This document shows, piece by piece, positions 1 through 64,000 of a DNA stretch of 64,000 nt; the first letter of the stretch is position 1; each line of letters starts with the position of its first letter. The notes beneath the pieces were generated by a model. That model was not told where the DNA came from, searched no databases, and worked only from the letters and a program-made list of their open reading frames with translations. Made by a program: the position numbers and the translations under genes. Source of the stretch: Neophaeotheca triangularis (taxonomy: Eukaryota); assembly GCA_054600435.1 (NCBI GenBank), contig BAAIJX010000005.1:124001-188000 (forward strand), given 5' to 3'.

Positions 1-777
1 CGAGCAATCCCGCTCACGTGCCCGCCTCTTTCAGCAGCAGTGGAGAAGCCACGACATTTCTACCCTAGGCAACTAGGTAGATTTCTGTTGAGAACTGCAC
101 CGATTGATGAGCTCCACAGGAGGGAGCTGTTGATGATATCCGCCGTCATCAGTCATGGTCATTATTATTGAGCGCAAACTTTCCCGATTCCTCCTCGGCA
201 CAAGCGGGTGGTGACCGCCCAGTGAGAGATGGGTGACTTGACGTAGATTTTCGTATGGTGATGAGAGATGCGAATTAATAATCTTTATGGCGTGGTGCGA
301 AGTTGGAACTGCACAGAAATGGAATGGAATGTTTGTTGTGCCGCGTCACCCACGTGGCCCGTCTCGGAGCTGCGCCCGCGGCTCTAAAAGTTGTACTATG
401 TACGAGCTGGGAAGTGTGCGTAGGTTCGCAGGATGCTACGGTGTTGGAGGTGGTGGTTTTGTTGGTAGTCGTGCAGTGCGAGACAGGTGTGCGAGCGCTG
501 ACGAGATATTTAGCCATGTCGCAAAGTCTTGTTATATTGCTATTTAAAAACTGCCTGTTGTGGACTCGGCGATGATATTTGAAGTCGGCTCAGGGTAAGA
601 GTTGGGTTTCTCTCGAGTCACCGTGGCAGCCGAGTCAACATGGCAGCCGGTCATGGTTGCAAGCAGCAATAATAGTATGTTGTCGTGACGGGCATTTTGT
701 CTTGCTCTTGCCGTTTGCAAGCCAGCCCCAAAGGCAATACAGGGCGCGGACGAAGCAGCTCACTCGGACACCATCAC

Positions 778-3500
778 TCAAATCCCTGTTCGACTTGGCT
801 GTACACTTTCACCGTAGGTGCTTCGCTCATCCTCAGTCTGAACCTTCGTCACACCATCATCAACACTCCCACACGCGGCGTCGATCGCTTTCAGCTCGTC
901 GTCGAGAGCGCTCATCCTCAACACAAACTCCTTCTGCAGATCCCTCAGCCACTGACTTAGATCCCTTGCGTCCATATCGCCGTCTTTCGCCTGCATAAGA
1001 TGCTCCTTGAGATTCAAGAGTAGTTTCCGTCGACGAGCGTGAACAACGGCAGCCGACGTCGTCTTCCTCTGCTTGGCCTGCTGAACGAGCGTGTCCGAGA
1101 CATATTCCGCGTGCTCCACTACACCAGGGGGCAGAGGCACGACTCTCGCGAGTTTCAGACCGTAGTGCTCCTCCTCGACGGCGCCGGCGGATATGCGGTA
1201 AAGCATTTCCATCTTGTCCTGCTCGCTCGTGTCGACGGCGAGGTGCAGGTTTATGACGCCGTTGCGCTCAGCCATGATGTTTGCGAGGTCTCGGAAATGG
1301 GTGGCGAACCACACTAGTGCTCTGCTTTCGACGAGTGCTTCGGCGATGGCGAGGGCGATGGCGAGGCCGTCTCGTGTGCTAGTGCCCCGGCCGAGCTCGT
1401 CGATGATGGCCATGCTCTGACCGTCGACGTTGCGCAAGATGAAGGCGGTCTCGCGCATTTCGGCCGCGAAGGTCGACACGTTGGCTTCGATATTGTCGTC
1501 CATGGAGACTCGTGCGAAGAGCTGCCGGATGATGGGGAATGCTGCGTACTGGGCTGGTACGAAGCTACCTACCTGAGCCATGATAGACATGAGGGCGACA
1601 GAGCGGATGTAGGTGCTTTTACCGCTCATGTTGCAGCCCGTGATGATTTGAAAGCGCGTCTGCTGGGTCGCGTAGACGTCGTTGGGTATGAATTTGCTTG
1701 ACTGGATCTTCTCACGAACCGGATGACGGCCAGCACGTATGGCGAGAGTGTCTGACATCTGCGGTCGAACATAGTCGTGTGAAGTCACCAGTTGAGCGAA
1801 AGCAGTCATCATGTCGAGCATAGCCAATGCCTCACATATTTTGAACAAGACGGACATGTGCTCCCTCACGTTATCGATCAAATCTTGCACGGCCTTGTCG
1901 CTCATCATCAAGACCTCGGTGTGCGAATCGGCAATCTTTTGGTTGAGCTTCATAATGTCCAGAGTCTGACATTCGATCCAGTCGTTCTTGCGAAAAACAT
2001 TAATGAAGACTCGAGGCAGGTTTCGCTCCAGTAACTCAGAGGCCGAAAGACGAATGTAGAACTGCCGCACGCCATCGAACTTCGTCTGCAAAGCCAGGTC
2101 ATGCTCTTCGGCCAAGTCAGTTATATGCTGATACGCATCAGTCATTGCTTCCTTGTAAGTCATTCTGGCAACGTCAAGCAGCCCGTTGACTCCAGACTTG
2201 ATAGCGTAGGTACGCTGGTTTCTCAAGTCGAGAGGTTTCTTTGCAAACGTAGTGTCCTCGTTGATCACGTCGTTGATGAGATTCTGCACCGGTTCCAGGT
2301 TCTCAGCAGCACACAGGTTACGGATCTCAAGCAGCATGAGACAACGGCAGCCTGCAAGGGCCTCCCAAACAGGCCTGACCAGGTTCGCAAACTGCTTCAG
2401 CATGATGATGTTGTTGATAGCCTGCTCCGTTTCCTTTAGGTTGGCTTGTACCGGAATGAGGATCATTTGGGTGAGCATGCGGTCGGCGTCCAGAAACGGC
2501 TTCAGTGCAGCGCGAGTCGTAAAGAACATGTCTTCCTTAGTAGTCAGCTCTTCGAGAGCGTCGTAGCGCGTGTTGAGAGTATCGATGTTGGTCAGAGGCT
2601 GCAGGACGTTGCTTCTTAGAAGTCGAGCGCCCATTGGAGTCTGCGTCTCGTTCAGGTGACCGAATAGACAATGCTTCGATTTGGCGTTGTGCAGATTCTG
2701 TACGAGCTCGAGAGAATGCATAGTCGACAAGTCAATCATCATGGAACCCTCAGATGGCTCGTATTTGATGCGCAGGGAACGGAACGGAAACGTCTTCTCA
2801 AGCGCAAGCTCGATGAATTTGAGTACCTGAGGTATGGCAATCAGCGCAACACACCGGCGTTGATGCTCAGGGTGAGACTTACGGCTGCCAAGCAGCACAC
2901 AGCGTAATAGTTCCCGTGGACGGCCGTCTTGATAGATTCGACATCGTCAGCAAAAGCAAGCTGCTGGATGTACTCCAGCCCCGTAGTTTCAGCCCAATAG
3001 CGGCGATCAAGAAGTTGCATCTCACACCCAATGTCGTCGAGGCTGTCCTCGATGATAGAGAAAAGCTTGGACTTGTGGTTGGCGGCTGACCCTACGATCA
3101 GGATGACAGTGGGACTGTACACGATCAGCTTGTGGATAGTTCTGACATAGGTCTGGCTATCGCTGATTTGACTGAGCACGGCCTCGCCGGTAGCCAAGTT
3201 CACAAAAGCCAGGCCAACGGTGGGTGAGATTCCTCGAGACTCGCTGACGGCGCAGATGATCTCCTGATTCTCAGCTCCCAAGGTGGAGGCTGCTGTCCGA
3301 GGACGTGCAGTACCTGGTCTGGTGCGATATGAACGCGACGTTTGCGGCCTCGAGAGAGCTGTCGCGTTGTCGTTGGTGGTGTAGTACTGATTCGAGGCTG
3401 TCGCCCGTGAGGTTCCGCTATGGCGAGCCATGCCCGTCCTATCGATGTCGACCGAGCTCATGGCGGTCGAAACCGACGCAGCCCTCGTGTTCCTTGCCAT
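778..3500 (-). CDS. MSH4: MutS homolog 4, meiotic crossover protein (2 exons; intron 2827-2882)
   Basis: MutS ATPase motifs ITGCNMSGKST, STFAAEMRE, IIDELGRGTS and FATHF. N-terminal ICAVSESRGISPTVGLAF is typical of fungal Msh4. A GTAAGT...CAG intron joins ORFs 2841-3563 and 778-2898. The first ATG is at 3500 (3563 is TTG). Confidence 0.93.
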
Positions 3501-4487
3501 AGCGGATATCCTTTGAGCCTTCTCGATGATGGTGTTTTGGCGGTTGCTCCGTTCGTTGAGCAATGAGAACTAGGGGATGAGGTCTCCAGGCAGCCGTGTC
3601 ACGAGCGCGACGCGCCCAACTTTGACTTGATCCATCATCCCGATGCACGTCTCTGGTGCGTATAGGTAAGGTATGGCTCGCCTCTCTATATTGTTACCAC
3701 CTTACCTATGGTAGGTACCCAGTGACGTTCACGAGACTGATTCAACCGACAAACACCTTCAACCTTCACCTACCTTACCTTACACCCGTTATTACTCTGC
3801 TGCTGGTGTTGGTAGGATTCCAGCGGCGAATGCCTTCAAAGCAACCCAAAGCAGGCCTGTAATGTCTGTTGGCACTCGCCGTCCATCCCCTGGCTTGTTG
3901 CGTCTACAATGGTTCATCATGCTTGAGCTCTGAAGCAGACACCTAGCAAGAATGGCACTGCTTGCATGCCATCGTCACCCGGGCATCCACAAGATCATGA
4001 CCGCCCAATTTCTCCCTCATCAACAGCCAGCGTGGCCGATGGAACATGAGGAGGCACCAGACCAAACAGGACCGAGACGAAAAGACTACCTAACAGTACT
4101 CGAAGTTCCCGTCCGTGAAAAAGGAGAAAATCCCGTCCCCGCCACAATTGATCACTTGGCGCAGTCCGTGAGAGACCTCGGCTTTATTGGAGTTGAGGAT
4201 GATAGATAGGGTAACGACGAACCTAGCAACGCTCCCCTTCGTAGTAACCTCTATCGGTACATCGGCAGGACACACACACGCAACGACAGAGCTCTGATAA
4301 TCGACGACTTAACTTTGCAGGTGCAATTGGCAAAGCCCCGATCCCGCGCATTGAACAAATGTTGTAAGTGCAGGTCAGAAGCCATTCGATAGTTTCACAA
4401 AGCAGCCCCCAGGTAGGCAGAGATATATTTCAGTGCTCGTCTATCCTTCTCTTTCGTATGCTTTTCGTTCCCTGAACGAGGCCTATC

Positions 4488-6584
4488 ATGGTAATACGGC
4501 GCAATAGCACCGAAGACGAGGGGGTAGAGCTGAGGTATGATAACTTCTGGAGGTTCTCACCAAGCAATGAACCCAAGGGAAGCGGGATGACTTCGCATAG
4601 ACGATATTCGAGTAACAGTACGAGGCCGCCATCACGAACCCGCAGAGCGCACAGCCCTGCCCACGAAAGTCTGGCACCTGACCTCAACGACGAAAACGGC
4701 GACGCTCCCCAGCATCCCGTCGAAGAGGAAGACAACTTGAGCTTCAGCCAGAGGGACAGCGTCATTGATTTCGACAAGCAGCGTGAAGCATCAGATCTGA
4801 AAGCCGGTAAGAGCAGTACGAAAGAAGAGGAGATGCCTGAAGAAGATGCCATTGCACAGATCGACGGCGCAGTAGCGTCGCGAGAACAAGACACCGAAGC
4901 TGGACCACTAGAGTCACAACGACAAAATGCAGCAAAGACCGAGAGGGATCCAAACCTAGTTACTTGGGACGGTCCCAACGATCCCGAGAACCCCCGAAAC
5001 TGGAGCATGAAGCGCAAATGGACGGCGACGTTTCTAGTCGGTTGCTTCACTTTCATCTCGCCGGTCGCTTCGTCGATGGTGGCGCCGGCTTTGAGCACCA
5101 TCGCGCAGGAGTTCAACACATCATCCGAACTCGAGTCTTCGATGGTGCTTTCAATCTTCATTCTGGCCTACACAGTCGGGCCACTTCTTTTTGGACCGCT
5201 GAGTGAGCTTTGTGGACGCACGATGGTGTTGCAGGGTGCGAATGCTTTCTTCCTCGTCTTCAATTTGGCTTGCGGCTTTGCGCAGAACAGTGGACAGATG
5301 AATGCGTTTCGCTTTCTGTCGGGAATTGGAGGCAGTGCGCCTCTTGGAATAGGCGGCGGTAAGACGACAACACTGAGAATAAGACGGTGCAACCCAACAC
5401 TAACAATCCTTTGAAGGCACTCTCGGAGATTGCTAGCAGCCTCATGAGCGAGGCAGAGCCTTAGCCATCTACTCACTGATGCCTTACCTCGGCCCGGCCG
5501 TGGGCCCTTTAGCAGGCGGCTACATCACGGAACATACGACCTGGCGGTGGGCATTCTAGGCGACATCCATCGGCGCCGGCGCCATCCAGCTCGGCGGCTT
5601 CTTCCTCTTGCAAGAGACATACGCGCCAGAGCTACTACGTAGGAAAAAGGTCGCTCTCATCAAGGAAACCGGAAACCAAGCCCTGCGGACGGAGTACGAC
5701 AATCCATCGCGGACTTTCGTAAACCACATGCGCGGCGCCCTCGTCCGGCCTTTCCGCCTCATCCTAACGCAGCCCATCATCCAAGTCCTCGCCTTGTACA
5801 TCGCCACGGTCTACGGATACATGTGAGCTTCACCACCCCACCCCGCACCCCTTCCCTCACCCTCCATGCCACAAGCCAACTAACACCCACCACCTCCCTC
5901 CCAGGTATCTCCTGATCGCGTCATTTCCGCGGCTCTGGACAAGCCCCTCGTACTACAACCAAAGCATGGGCGAAGCCGGTCTAAACTACATGTCCCTCGG
6001 CGCGGGCTTCTTCATCGGCACGCAACTAACAGCGCCCTTCAACGACCGCATCTACGCGCACCTGCAGCGCAAAAACGACGGCGTCGGGCGCTCCGAGTTC
6101 CGCGTGCCGCTCATGGTACCGGGGAGCTTGATAGTGCCTTTGGGCTTGTTCTTGTACGGCTGGACGGCCGAGACGCGGCAGCATTGGTTCTGGCCCAACC
6201 TGGGAGCGGCGGTTTACGCTGGCGGCAGTGTCGTCATTTTCCAGTGTGTGCAGGTGAGTTTTTCCATGTCTCCCATGTCTGGGGGCCAAATGGAAGTGTG
6301 AGGGGCGCTGAGCTGACGGACCTTGCGTCCCTGTTTGGAAGACTTACTTGATAGACGCTTACACGCTGTACGCGGCTTCTGCGCTCGCGGCGGCGGTGGT
6401 TTTGCGCTCCTTGTGCGGTTTCGCTCTGCCCTTGTTCGCGAGCTACATGTTCGACGCGCTGGGTTATGGCTGGGGGAGCACGGTGCTGGGGGTTTTTGCT
6501 ATTGTGATTGGACTGCCGGCGCCGCTGCTGTTGTGGAAGTACGGCGAAGCGCTGAGGGCGAGGAGCAAGTATGCGGCTGGGTAA
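4488..6584 (+). CDS. MFS drug:H+ antiporter (DHA1-like), 4 exons (introns 5359-5416, 5823-5904, 6254-6341), interrupted by in-frame TAGs at 5434-5436 and 5557-5559 (editing-dependent gene or recent pseudogene)
   Basis: Motifs VTWDGPNDPENPRNW, GPLLFGPLSELCGR, LGPAVGPLAGG, QETYAP, EFRVPLM and YLIDAYTLYAASA. Splice sites are canonical and keep the frame. Exon 2 reads GTLGDC*QPHERG...TTWRWAF*ATSI. Confidence 0.88.
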
Positions 6585-6962
6585 GAGTCTCGGGTGGACG
6601 TTTGGGGTGAGGTAGTGGGTTGAAGGTTGGGGGTGAGCGAGAGGGGCTTTTGTCGCTTGCTGCTGTCTGTGGTACCTGTGAAGCTATTTACATCTATTAC
6701 GTGACGCAAGTTTCGCGCCTTCATGCCTGTATGCTGCTATGGCGGGGTGCTGTGTCTTCAACTACCTTTATGGCTGCGAGCTGCCAGGGGTTCTTCTCGC
6801 AGAGTCTTATTTCCCAGTCCTCGCAACCCGGCGGCCAGGGCATGGTTCTACCGAGAATGTATCCCCAATGGTCTTCTCGGTGGTCAGACGCAGCAAAGTC
6901 ACAGCTACTGACCATCGACACAGCCTCGCACCAAGAATCGCTGCGCCTCTCCCACCCCCATC

Positions 6963-8519
6963 TCAGCACATGAACATCTTACAAGTACTAACATTAACCC
7001 GGCTCCACTTCCTACCCAACACAGCCGCAAAAGCAAACTGCACCGGCCAATAAACGTGATACAACCACCAGGCCGGCAACGGGTCCCAAAGCTCATACGT
7101 GCCATCGCACCAGAAAAGCACGTGCTCGGCGAAAGTCGTCAGGCTCTCAAAGACCTCGCGGAAGCTAGGACCGTCGCGGGAGAGTAGCGAAAGCAGAGGG
7201 AGCAGGACGAGTTCGATAAAGTCGTGGCCGATCCAATAGTATTTCTTCGGGGCGGTGGGGAACATGGGGAGCGGCGCTGTGCCGTTGGGTGTAGGGGGTT
7301 GGCTGGTGTTCTTCTTGTCGGCGGGGCTGGCGCGCTTGGGCTCGAGCAGGCTGAGATAGGCGTCTGCCATCTCGGGGGTTTGGTTGAAGAGGACGACGGC
7401 GGTGTGCGCGCGCGGATTGCACTCGATGGGGTAGAGTTTCACGTTCTTCGAGGGGTCGCGGAGCGCGGCCTCGGCTTCGTTCATTTCCACCAGGAAGTCG
7501 AAGGAGCAGTGGCCCGTGAAGCTGCTGCCGGCGGCGGCCGCGTGCTCTTGTGTGAAGCGCAGCATGCTCATTGTCAGGCCTGAGTCGGCGGGCAGGGCTT
7601 CGTAGTGCATGAGGAGCTCGCTGGAAGGGCAGGCGACGAAGGCCTTAACCTCGCCGCGCACGACCAGGGCGTGAGTACAGTATTCGGGACCGCGGATGTA
7701 TTGTTGCAGGATCCAGGGTCGAGCTTCGGAGATGGTGAAGCGTGAAATGTGCGCTTTGGTTGCGGCAGGGGTGGCCAGAGGTAGGGTTGTCATATCGCCT
7801 CGCACGGCGTCGTCGGTGCCAATGTACTTCATGATGTAGCGTTTGTTTTTCGCCGAGGCGTCTTCGAGGACTTTGAGCATGGCTGCTCGGGACGTGACGG
7901 TGTGTGTCTCCGGGATTGGTAGGCCAATCGACTTGGTGTGTTCCATGAAGCTGTGCTTCTCGTGCAATCTCGTCGTGTTGGCGATGTCGAATTGTACCGC
8001 TTTGCAGCTCGTTGTTCGTTCAACCATCTCCTTGGCCATGCCATCCTCAACGGCTGAAGCTACACCGGAGCAGGACACCCAGAGATCTACCTTCTCTTGC
8101 TTAACGATGTTGGCAATGCTCTGCATGTACCAGTCTTGTCCCTCCTTGCTACCATCTGGCTTTCGAAGCTTGTGGAACGCCCTTAGCGCTTTCGAGGTCC
8201 TACCGCAAGCCGTGGGCAGCAATGCAGGCTCAAAATCTGCCCCTATCACGTTGTGACCAGCGGTGTAAAACAGACGAGCGAGCGCGAGGCCTTTTGACAT
8301 GCCCACGCCCGTGACCAGGATGGTGCGCGGTTGGAAGTACGGCGTGTACGGCGACCGCACATGGCGACGGTGCTTGATCGCGGCGGGTGTGTAGAAGAGT
8401 CGCGAGCAGTAGTTGGCGAAGAGGAGGAAAGTGTCGAGTGGGAGGAAGACGAAGCTTAGGAGGATGAGGGATATGTTTTGCGCCGCGTGTTGCAGCCAGG
8501 ACGAGTTGGCGTCCAGCAT
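6963..8519 (-). CDS. mysC: ATP-grasp amino acid ligase of mycosporine biosynthesis (MysC-like)
   Basis: TILVTGVGMSKGLALAR, PWILQQYIRGPEYCTH, FVACPSSELLMHY, SFDFL and IECNPRAHTA. Adjacent to the O-methyltransferase and DDGS genes. Confidence 0.88.
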   Translation of the reverse strand: MLDANSSWLQHAAQNISLILLSFVFLPLDTFLLFANYCSRLFYTPAAIKHRRHVRSPYTPYFQPRTILVTGVGMSKGLALARLFYTAGHNVIGADFEPALLPTACGRTSKALRAFHKLRKPDGSKEGQDWYMQSIANIVKQEKVDLWVSCSGVASAVEDGMAKEMVERTTSCKAVQFDIANTTRLHEKHSFMEHTKSIGLPIPETHTVTSRAAMLKVLEDASAKNKRYIMKYIGTDDAVRGDMTTLPLATPAATKAHISRFTISEARPWILQQYIRGPEYCTHALVVRGEVKAFVACPSSELLMHYEALPADSGLTMSMLRFTQEHAAAAGSSFTGHCSFDFLVEMNEAEAALRDPSKNVKLYPIECNPRAHTAVVLFNQTPEMADAYLSLLEPKRASPADKKNTSQPPTPNGTAPLPMFPTAPKKYYWIGHDFIELVLLPLLSLLSRDGPSFREVFESLTTFAEHVLFWCDGTYELWDPLPAWWLYHVYWPVQFAFAAVLGRKWSRVNVSTCKMFMC

Positions 8520-8602
8520 CTTTGGAAAAGCGTTAGTCGGGCCAAGAGGAGTGCAATGGCTCGAGTTGTGAGGGTGTCCGTCAGTAGTAGTAGCTTGCCT
8601 AC
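8520..8602 (-). other. Probable 5'-UTR intron ending immediately before the mysC ATG
   Basis: Minus-strand GTAGGC donor at 8602, CTAAC branch point, and AAG acceptor abutting the ATG at 8519. Confidence 0.6.
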
Positions 8603-9169
8603 CGGAAAATGTTGAGCCTTGCAGGTTGCACGGTTCTCTTGCAAGGTGTTGGGTCGACGTCGAAGTTGGCTTCGAAGGCCCTCTTAAAGAATACCTACGC
8701 TCTCTGCAATTTTCGCATTCACTCGCTGTTTACGTCACCCATTGATCTGATATGCCTGAGACTGGGCGAAAGGGCAAATCGTGGTGCCCTAGTCATAGAT
8801 GCCATGTTATGCATAGTTGTAGAATCAAAGGTGCTGAGGACTTCACAAAGCTGGCTGGAAAAGGTACTGAAATTAAGTGACAGAAAGCGTCTACGCTGGT
8901 AGCTTTGATTGAACGGCCTATGGCTTTTGAAGAAGACAACACGGGTTCGAGTGTCTAAGCAACATCTCATTGACGAGCTTCTGTCTCTACGCGTACGAAG
9001 CGACCGTCTATCTGACAAGTCTGACATGCACCCTCGTTATGCCTACGGTCCCGATCTAGCAGCTTTTCGCTGCAGGAGGTATCCGTAGATGTCCTCCTCA
9101 TCTGCCACAGTCACCGACCTCGTCTGACTTGCTAGTCTCCTTAGAACCCAACTGTCTGGTCTGAGCATC

Positions 9170-10140
9170 TCATGATTGCTCATCGACACAACGAGTGATC
9201 TCGACTCCATCCTGCAACATAGTCAGTGAGCGCGCCGTGCAAAGTGTTGATACCATGTGCGCTTACCGGAACGCCAGTCGGCTCAAAGCTATTGACAAGC
9301 TTGCTGTCGTATACCAGATTTGGGTTGCCTCTAGTCGCGGCAAGCTTCTCCTCGCCCTCTCTCTTCGCATACTGCTTGGCCGATCGCTCAGCAAACCTAG
9401 CATCAGGTCCGCTCTCACTCTCGGCCTTGCCAGCAGCTTTGCGCTTCTCCTCCACCGAGCTCCTAACGTACTCGAGGTACGGGGGGTTACCGGGCTTGAT
9501 GACGTTGTCGGCGGCCATGACGGAGCCCTTTGTGACCAGCTTCAATTCCTCGCACAGCTTGAGATCGGTCTTGTAGGCTGGCTTGTAGTGATCCAAGAAC
9601 ATGAGGCCAATGTGCTTTAGAGTGCCGGACGAATGCAGACGCTTGATGGACGCGTCGCTGGATCCAATCTCCACCTGCACGATGTCGCTCAGGCCGGCCA
9701 GGTTGACGAGCGAGGCAATGACGGCTCCAAACTCTGGATTCCGCTCCAGGCAGAAGTACTGCTTACCGCCTGCTTTGCGCACCGCGTCGGCGAAGAGGAT
9801 GCAGGAGTAGCCAACGTAGCCACCGAGCTCGACCTACCTCTCAATCAGCCTTGTGCCGGCTGTAATAGAAAGTATGAAGCTACGGTACCATGGTCTGCGG
9901 CTTCACTTCTGCAATCAGGTCGCAAACGATCTTGCCCTTGTCCTCGCCGACATTCATGAGGTACTTTTTGGTGCGCGCATACTCGTCGATGGCCTGGAGC
10001 ACGCGTTGAGGCGAGCCGCGGATTTCCTCGACGTCTGGCTTGCTGTAGACGAAGTGAAGGAGCTCAATTTCGCGGCCGTCGTCGAAGAAGACATCCTCTT
10101 CCTGGGCGGCGTATGCCTTGGACTGGTCAAATTGAGCCAT
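9170..10140 (-). CDS. mysB: SAM-dependent O-methyltransferase, catechol-OMT-like (MysB-like); 3 exons (introns 9834-9888, 9212-9266)
   Basis: YLMNVGEDKG, VELGGYVGYS (SAM motif I), FLDHYKPAY and ADNVIKPGNPPY. The spliced C-terminus reads DGVEITRCVDEQS*. Confidence 0.9.
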
Positions 10141-12000
10141 GTCTAGAGTCAAAGTCTTGGGGCGGGAAAATTTGTGGTGTTGTGAGGTCAGAGACGAAGA
10201 CGTGGATGTTCGCAGAGAGTACAAGTTGTCAATGGCATGAAAGTATTCCAAAGGTTGGCTCAGAGGCAGTAGGGTGGTAGGACGAGGAGACGATCGGGAG
10301 CTAGGTCAGGTAGTGCCGCAACGTTGAGGAGGTCGCGGTTGCCGACCAAGAGCGAGCAACAACATCATCATCCCACTCTCCAGCTCCCAGCAGGGCTTCA
10401 GCGCGCGATGATTAGCACACGTATCGCGTAAACGAGCTTGGAAGAGTTGGCTGGCTGCTGGGCTCGACTGTGCCCTAGATGATGCGCTCGGTCGGTCGAA
10501 TACGGAGGAGATACTGATGGGACAAATTACAACAATGGAGTGCGTAAGTAGTGTGTCACCACTCGTCGAGGCTTGATAGTAATCATATATTCCATTTCCG
10601 ATCTAGAAAAGTTTGGCCAGAGCTGCCCCTCAGTTCAGCTCATGAGTGCCCCACGCGCGGGATATACTTCATGTAGGTACCGTACACGTACAGTACATGG
10701 TTACAAGAAGGTCGACGCATGTCGTCCTAACGTCATTAGGTGGAAAACCTGTTGTCCCTGCCCTGTTCCTGCAGGTCGACGCCGTTTGCCCTGCCTGCTG
10801 CAGGTCTCGTCCGTGGTCTCGTCCCTTTCGCTTAGGTACCTGGTAGGAATGGGTGGGATTGACCTACAGCACCAAGCAGTATCAGTTGAAACGCGTCTGA
10901 CTTCACTACTTTTGACCGTCGCAATAATAATAATGATTTCATCTCGCGGTCCATGACTGCCCGTGGAATGACAGACTCCTGCGACACGACCCATTGTGTA
11001 CCAGAGACATAATCCCTGCAAGACAGATCTCTCGCGCGAAATCTATATAACGTTGACGCTAGAGTGAGATCTTGCCGCCCCAGATCCGACCAGTTCATTG
11101 GCGCCCTGAACACGCCATCCGATCAACCCCGCCATCCATCGGACAAAAAGTTCGACGGTGGGACAAAGTCTTCCAAGGTTGTCGACGGGCCCTTGTTCGT
11201 GGATGTCTTGCGCATCATCACTACGTACCAAATGGCCAGATGCTGGTCAGTCCTCCTCTTCTTCTTCACGCGTGCAGGGCCGGCAGCAGGTGCAGCAGGT
11301 ACAGCAGGTACAGCAGGTACAGCAGCATGCACATTTGGTCGGTAATAACCGAATGACACCAGTGCCCTTGTGCTTGGTTCGTCCCATTCGGTCCTGGTCC
11401 CTCGGCACGCCTGAGTGGGATGGTTCCTGTTACTCGTCGAGTCTGTGATTGATTGACAGATGGTGCTGTCTGGGTTGGCCCTTGGTTTTGGGGCCAATAG
11501 CGTGTCCAGACACGGGCTCAATGCTTCCTGCACCTCTCTCAAGCTAGCAGGATGAAAGCGTGGGTGATCGAACTCTCCGCTGAGTCGTTGCCGTTACCAA
11601 GCCGTCCCAGACCTGTCTTGTGCCATCATGGCCAAAAGATTGGCGTGATCCGCTTCTCCATTCGGACGGCGTTGTCGTGGTGCATTCCATATGTCAATGT
11701 CAGCGACGGGAATAGGAAGGAGCTTTGCCCTGTCGTCGTCGTCGTCGTCAGGCTGGAAGAAGCCGTGGGGCTGTTTATGAGGCAGCCACGCCCACCTACT
11801 CTAATCTACCCTTAGGTAGCTCTCTTTTTTCACCTTTTCCCTTCCACCTTTTTCTTCCTTTCCTACAACCACACCTTTCAACCACTCACCCAATATCACC
11901 CCCAGCACATTCAACTGTCTTGAACACAATTAGACCTTCACTACATCACTACCACTTTACCAACAACAACCCACACCTCCCCCCACGAAATACCTTCACC
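10141..12000. promoter_or_regulatory. Divergent intergenic/promoter region shared by mysB and mysA
   Basis: 1.86 kb with no credible ORF between head-to-head genes of one pathway. A pyrimidine-rich tract precedes the mysA ATG. Confidence 0.6.
11284..11325 (+). repeat. 9-bp tandem repeat CAGCAGGT(A/G) x ~4.7
   Basis: cagcaggtg cagcaggta cagcaggta cagcaggta cagcag read directly. Confidence 0.85.
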
Positions 12001-13686
12001 ATGTCTGACATGAAGGCCTCCGTTACCGAGACCAAGGCTGGTTTCCACGTCGAGGGCTATGAGAAGATCGAGTACGACTTCACTTTCATGGACGGCGTCT
12101 TCAACAAGGAGAACCCCCAGCTCGCCGAGTGCTACCAGAGATGGCAGCGCTGCCTGGCAGTCATGGACTCCAACATCTTCGATGTCTACGGCAAGCAGAT
12201 GCAAGAGTACTTTGACCACCACAAGCTCGAGCTCAAGATCCACAAGACCATGATCGGAGAGAAGGCCAAGTCGGTCGAGACTCTCCTGAGCATCGTTGAC
12301 TCTATGAACGAGTTTGGTAAGTCCGCTCTACCTTCAACCCGGCTTAGGCATTGGAGCTAACAGCGGCAAAGGTATCTACAGGAAGGAACCGGTCCTAGTC
12401 GTTGGAGGCGGACTTGTTACGGATGTTGCTGGGTAATGAAACAAACCGCCAAAGATGACTTCAAGGCACTCTGGCTATCCATAAGCGGTTCCCATTGAAC
12501 CCAAAGGGAGCAGCGCTAACTTCTTCACAGCTTCGCATGCGCCTCGTACCGCCGCAACACCAACTACATTCGCATTCCTACCACCGTCATCGGCCTGATC
12601 GACGCCTCGGTGTCGATCAAGGTCGCTGTCAACTACGGCAACTACAAGAACCGCCTGGGGGCCTACCACGCGCCGATGCACACGTTCCTCGACTTCAGCT
12701 TCCTGCGCACTCTGCCCGAGGCCCAGATCAGGAACGGATTTGCGGAGCTCATCAAGATCTCCAGCTGCGCCCACCTGCCCACCTTCGACCGTTTGGACAA
12801 GTACTGCGAGCAGCTCATCGGCACCGCCTTTGGCCGCAGCGACGATGCCACTCAGGAAGTCCGTGAGGCCGCCGATCACATCAATCGCGACGGCATCTTT
12901 GAGATGTTGAAGCTCGAGACCCCAAACCTTCACGAAATTGGCCTTGACCGTGTCATCGCCTACGGCCACACGTAAGTATCCCAGTTGCATCTGCAAGCTT
13001 TCGCAACTAACACGGCTCAAAGCTGGTCCCCTATGCACGAGTTGGTTCCCGAGGTCCCTCTTCGCCACGGTCATGCCATCTCCATCGACATGGCCTACAG
13101 TGCCACCCTCGCCAACATGCGCGGCCTCCTCAGCGATGCCGAGCACAAGCGCATTCTTAACCTCTTCTCCCGTGCCGGCCTCAGCATGGACCACCCACAG
13201 TTTGACGAAGACGTTCTCGAGAAGGCCACCGCCGCCATTCTCAAGACACGCGACGGCAAGCTTCGCGCTGCTGTGCCCAACCCTCTCGGCTCCTGCGTCT
13301 TCTTGAACGACGTCAGCAATGACGAGATGGCCGCCGCCCTCCGCAAGCACAAGGAGATTTTGAAGGGCTACCCTCGCCAGGGCGCCGGTCTCGAGGCCTT
13401 TGTCGACGCTTCCGACACTGGCTACACCGTCAACAACAAGGCGGTCGAGAATGGCGTAAACGGCGTCAACGGCTCGGTCAAGCACTCCGTTCTCAACGAT
13501 GACGCCAAGGCCGGCCTCGCCAAGGGCGGTTTGGGCCAAAACGGCAACGTCGATGGCGTTACTGGCGAGCCGGCTCACGCTATCAACCACGCCTCCGGAC
13601 CTGAGGGTGTGGATGGCCCTACCGGTGCTAAGAAGGAGAACGGCATTCCCGTCAACGGGCTTGCAAATGGTGTGAACAACGCCTAA
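12001..13686 (+). CDS. mysA: Demethyl-4-deoxygadusol synthase (sedoheptulose-7-phosphate cyclase, DHQS-like; MysA); 4 exons (introns 12317-12371, 12433-12530, 12972-13022)
   Basis: [75 protein letters not shown] and HGHAISIDM are typical of DDGS. Confidence 0.93.
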
Positions 13687-14636
13687 GCAAGCCATTTCGG
13701 AAGAGCGTTGAGGAAAGATAGGATGATGATACATGAAAGGGAAAGAGAAGAGAAACTTAGAGGACGGAAGGGAGGGCGGTCTCTTGTGATTACACGGGAG
13801 GTTCTGGTCGACTCTCAAGTCCATCACAATACCCAAGCATAACAAGTATGCGCATCGAGAAGTGGCGGAAAAACACTATAACAATTCAATGGTTTTTGTA
13901 GGCGATTGACGCCTGCTCATAAGTCTTACTTTTTCGCCATCTGTCCTCCAACAAACGTGAGCACGTCGACCGGGCATAGCTTTGCTGTAGGTTGACTTTT
14001 ATTCGAAGTAGCTCAGCTTTGATAGGTTGAAGCGCCGGTACCTTCGGTCGAAGGGGAAGTAGGTATCTTGACAACGGACTGGTAATTTATCCCATGGTTG
14101 CGATAATCTAGGTAGGTGGGGAGTACAATTCTCCGGCGGCAGGAACGTTTTTCGAACCTCGGGCGTGGGGAAGCTTGGCTGGAGTTGGGACCTGAGTTGG
14201 AAGCTGGGAGCTGGGAGCTGTCCCGGTGTGGAGAGGCCTGTGCCCGCATGCCACGCGGGGAGAATCAGAAGGGACGGGAGCTCGAGTTGATCGTCGTGGG
14301 GGGGTTTTGGTGCCATGGTGGGGTCGGGTTTCTGTAGTTACCCAACGCTGCAAGCGATTTGCGAAGGAAACTCAAGAATGATGCTCCTCCACGCTCGTCG
14401 CCGGTGTCACTGTCTGCTCAATTGCATAGTATTCTTGTTCGAGTTGGGAGTTGTTGCAGACGGAGTTGGAAACCTCGTCCCTCATTGACGAAACCTAGCC
14501 TCCACGCATATACCAATCAGAGCATCATTCATCGCACGACTCCTTGACGTCAGAAAAGGGGCCCCTCAACTCCCTCCTTCTCAACCTAACCCTCCCAAGT
14601 ACTCAACCCCCAACCCCATCCCATTCCCACGCCACG

Positions 14637-15767
14637 ATGCCCCCAACTCTGCGCGCAGCAACAATCCACTCGGCCCCAACCTACCTCTCGCCCTCGCAAA
14701 CGACGCAAAAAGCAATCTCCCTCATCCACCAAGCCGCGCAACAAGGAAAAGCAAACCTAATCACCTTCCCCGAATCCTACCTCCCAGGCTTCCCCTTCTG
14801 GCCAGCCCTGCGCGCCCCGAGCGAAAACCACGCCCTCTTCCAGCGTTTCGTGCAAGCCTCCGTCTACGCCGATGGCGAGGAAATGCGCCTGATCCGACAA
14901 GCGGCGAGGCGCGAGGGCGTCATGGTGAGTCTTGGTTTCAGCGAGCGGAGCCGGTTCAGCGCCGGGTGTTTGTGGAACTCGAATGTTGTCATTGGCAGTC
15001 GTGGGCAGGTTTTGGCGCTGCATCGGAAGCTGGTGCCGACGTTTTTTGAAAAGTTGGTCTGGAGTGCTGGGGATGCGGCCGGGTTGAGGGTTGTCGAGGA
15101 TGCTGCTGCTGCTGCTGCCGTCGGTGCCGGGGCCGAGGCAAAGGGCCCAAGGGTCGGGGTGTTGGTTTGTGGTGAGAATACCAATCCGTTGGCGAGGTAT
15201 GCGCTTATGGCGCAGGCGGAGCAGGTGCATGTTAGTAGTTGGCCGGCTGTGTGGCCTACGAGGGCTTTGGGGGAGGGGGCGAGTGGGCGGAATTATGATA
15301 ATGTTGCTGCGAATAGGGTTAGGGCCGCGGCGCATTGTTTCGAGGCCAAGTGCTTTGGGGTGCTGTGTTCGGGGGTTTTGGATCGGGAGGCTGTGAGGGT
15401 TGTTAGCGAGGGTGCGAGGGATGAGGAGGGGGTAAGGAGGACGCTGGAGGCTTCGCCGAGAGGGGCGAGTATGTTTCTCGATCCCACTGGGGCTTTGTTG
15501 AAGGGGTTTACGCTTGATGGGGAGGGCGGGAAGAGGGAGGTGGAGTTTTTGCAGCATGAGGAGGGGATTTTGTACGCGGATATGGATTTGGAGGAGTGTA
15601 TCGAGGGCAAGCAGTATCATGATGTTGTTGGAGGGTATCAGAGGCTGGATGTTTTTGATCTGAAGGTCCGCAGGGAGAGGAGGGAGCCTGTGACTTTTGT
15701 TGACGATTTGGGATCGGATGGAGAGACTGCGCAATCATTGGATGGTTTGGACGAGCCTGTACGTTGA
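14637..15767 (+). CDS. Nitrilase (carbon-nitrogen hydrolase superfamily), intronless
   Basis: Catalytic triad motifs FPES, HRKLVPTFFEKL and CGENTNPLAR. C-terminal KQYHDVVGGYQRLDVF. First ATG at 14637. Confidence 0.9.
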   Translation: MPPTLRAATIHSAPTYLSPSQTTQKAISLIHQAAQQGKANLITFPESYLPGFPFWPALRAPSENHALFQRFVQASVYADGEEMRLIRQAARREGVMVSLGFSERSRFSAGCLWNSNVVIGSRGQVLALHRKLVPTFFEKLVWSAGDAAGLRVVEDAAAAAAVGAGAEAKGPRVGVLVCGENTNPLARYALMAQAEQVHVSSWPAVWPTRALGEGASGRNYDNVAANRVRAAAHCFEAKCFGVLCSGVLDREAVRVVSEGARDEEGVRRTLEASPRGASMFLDPTGALLKGFTLDGEGGKREVEFLQHEEGILYADMDLEECIEGKQYHDVVGGYQRLDVFDLKVRRERREPVTFVDDLGSDGETAQSLDGLDEPVR

Positions 15768-17613
15768 AGGGGCAAGCCGCCCCGGATCAGATCGAGTGAG
15801 GCTGGCTGGTGTTGATGCGATTAGGTGCTGTTGCAGTAGGTCGCCCATAGTGCCAGACTCTTGAGATGGAAAGCTGTCAGTCCTAATGTGATGAGCGTGA
15901 TCGCATTGGCGGCCGGTAGAGAGTTTCGAGATCGTATACAGATGATCTAGGCTACCTAACTGTTATGTATTGTAAGCAATCGCCACTCCGAGTCGCACGA
16001 CCATCGACCATCGCAACGCTAGCGGCTATGGGCAACGAGAATCGACGCAAGTGACTCGCCGGAGACACAGAGTTGGGGGTGCAGAATGCAACGGGCGTGG
16101 CGAGAGCTTCTGTCTCGGGCGGCTTCTTGTCGTCCCACGTCTTTCTCTCACCACCAAAACCCACCCAGGCGAAAACGTCCTCAGACTAGCGCCTACTTGC
16201 ATGGGGCCAATGAGAATGCCGGGTTTGAGCGTGTAGCCCAGTCGCTCGCTGGGGAGAAGCAACTTGAAAATTTAGCAGAGCGCGAGCATGTCCCTGGCGA
16301 CTTGCAATAATGTCCAGAATGGCAGATGGAATTGCAACTAGATCCGCATCTGGCTCGCCGCGAGGAGGCCGTCGTGTCGCTCTGGACTTCAAATCAGCTT
16401 GTCCCCGGTGGCACAAAGCTGACCATACAACCATACTAGGAGGGAGGTATATGAATGGGGATCTCAACCAATAAAACACTTGTTTCAGTTGTAGAGCTTC
16501 ATCTCATCTTTTCCTTGGTCTGGCGAATCATGAAGCCGAGAAGCGCATGGGTTTGTCTATTGGCTGTTGTGTATGAATATTATCTGTTTATAAAATTGCA
16601 TAAATAACTCGAAAATCTGAGCTCCTCCTTTCCTTGCCGGCCGAGGTATGTAGCAGGGCCGTCGATTGTCAACAATACAATAAGTACCTCCTTGGACCTA
16701 TTTCAAATGGTACAGGAGGTAGTGCTGGAAGATATGTTTCGAACACTCTATTACTACTACTGCTGCGACTACTACCACTCTTTTCTCTCCCGAACATCGA
16801 CTTCTCAAAATTACCGTCCAGGAAATATTTTTATTCGCTAGTCGCCGATGAAGGTTGCACGGCTCCTGCCCTCCACTCCCGTTCCGAGCCCCTAATCCAA
16901 ACTAAAAGCCAACGGCCGGCCATCTTCATCATACCCATCAGTGATCACACTAATAACTTACCACCACCCACCCGCTACCACAGACCAACACGCTGGCAGG
17001 GGAGGGGAGGCTCGGAGGAAGTAGATCGCCCTGTTCGTCTCCTAAACCATCACCTGGTCAGAGCGAGCCACATTCCCTCACCGTATTCTTCTTCTCGCTC
17101 CGCCTGTGGCATCACAAGTGATTGGTTTCTTTGTCCGTGATAACTACCTTACGAGTAGGTACAGCTACACGGCTCGATACAATAATATTACCAATTGTTT
17201 CAGACAAGCATACCATATCTCAACGGCACATCACGCCAAACTCCTCTCGCTTATTGCTTCCGGACCTACTGCACATCTGAACCAACGACCGCGCATTGGG
17301 CGGCGACTGGGGTCTGGTCGCGGTCCTGCGTCACCCTAAGCCTCCGTCTTAGATTTCTTCTCTCCCACCTTCTCGGTCGTTGCGAACAGACGACACACCT
17401 AATCTCGGAGCCTAAAGCCGGGTACGACGAGGATCAAGCACCTTCGTAGCTACTTGTCTTCGTTCAAACCGTTCTTGACATGAGAACCGGGGCCGTGGAG
17501 AACTGCTGAAGACTGCCGGGAGTCGGGGGGACCTTGCGGTTTGCTGCAGCACGGCTCGTTTGGTTCGGAAACACGCCCGGTGTTACACAGCGCGTTACAC
17601 GATACACAGTTCA

Positions 17614-20600
17614 ATGTCGATGACCATGACGACGACAGCACAACGTCCGTCTAGGCCTCCTCTAGCCGCCCCTCCATCTGGCCCTCTACCTGCGCTACCC
17701 AAACCTCGAAAAGTCCTTTCAGATATACCGGATGCGCCAGAGTCAAGACCGGGCTCTCCAGCGGGTACTTCATCCCTTCCAACGCCGACTTCGAAACTCC
17801 CGTCACGATCAGTATCCTCTCATTCGACCCCAAAGCCCGCTCATGCACAGTCAACACCTTCCGTACCTACGCTTAGAACGTCGGATGCTTCACCTACACC
17901 CTCAGCGTTACCCACGCCTGGGAAAAGTCTGAGGAAGACGACGAGTATCGGCCAGTTTCCCTTACCACCCAAGGGAACGCCTCGAACGAGTTTACCACCT
18001 AGTCCGCTATCCACTACGACGTCTCTATCAGACGCCAACGGTCAGGCCGCCAGCAGACGGGACTCAGGCAGGCAAGGTAGTGCGGACAGTGGTACGAAGA
18101 AATTGCGAGGCAAGAGCTCGGGGTATGGATCGCGAGCACGAGCTTCACTTGGAGGCGCCGCAGTTGCCGGCACTACAGGCTCGCCCAGCTTGACAAATGG
18201 CACGGGTGAGAGCAATTTCATCTCAAGCGCTGCAGGCGCAAGAGGGTCGGAAAGCTTGCTGAGCCTCCCCTCTCCGCCGCAGAGCAGAAGCCCTTCTGTT
18301 GACGGCTCGTATATGACAGACGGCACCGCATTCGAGGACGTTGGTGAAGATGTGGATCGCGGTAGACCAGAGAGCCAGGACACAGTATCGGATTTGAGGC
18401 GTAATTCTGGCGACAAAGACAACAAGGGCAATGTTCTGGTGAGCGTGCGTGTGAGGCCAGATGCGGGAGGTTCAGAAAGTTCGCGAGCGGAAGGCGAATG
18501 GATGGTGGATGGGAGACGGTCCTTGGTGACATACAGGGGCAAGGAAGGGGGAGATTATCGATACGGTAGGTTGCCCAGAACGGATTTCTTCGGGACGCAT
18601 GCTAATTACTTTCCAGATAACGTCTTCTCGCCTCACGATCAGAACTCGCGAGTCTACGATAGTGCGGCGAAGAGACTGGTACGCCGAGTCATGGAAGGCT
18701 ACCACGGTACAGTCTTCGCATACGGCATGACTGGCACCGGAAAGACCTTCTCGATGCAGGGCACGGCTAATTCACCAGGTGTGATACCTCTGGCCATTAC
18801 GGATATTTTCTCTTATATCCGCGAAAACCCTAGTCGAGAGTTCTTACTGCGCGTGAGCTACCTGGAGATTTACAACGAGAAAATTTACGACCTGCTCAGC
18901 CAGAGTACCCCGGGACAGTTGCAACAAGAGGAGATCAAGCTGCGGGAGGACAGCAAGAGGGGAGTCTATGCGACGCCGCTCAAAGAAGAGATTGTCCAAT
19001 CGCCGAATCAACTGTTGAGGGTGATAGCGCGCGGTGATCTTGCGAGAAGGACGGGCAGTACACAGTTCAACGCCCGCTCTTCGCGATCTCACGCGGTCGT
19101 ACAAATCGTCGTCGAGTCAAGGGAAAGGGCGCCCAGCCATGGTGGGTATTACGAGAAAGATGTTCGACGAAATGACTCAATCATGCCGGGAGGCGTTTTG
19201 GTATCTACCCTCTCGCTGATCGATCTTGCTGGATCTGAGCGGGCTGCAGAAAACAAGGAGCGACGGACGGAAGGGGCGCATATCAATAAATCCCTACTCA
19301 CTCTAGGCACGGTCATCGGCCGCCTAGCCGGGGAAGAGGACAAGGCTGAGACAGGAAGATTGGTGGACAAAGAGAAGAATTTGAAGCACTTACCCTACCG
19401 TGACAGCAAGCTCACCAGGCTCCTGCAACCAGCGCTGTCGGGCGACTCGCTCGTATCGATTCTCTGCACGATTCAGCTCTCAGAAGCTGGCAGCGCCGCA
19501 GCCGCGACCTCGCACACAGGCGAGACTCTGAACACTCTCAAGTTTGCAAGTCGAGCGAAGAATAATATTGTCAGCCACGCGAAACGGAACGAATCTAATG
19601 CGGCCGGTGGAGACGCTGGCAGCCGAGCACTCCTTGATAGATACCGTTTCGAGATTCAAGAGCTACGATCACAGCTCGAGCAGCAGAACAGGGCCAAAGA
19701 GGAGGCGGAACGGCACGAGGAGATACAGCGGGATCGTGAGCGTGAGGAAGAACTTGAGCGGCAAGAGCGGACACGGCATGAAGAGCAGATGCTCGAAATG
19801 CAGCTCGCTCGCACGGCACTAAAGGAGCGGATTGGCCATCTGAATCGGTTGATATTGTCTTCAAAGTCTTTGGGCGTAAACTCCGGTCGCTTCTCCAGTG
19901 CGAGCAATGTTCCATTGGAAAGAACGAGCACTGCGAGCGCGAACGATAGGTATGGGCGGCCCGTTAGCGCCAGAAGTCGCGATAGTATGGCGAGCCTGGG
20001 ACGAAGAGCGAGTACGCAAACTCTCGAAGTACCTCTTGCCGATAGCAACCGCAGCTCTGGTCGGACTGTCTCTGGCGGATCGATTACTATGGGTACTCTC
20101 CCGGCATCCCAGATGGTACAAATGGTGGAAGAGGGTGCGGTTGACGACGAAGAGCAAGAATCAGCCGGTGACGATGGCGAAGGCCACGCTAGTCTCGCAC
20201 AACAAAATCGTGCCCTGCAAGCCGACCTCACAGACAAGAACCGATACATTGCTACACTGGAGAAGCGGCTATTGCAAGCACGAAGGGCGAGCCGGAGCAA
20301 AGTCGGCAATCATCTGTTAATACCAAGCATGTCAGGCGAAGAAAGCCCCCTCGAACTTCTGGTGGAGGAGAAAGATCGCGAAATAGAAGATTTGCGTGCT
20401 AGGCTTGACGACCAGACGCGCATGGTGTCGGCTCTACGAAGTGCGGCACGCAAAATCGACGCCTTTGACCACCGCAAACCCTACGCGAATGAAAGCGAAG
20501 CCAGACCAGCAACCGCCCAAGACAGCGTGCACGCAGAGCCTGCACCTGGCGCTGGTCCCTCCAACGAAACGACTAGCAATAGCAGCTTCACCGCCCACAC

Positions 20601-21192
20601 CCGCGAGCCCTCGCGCCCCACCAGTTCCCGCGCCTCCTACCGCACAAGCACTAACAACAACAATAACAACCAACTAGGTGCCCGCTCCGTCGGTCTCGCA
20701 CGCACAAGCAGCTCAGACCACGCCTCCCCGCCCCCAACGAGCCACCGCTCAAACCCCTCGACGACCTCCCGCAGCTCCTCCAGCGTTGTCAATTTTTCCA
20801 AAACTCCCCTCAGCCCGATCGCGCTCCTCGGACCCAGCGAAGACGCCACCTCGTCATCCAACTCCCATTACCACCACCATCACCATTACCACCACCGCCC
20901 CGAAAGTGACCGCACGTCAGGCAGTCCGCGCAAGAAGAAACCCAGCAGTGCAGCAAACGGCTCAACAGCTGCGACCCGCCGGAAAAGCGTAGATGAGATG
21001 ACTATGCTGCTCGACCAGATGATTTCGGAGAAAGTGGAGAGTGGCCAGGTTTTGCGCGGTGATCGGGGGAGTTTGAGGGTTAAGCGGGATACTGTCATGG
21101 AGAGGGGGGAGAGTGAGAGGGAGGGGGTGAAGCAGCAGCAGCAGCAGCAGGTGGGAGGTGCAGCGGAGGCTGGGAGGGAGCGGACGGGGTGA
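17614..21192 (+). CDS. KIP2: Kinesin-7 family motor (Kip2/KipA/Tea2-like); 51-nt in-frame intron 18566-18616
   Basis: VSVRVRP, P-loop AYGMTGTGKTFSM, VSYLEIYNE, NARSSRSH, LIDLAGSE and HLPYRDSKLTRLLQ. Long S/P-rich N-terminus and a coiled-coil C-terminal region. Confidence 0.92.
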   Translation: MSMTMTTTAQRPSRPPLAAPPSGPLPALPKPRKVLSDIPDAPESRPGSPAGTSSLPTPTSKLPSRSVSSHSTPKPAHAQSTPSVPTLRTSDASPTPSALPTPGKSLRKTTSIGQFPLPPKGTPRTSLPPSPLSTTTSLSDANGQAASRRDSGRQGSADSGTKKLRGKSSGYGSRARASLGGAAVAGTTGSPSLTNGTGESNFISSAAGARGSESLLSLPSPPQSRSPSVDGSYMTDGTAFEDVGEDVDRGRPESQDTVSDLRRNSGDKDNKGNVLVSVRVRPDAGGSESSRAEGEWMVDGRRSLVTYRGKEGGDYRYGRLPRTDFFGTHANYFPDNVFSPHDQNSRVYDSAAKRLVRRVMEGYHGTVFAYGMTGTGKTFSMQGTANSPGVIPLAITDIFSYIRENPSREFLLRVSYLEIYNEKIYDLLSQSTPGQLQQEEIKLREDSKRGVYATPLKEEIVQSPNQLLRVIARGDLARRTGSTQFNARSSRSHAVVQIVVESRERAPSHGGYYEKDVRRNDSIMPGGVLVSTLSLIDLAGSERAAENKERRTEGAHINKSLLTLGTVIGRLAGEEDKAETGRLVDKEKNLKHLPYRDSKLTRLLQPALSGDSLVSILCTIQLSEAGSAAAATSHTGETLNTLKFASRAKNNIVSHAKRNESNAAGGDAGSRALLDRYRFEIQELRSQLEQQNRAKEEAERHEEIQRDREREEELERQERTRHEEQMLEMQLARTALKERIGHLNRLILSSKSLGVNSGRFSSASNVPLERTSTASANDRYGRPVSARSRDSMASLGRRASTQTLEVPLADSNRSSGRTVSGGSITMGTLPASQMVQMVEEGAVDDEEQESAGDDGEGHASLAQQNRALQADLTDKNRYIATLEKRLLQARRASRSKVGNHLLIPSMSGEESPLELLVEEKDREIEDLRARLDDQTRMVSALRSAARKIDAFDHRKPYANESEARPATAQDSVHAEPAPGAGPSNETTSNSSFTAHTREPSRPTSSRASYRTSTNNNNNNQLGARSVGLARTSSSDHASPPPTSHRSNPSTTSRSSSSVVNFSKTPLSPIALLGPSEDATSSSNSHYHHHHHYHHRPESDRTSGSPRKKKPSSAANGSTAATRRKSVDEMTMLLDQMISEKVESGQVLRGDRGSLRVKRDTVMERGESEREGVKQQQQQQVGGAAEAGRERTG

Positions 21193-22266
21193 GGGGCTGT
21201 TTGCTGGGTAGAGGGGGACTGATGGGACGGCGCTCGGGTATTGATATTTGACGTGCACCCTTTTTTGGACGGAGCTTGAGATGCGTACGTGTGTGCGTGT
21301 GTGTGTGCGTGCATGCGTGCTTTCTTTCTTTTTTTCATTTCTTCCTTTTCTGTCGAGCGGCGACTACGCGATACCCTTTTCCTGTTCTTGTTACCTTTTT
21401 TCTTTTTAAGCTAGCTAGCGACATGACGAATGGCGACGACTGCTTTGGGGGGTTTTGGGGGAAATCACATGGCCGGCTTGGGTCTAGATGGGAGGTACTG
21501 TGGTCTTAGTGAAAGAGTGAGTGCAGGGAGGTTATTAAGAGGAGTGCAACCAAATCGTCCTTGCTGCGTGCGTGGGCGGCTGGGAAGTCCTACTATCTGC
21601 TTTACCTAACCTACCTACCTTTACCCACCTGTACCTACCTCCTCACGCTACTCTCTCCTGCTTTCAACTTACCCATTTAAAAAAAGGCATGGGTCGATGG
21701 CGTTTTCTTCAGCAAAGGGCAAAGACAGGTCATGTAGCATTGTGGCTGGGGGGATGTATCTAATGCCGCGCGTGTTCTATACAGCCAGCTACTTGCTCTG
21801 TGCTCTTCAACGCAGCGAAAAGAGCTTCTTCTTGTATTTGGAGCTACTGAGTCGTACCGTAGGCGGTCAGTAGCCACCTCGTGAAGGAGCCGTCAAGAAT
21901 GTTTATGGCGATTTCAGGGATCGCAAACTTTTGACAGCGCTCGCGGCGCATTTGGTATTGTGATCTCTGGCGGCGGTGGCTCCATACCGACATGAATTGC
22001 TTGTTCTGTTCCTCTCGCTTTGATTCGACTAGGCAAGCCTCCGTTTTTTATACCCGCCGCGACTAGCACAAAAGCCTCCAGCTCCTGCATTTACGCCACG
22101 TTCTGTGTCCAATGTCGCACCGTATCCCGTCATTTGTCCAACGCCCATAGCGCCATCTGTTCTGCAACCTCGAAAGTCTTGAAGGGTATCGCACGCCAAA
22201 ATCTCTCACTCAGCCCATCCCAAGGCACCCACCTCAACTCTCAGCTCAGACCCAGTCATCGGTCCC

Positions 22267-22848
22267 TCAAGTAAAAGCCCTAGCAATACTGAGCAAACTG
22301 CCCGCATTATCCATCCATCCGCCGCTTCCGCCTCCACTGCCAAACAATCCCCCCAATCCGGAACTACCACCAAAACTCGACCCCCCAAACCCAGCGCTAC
22401 TCCCGCCCGCCAAACCCATAGGCAAACGAATCCCAAACTGGCTCAACAAGCCGGACAAGGCACCACCAGCAGAAATCAAAGGCACCACAACAGCAAAAAA
22501 AGCCTTGACCGGATGCTTCCGAGCATAATACCACAGCTCCTTGATCATGCGCTGCAGCCGATGCAGCAAATACTGGATATACCCGTCACGCGGCCGGCGC
22601 TTGTAATAGCTGCTGCCGGATTTCGACGACGAGCCGCCGAAGAAACTGCTGCTGCCGCCCCAACCACCGCCGTTGTTCCGCGACGAGCTGCTTCCGAAGA
22701 AGCTCGCGCTGCTGCGCGTGTGTGAGGGGCGTGTGTAGTAGCCGCCGCTGCTGCGTGTGCTGCGCGCTGACGGCGAGTGCGCGGTCCGGCCTTGGTAGGA
22801 GTAGGAGCGCGTGCTGCCGACGGCGCTGGTGCCGTCGAAGAGGCCCAT
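22267..22848 (-). CDS. Small Ser/Gly-rich hypothetical protein with one hydrophobic segment
   Basis: ATG-initiated 193-aa ORF with a structured core KRRPRDGYIQYLLHRLQRMIKELWYYARKHPVKAFFAVVVPLI. TATA-like ATATAA upstream on the minus strand. Confidence 0.7.
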   Translation of the reverse strand: MGLFDGTSAVGSTRSYSYQGRTAHSPSARSTRSSGGYYTRPSHTRSSASFFGSSSSRNNGGGWGGSSSFFGGSSSKSGSSYYKRRPRDGYIQYLLHRLQRMIKELWYYARKHPVKAFFAVVVPLISAGGALSGLLSQFGIRLPMGLAGGSSAGFGGSSFGGSSGLGGLFGSGGGSGGWMDNAGSLLSIARAFT

Positions 22849-23644
22849 GGTCTTTTGTTCGCGTTCGTGTTCGCGTCCTCTGGCTGGGGTGGTGCTGGGT
22901 CTTGTGGGAAAGGGTGCCGATTGGTGCTGCTGGTGCCCAATGGAGTTGCTGGCGTATGCGCTGGCCGTGCGCTAGGGTGTCGTGGGAGCTGGGGGTGGTT
23001 TATATTGCTGTGCTGAAGGTTTTGGTATGCGCGAAGCTTGGCCTTTGGTGGGGCGTCGTGGTGGTTGTCGCTGTCGTTATTGCTGATGCTCGTCAGCTCG
23101 TGGGAAGGTGGTGGATTGCTAGAGATTGTGGGACGTCGTCGTCTGTGCTAAGCCGGGGTTCCGGGGTGATATGGTCAATGGGAGGGTCCAGATTCAAGGG
23201 CACACCGCCAGTTTCTCCACGAAAAGGATCAACGGCGGTGGTTGGGCTCCTTGCAGGCGATTAAACCACGTTCAGCAAAGTGGCAGGGTTCTCGTCTTGT
23301 TCATGTCATGTCATGCAGGTGATGCAGGTCATAGCTAGCGAATAGTAATGGTAATAATAATAATAATATCACAACACCCTCTTTACCCATCAGAAACGCG
23401 GAGTTGGAAACATCCGACTCCCCGAAGTCGACTCTCGGCAGCAAAAGACGGGTAAGAGTTGTCCACGTGAAGCAACGAATGTAAAAGTGAGACTGGCTTC
23501 CTCCCTTCCGGATATGGCTGGCGATATGATGCTCTCTTCCTGTCGTAGTAATCGTTTTTTCGTCATACTCCTCGAATGCACAGAGCAGCCCGCCGAGCGC
23601 AGTCCATCACAGCACACATCAAACCAACGTCACTTCAATCCAGG

Positions 23645-24937
23645 ATGAAGCACCATCTCATGATAGGCACCTGGTAAGCAGTACGATTCCGAGTTGGAAG
23701 ACTTTTCGATGCAATGCTTGTTCAAGACTTCGGGTCATGACTCCCTTCTCTTCCTCTCGTTGGAATGAATGTTACGGTCCATCCATCTCTAACCCGCAAC
23801 TCCCCCCCAGGACGCCACCTGGAGCCATCTTCACTGTCCAGTTCGACGACGAAACCCGCGAGCTCAAACTGATCAAACGAACCGAAATCCCCAAAGATGA
23901 GCCCATCTCCTGGGTGAACTTCAACCACAACCGCCAAACCATCTACGGCGCGGGCATGAAAAAATGGTCCTCCTATCTAGTCAAATCCCCGGACCAAATT
24001 GAGCACCACTCTTCGCATCCCATGAATCACCTAGCGGAAGCCTCATCCCCCTCGACCAAAACCCGCGCCATCTTCGTTCTCGCGGCGACTAAACCGCCTT
24101 ACCTCGTCTACGGCAACCCCTTCTACGAGCACGCGGGCTACGGCAACGTCTTCTCCGTCGACGAGCACGGCGGACTGGCGGAGAACGTGCAAAACTACGA
24201 GTACCAGCCCAACTCCGCCATCCACGGCATGGTCTTCGACCCGGACGAAAACTACCTCTACAGCGCCGACATGTGGGCCAATAAAATCTGGACGCACAAA
24301 AAGGTAAACCCTGTCCCCCGCACCAACCGAGCTCACCCCATCAACCCCTGCTAACCCCAAACCCCAGGACCCCCAAACCGGCCTTCTCACCCTCGTCTCC
24401 TCCCTCGAAGCCCCGAGCCCAGACGACCACCCCCGCTGGGTCGAAATGCACCCCTCCGGCCAGCACCTCTACGCGCTAATGGAATCCGGCAACCGACTCT
24501 GCACCTACACCCTCTCCCCCACCACCCACGAACCAAGCTACACAGGCCACTCCTACCCGCTCGTGCCGCCGGGCCTCCCAACCCAGCACCCCAAAATGTA
24601 CCGCTCCGACGTCGTCTACACCTCGTCGACGGGAAAATACCTCTTCGCGACCTCGCGCTCCAATTCGCCCCAGCTGACAGGGTATCTGGCGGTTTTCGAA
24701 CTCGATGAGACGACTGGGGCGGTTTTGAAGCAGTTGGTGCTTATGCCCACGCCTACGAGCGGCGGGCATTCCAATGCCGTCAGTCCGTCTCCCTGGAGTG
24801 ATGAGTGGTTGGCGCTTTGTGACGACGAGAAGGGGTTTGTGGAGATGTATCGGTGGGACGGGGAGTTTGTGAGTCGGGTTGCGCATTTGGATGTGCGGGA
24901 GCCCGGGTTTGGGATGAATGCTATTTGGTTTGATTGA
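23645..24937 (+). CDS. 3-carboxy-cis,cis-muconate cyclase (lactonase-family beta-propeller); 3 exons (introns 23674-23810, 24304-24367)
   Basis: The spliced N-terminus MKHHLMIGTWTPPGAIFTVQFDDE, plus AIHGMVFDP, DHPRWV, TSGGHSNAVSP and GFGMNAIWFD, match the fungal CMLE pattern. Confidence 0.9.
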
Positions 24938-25262
24938 GGGGTCGGATGGGGCCAAGAGGCAGGGGGATTGGGGGGTTGAGGAGTTGAGGGTTGGGGTGGG
25001 AAGGAGCTGTTTTGAGGAGGATGGTAGTCGAGTGGGACAGTTTGAGTCTGCTCGTGGTCGAAATCGCGCCTCGGGCGAGAGAGTGCGCAGATGTCTGGGT
25101 TCAGTCTGCACACGAGGATATCATGATCTAGCCCATCCGCCTCATTAAAGCCTCCCCAAACCCCAGGTTGCAGCGACTCAATCCTCCCCGGCAAACCCAT
25201 TGACAAACCAGCAGCACGTCCAGTCATCTATTCATCCCTATACAAATAAACCATACAAACCA

Positions 25263-27366
25263 TTACTCCACAATCTCCAGCTCTCCCTTACGGCCCCGGG
25301 CAAACGTGTCTTTCCACTCGTCCCAAATCCGCAATAGCTCCTCAGTGTAAGCCTCATGCAACTGGTCGACGTACGCGGAATCGGGATTCTTCTGCTGCTG
25401 CACTCGAATGGGTTTGCCAACGACAATGTCCAGAGGCCGACGGTAAGGCATTAGGCCGACGTCGTAGTTGAAGATGCCGCGGGCGTGAAAGAGCGGGACC
25501 TGCTCGGAAAGCAAGAGATTAGCGACGCTGTGTACGTGATTGCGAGTTGAGGGTACGAGGACTTACGGTAAACCCTATCAACTTCTTGACGGCCATTTGA
25601 CCCCGATGGATCCAAGGGTTGCGCGTCGCGTCGAATTGGTCGTACAAATCGTTCTCGCCGAAAGCCAGCACTGGGACAAGGTCCGCGCCCTGGCGGATCG
25701 CCAGCTTGACGAAACCTTTGCGCTTCTTGAGAACGCAGCGGAGTTTAAAGGGCTCGGCGTCCAAGGACTCACGGGCACCGCCTACGACGATGGTGATGGC
25801 GCGGCCCATGCCCTCGCCGTTGCGGCCGCCTTTGCTCAGCAGGTTCTCGCAGCTTTCGCGGGAGACGGAGGCGAGGCCCATGCGCAGGGCATAGTCGCGG
25901 TAGAGGGGGATGCGGAAGTTGGTGTCGAGGGTGAGTAGGGTGTTGGTGATCCCGGGGAAGAGGGTAGAGAAACCAAGGGATTCGGTTGCGAAGGCTGCGA
26001 AGGCGCCGTGGGAAATGATGCCGTGTGGGTGGTAGCCGAAGATGTATTTGCGGGTCGGCTCGAGTTCTTGGGTACGGTGGAGGCGGGCGGGGAAGTAGGA
26101 GGCGAAGAGGCTGAAGATGGGAAGGCGGCGGAGGCGTTCGGAGCGGTGGCTGAGGGTTCCCGAGGTGCTAGCGTTCGAGAGGAGGGTGTAGACGAGGTAG
26201 GGAACGAGTAGCGGCCAGAGGAGCGGTATGGCACAGAGAACGAAGAAGAGTGCCAGGAAGCCTGCAATACTGAGGGTGTGGGCTAGTACCATGCCGGTTT
26301 GTAGTCGTCTTTGGAGAGGGACGTTCATCGGGGCCCAGCGTATGCGCGACCAGTTGGCGCCAGCTCGACGGCCAGAGGTGAGGTGGCTGGGCTCGCGGCT
26401 GTGCTGCGGTCGCTGCACGTGTGATTTGTGCTGCTCTTTGCTCTCCCCCAAACCGGTGGGCTCTGTGGGCTTGTTCTCCCGCTGCTGCACGCTCTCCTCA
26501 TATCCTGCGAGCGGTTTCACCGAGGCCAGATTCTCACCAGATTTGTTTTTGTAGTTCTCGTAGAAGACTTCTTTGGGTTGTTCGTCATTCTCTCGCTTCT
26601 CATGCGCGCCATCGCCATTCGTCTGTTGAGGTCGCTCGTTCTCCATTGCTCCCTGCGTTGCCTGCGCTCCCTGCTTGGATTCTCCAGCGCTACCGTTGGC
26701 TTTGCTCTTCGAAGACACCCGCCTCTGAGCTTTCTCCCTCGTGGGACTCCTAGGGCTCGCGTCCTCACCTACACCGCTGAGATGCCCGTCGTCATCTCCT
26801 TCCCCATCAACGTTCAGTGAGGCTGGCCGTGCGCCCTTTGGAATCGCGTTGGGACCCGTTCCTTCGGCTGGCAAAACCTCCTTTGCTGCATTTGCGTAGC
26901 TTTCGCTTTGGCCTTGCGCGCCATCTGTAGGCCGTGCGCCTTCCGGAATAGCGTTTGGACCCGTTCCCTCGGCTGGTAAGACTTCCTTCGCTACATCTGC
27001 ATAGCTTTCCTGATTTCCCTGCTTTGCTCCACTGCCTTTGGCCATCGTGATAGGGCTGGGACTGCGACGTGGACTGGGACTAGTCTCCGGCCTCACTCTG
27101 GCACGTCGAAGGGTCGGACTGCCGCTTCTCTCGGCCTCGTCAATGACCTCCCCCAATGGCCGGGGTTCTAAGCTCTCCTGGCGTCCGTATGAGGGTCTCG
27201 GCGGCGTTTCCTTGATACTATCCTCGTCGAAGCCCAAATCGGACGCGCTGGGACTTTCAAAGGTATAGAATTTGCTGTTTCGTGAGCTAAAGGTAGAGGG
27301 AGTTCTCTTGGGGGAGAAGGGTGAGGGCGAGCAGATAGCTGGATTATTGTCAGGATCGGATGGCAT
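25263..27366 (-). CDS. DGA1: Diacylglycerol O-acyltransferase, DGAT2 family (intron 25500-25566), with a long disordered N-terminus
   Basis: RWAPMNVPLQRRLQT, YFP, FGYHPHGII, IVVGGARESL, RKGFVKLA, LVPVLAFGEND and PYRRP. The start codon is uncertain (27366 or a later ATG). Confidence 0.9.
26826..27010 (-). repeat. Two-copy 105-nt (35-aa) tandem duplication within the DGA1 N-terminus
   Basis: ESYADVAKEVLPAEGTGPNAIPEGARP / ESYANAAKEVLPAEGTGPNAIPKGARP. The 10-mer gccgtgcgcc recurs at 26826 and 26931. Confidence 0.9.
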
Positions 27367-27611
27367 CGGTTCCGCGGGATGACGATGGTCATATGCAAGG
27401 GGGATCGTTCCAATGCGCTCAGGCACTTGTCAGGGTCTGCCCTAGGCTGTGGTTTAGTGAATTGCTGGCTTTCAGATACACATATATCAATAACATACAA
27501 GGGAGACTCTTCACAAAGACCTACAGCTTGTTTTGAAACGCTACTGCTTTTGCTTTTACTACCAAGCTCCATGTGTCTGCAACTCTCGCGGGGCACACTG
27601 CACTGTACCGT

Positions 27612-27694
27612 TCACGTGACTTGCAGTGACGCGGCGGGTTGGCAAGCCGTGCGATATCCGAGCCTCCCCAGACTTCTCGCCAGCCGTGCACGTG
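27612..27694. promoter_or_regulatory. Two CACGTG E-box palindromes in the short DGA1/STK19 divergent promoter
   Basis: TCACGTGA at 27612-27619 and CACGTG at 27689-27694. Binding by a bHLH (Cbf1-type) factor is inferred only. Confidence 0.35.
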
Positions 27695-27781
27695 ATCAGC
27701 CTTTCACAGTCCCTTCACCTACAAAGCTACTAGTACTTTTCACTCGCCATCACGTCTTCATGCTCTATCCTCGACAGAAAC

Positions 27782-28948
27782 ATGCCAAAATCAACAAATC
27801 CGCTCGTTGCTCGTCGCAAAGCCGTAGCTGCTGCTGCTGCTTCAGCCTCACCATTCAGCACTCTACAGCGGACCAAGTCTTCTCTGTCCCGTTCCAACAG
27901 CAAGGCAGACGACCATGACTTATCACGACTAGAAGATACGGGCTTCGTACCCTTGCTGGCGCCCTCAAAATTGCCACAGGATGTAATATCCTTGATTCGT
28001 TATATTCAGGAGAGCACCTTCTCTGAAATACCCGATCGCGCGCCGGGCATGAATAGCACTCGGATTTCCGAAGTCTATCTGTTCAGAAGCACTTTACCGC
28101 CAATAGTCAGCCTCGCCCATCTCATGGCTATCAGTAAAAGCACCACTGCCTCTGAGCGAGAGCTTGCGCGGTTAGTAGCAGACGGTACTGTCAGACGATT
28201 CACCGTGCCTGGCCGTGGTAAAGGAGGTGCTGCTATAGGCGAAGGCGTAGTCATTGTGGAGGACTGGAAGCATCGAGTCTTGTCAAGCGAGCAGTTAAGT
28301 GATGACACGAAAGCAAGATATCTTCAATTACTCTGCCAGAACACGACCTCTAAAACGACGAGCACCTCAGGTCTATCTACCGAAGAGACGAAACAGCTCG
28401 TCCAAGCAGGATTTTTGACCAGTCCATCGGCGCTATCGCTCGATCGCAGCGATTCCTTCGATCGGCCGGTAGCGGGTGCGGGTGCTCTATCTTCCGCAGG
28501 TTCTAAAGCTGCTACAGGTACCCTAGCAGCTGTGGGAGGCTATGGCGCCATCTACGCTAATGGCGGTATAATGACTTCCTCTCACAAAGCAAGCCCAGCC
28601 TCGTTCCGGGAGATGACACTCTCACTCCCTTCAACGGGCTCCTATCTGCAGCTGTTGACAGCTGCGAGGCAGCATTTGCTCTTTCTGCTCAAGCAGATAA
28701 GTCCTCGGTTTCGGGAAGCCACCGTGGAGTTAGTGAGGGAGAAGTGGGACGGAAATGTACTGGGTGATGCAAATAGCGTGGCGAAAAGGGCGAGAGGGGA
28801 TTGGACTGGTGTTTTGCCGGGGAAGACGAAGCGGTGGAAGGAGTTTTGGGGGCTGGAGTTCCGCTGGATTTTGGAGGAGTGTGTTGGTAGTGGAGTCGTG
28901 GAGTTGTTCGACACTGGGAGCGTGGGCATGGCTGTTCGCGCGCGGTGA
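27782..28948 (+). CDS. STK19: STK19-family protein (winged-helix; historically named serine/threonine kinase 19)
   Basis: LPPIVSLAHL, ERELARLV, LVQAGFLT and a C-terminal GKTKRWKEFWGLEFRWILEECVGSGVVELFDTGSVG, recognised as the fungal Stk19 pattern. No protein-kinase motifs. Confidence 0.75.
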   Translation: MPKSTNPLVARRKAVAAAAASASPFSTLQRTKSSLSRSNSKADDHDLSRLEDTGFVPLLAPSKLPQDVISLIRYIQESTFSEIPDRAPGMNSTRISEVYLFRSTLPPIVSLAHLMAISKSTTASERELARLVADGTVRRFTVPGRGKGGAAIGEGVVIVEDWKHRVLSSEQLSDDTKARYLQLLCQNTTSKTTSTSGLSTEETKQLVQAGFLTSPSALSLDRSDSFDRPVAGAGALSSAGSKAATGTLAAVGGYGAIYANGGIMTSSHKASPASFREMTLSLPSTGSYLQLLTAARQHLLFLLKQISPRFREATVELVREKWDGNVLGDANSVAKRARGDWTGVLPGKTKRWKEFWGLEFRWILEECVGSGVVELFDTGSVGMAVRAR

Positions 28949-31128
28949 AAGAAAGGACGAAACCTCGTGTGAGGTCAGATCAAGCATACCATTGCAGACT
29001 CATGCCTCGGTTGGGTATAAGTCCAGTAGGATCAGCTTGAAGAAACTGGTCGCTATTTCGCCACAGAACAACATCCAGGCGGCGCCATTCCCACTACTCA
29101 ACATGACGGTGCGATAGAGCCCAAAGATAGTAGCGTCGGCGACCGCCGCTGTAGAGCTGGCTGCTGAACTGGGTGCCACCACCATCAAGTAGCCCGCAGT
29201 GCCGAACTGGCAGAGCCAAAGGAACTTCAGCAGGCCATGTGCACGGTGGCGGTGACCAGCACCGTGCCCGCGAATTTGGTCGGCGAGTCGTCGGCCTTGC
29301 TCTTTGAGTCTTAAGTTGTAGATAAGACTGCGGTTCGAATCCCAGCTCTATACACTTCGCAAAAGCAATCCAGCCTTCGGGTGCGGTTTCTGCTAAGGGG
29401 CTTCTTATCCCTCTGGGAGTTTCTTTTTGCCTTTATTCCTTTTGTTTGTTTGTGGCGAGTTTGTATTAAACACCTACTATCCGGAATCTTATTTACTACG
29501 ACTAAGGCTGTTATCAATAGGCTTCCGGTCCCTTTAAACTGCCTTTTTTGTTTATCTATCATTCGTTGCACTATCGAGATCTACGACCCGAGGCAGCTCT
29601 TCAACTTCACTTTAGCTGGTCGAGCCAACTGAATTGCCCTAACCTACTGCTTAATGCTCCTACTCTGCATCTCCTCCCCCTAGCTCTCTAAGTTGACCTA
29701 TTCTGGACTCCTGGAACTTAGGTCCGATTTTAGAGTCTCGGAGCCTTTGCTACCTCACCCCTTTCATCTACTAAGAAAGATCGTCAGAGCGGGACAGCAG
29801 GAATCGACAAGGCACGTTGATAGGTTTTCTTCTACGATGGACCATCTGGCCTTGGGGTAGGACAAAGGCACGAGCTTGCCAACCGTACTCTCTTACACGA
29901 GCAGCAGGTCTGCGGGACACCGCAATAGAAGGAGGGGAAGACTGCGGCCGAATACGCGCGCCTTGGGCAACAAAGGCCAACACATGGCTTACCGGGTACG
30001 TGCAGACCGATCAAAGGCAAGCAAAAGAGCAACACGGTTTCTTCTTCAAATCTCCTTCAGCTGGTTGGCAGAGTCCACCCCACAAACCTCGACGTGGTCC
30101 TGCAGGATTCTCCTCCGACGCCCCCCCGTCTCTCCCTGGCAAGCAACCTCGCTCTTCTCCTCTTTCATCCATTACTTAGTCAAACGTGGTCCATCGACCC
30201 AGTCCAAAACAGAATTGCGGCGATTGGTAAGTAGACCAGCCTTTGAGACCGAAAATAGCCGTTGGCCTTGCGAGCACCTCCATCCAGCAAGCAGCTTCGC
30301 GCAAGGCCCGCGAACATCGTCACCACGCTGCCGATCCCACAGCGACTCCGAGCGACCGCAAAGTGCCCTGACGACCATTCCGGCGATGCCTTGCGTTTAC
30401 CTTCCATCTTCGTTTTGATAGCGACCAAGAGGCCGTAGACAGACCCCCCCGGGTTAGTATTGGTATGACCGCTTCCAATCAACACTATTCTAGAGAACCA
30501 GGGCCCAGAAACTTCCAGCCTTGCTTCCTTCCCTTCGCCTGTTTGGAACTCCTCAGCAGCGGCGCGCGTCGGACCGTCCCAAGCTTCCAAGCAAAAGGAA
30601 AAGAAGCACTCAGTGCGAATATGTCCATGAAAGTTAAATACTCTATTTACCACTATATATATATGTACGCTCCGCTCCGCTCCAAACTTATACCCAACCC
30701 CCGTTGCCCGTGGTGACTCAGGGTATCATATCAATACCGTCGACAAAAAGCATACATGCACCCGTGTTCCCCGCGCAGCAGGACCGGCTGAAGTACACTA
30801 TATCTTCGCAAAGTCATCATTACCGCCACCAACATCCGAGAGAGCGCCGACTCTTTTCTTCTCTTTCCTCCGATCCCTTCCCTTCCATCATGCTAATAAA
30901 CCACCAAGATGCGACCACCATGATCAATCGACCGGAACCCAAAGCCAAAATTCAAACCCAATCACTATGCCATAACTCCAAACTCGACCTTTGGGAAAAA
31001 CAAGCTATGCTCCCCTCAAAATTCTCCCCCAGCGCTTATAACCCGCTCCAACCCCTCTTACCCCGTTCCAAAACCCCACCCCTACACACCCTGAGCCCCT
31101 TCTAGATTCCCATAGTCCATGCACACCC

Positions 31129-34100
31129 CTACCTCTGCACAAAAACCGGCACATCACTCATATCCACCCCCCAGGCCTCGGAAAGCTTAAGACCCTTCCT
31201 GGCGCCGCCATCTCCACTCGCTCTGGTACCGGCACTGCCGCCAAAACCCTCCCCGCGCTGCCAACCGTACTCGAAACCGCCGCTGTAGCGATCGTGAAGA
31301 GAGTTGGGGCTGGATTTGGCCGGTTGGAGGGATTGGAGGGGCCGCGGAGAGGGGCGGTAGGTTTGGTCTTGCTGTGGTCGATGTGGTTGCGGTGAGGGGG
31401 AGTGATAGGAGTAGTTTTGGTAGTGCTGTTGGGGAAGCGCGGGAGCGATTTCGGGCTCGTTTTCCCCGTTTAAGCGCGCGAGACTGTGGGTCCGGGCGCG
31501 TCGGGTCGTGGAGCCGTCTGAGGGCTGCGAGGTGTGGTGGGTTGTTTGGGTAGTAGTCGGGCGGGGCCGAGAGCGGGAGCGAGCTCGAGAGGTTGTTGTT
31601 GTCGTGGTAGTGTTTGTTGACCCGGTACCGCTTGAGTGCGTGGTGTGGTGGACGCCTGGACCCTGAGAGCGAGTGCTCGTGGTTGTAATGGGTGAGGCAG
31701 AGTGAGGAGGACAGATGACGGTCTTGCGGGATCGGCTTCGGACGACGGTGGTGGGGGAGTGGTAAGTTTGGGTGGTGGTGGAGCCTTGTGCGTCGTTTTT
31801 GGCGGGACGCTCGTTAGGGGCGGTCGTTGTGTAGACCACATTGGAAGATGCGGTGCTTGCGCTCCCGGTACGGGCCATGTCTTCTTGCGCAGGTCGATTC
31901 TCCTTGTCGTCAGTGTCTAGCATTCCGCGGTACTCATCCGCATACTGGCTTGCGCTGCCATTCTGCTGAGGTCCAGCGTTTGCTCGCGCTGCGTTGTCGT
32001 CCCCAAGAGGGGTGACGTAACGAGAGACAACTATCGAAGGCGCATCAGCAGGCGAGTCACGTGGTCCTGAGCGCTTCGTACTTGTCGTCGTAGTTGTCGT
32101 CGTAGATGTCATGGGTTTCTTCGACAACGTCTCGCCCAGTGACTGGCGACGCTGTTTCCAAAGCTTTGCTTGCGCTTCCCAACCAGCCATATCGGGTTGC
32201 TGCGATTCTTGCGGAGACGAGATTGGCGAGACAGCCTCTTCCACGTGTTCTTGCTGCACGCGACCGGTCGGCTGACTCGAGCTGCCTTGTTGACCATCTC
32301 CCGCATGGCGAACAGATGGCATGGGCCGTTCCGAAGCCTCAACTTCATTTGCATCAGGCACTGATCTCGGCGCCGTCTCTTGCACCCCAGCTGTGCCAGG
32401 TACAAGACTTTCTTCCGAATTCGAGTTTGAGTTGCTCAACTCGCGAACAGCGACATTGAACTCCCGCTTTACAGCAGTCCGATTGAGCGGATGCAGCAAC
32501 TCGAGCTTTTGATCTTCGGCCACCTGTTGGCTGTCCTCGCTATTTTTGCGCGATGAAGATCCACGCGCAGGAGACCCACGTGCAGGCGACTCCTCCTGTC
32601 GCCTCCTCGCCGCCACCATCTCTTTGATATACTTGTTGCTCTGCTGCGGACTCACGTTGCCACTGTTGCGCTTTGAGCTAGTCGGCGAAGACCTCGCGCT
32701 ACTGTTGAGCTTCTTCTGCATGGCCTCTTCGGCCTTGGAAGCTTTCACACCGACGTCGGCAGGGAGCTCAGGCAAGGGTGGAATGCTCTCCGCATAACTC
32801 TTTGGTCGAATAGCCTTGCCAGGATCTTTCTTCACTTGCTCGGGATTGGCAGCTTTGCCATTCCAGCCCGGGAAGCGCTCTTCAACCGAGGACGATCCAA
32901 CGGCGACGGCATGTTGTGGCGCCTGCGCAGGTGCAGTTTGCGAAGACCTCACAGATGCCTGCGAAGCTCGCGGTGTGGCCATGCGCGGTCTTTCACGAGC
33001 CGGATCCGTGTTCTCGCCAACAACATCCCTGCTCTTCTTTCTGGCGAGTTGAGAAGCCATTTCTTCGGTCATGCCGGTTTGGTATGATTCCTTGGGTGTG
33101 ACAGTTTGTGGACGCTCTTGTGGATGCTCTTGTGAGAGAGTCGCAGGCTCAGGGACGGCATCACGGCTCTTCTTCCTCGCAAACTCTGATGCTGCCTCCT
33201 CAGTCATACCAGCTCTGATGAAGCCATTGCCAAAGGCATGCGGTGACTGCATATGCCACTCGGCGTCATCGCGCTGAGCGGAGCTGCTACGGTGGAACTG
33301 TCTCGTCGAGATGTCGTACGGGTTGGAGCCGAGAGAAGCTGCTATGGCTGCGTAATCACTATGATCATGCAAGTCATCTTCGCTAGCCATGCGGTTAATT
33401 TGCCGAGAAGCATCTTCGCCCTCGTTTGCTCGTGCCTGGCTCTTGCTCCTGGCACGGCTACGGCTCCGGGCTCGAAAATTGAAGATACTGGTCTTTTTCC
33501 TGTCTGGTGAGTCTGATGCTCTCTCTGTTGCCATCTCCTTCTTGTGTGGTCTGCCTCTACTCTCGCTTCGGCTGAACGATCGCGAACGTTGACGAGAGTC
33601 ATCTGCAGAAGACTGCCTAGGCGTAGCAGTCTCGATACTCGGCTGCACCTCCACGCTCGGTTGTTGTGCTTCTGTACCTGGCTGCGGCTCCTCGCGATCA
33701 AGCGCCTCTTGCGAATCAGTATGATCAGTAGAAGCGTACGTCTGCTCCAAATGGCTCCTAGATGGATCGTTGGAGAGACGTCGAGTAAAGGAAGCGGACA
33801 AAGCCCTCGGGACGGCTGGCAGCGAGTCACGCTTAACATCATGCTTCACCTCCTCCACCTTCGTCTCCTCGACTTTGCTCTGCTTGCGTTTCTCCCTCTC
33901 TTTGTCCTTTTTCGATGCTGGCATGGGCTTCTGTAACTTTCTACCAGGTTTCGCACCCAGGCTGGTCTTTCTCTCAGCTTTTGGCGAATCGGCAGGTGCA
34001 GAGGCAGTGGTCGCCAGCGAGTCTGTTGAAGCGCCGATCATGGGCATGCTGTTGCGGTTTACTGACTTTCTGCTCCGGAGACCCATGAACCTGGATTGCT

Positions 34101-36074
34101 TCTTTTCCGAATTGTTGGACGCAGGGGATGCTCCAGGCGAGCTGACAGGTAGATCAGGGATTGCGAGAGCCTCGCCGAAGGTGTACAAGCTTTCCGTTTC
34201 CGCTTGCGTAGGATTTGGTAGTTTGCGCTCGGGACGTGGTTCAAGTTGCTCGCCACCTTCGGGTGAAGAATGGTTTGGCCCCATATCGGCACGTTGGTTG
34301 CGCTGTAGACCCAAGCGAGAGTAATCTGAAGAGTACCCGCTATCAGCCTTCTTCTCTGGTACAGGCCTCTTCAAATGGCGTGCGGACTGACCATCATTAT
34401 CTTGTGCAACCTCCTGCTTCAAAGTCGATGTTCTAGAAACATCGTCGGATCCTGTAAGCTTATTTAGAGCTTCGTCAGGAGTACCGCGTCCGTCGTCGCT
34501 CATCTCGGAGTTGACGTCGTATACGGTGCTCAAGCGTGTGGCATGATGATCGAAGTTTGCCGTACCATAAGGGCTGTCGGGAAGCTGGCACTCATCCATG
34601 TATTCCTGGGAGTAAGCCGAAGCCTGATGGCTCCGTTGAGTAGTATAGGGACGTGTCGATTGCGAGGCTAAAGGCGCTACATCGTCTGCCTTTTCGGCTT
34701 CCGCTGCTGCTACATCAAGCTTCAGCGGGATTCGGCCGTAAGAGCCTTCGCGGGAATGTGTGATTTGCGAGTCTGATCGACGGTACCGGTGACGGGGGCT
34801 CTGCTGGAGTTGCGAGACGATGTGGTTGGGCGGCCTGCCTGGGGAAAGCATTGACTCGTTGTGTGATTTACGCGAAGGCCCAGCGTTCGCTGTGGGCCCG
34901 TTTTCCGTTCCAGCAAAGTAGCTGCCCTCATCCTCAGGCATGGCAGCTTGTTGGCGGTCGCCCGGTCGGTCCCTACGTTGGCCCGGTTCTGGAGAGGGTG
35001 CGCCATTCGTCACATGGAGAGTGCCGGGTGTGAAGCCGCCAGTGTAAGCGTAGCCTGTGTCGGACGGAGTTGCCGAGCGCATGTCTTCGGACTTCTCGGC
35101 GAGGTCAAGCGCAGCAAGCGCAGCAGCAGCGCTCGGGGCCACTCGTTGTCCCCAGTCGGTATATTCGGCCACAGAAGGGCATTTTTGCTGTTGCTGTTGG
35201 TGTTGCTGGTGTTGTGGTTGCTGTTGTTGCTGTTGAGGGCTAGGTCTGTCTTCGCCCTGGCGCCTGAGAGGGTCGCCAGAAGCACCGCCTCTTGTTGCAA
35301 AACCAGGAGGTTGCATAGACCGACGTCTAATCACCGAGGATCGTCCTTGCAATTGCATATCGTTCCCATCGTGGACAGGACTCTGGACCGTCTCAACATC
35401 TCTCGTAGGTAACAGTGCCCTGTGTAAAGCCACCAACTCCTCGGGAGAAGCGTTCTTTCTAAGCTCTTGCAGAATGTTGATGGCAGCCGCAACGTCAATG
35501 GGCTGGTGCTCTTGTGTCACGGAAGGTCTCCTTGCTCCTACTGTGTCGAGTGTCGTCGAACTTGACTGCGCGCTAGCATTCCGACCAACACCCAGCGAGC
35601 CAGACCTCGCCAACCTTTCCTTGACATTCTCCACAAAGTTCCCCATGTTGACGCCATCAACGCTCTGTTCTTGAGCATTGTCGTCCGCGCCCATGGGAAA
35701 TGTGGCGCTCAAATGCTGTCTGAGGTTTTGTCGAGCATCGGGCCGTCTGAGGTCGGACACGGAAGTCCGGAGTGGGAGATCGGGGTGGTCAGTAGCTTGA
35801 GGCCGACCGTTTGTGAAGGTGCTGGAGCGGGAGCCATGGACAGATTCGAAGGTTCGGGGTTTGTTCAGCTTCATGTTGTTGTTTGAAGAAGAGGTTTGAG
35901 AAGCGTCGCCGGTCCAAGGCAAGGGGGAGCTAGACGTCAAGCAGTGTTAGCAATGATGCATGACGTGGAAGGTGTAGAGTAGTGAGTGCAGCATGATAAA
36001 ACTCACTTTGCAAATGAAGGTGAGGTGACATTGGGGGCAGTGTTGTCACCGCTAGGCCGGCGTGCGTACTTCAT
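31129..36074 (-). CDS. Large low-complexity hypothetical protein (~1620 aa; intron 35930-36006)
   Basis: 4.8-kb open frame. A short first exon (MKYARRPSG...) joins in frame via GTGAGT...CTAAC...TAG. Structured islands are ILQELRKNASPEELVALHRALLP and DRYSGGFEYGW...GFGGSAGTR...GVDMSDVPVF. Confidence 0.8.
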
Positions 36075-36368
36075 GGCTTCCAAGCTTGCTCTCTACGGTC
36101 AAGTCATGTGGGAGAGAGTGGGTGTGGTAAGTGAATGGCGTTGTCGAGGCAGTGCAATGCAGAGGAGTTACTGCAGGAGCGGTCGAGTGCCAACGACACA
36201 AATAAAACAAGCAAGCTGTCGGGTGTCTTGCGATGGTGTTAGGTATTGTTCTTGTAGGAGTGCGTTGACGTTGAAGAGGGAAGTAGTATCGTGATCGATC
36301 CGTTGAAAATGGACGAGACGAGACGTCGAGGGAAAGTTGGTTCCCAGCCTGTCAATTGATGAGTACCG

Positions 36369-36395
36369 TAGTAGTAGCAGTAGTAGTAGTAGTAG
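36369..36395 (+). repeat. (TAG)n microsatellite, imperfect
   Basis: tagtagtagcagtagtagtagtagtag read directly. Confidence 0.8.
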
Positions 36396-38826
36396 TAATC
36401 GAGCAAGGTTACCAAGGTAGCAGTTGTCCGGGTCTGCCGTGTCCGGCCGGGCGTCAAAGTAGTGCGTTGCGTTGCTAGGGGGGAGCTGTGGCGTCTGCAG
36501 ATGCTTGCTTGCTTGCTTGCTTCGGAGATCTTCTCTCTTCTCAACCAACCCAGCTTGGGTTTGATGAGCAGACAGCGAACAGACAGATTGTAGGAATAGA
36601 GGAAGACCAGAAGAACGAGGAGGCGAGCAACAAACACACGACTACAAACGTAGGATCAATATCAATATCAGTATCAATATCAATTTGCAGAAGGGGAAAT
36701 GAACAATGGCAGCTGAATCTTGCATCTTGTTTCATAATCCACCTCTTACAGGGATGCGCCACCTTGTCACTACAGCTTCAGCCACAGCTAGCAGCTCTTG
36801 TGCCTTGATTAGGACAGATGAGCCAATCGGAGAGAAGGAAACGGCGAGTCAGATATAGAATTGGGAGAGGCTGACGTGGCGGTGCAAAAGTGGGCGACGG
36901 GACGCGAAACTTGGTTGTGTCGTGCGTGTGGGTTGGCGGCAAACTGCGGGTCCCAGCCCTGTACCGCTCTTTGACCTCTGTATCCAATCTTCACCTCGCT
37001 TGGCCTGCACCATTGTTGCCTTGGTATACGACCAATCATCATTATTAAATCATCCTCATCATCCATACCATACCTTACCTGTTCGGCGCCGAAATCTCAA
37101 ATGGCTGGGTTTCCTTCAACGTGTATCTCCTAGGTAGTTCTCGACTTGCCATGTGAAAGCCATCGAGTCGTATGCACCTGACTTAAGCTTGCATTTTCTG
37201 ACAGCCCTACCGACTTTAATTTAATGGGTCAGACCGAGTCTAATTATTTGCAGGACTAGAACTTGGAAGGTTGGAAGGTCAAGCAACGTCGACAAAGGGT
37301 GCACGAGACACGTTCGCCCAGACCATCAGCATAGCATAGCATAGGATAGCATAGCATGCTGCATACCATACCATACCAAGATACATACCTTCTACAGACT
37401 AAGTTAGGTCACGCTAGCAATTGAGTTAAGAATGGCCATGCGTAGTAGTATTAATTTCCCCAATCATGCTACAATTATTGTTGCAAGCGCCTGCTCTGCT
37501 TCCTCACGACTCTGCGCTACTACACACAGTACGTATTCGAATCGTAATCTTGCTCTGTCTCTCGTCTGAATATGCCACGATATTCTGTGTCAGACTTGCG
37601 AGACGCACTTCGAGACGCTTCCCTTTCCTGTATTCGGGATTCGCTATTCTCTTCGAGAGACATTAGGTGCAATGCAGTCTCAACATACTTTCTGAGACTG
37701 AATGAAGCGCATCTATGAAGATTCTTGATCACCGCTCACAGCAATCCGAGATTGGTGGCTGCAATGGACCGCATTTGCTATTTAAGGCCAACTTTTGTTC
37801 ACATGCATCTGTTAGCGTGGTACTGGCCACTGATTGACTGTCGACCGGGTCAAGGTAAGCATGCCAGACTCGCAAGTACGACCTCATGGAGGTAAACGTC
37901 ACCACCGGCGGCACCGAGATCTCAGGATCTTTGAACGCTTGATTCAGTAAGCCCTTCAGAATGCTAAGCGCAGCGGCTGCGGCATTCGCAGCCTGACAGT
38001 ATCATTTTTCGGCCAAATTTTTTTAACTTTCCAGTACCGCCCAAGGGAGCTATTCATCCAAGGGTTTCAAGTAGGTCTGGTTCTCAAGGCGTGCTCTCTC
38101 TGCGACCCTACTCAGGTGCTGTGCTCCGCATGAGCGTGGGATACCTGCATTGCCAACCGCCAGAGACAGAAGCCAGCTCTCAACGAAAAGAAAGCAATTG
38201 TAAACCTTCATACAACTGCTGCATAAGCGAAGTCGAGCACGGAGCAGGCGTCTTCATTCGAGAGTTTCATCTATGTTATCCAAGGCGTGGGATCCGGCGC
38301 GGGAAACGTGGCTCCGCGTGCGAAGGCTGGACTGCGCATGCAAGTGATGCGTTGCTGAGACAAGCAGCCTACAATATTTGGATACTTGCATATCTCTTGT
38401 TAAATTTCGACTCTTTCGACGTTGATTTTCCGGGGGATGTTGGAGAAGGAAAGGAGGAAGTCGTCCGATGCGTGTTCCAACTCTGCACTAGCGTGAGGTG
38501 TTCTCTATCAATTGATTCTCCATCCCGTTGCTGCGCGTGGTCAGCTCGCTTCCAGCCACTGCTTTGGTTTTATTTGAACGGGCTCTTGGAAATCAGCTCA
38601 ACCAGCGACCTGCCTGCTTTGACCGCCCTGTTGCCTGCGATCTTGGTGTTTGCCTCACGAATTCCCCGGTAGAAGGATGCTGGGGTACTTAGCCTCCGCA
38701 CACGATGATCGCCCTCGCTTGGATCACTCTCTCAAGGTTGATGCAGATGCGGTCATAGATTTGCCTTTGTTGCAACCGATTATATACAACATATCCATAG
38801 TATCCATGATTCTGGCACAATCACCC

Positions 38827-39948
38827 TCAAGCAGGGAAAGCAGCAGCCACAGCATCATATTCCCCTTGAGTCAGAGGGGTAACAGATCCATGCTTTAGCC
38901 CCGAAGGAAAGTTGCTAAAGTCCGCTGGCTGCCAATCTGGGTTCAAAATGTCGGTTGTCTGATAAGCCAGATACTGCGTATAATCATCGAGCAGCAGGTA
39001 GTAGGTCCCGGGATTCTCGAAGTCGGCAAAGGCCGCCGCACCCTCACGCGGCGTCTCGGGCCTCAAGTACCCGGGGACGCGGTTCCAAGTGCCAAAGATA
39101 CCTTCTGTCGTCGTTTCCTGCCACATTTGGTTCACCGTTTCGTTCTTAATGAAGCGCGCGTAATGGCCAGGCTCACCCAGATAGAGGAACTCCTGGTCAA
39201 TGACTCCTGGTGGAGAGTCACCGGCGAGGTAGTCGCTCGGGGCGCTGAAGGTCTTAAAGTCGGCTGTGGTGGCATATCGGATGCGGTCAAGCGAAGCGAC
39301 GCCAGTGTGCTGGGGATCGTCGTCGTTGTACAGGCGAGTCGCCCAGAAGACATAGAATTGGCCATCTTCCCAGACAGCAGATGGAGCCCAAGCCATGCCA
39401 CCATTTGGCTCTTCGACGCTGGTAGTGACTGTCAGTACAAGACTTTCACGAATGACCGACCGAGACTACCCACATCTGCAGCGTTGGCTCACTCCAGTTG
39501 ATTAGATCCGTCGAGTGCCAGACAACAAGCCCCAAGCTACCTACGCGAGTTGCAATATCCCAGTTGAACCCAGGTGCGTTAATGTCAAGGTCTGTCGCTT
39601 TCATTAACAAGTGACAGCGTTTACATAATCAATGAATGTCTGCGACTGACCCGTAGCAATCATGTACCAGTTCTCCCTCTCACCGTCGCTAGTCAAGAAG
39701 ACGTCGCGAACAGCACCTGTGCCAACGTCCGACACCAGAACTGGTTCACCGCCATTAAGGAAAGTATAGCTGCCTGGATCGGCGCCGTCGGATAGGTACC
39801 ATTGCACCGCCGGGTTCGGGTCTGAGAAGGTAGAGATCAAGTAGCCAGCAAAATCTGAGCTATCTTGACACTTCGAGGGAGGCGTTGGTGCTGAAGAGAC
39901 GGTGGCTAGAAGGGCCGCAGAGGCAGCGAAAATGGATGATGAGAGCAT
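38827..39948 (-). CDS. Secreted glycoside hydrolase family 43 protein; 3 exons (introns 39592-39650, 39419-39473)
   Basis: Signal peptide, [50 protein letters not shown] and KHGSVTPL, consistent with a GH43 five-blade propeller. Confidence 0.85.
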
Positions 39949-40857
39949 GGTGAGGGAGATGTGAGTATGCACTGCGAATATGACCCTCCCGAGCAGACTG
40001 TCACTCTTTATATGCCCCCGACCTGGGCTGGAAAGGAAAGGAGACTGGCTGTGGTCCCATCTACTTTGGGCTTCCCACTACTGCAACACTGCGCCTAGTC
40101 AAATGCCATCTGTCCAGCATGAGCTCAAGTCGGTGACCTCACCGGCGTGATCCTTGGCTCCTCGTTCGTCCTAGGGCCGTGTGCGACAAGCAAGCTCTGG
40201 TAGTCTCCCTTTGTCGCTCGTTGACATGCGGAGGAGTGCTCGGGATGGCAAGCGCCCCGAGGAGTGTTGCGTTTAATCGCGTGCATGATGGCCGTTGTGG
40301 AGGATCTGCGCTCCGGATTGGCAGCCAATGTGGATTTGTCGATGCCCTAGACAATAAAGTATGTATCGAGAATATATACATTTTGTGAAGACATATCAAC
40401 AGCTCTATTGCAGTGTGGCAGCGGCAGTGTTAAACCTGGCTGCGCTCGTTTTTTATCGCTTTGCTCCTTAGTATGGTCGTGTTGAGACGACATGTGTCGA
40501 TTCTAAAAAGTGTCGCCAGCTTCGGGGTCGGCTCTTCAGAGGTACAGATCCAAAGCCGTTGCCGAGAGATCTGCAAAAGTCCCCATATTAGCGGTGGTGA
40601 CTTTCTGTCCAATTAGTGAGCGAGCATAACCCCTTCTACAGACGATACTGGCATCAAACACATTGATGTCCTCATGTCTTCAGAAGATGTGATCTGAATC
40701 CAGATGTCCTCCGTTGCGAACCAGATTAAAAGCCCTTGCTTTTGTCGCAAGCACTTCACAACGTGCATTTACCTGGTTCTGCCAAAAGCCAAGCCGACAC
40801 CCTCGCGACCCCTACACGGAGACCATTAGAGTCTAAGAGAACAGGCTCATCGTCAAC

Positions 40858-41193
40858 ATGCAGCTCACCTTTCACCTCCTCGTGTGCCTTGCCGCAACGG
40901 CAGAATCACAGCTTCAACCTCAACAGACACCGGCACCCAAGCTCAACAATGTGCACCCAACAACTCTAACAACCTCCACCATAACCTTGGAAGCTCGCAG
41001 CCCACAGCTCGTAGTACCGTGTAAACCTGGCGAGAACGGCTGCATGATCAACATGTTCCACGCGCCGACACTAATCGAACCCGGACCTCCACCAAAGAAA
41101 CCAACGAAAACTGCAGAGAAAGGAAAAGGAGGGTTCTTGGGGCTGTTCCCGAGTGCAGACCTCTTACATCGGGACGTTTCTACGCAATTATAG
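40858..41193 (+). CDS. Putative small secreted pre-pro-peptide (111 aa)
   Basis: caacATG context, hydrophobic N-terminus, Thr-rich spacer, LEAR|SPQ processing-like site and a Cys pair. No family recognised. Confidence 0.4.
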   Translation: MQLTFHLLVCLAATAESQLQPQQTPAPKLNNVHPTTLTTSTITLEARSPQLVVPCKPGENGCMINMFHAPTLIEPGPPPKKPTKTAEKGKGGFLGLFPSADLLHRDVSTQL

Positions 41194-41384
41194 AATGAGC
41201 CTCTGTCGTACTGGTATACCGGCGTAGGCATTGTTGAAACCTCTTCCGAATGCCGTAGCCAAATGCTACTGCCGGACCACCGCCTCGTCTATTCGATTCA
41301 CGAAGCCCCCAATCCAAGCCTCAAACGCCTCAACACCTGCGCTACGGATTTCGCCCGACAATCCATCGATACGACCCGCGCTAC

Positions 41385-42785
41385 CTAATCCTTGCGCTCA
41401 ATCAGCTCCGGAATGTCCTCGGGCTTGTTCTTGCCCTCGAGGATGTTGTAAACGGCGGTGAAGAGCGGGTACTCGTCCTCCATTTTCTGGGTCTTGAGGA
41501 AAGAGTTGACATCGTAGGCCGTGCTCGTTCCCTGCAGTTTCTGGCCGTTCAATTCTCTCTCTTCGATCTCGCCAATGGGGCGCTTCTCCGCCACGCTCAT
41601 CTTCGCGCATCGGAAGTTCCTGCCGCCGCTGCAGCTCGTGATCATGTCCGCGATACCGCAGCTCTCCTCAGTGAATGTCTCGGTACGAACGAGGCCAGGA
41701 AAGAAGGCTTTGCCGAACTTGACTTCTTCCATAATACCAACGCGCATGACAGCGGCTTTGGCGTTGTCGCCCCAACCCAAACCGTCGACGTAGCCGGCCG
41801 CAATCGCTACGACGTTCTTCAGCGCACCACCCAGAGAGACGCCAGCAACGTCGTTGACCATGCGGACGTGGAAGTAGGGACGGTGGAAGAGCTTCTTCAT
41901 GTTGGCGTGCGTGAGAGGCGGGTACTCGGTGGGCATGGCTTGGAGCTGAGTAGTCTTGCCGTTGGTGGTCTTCGTCTCCATGTTCATGGCGGCCAAGTTG
42001 GTGGAGCTTGACTTAGGGGAACCGGAAGGCGTGGCAGCGGGCGTAGGGTGCTTGGAATCCATGCGTGGGGGGTCGTAGGCGATGGTCGTCTCGCAGAACT
42101 TCTCCAACGCGACTTCGGTAGCGATGTTGGCCCCAGACAGCGCACCACAGTAGATTCCTAGCTTATGTCCAATGCTGTCCGAAAACAACTCGCATCCCTT
42201 GTCTGACACTTCGACACCCTTGATGCAGCTGATACCCCTAGCAAATGGCACGATCTTTCCCTTTAGGCTGTCGCAGGTCTTGCCAATGAACTGGTGGGGA
42301 AGGTTGAAGATCAGGATCGTAGCATCCTTGACCGAGTCGGCGAGATCGGGGTTGGCGACGATGTTGTGAGGGATCGGGATATTAGGCAGGTACTTGACGT
42401 TCTCGTGCAAGCCATTGATGAGCTGGGTAAGCTTCTGCGGCTTGGTTGAAAGCTGCGAGCCGGCATCGTAGTGCTTGCTGGAGCTTGGGATCTGGTATTC
42501 CTCCTCAAACACCCACATCTGCACCTCGGGTTCGAAGAGATCGGGATACTGCTGAGTGGACTCGGCGACAACTTTGGCAATGGTCGTGCCCCAGTTGCCG
42601 GAGCCTACAACGCAGACCTTGTGCTTCTTGCTGTGGATACCGAGTGAAGATGCCATGTTTACGGTCGGTTGGTAGGTGTAGTTTGGTCTTGGTCTGTTTA
42701 GTGAGTCTTTGAGTGGTTGAAGAGCGTTTCTTCGAGTAGATCGAGGGAAGACAGTGCGAGGAAGTCGTGCAAAGGTGTGCAGCAT
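41385..42785 (-). CDS. GPD1: NAD-dependent glycerol-3-phosphate dehydrogenase; second in-frame ATG at 42656
   Basis: [65 protein letters not shown] and LNGQKLQG. Confidence 0.96.
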
Positions 42786-45029
42786 GAAGAGAAAAAATCT
42801 TGTTACACAAATAGAAGCGACTTACGGTGAATGATGTAGGAGGTAAGGTAGTTCGGATGTTATGCAATTGAAGGACGGTAGGTCTTTCTTCACGTGTAAG
42901 GTAGTTCTCGGCCTGTTCGAGGTCAAACTTGCCAGTCACATGTGACGTTCTTCCCAGCTTTAAGTTTTCCAGGATCTTGGGAACCGCGGCCCACCTGGCG
43001 CGTTTCTCAGCGCGGAAGCCACACCGCTGCGATGCGGATAAGCGGACTGTGAAGCCGACCTCACCTCTTCTTTTTCCCAAATCACCGCAAGAAGCTTCCT
43101 CAGTCATCTCGCCGGGAGCGAGTTTGAAAGTTGTCGAAAATACCCAAGTATGTCAAAATTTCTCAACCAGTTCTCGACTGCAGTCTTTCCATCGATATCA
43201 GGAACGCCGCCCTAGTACAAACCCGCGAGTCGTCTCAAAGAAAGGGTCGCATGGTAGTGTCATCTGGCGGAACATCGACCTTGGAAGTGCTGCCAGCCAT
43301 GCCGCTCCGATGCCTAGCATTACAGATATCGGGTTCACAAAGTCAAGAATCTCCAACTTTATCAAAGAAACTGCTACTGCTGAACGACGATTATTCAATG
43401 GCTGCGTACCAAAGTGCAAAGAAGAAGCACTACCGATGAAGCATTGACGGGACGGGAGGTCCAAAATGCAAAAAGCCCGCATCTTGGATCCGCGCGTGGT
43501 CACCCACCTAAGTACCAGTCACGCGATTACTTGCTTGCAGGGCCTCTAGGCGGACGAGCAAAACCAATCTGCCAAAAGCAAAAAAGATACGGATGAATCG
43601 GGTCGTCATGCGCCTGTTCCCACAGCCGGCTTACTGTCCTAGGCCTTACTTTTTGATTTGGTTGTGGGGATTGGCACTGTATAGAATATATAGCCTTCGA
43701 AATATATCCGTACCGCGGCTGTTGCACACCCTTACGCACTCCACGAGCTGGCAGTGAGGCGAAGACGTGAATAGCCAGTGAGCCACTGCGTAGTCGCACG
43801 ATTGCACGATGTTGATTAGATACGAACATGTCAGCCATGAGCTGCCTGTCGTAGACCCATTATTGTTTGTTTTGGTCCCGCGTCTTAGGTCTACACAAGT
43901 GCGCTGCTATATCCGCCTGCCGTTCAGCTCAATATAGGGGACGGTCACTGCGCAAGTGCCTGTTGGTCTGGCAGACGCTTGCGCCTGGATATGCTTTACA
44001 CCGAAGCAGACTACAACTGGCTCCAAAACAGGTCGTTTTTGAATCGATGCCCAACGTGCAAACCTTTTGCAGATCGACTCTGCGCATCGCAACGCTCTCA
44101 CGAGATCTTCCGCCAGCCTCCGGAGTCGCAGCCCTTGCTTCAGAGAGACGCTGCTTAATTTCAATGCTCTGGTCCAACCCGTCTGAGCCCTAAGAACTGA
44201 TGAACTGGCGGACATGCTCAACACGATGAGGGACAGCAGAACTCGACCATGTTCGATCATTCCGATACTACTTGCATGGAACGCTCTCAGCTCTGCTAAC
44301 GTGGCCGAGCCCTGCTCAAATCACCGAATCGCATCACCCGCCGTTCAAGCCGCGTGCTAGGGGATAGAAAGCGGATGAACCTTCGGTTGCTCAAATATTG
44401 AAAGAGTAACTCGCGTTCACAAAGAGCGTATTAACATTGCATGCGTATCCCAGGCAGCTGTGAAAGGCAACCTGCTCTAACTCACCTTGATTGTGTACTG
44501 CGCACTGTGATTGCCTGCTGCAGCATGATGAATCTGCTCGAAATTGCTATCTATCCACGACAAGACATTGTCCTGGATATAAAGTGAGAGCGTTCTCTCC
44601 ATGGGTAGCAATAGATCTAAGATAGCTCACAGTACTCTACTGCACCACTGATATACCGTACTACCCCTGACGTAACCTTCACCCACTTGCACCCTCGGTA
44701 TCTGTTTCTTGTGTTAATATATTGCATCCATCCATGGACCCCTCTCAATCCTCATACACCGCCCTCCGTCTTCGCCGCTGGGATTTGTCGTTATTGCCTA
44801 ATCTGTCATTACGGCCTCAGGTTGCTCCCGCGCCTTCCTCTTTTCGAAACCGGCGGGAGGTCCCGCAATCAAGAGAACAAAACCAGGCTCGCGGTCCCCT
44901 CCAGGCCTTAGACCTTTGATCTACCTACCAAACCCAACCATCCTCTCCCTTCACCACCATATTGGTCACACCACTCCTACTTCATATCTCCTACGCCTTA
45001 TAACACTCTCACCCACCACACCAGCCAAC

Positions 45030-46304
45030 ATGATTAGCTTCAAAGCGATCGTGGTTTCGCTCTCGCTGGCGCTCCTTGCGCTGGCCTCTCCTCTCAAGGT
45101 GAACATGGTCATCACGACTTCACCTCACTCGCTCGCCATCACTGACATTCCTGAAGACAACCATCAGCGGCAACACTGGTGGCGCTCTCAGCGTTTCGTC
45201 GGACACCGAGGTCGGCGCTGTCGGCGATATCACCGCCCGCCAGGATGCTGCCTACGCCCTGGTCTGTGACGCCTGCGACCATTACGAGATCTCCCAGGTA
45301 ATGCTTGACCTCACTTCACCTCACCTCACCTACATCATCAACCACCCAAGTGAAGTATTACTTAGTACTCACACATTTTAGAGTATCGCCTACGCCGCTG
45401 CCGAACTGGCCTGCGCTGAGCTCTCTGGCCAAGAGCTCGGCTCCGAAGACGATGGGTACACGTCCAACATTACCACTTCTGTCGTCGTTGAGGAGTTCAC
45501 CCACATTTCCAACACCGGCACCGGCAGGTTTGCTCCTCGCTTCAACTTCGCGACTCTCTTCGATGGTGGTTGTACACCCATCGAGTCCACCAGCTATGAT
45601 GCTTGCCTGGCTGCCTTCGATGGCTTGTTTCAGGGGTGCAGCCGTGAGACTGCCAATCCCGAATCCACCTTCACTGGCTGGTATCTGGACGGGAGAACTT
45701 GTGTCACCTACCAGTCCAGTTCTAGCAAGGGCGGCCTCGGTGCTCCATGTGACGCGCTCCCTTTGACTGAGCCCCCCACCGATGATGATGGCAACGCCAT
45801 CGCTGGTAAAAGTTCCTCTACCGCCGTCGTCGCCAAATCCAAGCGCGACATTCCCACCGACGGACAAGCCTGGGTCTGCAACGAGTGCGAGAGCCGCCCG
45901 ATCACTCGTTGGTTCCGTCCGGTCGCGCTGAGGGAGGCATGCGAATCCCTCGTGGGTTTCGATCTCGGCCCGCTGTCCCCATACCAAGGCAATCTCACGG
46001 CCAGCCCTGTCCGCGTCTTCGTTGGCGACGATTGGTACCCGATCCACTACAACGTCCTGTACCAGCACGGCGAGGGGTGCGAGTACCCGGGATTCTTCAC
46101 GCAGGAGATGTGTGAAGACGGATTCGGCATCCTCGAGGAACAGTAAGAACATTCTGACCGCCATTTCTGACGGTTGTTCCTCGCAACTAATCCATGCTTC
46201 GTAGGTGCTCGTCTTCTGGTCAAGGTTGGAATCTCGACACCAAGTCGTGCATTACTTACCAGATCAACGCCTCCCCCGATGGTCTCGGCACTCAGTGCGA
46301 CTAG
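45030..46304 (+). CDS. Secreted Cys-rich protein (~356 aa) with two paralogous 8-Cys domains and an internal KR site; 4 exons (introns 45099-45156, 45298-45381, 46143-46204)
   Basis: Signal peptide MISFKAIVVSLSLALLALASP. Three GT-AG introns keep the frame to TAG at 46302-46304. The internal duplication is visible in the spliced translation. Confidence 0.8.
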
Positions 46305-47048
46305 ATGCTCTTCACAGCGTTTTCCGTCTTCTATCATTCCACACATTCCACACGACATGACGACTTCTTCCAGCATGGTGTCCGGCGTGGCAAGCGAATG
46401 GAGTGCGGCACAACGGGTTGCGGATAGGTCCAACGTTCTTCGTGCCTTCCTTAGGGTCGGCCATATTCTTCGTTTTACAACGTAGATGACAGATAGCGTG
46501 GCCATCAATCAAAATTCTGTTTTGCAAATCTGTTTCCAGTGTTCCTCGTCACCGTCTTTGCTACTCAAACTACGCTCGAAACAAGAGGTCATCATAGTGA
46601 TGAGGTGAACCAACCCCTTTGTCACCGCAAGGAAACCTAGCAAGTGAAGCTGACGACACGTGCGAGGTAAAAGATGGAAGCACGTGAAGGGCGCCAGTCT
46701 TGGCCAATAAGGTTTAACGTAATCTGCCGGTGGTAAGCGAAGCCGGCTGCCCCACGTTGCTTCGGGATGCCGTTAAGTGCAGGTACTTGCGAGAGGCGGG
46801 GTGGGCATTGAAGGCATAAACCTCCAGGGTTATCAATGCCAAAATACTAAGTCTCGTATTTCGTCTCCTATACCCTACTCAAGTCAATTTCGGACTACTC
46901 TTCACCCTATTTATGTTTCATCCATAACCTTTGCTCACCTTTCTTACGAACACATCCATCAATCTGACCCCAGGCTTTGACCTTCGAACTCACCTTCATA
47001 CGCCATAGGAACATCGATCATCCACAACAACATCAACCCACCGCAACC

Positions 47049-48572
47049 ATGGCGCCCATAGCTGTCGACCCCAACAGCCAATCTAACGGTCTCAACGCCA
47101 AAGCAACCTCCTTCACCCCAACCTCCCAAGTCGCTTCAAGCTACCATGCCGCCTCCTCGCAAACAGCCATGGAAGCCGAAAACACCCACGCCGCCCACAA
47201 CTACCACCCGCTCCCAATAGTCTTCGCGCGAGCCTCCGGTTGCAGCGTCTGGGATCCCGAAGGCAACCACTACCTCGACTTCCTCTCCGCCTACTCTGCC
47301 GTGAACCAAGGACATTGCCACCCGGCTCTCATAGCCGCTTTGACGGAGCAAGCGTCGCGCTTGACCCTCAGCTCGAGAGCCTTCTACAACGACGTTTTCC
47401 CGAAGTTCGCAGAGAAAATTACTTCCATGATGGGCTTCGACATGGTGCTGCCGATGAACACTGGGGCGGAGGCTGTCGAAACCGCTGTCAAGGTTGCAAG
47501 GAAGTGGGGATACAAGAACAAGGGGATCGCGAAGGACAAGGCGATTGTGTTCAGCGTGCGGGAAAACTTCCACGGAAGGACGTTCGCTGCGATCACCATG
47601 AGCACGGATCCGGAGTCGAGGGAGAACTACGGCCCGTACCTGCCGAGAGTGGGCGCGGTGTGCCCCTCTACAGGGAAGGGGATCGATTATGATTCAATTG
47701 AGGATCTAGAGGCGGCACTGGAGGCGCATGGGACAGAGACAGCCGGGATTCTAGTTGAGCCGATTCAGGGCGAGGCGGGGATCGTGGTGCCAGATGAGGG
47801 CTACTTGCGTAAGGTGAGGGAGCTGTGTGACAAGCACAACGTGCTCATGGTGTGCGATGAGATACAGACAGGGATTGCGCGCACGGGCAAGATGCTGTGT
47901 CATGAGTGGAGCGGTGTGAAGCCGGACATGGTGCTCTTGGGCAAGGCAATTAGCGGAGGCATGTACCCGGTCTCGTGCGTGCTGGGACGGCGAGAGGTGA
48001 TGATGGTCGTTGAGCCGGGGACTCACGGTTCGACGTACGGCGGCAACCCCTTGGGCTCAGCTGTCGCCATCAAAGCGCTCGAAATAATCGAGGAAGAAGG
48101 ACTCGTCGAGCGTGCGGAGAAGCTTGGCCACATCTTCCGGGACGGCCTGAAGGCTATCCAAAAGAAAGACCCCATGGTCATGACGATCCGCGGCAAAGGC
48201 CTACTTAACGCCATCGTGATCGACGAGAGCAAGACAGGCGGCCACAGCGCTTGGGACCTGTGCATGCTGATGAAGGAAAAGGGACTACTGGTGGGTCGAG
48301 CCCTGAAGATTGCCCACGTCAAGTCTTCCGAGACGAAGACGACGGATGGCATGGAAGGAGACAACAGCGCTGACAATACGGCGCAGGCAAAACCTACACA
48401 CCAGAACATCATCCGCTTGGCCCCGCCGCTCGTTATCACGGAAGAGCAGATTCAAACGGCTTTGGGGATTATTGAAGAGGCTGTCAAGGAGCTGCCGCAT
48501 CTAAAGGGTAAGAAGGAGGAAAAGGTGTTGCCGCCTGGGGAGAAAAATGTGCACATTGGGGTTGACAACTGA
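47049..48572 (+). CDS. CAR2: Ornithine aminotransferase; 96-nt in-frame intron 48291-48386
   Basis: AHNYHPLP, DFLSAYSAVNQGHCHP, LPMNTGAEAVETA, NFHGRT, EPIQGEAG, DEIQTGIARTG, LGKAISGG (PLP lysine) and HGSTYGGNPL. Confidence 0.96.
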   Translation: MAPIAVDPNSQSNGLNAKATSFTPTSQVASSYHAASSQTAMEAENTHAAHNYHPLPIVFARASGCSVWDPEGNHYLDFLSAYSAVNQGHCHPALIAALTEQASRLTLSSRAFYNDVFPKFAEKITSMMGFDMVLPMNTGAEAVETAVKVARKWGYKNKGIAKDKAIVFSVRENFHGRTFAAITMSTDPESRENYGPYLPRVGAVCPSTGKGIDYDSIEDLEAALEAHGTETAGILVEPIQGEAGIVVPDEGYLRKVRELCDKHNVLMVCDEIQTGIARTGKMLCHEWSGVKPDMVLLGKAISGGMYPVSCVLGRREVMMVVEPGTHGSTYGGNPLGSAVAIKALEIIEEEGLVERAEKLGHIFRDGLKAIQKKDPMVMTIRGKGLLNAIVIDESKTGGHSAWDLCMLMKEKGLLVGRALKIAHVKSSETKTTDGMEGDNSADNTAQAKPTHQNIIRLAPPLVITEEQIQTALGIIEEAVKELPHLKGKKEEKVLPPGEKNVHIGVDN

Positions 48573-50404
48573 AAGTGCTGCTGCCATAGCGGCGTCAAGC
48601 TAATGTGCGCACGGAAAGGCGTTGGTGTTACTTAAAATCGATTTTGGTGCTTGCTTGGATGGGTCTGGATGCCTCGAAAGTGACGACTGTATGCGAGAAG
48701 ACTACATAGCACACCGTAGGGCTAACTCGCAAGAACAACAACGAACAGTGTACCTAGGTAGTCACCATGCTTTATTGCAGGGACCAACATCCCTTCCAAC
48801 TGCTATCAAGCACTCATTTCTCATCGAACAGCTGCAATGTGCGATTTGAGAAGCCTGCCACACCGTCGAGGTGACCCCGCGAGCGTGACAGAAACCCGCA
48901 TACACCCATGGCACCATAGCAATGATTTGACGAGTTTGGCGAGTCAAGACACCGCCACGACACTTCTGCGCAATCGACCTAGGTCACTCCATGGCCTTAC
49001 CGGCGAGGCATCGGCCTATAGTGGCGTGCGTGGCGTTGAAATGCTCTGTGCAGATTGCGGAAGCTCAAGCTTGACCGGGGCCTCGCCCGTAGTGGGATAC
49101 CTACATTACCTTAGACCGTACCTAGGTACGATTTCAGCAGCACGTGAGGTATAAAGTCACATGGGCTTGATTGGCGTGCGTATGCGCAGACGAGGTGAAA
49201 GTTTTGGATGCTTGAGATGACGGGGAGAAGTTGTTTCGAACGGAGGGGTGTACCTCGTAGAACGCAGGGAGTCCGACTCTCGATTGTTTGATGAGTGAAC
49301 AGACTTATGGACGTCTCGCAGACACGACACAAAGATTGGCAGGAAACGAAAAATGGCCCTCCCTCGTGGCTGGCCGATGGGAAAGTCGAGAACATTGTGG
49401 CACCCCGCGGGAAATCACGGGCTAGTGGCTAAGGGGGTAGACTTTGCTGCTAATGTAGGAACTAGCGGACGGATGGACGAGCGAGCTACTAGTTGCTTGC
49501 AGCTTAAGCTTCTCCAGAAAGGTTGCAGCTTGCAGAGAAGATGGCATTTGTTATTGGTCGCGAGAGATGGACTGACAGTTTGCTTTATCACCTGGGCTTT
49601 CTTTTCGCTGTCGGCTGTTGCGGGAAGTAACTCTAGCTGTGGTGTTGGCTGTAGCGAGGTGTTGAGGTGGTAGTTAGTAGCAGTGATGAACGTCAGACTA
49701 GGACATACCCACTACACCTTTATGTAACTACCTGGTATGGGCGTGGAGGACGGGTTGAGAGCGATGGGCAGAGGTTGGAACTGGCTCGAGACTGAGCGTT
49801 TAGGTTTGGACCGCACCCGAGACGGGCACGGTCTAGTCAGGAAAGGGTATCTCGATTCAGTCGATTGAGGAGAACCTTATTAACTACTCCTACTAACGAA
49901 GAAACCTCAAGCAAAAATGCGCCATGTTTGGCCGTATGATCAGTTTTGATAGGGAATTATTAGCAGCAGTAGGTGCAGATTGCAGAAAGACGGAACACCC
50001 ACCTAGTACCTTTCCTCGCGCTCTCCATCCTTCTTCTTTCTCTAACCGACGTACCACTTTATCACTTTATCTTGCTTGACAACCGCAAGCGAGTACTACA
50101 GTAGTGCTTCCCCATTTCACCTCGCCTCCCTTCGGCGTTGAGCTCTCGTGCCGCCCAGCAATTAAGCGTGCCTGTGTCGATCAATCAGGGAGCGAGGGTC
50201 ATTGCGGCACATACTTTGTCACTGCTTGCTTCTGCTCGACCATTCTTGATCCAACTCTCTTCACTTTTCTTCGCAGTCAATCTTGGCTCGCCGTTCAATC
50301 GAAACCAAACATTACCTGCGACTCCAACATCATCAGTCACATCCGCTGCTGCATCCGACACCGAGCGAACGACTATTCTCCTTTTCCAGCCAACGACACT
50401 CATC

Positions 50405-51070
50405 ATGTGGAGGCAAGAAGACACCAAACCCGCCTTTGGCGCCACCGTCATACCCACCGACAACGGCACTCACCAAAACACACTCCCACCTACATCCGTC
50501 TCGCCTGCTCTGACCCCAGCAGCCTCCAACGACGACTTGAACGACACCTACCACACCAGCCCGCCACCCATCCATAGCCCTTTCTACCAACACCCGCCAG
50601 CCTCTTTCGAGCGCGTTTCCTACTCGCACAGCCGCCAACAGAGTTTCAAATCCCCCACCGCAATCAACACGACCAACGAGAAAGACCTCGAAGCCCAGGC
50701 CGCCACCACCCCACTTACAGTATGTACGACGCGAGGAGGCGAGGAAAACCCCTTTGCTTCCAAGTACTCGCTTGACTACAACAAGGAGTGCAAGATGTGG
50801 CCCTCCAAGAACACTCTCATGGCATCGAAGCTGGCGGACAAGCGGCGCAGGGCGGAGACGAGACGGTGCGGCGGCTCGAGAGTCAAGATGGAGGATGCTT
50901 GGCGCGAGCGCAGTAAGAAGCAGAAGCTGATCATCAAGATCGCTATCGCGGTGGTTGTTTGCGGTATCATGGTTGCAATTGGCGTGGGTATCACCAACGC
51001 GGTGCATGGCGGTGTCTGGAGTGGGGAGAGCCGGAATACGCGGATTGGAGGGGACAACGGGGACAATTGA
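50405..51070 (+). CDS. Hypothetical protein with a single C-terminal transmembrane helix
   Basis: ATG at 50405 within ORF 50138-51070. PSPF/PPAS-type low-complexity region, ECKMWPSK, and a basic stretch followed by IAIAVVVCGIMVAIGVGI. Confidence 0.7.
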   Translation: MWRQEDTKPAFGATVIPTDNGTHQNTLPPTSVSPALTPAASNDDLNDTYHTSPPPIHSPFYQHPPASFERVSYSHSRQQSFKSPTAINTTNEKDLEAQAATTPLTVCTTRGGEENPFASKYSLDYNKECKMWPSKNTLMASKLADKRRRAETRRCGGSRVKMEDAWRERSKKQKLIIKIAIAVVVCGIMVAIGVGITNAVHGGVWSGESRNTRIGGDNGDN

Positions 51071-52318
51071 GATGGCTGGTGGTCACAATGAGTGAGTCGA
51101 TACCATGGCAGTGTCAAGGTTGACGAAGTGAGACTAACAATCTCTCTAGCCGCCAACCCACTACGATCTAACACTTTCAATACCCCAACATCACCACAGC
51201 ACCACAGCGTTTCCACCTTTCTTCGCACTCAAAGGAGCAGCGCGTAGCAAAGCATGATACCCACCTCGCGCCAACTCTGCAGTACAGGACGCGTCCAACC
51301 CCCGGAGACGTGGCTCTTCGAACACCGAGAACAGCCGTACACCACTGAACATACGTACCATCGGCGTTTATTTCCCAAGGCGCTTTTTTGCTTCTTCCAT
51401 TTCCCCGGCGTTTTTCTTGAGAGATCAGGCATGGATCGCACTGTCGCTTATGAACATACCAAGGGCGCGCATGGGTACGGGAAGGGAAGGCTCCAGTCAC
51501 TGGAGTTATGCAAAGATGGGAGGGAAATGGGAACGGAATGGTCGGGACTACATTCGCGGCTTATGAGCGTTTAGATGAGCGAGCCTTTTTGTGTATATTC
51601 GTGCGAAAGCACGGGTTTTTGCCTTGTTCCCCCCTCTCCCCTCTCTTCCTTCTACCAGAATCTTGATTCCCTAAAGTGTCAAAGTTCTAGGCCACGTCGA
51701 TTTCGGACCCGCGGTAAGGTGATGAAGGAAAGCGCAATCGCTCGAGGACGGAACGACAAGAAGCGAGGTTTGCGCTAGTCTGGACCCACTCTTGCGACTT
51801 CACGTCTACTCCGACGTCTCCAATGCTGTGGACATGTACGTTGCAAGGCTCTGGAAAGATCATTGCCGAGGAAGCCAGCCATGCTCGAGCTGGCTCACCT
51901 GTAACGGCTCCGTCGGTGTCAAAAGTCGACGCTCTGGAACTGCTACTGAAGGCCGCACCTACTGGCCCTTTTGCTTTCGGCGTAGATGGAGGACGCCTCG
52001 TCCAAAACCTGCTTCTTCAAGTAGGTCCACTGGAGTGCTCGTCAGGCAGTGATGTTGGCTCAGAAGGGTCTCGAGAAGTGCCAAGCAGGTAGAGAGTGCT
52101 ACGAGGTTCTTTTAGGGGCGCGGCATCAGCTCTGGCAGACGTCGTTGAGATTGGCTAATGCAGAAAAAGCCACCTGCACTGCGCCCACCAGCTCCGCCAC
52201 TTTGACCTGATCACATTGCCTCATCTTCCACTGCAGCGCTTGATTCTTCTTTCACATCTCTTCTCCCATAGCTCTGACCAACTCGGACACCTTCGCACTG
52301 ACAACACCAACAGCTGCC

Positions 52319-54202
52319 ACGGCGGCGCCTGGATTCGGTTTCAGCTTCGGTGACATCGTCCAAGCAATTGCGCTACTCCACAAGGCGTCGAAGGCGCTCA
52401 AGGCTTCGGGTGCCGCCAGCAACTACCAACTGACTGTAATCCAACTCGACGCCGTAGCGAGGATCCTAGACAAAGCGCAAACATTTGAGCCTACATCCGA
52501 CTCAGATCGTGGAGCGCTTAGCCAAATTACGCTGTTGGCCTCAAGCTGCCGCATGCCGCTTCAAAGATTCCAGAACCGCATTTCCAAGTACGAGGATGAC
52601 CTTGATCATGCGATTGGGGGAAGGAGGAACGTTCTCAAAGACATAGGAAGTACTGGGCGCAAGGTCCGGTGGGTGATCGCCGTCGAGAAGCAAGTCGCTG
52701 AGCTGAAAGCCAGTATCGAGCTGCCGATACAGGGTATCAGCTTCTGGCCCCAATGGTGCAATTTGTACGTCACTGCAGCGTGGTTAGGCAAGTCGCTAAT
52801 ACCTAAGGCTGACTATTACAGGACGCGAAACACGGAAACACATCTTGTCGCTAAGGATATCTGGCAAAAGACTGTCGATCTCTCGGCCAATGTGCATGGC
52901 CTGCGCAATAATATAATGACTAGCTTGACACCAATGTTGCCTCAGCTTGTATCTCTGCAATCTCAGATCAGCGAGGATGCCACAAGATTACGGGCGGCAT
53001 TGGCAGTCACCCAAGACATTGGTCACGAGACTATTGCGGGCATCGCATCCCAGGAAAGCACGTTACAGATGATGATGAGTAAACTTGACAACTTACAGCT
53101 TTCTATCGATGCTCGGCCAACAACAACTCCGGGTGATATGTGCGCAAATAGCCCGGGACGAGTTCCCGGCAGGATGACCAAGAGCAAGAAGACACCTTTG
53201 ACAGTTGACGAGGTTTTGGACGCTATCGCTAGCAGCCTCAAAGAACTCTTACTCATCATTTTGTTCGCCGTGCCTGTATTCCACAAGTGTTTGAAAACTT
53301 TCACCGCCATCGTCCGCGACCCCTCCTGGCTGCTTCTCGACAATGTTCACTTGGAAGACGCCATTGGCCGAAAGCTCAGTCTCCCTTACGAGCACTTCAG
53401 ACACTGGCCGGTGGTCGAGGCAAGGCTCAATGTGGCGTTGAAAGACTCACCGGGAGAGGCTCTTGTCCGCTCGAACTACTTTTGTTTTATCAACCTCGCC
53501 AACGAGGACATCATACCCGCATCAAGTGTTTGGGAGACCTTAGTGGAGCGGGGTATGAGACTGGCTATGTCGATGCTCTTTCGGCGGAAAGCCCGCGCAA
53601 TAGAAAATCCATTACAGGTTGAATGCCCTAGATGTCAAGTGGTTTACATGACCAAAGACCCCACCAAGTGGAACATATGCCCCGGCTGCAAGCTTGAACA
53701 CAAACGCGAGGATGGTCCGGCGTACTGGCCTGCTAATGCGTCCCCAAGCGAAAAAGTAGTTGAAAGCTTCGACGACAGTCCCATACCACTGGACGTATTG
53801 GACTACTATTCGAATGCCACCTACAAGGACGGTATCCTGCCTTTCGAGCGTGTTCACATCGTTCAGCAAGGCTTGCCAGCCTCTGTCGGTACACTCCCGG
53901 TTGCAAATCCTGCAGTTGAGCATGGTAACCTTGACCAAACAGCAAATTTCTCTTCAGGCGAAGAACCCCCCATGCGCATACCTGCAGCCTCAGAAGTAGC
54001 CAGTGAGACTCTTCGCTTGTTCGACGACTGTGCTAGAGTCAGAGCTTCCACGTGGTCGTGGTCTCGCGGTGCTGCTCACAACTCATTCGACACCCAAATC
54101 AATTACTTAACCGAGCCGGCGGCGGATGGTTCGGACTTGACCATGGATTTGCTCAATAGCACGGTGCCAACGACGAGTTGCTTACGCGAGGAAGGCGAAT
54201 AG
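52319..54202 (+). CDS. Fungal HeLo-like/SesA-like N-terminal domain + ubiquitin-like domain + CxxC/CxxC protein; apparent ACG start; probable in-frame intron 52765-52821
   Basis: The frame is open upstream of the called ORF and reads (T)AAPGFGFSFGDIVQAIALL...LKASGAASNYQ. Downstream are VHLEDAIGRKLSLPYEHF...LAMSMLF and CPRC...CPGC. The 3' end is uncertain. Confidence 0.65.
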   Translation, partial: TAAPGFGFSFGDIVQAIALLHKASKALKASGAASNYQLTVIQLDAVARILDKAQTFEPTSDSDRGALSQITLLASSCRMPLQRFQNRISKYEDDLDHAIGGRRNVLKDIGSTGRKVRWVIAVEKQVAELKASIELPIQGISFWPQWCNLYVTAAWLGKSLIPKADYYRTRNTETHLVAKDIWQKTVDLSANVHGLRNNIMTSLTPMLPQLVSLQSQISEDATRLRAALAVTQDIGHETIAGIASQESTLQMMMSKLDNLQLSIDARPTTTPGDMCANSPGRVPGRMTKSKKTPLTVDEVLDAIASSLKELLLIILFAVPVFHKCLKTFTAIVRDPSWLLLDNVHLEDAIGRKLSLPYEHFRHWPVVEARLNVALKDSPGEALVRSNYFCFINLANEDIIPASSVWETLVERGMRLAMSMLFRRKARAIENPLQVECPRCQVVYMTKDPTKWNICPGCKLEHKREDGPAYWPANASPSEKVVESFDDSPIPLDVLDYYSNATYKDGILPFERVHIVQQGLPASVGTLPVANPAVEHGNLDQTANFSSGEEPPMRIPAASEVASETLRLFDDCARVRASTWSWSRGAAHNSFDTQINYLTEPAADGSDLTMDLLNSTVPTTSCLREEGE

Positions 54203-54623
54203 ATATACAGTCATCCGCCAAGGACCTTGTTACTGACAAGCTGTCAGCCGCAGTGGAGATGCAGGTTGCCGTGCCGTCACGAAAATAGCAAGCGAGGTAA
54301 TCTTGTCACTTGCAAAGGCGCATTTGGAGAGTTTGAACTGTCACTATGGCGACGAAATGTTGGACTTCTGGCTTCCATGTTGAAAAGCTCCGACCCGAGA
54401 GCGAATCGGCCAGATCCGGTCTTCAGGGACTACAAGGCGCTGCTGGGAGATATTGTTTGCGTATGGAGATTGGGCAGTATGCTTGATGTCCCAGGTGTGG
54501 AATACTGTAACGTCCGAGCAGCTTGACTGAACTTAAAACTCCGTACTCCTCGCTAATCGGCAATACGTCCGTGACCGCCTTCCCTCCTTCCAACCATTTG
54601 TTTGTTCCAATGTCACCCAAGTC

Positions 54624-55271
54624 TCAGCTGCCCGGCGCCGAAGGCAAACGCTCCACAACATATTTCCCGCGCGCAACACTCACAATCGGCACACCTGGCA
54701 CCTTTCTGACCCTCCTCTTCAAATCTCTATCATTCGTCGCGACCAAATAAACCCTCTGCTTCACAACCCGATCCACAATACAGTCGTCTGCGTACGTGCC
54801 CTTGTGATCACACTCCAGCCGCTCCCATCTTTCGTCCCTCGCAATTTGCAGCGCAATCCTGTATCTCGGGCCCAACTTCTCTAATTCAGCCATAACGCAA
54901 GAGGTGATTATGGGTGTACAAGTGGCGTAGAGAGCGTCCATCATAGTCGGCAGCATTGGAAGTTTGTGTTGAACGGTGTGCGAGAGGAAGTTAGTATCGA
55001 CGAGGATTTGGTAGGGAGGTTGGAGGGCGGTGTTGTGCTGAAAGAACATGGAGGATGGCGCTTGAGGGCTGCATCGGCACTTCGTTAGTTCTTGCGAATG
55101 CGATGAGAGTTTTTGTAGGCACACTCACACTTCTCGTATCACTCCATCGTCCTTTTTCTTTTTCGCGGCTTCATCCTGTCCCGTCTCTTGGTTCTTCTTC
55201 AGGCGCGAGTCGCGGGAGCCTATGATGCGCTTGACGGTCGCGAACTTGCGCGTTTTCTTCTGGGTACCCAT
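54624..55271 (-). CDS. FCF1: rRNA-processing PIN-domain endonuclease Fcf1/Utp24 (intron 55069-55128)
   Basis: MGTQKKTRKFA, PPYQILVDTNF, ITSCVMAELEKLG, HKGTYADDC and VATNDRDLKRRVRKVPGVP. Confidence 0.95.
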
Positions 55272-55751
55272 GATGGAAACTGTGGTTGAAGGTATAGCCA
55301 AAATCAGCAATCTCGAAGATGAAGTGATGTCAATCTGGAACTTTTTGATATGCCAAGGCCTGCTGCTTCTCTCGGTTGCCCCCGCAAACTCTAAATCTAA
55401 TCTTGGAGTGGCGCTTGCTGCAGCACGCGTGTCTGTTTAGGTTCGGGACCCCTGTCCAGTCCCTTGCACACTACTTTCGTCTTCCACTGTTCTAAACACC
55501 CTGCAGCTCTTGCACCACCTTCACTTCTGCAATCACTCGTTGCTTGCATATCTTTCCTCTTCGCCTTGAGTAGTAGTACGCTCGAACAATCGACGCCGAA
55601 TCAAGAGAGCTAGCATACTTAGGGGGCCTTCGAACACGACCGAGCGAGTCCGGTTTTGCAAGGGGCGCAGGAAGAGAGTCACTAGACGGGGGAGGATCTA
55701 GTTTGCTATACCAAGAAGCTGGTGGAGAGTTGAAGATAAGGAACAACGATC

Positions 55752-57041
55752 ATGGCTCGCATGTCGAAGCGGATGCAATATCTCTTGCTGGCTCTCGCCG
55801 CGGGAAGCATTGTTCGCGCGCAGTTGACAGACCTACCAGACATTGGGGACGTCACTGCCACACCGGACCCAGAACCGACACCAACTGAAGATGCCGCCAC
55901 AGAATCGACGGCAGAGCCGACTGAAGAATCTGCAACAGCACCCCCCGAGACGACATCGGAAGAAGAACCTTCGCAAACAGATGCCGCAACTACTACCGCA
56001 GATGATACAGAAGCTATGGTTACGGCCACACCTACGCAGTCCGACTTTGAGACAACAGGAGGCGGATCATCTACAACTGGGAATGTCTTCCATATATCGG
56101 ATGCACCTACGATTGCTGGTGCTGGTATTCCAACTTTGGTCATCCCTTACACGGCTGATGCACCGTTCATGCAAAAGTCCACCATGCCGGAAGGGACCGT
56201 CTTCATCGTTGTGGGCGCTGTATTAGCCTTCTTGGGCGCCTGCGTGCTCTTATGGCGTGGCCTCATTGCTTGGTCAATCAACCGTAGCGTCCGAAAAGCC
56301 GCGCTCGCATCCATCCGTGGTAGCGAGAAGCATGCCTCGGTCTGGGGCGGTGGCAGCTACCAGCCAGCCAAGAAGAACGGAGACTTCTACAACGATACCA
56401 ACGGTAGCAGCATGTCTCTCGATCACCTAACCTCGGCAGGAAAGACGTCCAAGTCCAACCCTTTCCGCGACCCTGAAGACCACCGCAAATCGACGCAACC
56501 TCCTCCGAACCTTTTCTTCTCCCCCACAGCTGAGGCCCGCAATTCTGTCATTAACCTGCAATCGGGACCCAACGCCGGCAATCGCTCCTCATCGCACCTA
56601 CCAGCAGGCTACTATGCCTCACCTGGCGCCGCACCGCCCGCATCCACAACTTTAGGCAACCCGCACCTCTCCGGCTCGAACCTCACGCCCTACAACCGCA
56701 ACAGCCACTACAGCATGACACGTGGCGACCACTCACCTCCCACCTCCTCCTACCGTAACAGCTCTCGGGATCGCGTACAATCCACAGGGGGCGCGGGGCT
56801 GAGACCTCCAAGCAGCCGCGACGGCCCGCAGAGAAATAGCTACATTGAGAGCGCGAGGCACGGTCACAACTCGCTGTACGCTGCTCCTAGCAGTTCGAGC
56901 TTGATGGTTGGAACGGGCGGCACAGGACGGCCTACAAGCAGTGGAGCCCATGATAGCGATCTGGGAGGAAGCAGGGCACCGAGCGCTTATCTAGAGGACT
57001 TGTTTGAGAATCATGGTAACGGGCCGATGAGGGGTTTGTAG
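55752..57041 (+). CDS. Type I membrane protein with a Ser/Thr-rich ectodomain, CSI2-like
   Basis: Signal peptide, S/T-rich region, APFMQKSTMPEGTVFIVVGAVL TM segment, LFFSPTA, and C-terminal RAPSAYLEDLF. Confidence 0.72.
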   Translation: MARMSKRMQYLLLALAAGSIVRAQLTDLPDIGDVTATPDPEPTPTEDAATESTAEPTEESATAPPETTSEEEPSQTDAATTTADDTEAMVTATPTQSDFETTGGGSSTTGNVFHISDAPTIAGAGIPTLVIPYTADAPFMQKSTMPEGTVFIVVGAVLAFLGACVLLWRGLIAWSINRSVRKAALASIRGSEKHASVWGGGSYQPAKKNGDFYNDTNGSSMSLDHLTSAGKTSKSNPFRDPEDHRKSTQPPPNLFFSPTAEARNSVINLQSGPNAGNRSSSHLPAGYYASPGAAPPASTTLGNPHLSGSNLTPYNRNSHYSMTRGDHSPPTSSYRNSSRDRVQSTGGAGLRPPSSRDGPQRNSYIESARHGHNSLYAAPSSSSLMVGTGGTGRPTSSGAHDSDLGGSRAPSAYLEDLFENHGNGPMRGL

Positions 57042-57909
57042 GGGCTGCAGCGGTATGCGGCTTGCCTTCCTGGATTCTCGTGGACATAGTAGGGTGGGCG
57101 TTGCCGCGGTTCCTTGCTGTGTTTCGATTGTTTTGCGTTTGAGCGACTTTTGCAAGGAACGGGATGGATAATACCAAGGGGTTGCATCTGGGGGCTTATT
57201 GATTCTTACTTGATTTTAATCCAGCTAACGTACTTTTTTCGAGTCTCTGCCGAAACTTCATTCAATCTGATGACCAATGTGTTGCCCTTCTCGACGGCAT
57301 TGTTATGGAACGTCATATGCTCACTTCTCGAAGAGCACAAGGGATTATAATGGACCCAAGTGACAAGAACAAAGTATCAAGAGTATCTACTTATCTAGGG
57401 AAGGAATATGTATGTGTAGGTCAGGTAGACAGTAAGGTACTAGCAGCAGTTGGCTGACGAGCTCTTTCCCCCCTGTCGTCCGCGCTCGCTTGCCAAGCAT
57501 TCCCCGAGCTGCTCACGGGCCTCAATCGAGCATGCTTCAGCTTCTCCTCCAGGGCTGTCAACCGCACCAAACTCCACCACATCCATCGGAGCACTCCCTG
57601 TATACATCACCTCCTTACCGCCCCATCTGGCGCCATTGTAATTCCTTTGCACATTCATCGACCCCCAACCGACCTTTCCTGTCAGTGTCCACTGCTCACT
57701 GCCACGGCCCCGACCTTACCACGCGCGCGTGCCTACCGCGTCATTGCTTAATCTCCGCCTGGACACCCAGGGCATTCTTCGAGGACTACGCGTCAAGACA
57801 GTGTTCTGGTCAAATCGCCGACCTCACACTGCCATAACCCTTTGACATATTCACAACCTATTGGTGCCGCTGCTGATGTGGGCCAAGTGAAGTGGACGTA
57901 CGCGGCAGC

Positions 57910-60900
57910 ATGTCGCAAAGCGGCGACGTTAGCAGAGCGTCTCGTCCGCCAACTTCACCCAGCTCGCTCAAGAGAAAGCGAGAGAACTACCCTCTTTCGC
58001 CAACTCACTCCGGCCTTGGTGAAGCTTCCAAACCAGCAAAGCTGAATCGCTCCACCTCCGCCGCCAGCTCTGCTTTTCGCAACAATTCAGCCACAAATGG
58101 TAATAGCGCCACGCAATACAGATCGCCAGGCTCCGACGGAGTTCACCAATCTGACTCGGGAGATCTATTGCAAGGTGTAGGGTCCGCAAGTTCACTTGCA
58201 AGCACCGCATCTTCAGTTTTCAGCCACAGCTCACAGGCTCAGCCTCACAATAGCAAGGCGTCGGCATTGAACGGCCTCACTCCCCTTACTTCCCGCACAG
58301 AGACCTCGCCACCGCATGCGACAACGCCGGCTGCAAGCAAAAGCGCACCCAACATGTCCTCCGCCAATGGAGGTCTTGCCACCGCCAATATGCCAGCCTC
58401 AGACCTTGCACCTGATACCTCGCAAACGTCGCGCCCACAAATGCTCCCTCCTCAAGGCACAGCGAAAGGGTACAGAGCGGTTTGGGATCCGGAATTGGAT
58501 GGCAAGCTCAGCAAAGAAGAGCGAAAACGGGCACAACCCAAAAAGAGAGAATTCGGTCTCGAGGTACGCTATATCTCATTTCATCATCTGCTGAGCTTGC
58601 GCAATATCATACACATAACTTGAGAAACGCGAAGAAAAAAACTGCTCTGTACCCTTTCGCTGACAATGAGGATAACTAGACATATGAGCCTGATCCGCCA
58701 CCTGATCCGCGGCTTGCGATTCCTGGCTACATGTCTGGCAATTGCAGGCCAAAGGACAAGCCGAGCAAGGCGATTCTGCGTATTGCACCCTACACGCTTG
58801 CGCCCTATAAGATCGATAGGTACTCGGTTGGGCCTGGCGAACCGCAGCAAATTTGCGTGGTTGGGTTTGATCCGTTCATGCCGGAAACCCACCTGCGAAC
58901 CAACTTCGGGCAGTTTGGAAGCATCGCACAAGTCCAGAATAAGATCAATCCGAATACTGGAAGTTTTCTCGGCATTGCCCTTATCAAATACAGGGACTCC
59001 GTGAGAGATGGCCAGGAAGTTTTGGCTACAGCCGCGGCGAAGCGCGCGGAGATGGAGATGCACGGGCAGCGGATCAACCAGCACACCGTGAGGGTCGAGT
59101 GTGATCGTGAGGGTCGGAGATGCAAGCGCCATGTCGAGCATGTTCTGGAGCGGACTCGGAAAGAGCAACAAAAAGAACGACCTTTCTTGGCACAGCCTGC
59201 GCCACCGCCAAACGAATCCCAAGGGGGAACGCCTGCGAAGACAGATCCCCCAGCCCCTCCGCTGAATGCGCCGAAAGGTCCGTCGGGTGCGCCAAAAGGG
59301 CCTTCAGGCAAGTCCTCGATACCTTCAGGGCCATCTGCTGCATTCAAGCCACCGGAAGGCCCAAAAGCTGCTGCTGCGCCGAATCCAAGATCGTTGGCTG
59401 CTTCTTTGATTGAAGAGGAGCCCATTTTGGGCAAGATCAAGAGGAAGCCGTACATTCATATCCCGCATAGCTCGGTACCTGTACTGGGAACCACGATTCC
59501 TCATCTGAAGAAGCGGCTCAAGGCATACGACTGGCGGGAGATTAGGCTTGACAGATCCGGTTACTATGTAATCTTCGAAGATTCCAAGCGCGGCGAGGAT
59601 GAGACTGAACGCACATTCAATGAGTGCAACAGGGCCGCCCTGTTCACGTACAACATGGAGATGGAGTGTCAGAAATACGGCAACCCGAACTACGAACGCA
59701 GCCCGAGTCCTGAGCGTGTTATCGCTGAGAAGAAAACACGGGAAAGCTTCGAGCGGCTGAAACGCGAAGAAGAGGAAGACATGGAGATTGAGAAGCAGCG
59801 GCGCGCTGAGAACCTGGATCCGGTACTTGGCGCTCTCGAACAGCTTCGTACTGAACTACGCGACAGGATCATGAGCGATATCAAGACGAGAATAGCGATT
59901 CCCATCTTCCACGACAGCCTCGACCCAGCTCAGCACGTTGCGAAGCGCCGGAAGCTCGGTCTGCCTGACGCATCCGATCATGAGAATAAGGCTCCCGCTA
60001 TTCTTCTGAGCAAGGCAGGCGACGCGCCCAGTGCCTCGCGATCACGATTTGGGCAGTCTTCGAAGCCTCTGCGCCCGCACGACCCGAATCAACAGCGCCG
60101 TGGTGGTAGACTTGGTGATCGTGACAGAGACAGGACCGGAGCCAATGCTTACACTGATGAACGGAGGAGAAGACCTCCGCCACGACCGGTGCACGCGCGT
60201 GGTTTGCATTACCGCTTGCAACAAATGTACGATCAAGACGAAGACTCGGACGATGAGCGTCGTACCTCGCCAAACAGGGACACCGAAGAGCAGGAGAGCA
60301 GGCCACTCAGTCGCAACTCGACACCTTTCGATTCGGAGTCTTTGGCTGACGATACGCCTAAGCACAAACGCAGAAAGGCTAGTGAGTGGGAAGAGGAGGA
60401 TAAGGAGACGTTTGATGCGCTACAGAAACAGTTGATCGGCCATCTCTTGCATAAGGAGCCAGAGGACCTTGCGACTCGCGAATTGGAGCTCGTCATCGGC
60501 ACCTTGCCCCGAACCTCGAGATACTGCGCTCGCGCCAAAACAGAGCTGTTCATTCGCCAGAAGGCCAAGGAAGACGATGCACTGTTCTCAGTCAAAGGAG
60601 AAGTCAAGAAGGAGGTTCCCGAGGATGTTACCATGGGCGGACAAGAGCAAGAGCAAGAGAGCACACCGGCTGTGGAGGATACCAAGGCTGTCAAGGAGAG
60701 GGCCAAGAAGAAGCGCAAGACCAAGAAGCAGATTCTCGAGGAACAGGAGGCTCTGAAAGCTGAGGCTGAGGAAGCTGCCGCTGCGCAGAAGCCAGTCGAA
60801 CCGGCTACGATTGAAAAAATCAATCAAAAGAAGATTGAGCTTGAAGTCGCGGAAGACAATGAGTACCGCGAAGTGGATTTGCGCGTTTCCCTGGGCAAGC

Positions 60901-61983
60901 CCAAGCGTACAGTCGCCGACAACGCTTCCGTGGTGCTTGATATTGACGGCTGGCAGCACACCATTAAGGACGATGAGGACATGCAATATGCCCGTAAAGC
61001 GTTGGAACAAGAGCGAATGGCGACTATCGGCGACGCAAAACTCTGGGCCTGGAAGCAGAAGCAGATCAAAATCCTCAACAATGGTGGCGCGGGTGGCATT
61101 TCTCACGGACGGCAGACCGGTATTTCCGGCTACTACGTGCCCAACCCAACAGGCAGCGCCCGCACCGAAGGTGTCAAGAAGATCTTGAACGAGGAGAAGT
61201 CTAAGTATCTTCCCCATCGCATCAAAGTCCAGCGAGCTCGCGAGGAACGCCAAGCAGAAGCCAAAGCGAACCCGACCGCTGCCGCTGAAGCCGCAAAGAC
61301 TGTTGCCGCGGAGAAACTGATCAGCACCGCCACCTCGCGCTCCAACCGCGTGAACAACCGCCGCCTTGTCAACGACATCAACCTGCAGAGAGAGGCCATG
61401 GCCGCAAGCTCCGGTGGTGCGTCCACTGACGCCGACACAGCCATCCGCTTCAATCAGCTCAAAAAGCGCAAGAAGCTCGTTAAGTTTGACCGCTCTGCAA
61501 TCCACGGATGGGGACTATACGCCGAAGAAAACATCGCAGTGAACGACCTCATCATCGAGTACGTGGGTGAAAAAGTGCGACAAAAGGTCGCCGACTTGCG
61601 CGAGATCAAGTACGAGAAGCAAGGCGTGGGCAGCTCGTATTTGTTCCGCATGATGGACGATGAGATCGTTGACGCGACAAAGAAGGGTGGGATTGCGCGT
61701 TTCATCAACCATTCGTGCAGTCCGAATTGCACAGCAAAGATCATCAAGGTTGAGGGCACGCCAAGGATCGTCATTTATGCTTTGAAGGATATTGGAAAGA
61801 GTGAGTTTGTTTCGATGCCCATTCTCGGCATTCTTCCCGAAAAGAGAGCCTTTGGTTGCTAACTTTTCTTCTCTTACAGACGAGGAGTTGACTTACGACT
61901 ACAAGTTCGAGCGCGAGATTGGCAGCACCGATCGCATCCCTTGTCTCTGCGGTTCTGCTAACTGCAAGGGGTTTTTGAACTGA
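57910..61983 (+). CDS. SET1: Histone H3K4 methyltransferase Set1; 3 exons (introns 58564-58679, 61801-61879)
   Basis: RRM, n-SET with GSARTEG, SET domain [11 protein letters not shown]...IEYVGE...[16 protein letters not shown], and post-[16 protein letters not shown]. Confidence 0.96.
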
Positions 61984-62664
61984 TCGGTTCGTGCGACGAT
62001 AGCACTGGCTGTTCAACAGCGAGCTGGGCTTTGAAGAGATGAGAGTGATTCAACACTGCGGGTCGCTTGCCATTGGCTCGGACCGGCTAATACTTGACGA
62101 GCTAGTTCTAGAGGGACGGATGTCAAGCCGTCGACAGCATTGCGCCCGGAGAGGACGCTGTATTCAAGCACGGGCTTGGTAGGGCTTGGGGAGAAGGATA
62201 GCCCTCTTGCGGCTGCTTCGACCCAGTGTTCAAGAACGACCCAGGGGGTTTGGGGAGACACGTATAACATTGAGAGGTGAAATGAACGACACCTCGTAGC
62301 AGTGTAGCAGCAGAGTTGGTCTACGATGCGGCAAACTGCTCTGTATCAACCCTTCTTCGAAAGACATTTGTGTGCCTCGTTATGCCGAACCCTCTTTCCA
62401 CATGGCTCACGTGATATAGCGCGGAAAGCGGGCATTGGCTTCCAATTCTGTTTCAGAAGCCGGGACCTTGCAGCAGGCCGATTGACCCCGCCGCCGTGCC
62501 CGGTCGCCGACGTCAACTTCACCTGCGAATGCAGCTTACGGGCAACACGCTTCTAAACATACCTCACCCACAGCTCCATACCTTTGCACCAGCACATTGG
62601 CATTGAATCGCAGCATCAACCCCTCACAAACCAAATTGATCGCAAACAGCACAACTCAAACATC

Positions 62665-63426
<762 letters not shown>

Positions 63427-64000
63427 GTGAGATGCGAGAACTCTTGCATACCTGCAGCTACATGACGATTGTATGTCTGAGAACGAGGAGTTGACAGAGC
63501 TGGTCGCGCGTGGAACGCCCGGCAGTACCCCTTAGCGGGCCACGGAAGACACGGCGGCTTCGATAGGACGCCCTGATGAAAGAAACACCCGACGTAAGTA
63601 GAAGTAGTGCGCGGGTAAGGATCATACTTTGCCAACTTTCTCCTTGAAGACTGTATGACCGTCGTGTCAAAAAGATAAAAATGTCCGCAGGAATACAATC
63701 GGAAAAGGCGTCCAGGTTACTTGACTAGAGCTCTGGACCCAAAAAAGCGCAAAAAGATCGATAAGCTAACTCCAATAAGAGAAACCCCCCCACCCACCGG
63801 TATGTGAATGACAAATCCCATAGTGAGTCGGCTGAGGACAGCACCTCCTAGATATGAACTGCAAGGTGCAGTCTTACCCGGGTACCTACCTAATAGGAAG
63901 GTAGGCAACAGCTGTCGCGCGCGAGTCAGACGTTACCAAGCAGAATAGAAGGTGAGGTGAGGTCCGATGAGAAAGGGAGAGCTAGCCCATATCGGCAGGA

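Follow-up and report, generated by a model that had tools for sequence, protein, structure and literature searches.

Two in-frame TAG codons at tryptophan positions of a constrained MFS transporter gene in the black yeast Neophaeotheca triangularis: a candidate for UAG-to-UGG recoding of the messenger RNA

The closest described counterparts of the gene reported here are the premature-stop-correction (PSC, or "restorative") genes of Fusarium graminearum and Neurospora crassa (PUK1, AMD1, CHE1, PSC01-71). In these genes, a TGG-derived TAG lies inside a conserved coding sequence whose remainder is intact and constrained, the A of the stop is preceded by U (-1) and followed by G (+1), and the annotation is truncated or mis-modelled (PMC10776026, PMC11156358, PMC5496914). 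One of these papers counts 71 such genes in F. graminearum, six of them with two sites, and derives their TAGs mainly from TGG (PMC10776026). In vegetative hyphae, editing is described as rare, including one stop correction (PMC11169179). On taxonomic range, a review confines reports of A-to-I mRNA editing to the Sordariomycetes and Pyronema, names Aspergillus nidulans and Botrytis cinerea as fungi in which editing was not detected, and considers it still open which classes of the Pezizomycotina have it (PMC11156358); our literature search found no report of mRNA editing for Dothideomycetes.

The features just listed for the PSC genes recur in a gene of Neophaeotheca triangularis (Dothideomycetes, Neophaeothecales), located in a 64-kb stretch of DNA that was analysed as a whole and is referred to below as the window. 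Having two sites in one gene, it resembles the six of 71 Fusarium PSC genes that do so (PMC10776026). It differs from the PSC genes in that its host is a Dothideomycete black yeast and neither of the two adenosines is predicted to lie in a hairpin loop. An earlier note on this DNA had held that such a gene would be worth attention if the genome proved to lie outside the Sordariomycetes, as it does. The comparison with AMD1 drawn in the same note is only a loose one: AMD1 is a protein of 1386 aa with a different architecture and its MFS domain at 618-840, and we reject orthology with it (PMC5496914).

The gene is of the DHA1 type of the major facilitator superfamily (MFS) and occupies 4488-6584 on the forward strand, with four exons, three canonical introns and a spliced coding sequence of 1869 nt (Table 1). 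Our re-reading of the sequence agrees with what had been claimed of it at first sight, namely two in-frame TAGs, canonical introns, and neither a frameshift nor any stop in the spliced frame other than these two and the terminal TAA. Public annotation covers 296 of its 622 residues: the annotated N. triangularis protein (P0121, 296 aa) is 100% identical to the MFS frame and stops at the first TAG.

Table 1. Features of the MFS gene; positions are those of the window.
Feature	Position	Strand	Remarks
Exon 1	4488-5358	+	Start codon at 4488, with Met34 as an alternative; the final base is part of a split codon
Exon 1 product			Disordered N-terminal tail and first transmembrane segments; MFS_1 match at residues 186-284
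Intron 1	5359-5416	+	GT..AG, 58 nt, phase 1; 3 substitutions in X3
Exon 2	5417-5822	+	Holds both TAGs; reads GTLGDC*QPHERG...WRWAF*ATSI
TAG1	5434-5436	+	Codon 297; W/F position in D-C-[W]-Q-P-H-E-R-G; annotated protein stops here
TAG2	5557-5559	+	Codon 338; W/Y position in W-R-W-A-F-[W]
Intron 2	5823-5904	+	GT..AG, 82 nt; 3 substitutions and a 2-nt insertion in X3
Exon 3	5905-6253	+	Also recovered when the window was searched by tblastn with the spliced protein
Intron 3	6254-6341	+	GT..AG, 88 nt; 2 substitutions in X3
Exon 4	6342-6584	+	Terminal TAA at 6582-6584

Pfam MFS_1 (PF07690) matches exon 1 with 49.6 bits and exon 2 with 56.7 bits, against a curated cut-off of 33.4, and its alignment runs through both TAGs; Sugar_tr matched as well. 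When the spliced protein is aligned with 29 homologues, the alignment is collinear over the full length and none of the majority columns of the core is missing, with a mean identity of 0.60-0.70 by segment. Exon 2 is 57-72% identical to the named full-length proteins that were aligned (55-72% over all named ones listed) and the unnamed Logan protein P0001 stands at 79-80%; in the protein searches nothing fell into the gap from about 80% to 100% identity, and a metagenome scan with exon 2 gave three loci at 45-64%. These relatives include fungal DHA1 drug:H+ antiporters from Hortaea, Meristemomyces, Aspergillus and Metarhizium (annotated "MFS multidrug transporter"), which share the same domains and align over their full length; at both of the sites occupied by stops in the N. 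triangularis gene, an aromatic residue or His is found in every one of the 29 aligned. DHA1-like transporters are characterised by 12 transmembrane helices, the fifth of which carries the antiporter motif G-x3-G-P-x2-G-G; the translation between the TAGs contains LGPAVGPLAGG.

The residues that homologues carry at the two sites bear on the origin of the stops. In a set of 15 homologues, site 1 is W in 11 and F in four, and site 2 is W in 12 and Y in three; in the set of 29, the counts are 13 W and 16 F at site 1, and 16 W, 12 Y and one H at site 2. The earlier note had DHA1 transporters usually carrying an aromatic residue, often Trp, at both sites; taken as usually Trp, this is partly right. 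Among the ten closest homologues (P0001-P0007 and P0009-P0011), W is found at both sites throughout, and from this it follows that both stops are G-to-A changes of TGG.

What has become of the gene since these changes can be read from other samples. The contigs of run X2 are identical to the window over 4000-8800 at a word depth of 128; X2 is perhaps the source of the window and was not counted as an independent sample, but its own contig assembly makes an assembler slip unlikely. Run X3 is a second sample of the same organism (word depth 109), in which one full-depth contig with 40 differences spans 4925-8156 and the depth bins reveal no other piece over the TAG sites. Among the 40 of 78 differences listed for X3, there are entries at 5442 and 5517 and none at 5435 or 5558, a state read from contigs, which can hide a heterozygous variant. 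Runs X4 and X5 contributed only near-identical low-depth pieces of 151-222 nt, away from the TAGs. TAG1 has an X3 difference at a distance of 7 nt and TAG2 one at 41 nt; no block of identity therefore surrounds the stops, and the TAGs would be about as old as the divergence of X2 and X3.

The differences between X3 and the window are distributed in a way expected of a working protein. In the conserved core (codons 158-622), 14 of 14 listed differences are synonymous (P = 3e-9 to 4e-8 under neutrality, kappa 1-4), as are eight of the eight core differences listed at or after TAG1 (P 2e-5 to 6e-5), six of the six listed no more than about 190 nt away from a TAG (P 3e-4 to 7e-4), and both of those listed between the TAGs. 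On the listed differences, synonymous divergence of the core (14/344, 4.1%) is similar to the intron divergence of 3.5% (8/228), and nonsynonymous divergence is 0/1051. The disordered tail serves as an internal control: there, X3 has eight nonsynonymous and two synonymous differences. All five indels listed between X2 and X3 in 4000-8800 fall outside the MFS coding sequence and the neighbouring ORF at 6966-8729, three being upstream of the MFS gene, one in its intron 2 and one in the spacer before that ORF. To judge from these patterns, the MFS gene is still under strong purifying selection at the protein level. The earlier note had proposed looking at whether the TAGs are conserved between strains and whether dN/dS downstream of them is below 1; with two samples only, X3 has no listed change at either site, and the downstream ratio is far below 1, eight of eight listed differences being synonymous. 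A discordant sign comes from the wider family: of the 126 columns invariant in the 29 homologues, six differ in the window protein, compared with zero to four when each homologue is taken in turn, which hints at some relaxation or at a long branch.

Strong purifying selection on the protein would mean that the full-length protein must still be made, and it seems, from the constraint on the sequence, that the cell translates the MFS gene through both TAGs. We suggest that the mechanism fitting best may be A-to-I editing of UAG to UGG, to which we would give about an even chance. Hosts of such editing have a machinery of stage-specific TAD2/TAD3 isoforms, a short TAD2 isoform among them, and an AME1-type cofactor. 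The N. triangularis gene would be a single-copy orthologue of a widespread fungal DHA1-type "multidrug" transporter in which two ancestral TGG (Trp) codons became TAG in the genome; editing of the mRNA would turn UAG into UIG, read as UGG, and would restore Trp at both sites, as it does in the PSC genes of Fusarium and Neurospora. The unedited mRNA would give only a stump of 296 residues, so that the pair of TAGs would switch the transporter on only in conditions or stages in which editing is active.

Of all nonsense changes, only TGG to TAG can be undone exactly by A-to-I editing. In the present coding sequence, 12 of the single-step routes to a stop are of this kind, out of 53 transition and 165 transversion routes; with the two ancestral TGG codons added, there are 14, out of 57 and 165. 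Counted by routes, two random nonsense hits would both be TGG to TAG with a probability of about 0.01-0.06, a figure to be read with the fact that the gene was picked for its TAGs. As to local context, editing prefers U at -1, A or G at +1 and +3, and an A placed in a hairpin loop. U at -1 and G at +1 occur at both sites, and A at +3 at site 1 only; C at +2 of site 1 and C at +3 of site 2 are not preferred. The predicted RNA folds give editing no support: when stretches of 61 nt, a length customary in the field (PMC9600606), are folded, A5435 forms a base pair within a stem and A5558 falls into an interior loop. Neither adenosine is in a hairpin loop, and neither fold is better than those of shuffled sequences (z 0.35 and 0.78). 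The small hairpin of the predicted 31-nt fold would lose a pair through the X3 difference at 5442. We also looked for similar cases in the window, which holds 73 candidate read-through frames for TAG (checked with Pfam), 112 for TGA and 56 for TAA; only one of the 73 TAG frames has a domain across the TAG, and it is this MFS gene. There is hence no sign here of a genome-wide habit, and one window is too small for a second case to be expected.

One alternative is that the TAGs are plain loss-of-function mutations in a young null allele or pseudogene, possibly of the TpG-to-TpA type left by repeat-induced point mutation (RIP), and that the synonymous pattern predates the death of the gene. This is the default reading of internal stops, and TAG1 is where public annotation terminates the protein. 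Both changes are TpG to TpA, the RIP dinucleotide, as in the RIP-mutated pseudogenes of filamentous ascomycetes; the family-invariant columns are altered in the window protein more often than in any homologue; the state of the TAGs in X3 comes from the listed part of its differences, in contigs that may mask heterozygosity; and the choice of the gene for its TAGs weakens the argument from both being TGG to TAG. The likeness to RIP-mutated pseudogenes goes no further, however. The gene has a GC content of 0.57 without AT enrichment, and its RIP indices are those of the window mean (TA/AT 0.74 against 0.73; (CA+TG)/(AC+GT) 1.18 against 1.20), short of the thresholds that signal RIP, a TpA/ApT above about 0.89 and a (CpA+TpG)/(ApC+GpT) below about 1.03. 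A tblastn search with the spliced protein found no paralogue, and hence no repeat partner, in the 64-kb window, and the 120 homologues listed include no same-species paralogue or closer copy, so that no backup gene is evident.

A dead gene, whether RIP-mutated or not, would also be expected to carry missense load relative to X3, and there is none among the 14 core differences listed, the two between the TAGs included, nor any frameshift, further stop or coding indel. The TAGs are at least as old as the split between X2 and X3, unless recombination took place within a few bases of them, and by site counts the chance of a second nonsense change arriving before any missense change is about 7% or less. 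The retention of the TAGs in X3, the purely synonymous change in the core and the normal RIP indices together disfavour a decaying or RIP-mutated pseudogene, and with it the reading of mild RIP pseudogenisation that the earlier note had set against editing; TAG retention and downstream constraint fit recoding. We therefore regard a young null as unlikely, but as a reading that still carries real weight.

It is also conceivable, although improbable, that both UAGs are decoded in an unchanged mRNA, by a near-cognate tRNA in programmed readthrough or by a dedicated suppressor tRNA. This would account equally well for the purifying selection downstream, and the gene shares with programmed readthrough genes an in-frame stop followed by a conserved, selected coding sequence. 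Yeast inserts Gln, Tyr or Lys when UAG is read through (PMC4150775). As 12 of the 29 homologues carry Tyr at site 2 and 16 carry Phe at site 1, the insertion of an aromatic residue would be tolerated. The CAG that follows TAG1 is a leaky type of context, but the G that follows TAG2 makes for strong termination, and two internal readthrough events would multiply to a very low yield. Unlike programmed readthrough genes, moreover, this one is interrupted by a pair of stops midway through a membrane domain rather than by one near the end of the ORF, and both come from Trp codons, for which readthrough offers no reason. A scan of the 64-kb window for tRNA genes found none. Against a general suppression of UAG stands the glycerol-3-phosphate dehydrogenase ORF (41388-42821, reverse strand), which ends in TAG seven codons past its last domain and thus indicates that UAG is not generally suppressed. 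Four other long ORFs in the window also terminate with TAG; a genome-wide reassignment of TAG to sense is rejected, TAG being an ordinary terminator elsewhere in the window.

We give very little credence to the possibility that the gene acts through split products, an N-terminal fragment of 296 residues and perhaps also a C-terminal half begun at an internal Met, which would work separately or together. Selection on both halves would then be possible without recoding, assembly of MFS proteins from split halves is possible in other systems, and the first in-frame ATG after TAG2, at codon 394, stands ahead of the last six predicted helices. Yet codons 298-393, which would be part of neither product, have three of three listed differences synonymous (P about 0.02), the region of the antiporter motif, lying between the TAGs, would be missing, and, to our knowledge, reinitiation after an ORF of 296 codons is not expected in eukaryotes. 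An artefact, with the TAGs introduced by sequencing or assembly or the exons wrongly modelled, is scarcely credible, and nothing speaks for it beyond the coverage of the sites by contigs rather than raw reads. The X2 contigs are identical at depth 128, and the X3 contig at depth 109 has no listed change at either site. Two further Logan contigs carry an ORF call (P0242) with its start immediately behind TAG2, and no exact version of it with TGG was found in the Logan collection. We also reject splicing to the AG within either TAG, since this shifts the reading frame into early stops.

These results lead us to put forward, tentatively and at somewhat less than even chances, that a Dothideomycete black yeast without a described sexual state may have an efficient UAG-to-sense recoding that gates a drug/H+ antiporter to particular conditions. 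The route could be ADAT-type A-to-I editing that arose, or was retained, in a lineage other than the Sordariomycetes and Pezizomycetes, or else a different, so far undescribed one. If full-length protein were made without editing, the gene would probably be a case of double internal stop-codon readthrough, itself unusual. The MFS gene offers a simple and direct test of editing in a culturable Dothideomycete, at two positions of the cDNA, and the combination of stops common to diverged strains with solely synonymous change around them provides a search image for other genomes. If editing is true, black-yeast annotations would wrongly truncate such genes, as with the 296 of 622 residues annotated here, and restorative editing would be older or more widespread than the cases in Sordariomycetes and Pyronema indicate. 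If recoding as proposed is true, fungal mRNA recoding would reach a new class, and possibly the stress-related physiology of vegetative cells.

The four-exon DHA1-type transporter gene (hereafter MFS gene) and the two in-frame TAG codons described in the earlier note are borne out by the sequence of 4400-7400, the stop-to-stop frames and the translation of exon 2. The spliced coding sequence measures 1869 nt, and its only internal stops are TAG1 and TAG2, at sites 1 and 2. Pfam MFS_1 matches exon 1 with 49.6 bits and exon 2 with 56.7 bits (cut-off 33.4), the latter match spanning both TAGs. With exon 1 as query, identity and coverage are both 100% for the NCBI entry 'hypothetical protein MBLNU230_g5904t1 [Neophaeotheca triangularis]'; its 296 aa equal exon 1 plus GTLGDC, and hence the annotated model ended at TAG1.

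Coordinates of the MFS gene and of other features of the window
Feature	Position	Strand	Basis or remark
MutS homologue, domains II-V	781-3569	-	Pfam
MFS gene, four exons	4488-5358, 5417-5822, 5905-6253, 6342-6584	+	sequence, frames, translation of exon 2
MFS gene, introns	5359-5416, 5823-5904, 6254-6341	+	all GT..AG
TAG1	5434-5436	+	in-frame, codon 297
TAG2	5557-5559	+	in-frame, codon 338
Terminal stop TAA of MFS gene	6582-6584	+	
588-codon ORF	6966-8729	-	convergent with MFS gene; GC3 0.71; no Pfam match at E 1e-5
1605-codon open frame	31132-35946	-	ends in TAG; no Pfam match at E 1e-5
Glycerol-3-phosphate dehydrogenase ORF	41388-42821	-	ends in TAG, 7 codons past its C-terminal domain

TAG is a stop in this organism: it ends the glycerol-3-phosphate dehydrogenase ORF and four further long ORFs of the window. 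No tRNA genes were found within the 64-kb window. Reading through TAG joins two open stretches of at least 40 codons in 73 frames of the window and, when these TAG frames alone were compared with Pfam, a domain ran across the TAG in just one, the MFS gene.

Neophaeotheca triangularis belongs to the Dothideomycetes, order Neophaeothecales. Other Dothideomycetes also supply the named proteins that, among the matches listed, are most similar to exon 2 (Hortaea werneckii, Meristemomyces frigidus and 'Dothideomycetes sp.', 70-72%). After the 100% match, the most similar relative, named or not, is P0001 (79-80%), a protein from the Logan contig collection; none of the protein matches listed lies between about 80% and 100% identity, so that they include no sister-species orthologue. 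Site 1 holds W in 11 and F in 4 of 15 homologues, and site 2 W in 12 and Y in 3; in a set of 29 the counts are W 13 and F 16 at site 1, and W 16, Y 12 and H 1 at site 2. The two positions are thus aromatic, as had been proposed, but not strictly Trp, F being common at site 1 and Y at site 2. With W at both sites in the 10 closest sequences, P0001 included, both stops most plausibly arose from TGG by a G-to-A change (TGG>TAG) within the lineage of Neophaeotheca triangularis.

A second sample of the same organism, sequencing run X3, is represented over 4925-8156 by one contig (record 5) with 40 differences and 3 gap letters. Its depth bins over 4966-8024 all equal the contig depth of 109.3, except 6898-7058 (108.7); the one piece of X3 missing from the list must sit at the left end, since only there do the listed pieces fail to explain bin depth. 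The differences listed, 40 of 78, run in position order up to 6599, are all fully supported and include all 14 of record 4. As they include 5442 and 5517 and none falls at 5435 or 5558, we read X3 as carrying both TAGs, a reading that draws on 40 of 78 differences and on contigs, which can hide a heterozygous variant. Half-depth contig pairs at 4004-4180 and 8127-8256, one arm of the latter identical to the window, indicate two haplotypes in this sample. Both haploid and diploid isolates of the species are on record, according to a genome note (PMC13064199).

Every X3 difference in the list was classified. In the conserved core (codons 158-622) all 14 are synonymous (13 third positions and one TTG>CTG), giving a dS of 14/344 (4.1%) and a dN of 0/1051, and the introns hold 8 substitutions in 228 nt (3.5%). 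In the disordered N-terminal tail (codons 13-106, within 4488-4805) there are 8 nonsynonymous and 2 synonymous changes, so that unconstrained change is visible where it is allowed. Five of these ten lie upstream of Met34, and for this reason the true start may be Met34, with the first 33 codons as 5' UTR. Under neutrality, with kappa 1-4, the chance of an all-synonymous set is 3e-9 to 4e-8 for the 14 core changes, 3e-4 to 7e-4 for the 6 that lie no more than about 190 nt from a TAG, and about 0.02 for the 3 in codons 298-393. The downstream dN/dS<1 that the earlier note proposed to look for is seen between X3 and the window, the TAGs being read as kept: all 8 changes at or after TAG1 are synonymous (2e-5 to 6e-5). 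All five indels between X3 and run X2, possibly the source of the window, in 4000-8800 fall outside both coding sequences (the MFS gene and the 6966-8729 ORF).

The sequence evidence favours a gene under selection that would need recoding of two UAGs, ribosomes being carried through both by some recoding process. The leading candidate is A-to-I editing, as first proposed, which would turn UAG into UGG at both sites. It fits best, because it is the only process that gives back exactly the ancestral Trp, because it would account for the fact that the two stops tolerated are both TGG>TAG (a coincidence with a chance of about 0.01-0.06 by routes to stop, in a gene chosen for that trait), and because Fusarium graminearum offers a direct precedent: sections of PMC10776026 describe 71 genes of the premature stop correction type, 6 with two sites, their TAGs mostly from TGG. 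The universal tRNA deaminase Tad2/Tad3 carries out the editing, together with isoforms and cofactors that are stage-specific (PMC10962958, PMC11156358), and rare editing, one stop correction included, occurs in vegetative hyphae (PMC11169179, in extract). Cis evidence at both sites is weak. The -1 U and +1 G are fixed by the TAG codon itself, +2 is C at site 1, and +3 is A at site 1 and C at site 2. About 62% of edited Fusarium sites are in hairpin loops (PMC9600606), whereas folds predicted over 61 nt place A5435 in a base pair and A5558 in an interior loop.

Stop-codon readthrough of both UAGs would also explain the downstream selection. In yeast, readthrough places Gln, Tyr or Lys at UAG (PMC4150775), and many homologues naturally have Phe at site 1 or Tyr at site 2; however, the two internal events would compound and leave a very low yield, and the TGG ancestry of both stops would be left unexplained. 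A young null allele is possible, if X3 in fact is without the TAGs, or if recombination set young stops beside old selected variation. Against it, X3 differs by synonymous changes alone close to the stops: 5442 is 7 nt away from TAG1, and 5517 is 41 nt away from TAG2. Two differences lie between the TAGs, so that no young identical haplotype block surrounds the stops, and the TAGs should go back roughly as far as the split between the two samples, or further. Synonymous-only changes would thus have built up in a gene already carrying TAGs, a pattern that a dead gene would hardly be expected to show. In favour of a dead gene, the window protein departs at 6 of the 126 columns invariant in 29 homologues (0-4 for each homologue in turn); its identity to the family is also a few points lower than in six members used as controls, and this holds for each of the three segments. 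Both features would be explained by a long, isolated branch or by some relaxation in the past.

Mild RIP pseudogenisation, the other option of the earlier note, is likewise disfavoured by this synonymous-only core, by RIP indices close to the window means (TA/AT 0.74 against 0.73; (CA+TG)/(AC+GT) 1.18 against 1.20) and by the lack of a duplicate in the window, where tblastn with the spliced protein gave the self match only across the 64 kb. GC around the gene is 0.55-0.59, and no same-species protein appears among the 120 homologues listed. The sole support for a RIP origin is the dinucleotide identity of both changes, common to every TGG>TAG. Split N- and C-terminal products as functional units are disfavoured, the differences between the stops being synonymous.

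Assembly error is a very unlikely source of the TAGs. With contigs of four runs (X2 to X5) placed on 4000-8800 at 80% likeness, X2 gave a single contig that matches this stretch without a difference, at word depth 128. P0242, a 72-aa ORF call starting just past TAG2, occurs on two Logan contigs, the longer of which (5722 nt) has the exon 1 ORF on it as well, at 100% identity; the exact ORF expected from TGG at site 2 is absent from the Logan collection. The sequencing runs listed as containing the gene are of DNA, none of RNA. The share of sampled gene words was 1.00 in X2 and 0.55 in X3 (both organism A). It was also 1.00 in X1, an air metagenome, so that every word sampled from the gene occurs there, and X4 and X5, runs labelled as other organisms, gave short, near-identical, low-depth pieces (151-222 nt) away from the TAGs; Neophaeotheca triangularis, or its DNA, is therefore present as a trace in unrelated samples.

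The MFS gene has ordinary neighbours, and the window also encodes a methyltransferase, a CN hydrolase, a kinesin, DAGAT, Stk19, an aminotransferase and a Set1-type methyltransferase. The MutS homologue gave no match to domain I and is equidistant to bacterial MutS, Msh2 and Msh3 (PDB), its nearest Atlas clusters being 'mutS homolog 4' (0.98) and MSH5 (0.97). To our knowledge, no sexual state of Neophaeotheca triangularis is known; as a lead, this looks like an intact meiosis-type gene, which would bear on whether a sexual stage could exist. According to PMC11156358, A-to-I mRNA editing is reported from Sordariomycetes and Pyronema only, and none was detected in either A. nidulans or B. cinerea. 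Full-text searches on A-to-I editing with Dothideomycetes or Zymoseptoria, read as listings and excerpts, yielded no report of it for the Dothideomycetes. Since the species is a Dothideomycete, the case singled out as notable in the earlier note applies: a transporter whose full-length form may be made only after double editing, outside the Sordariomycetes.
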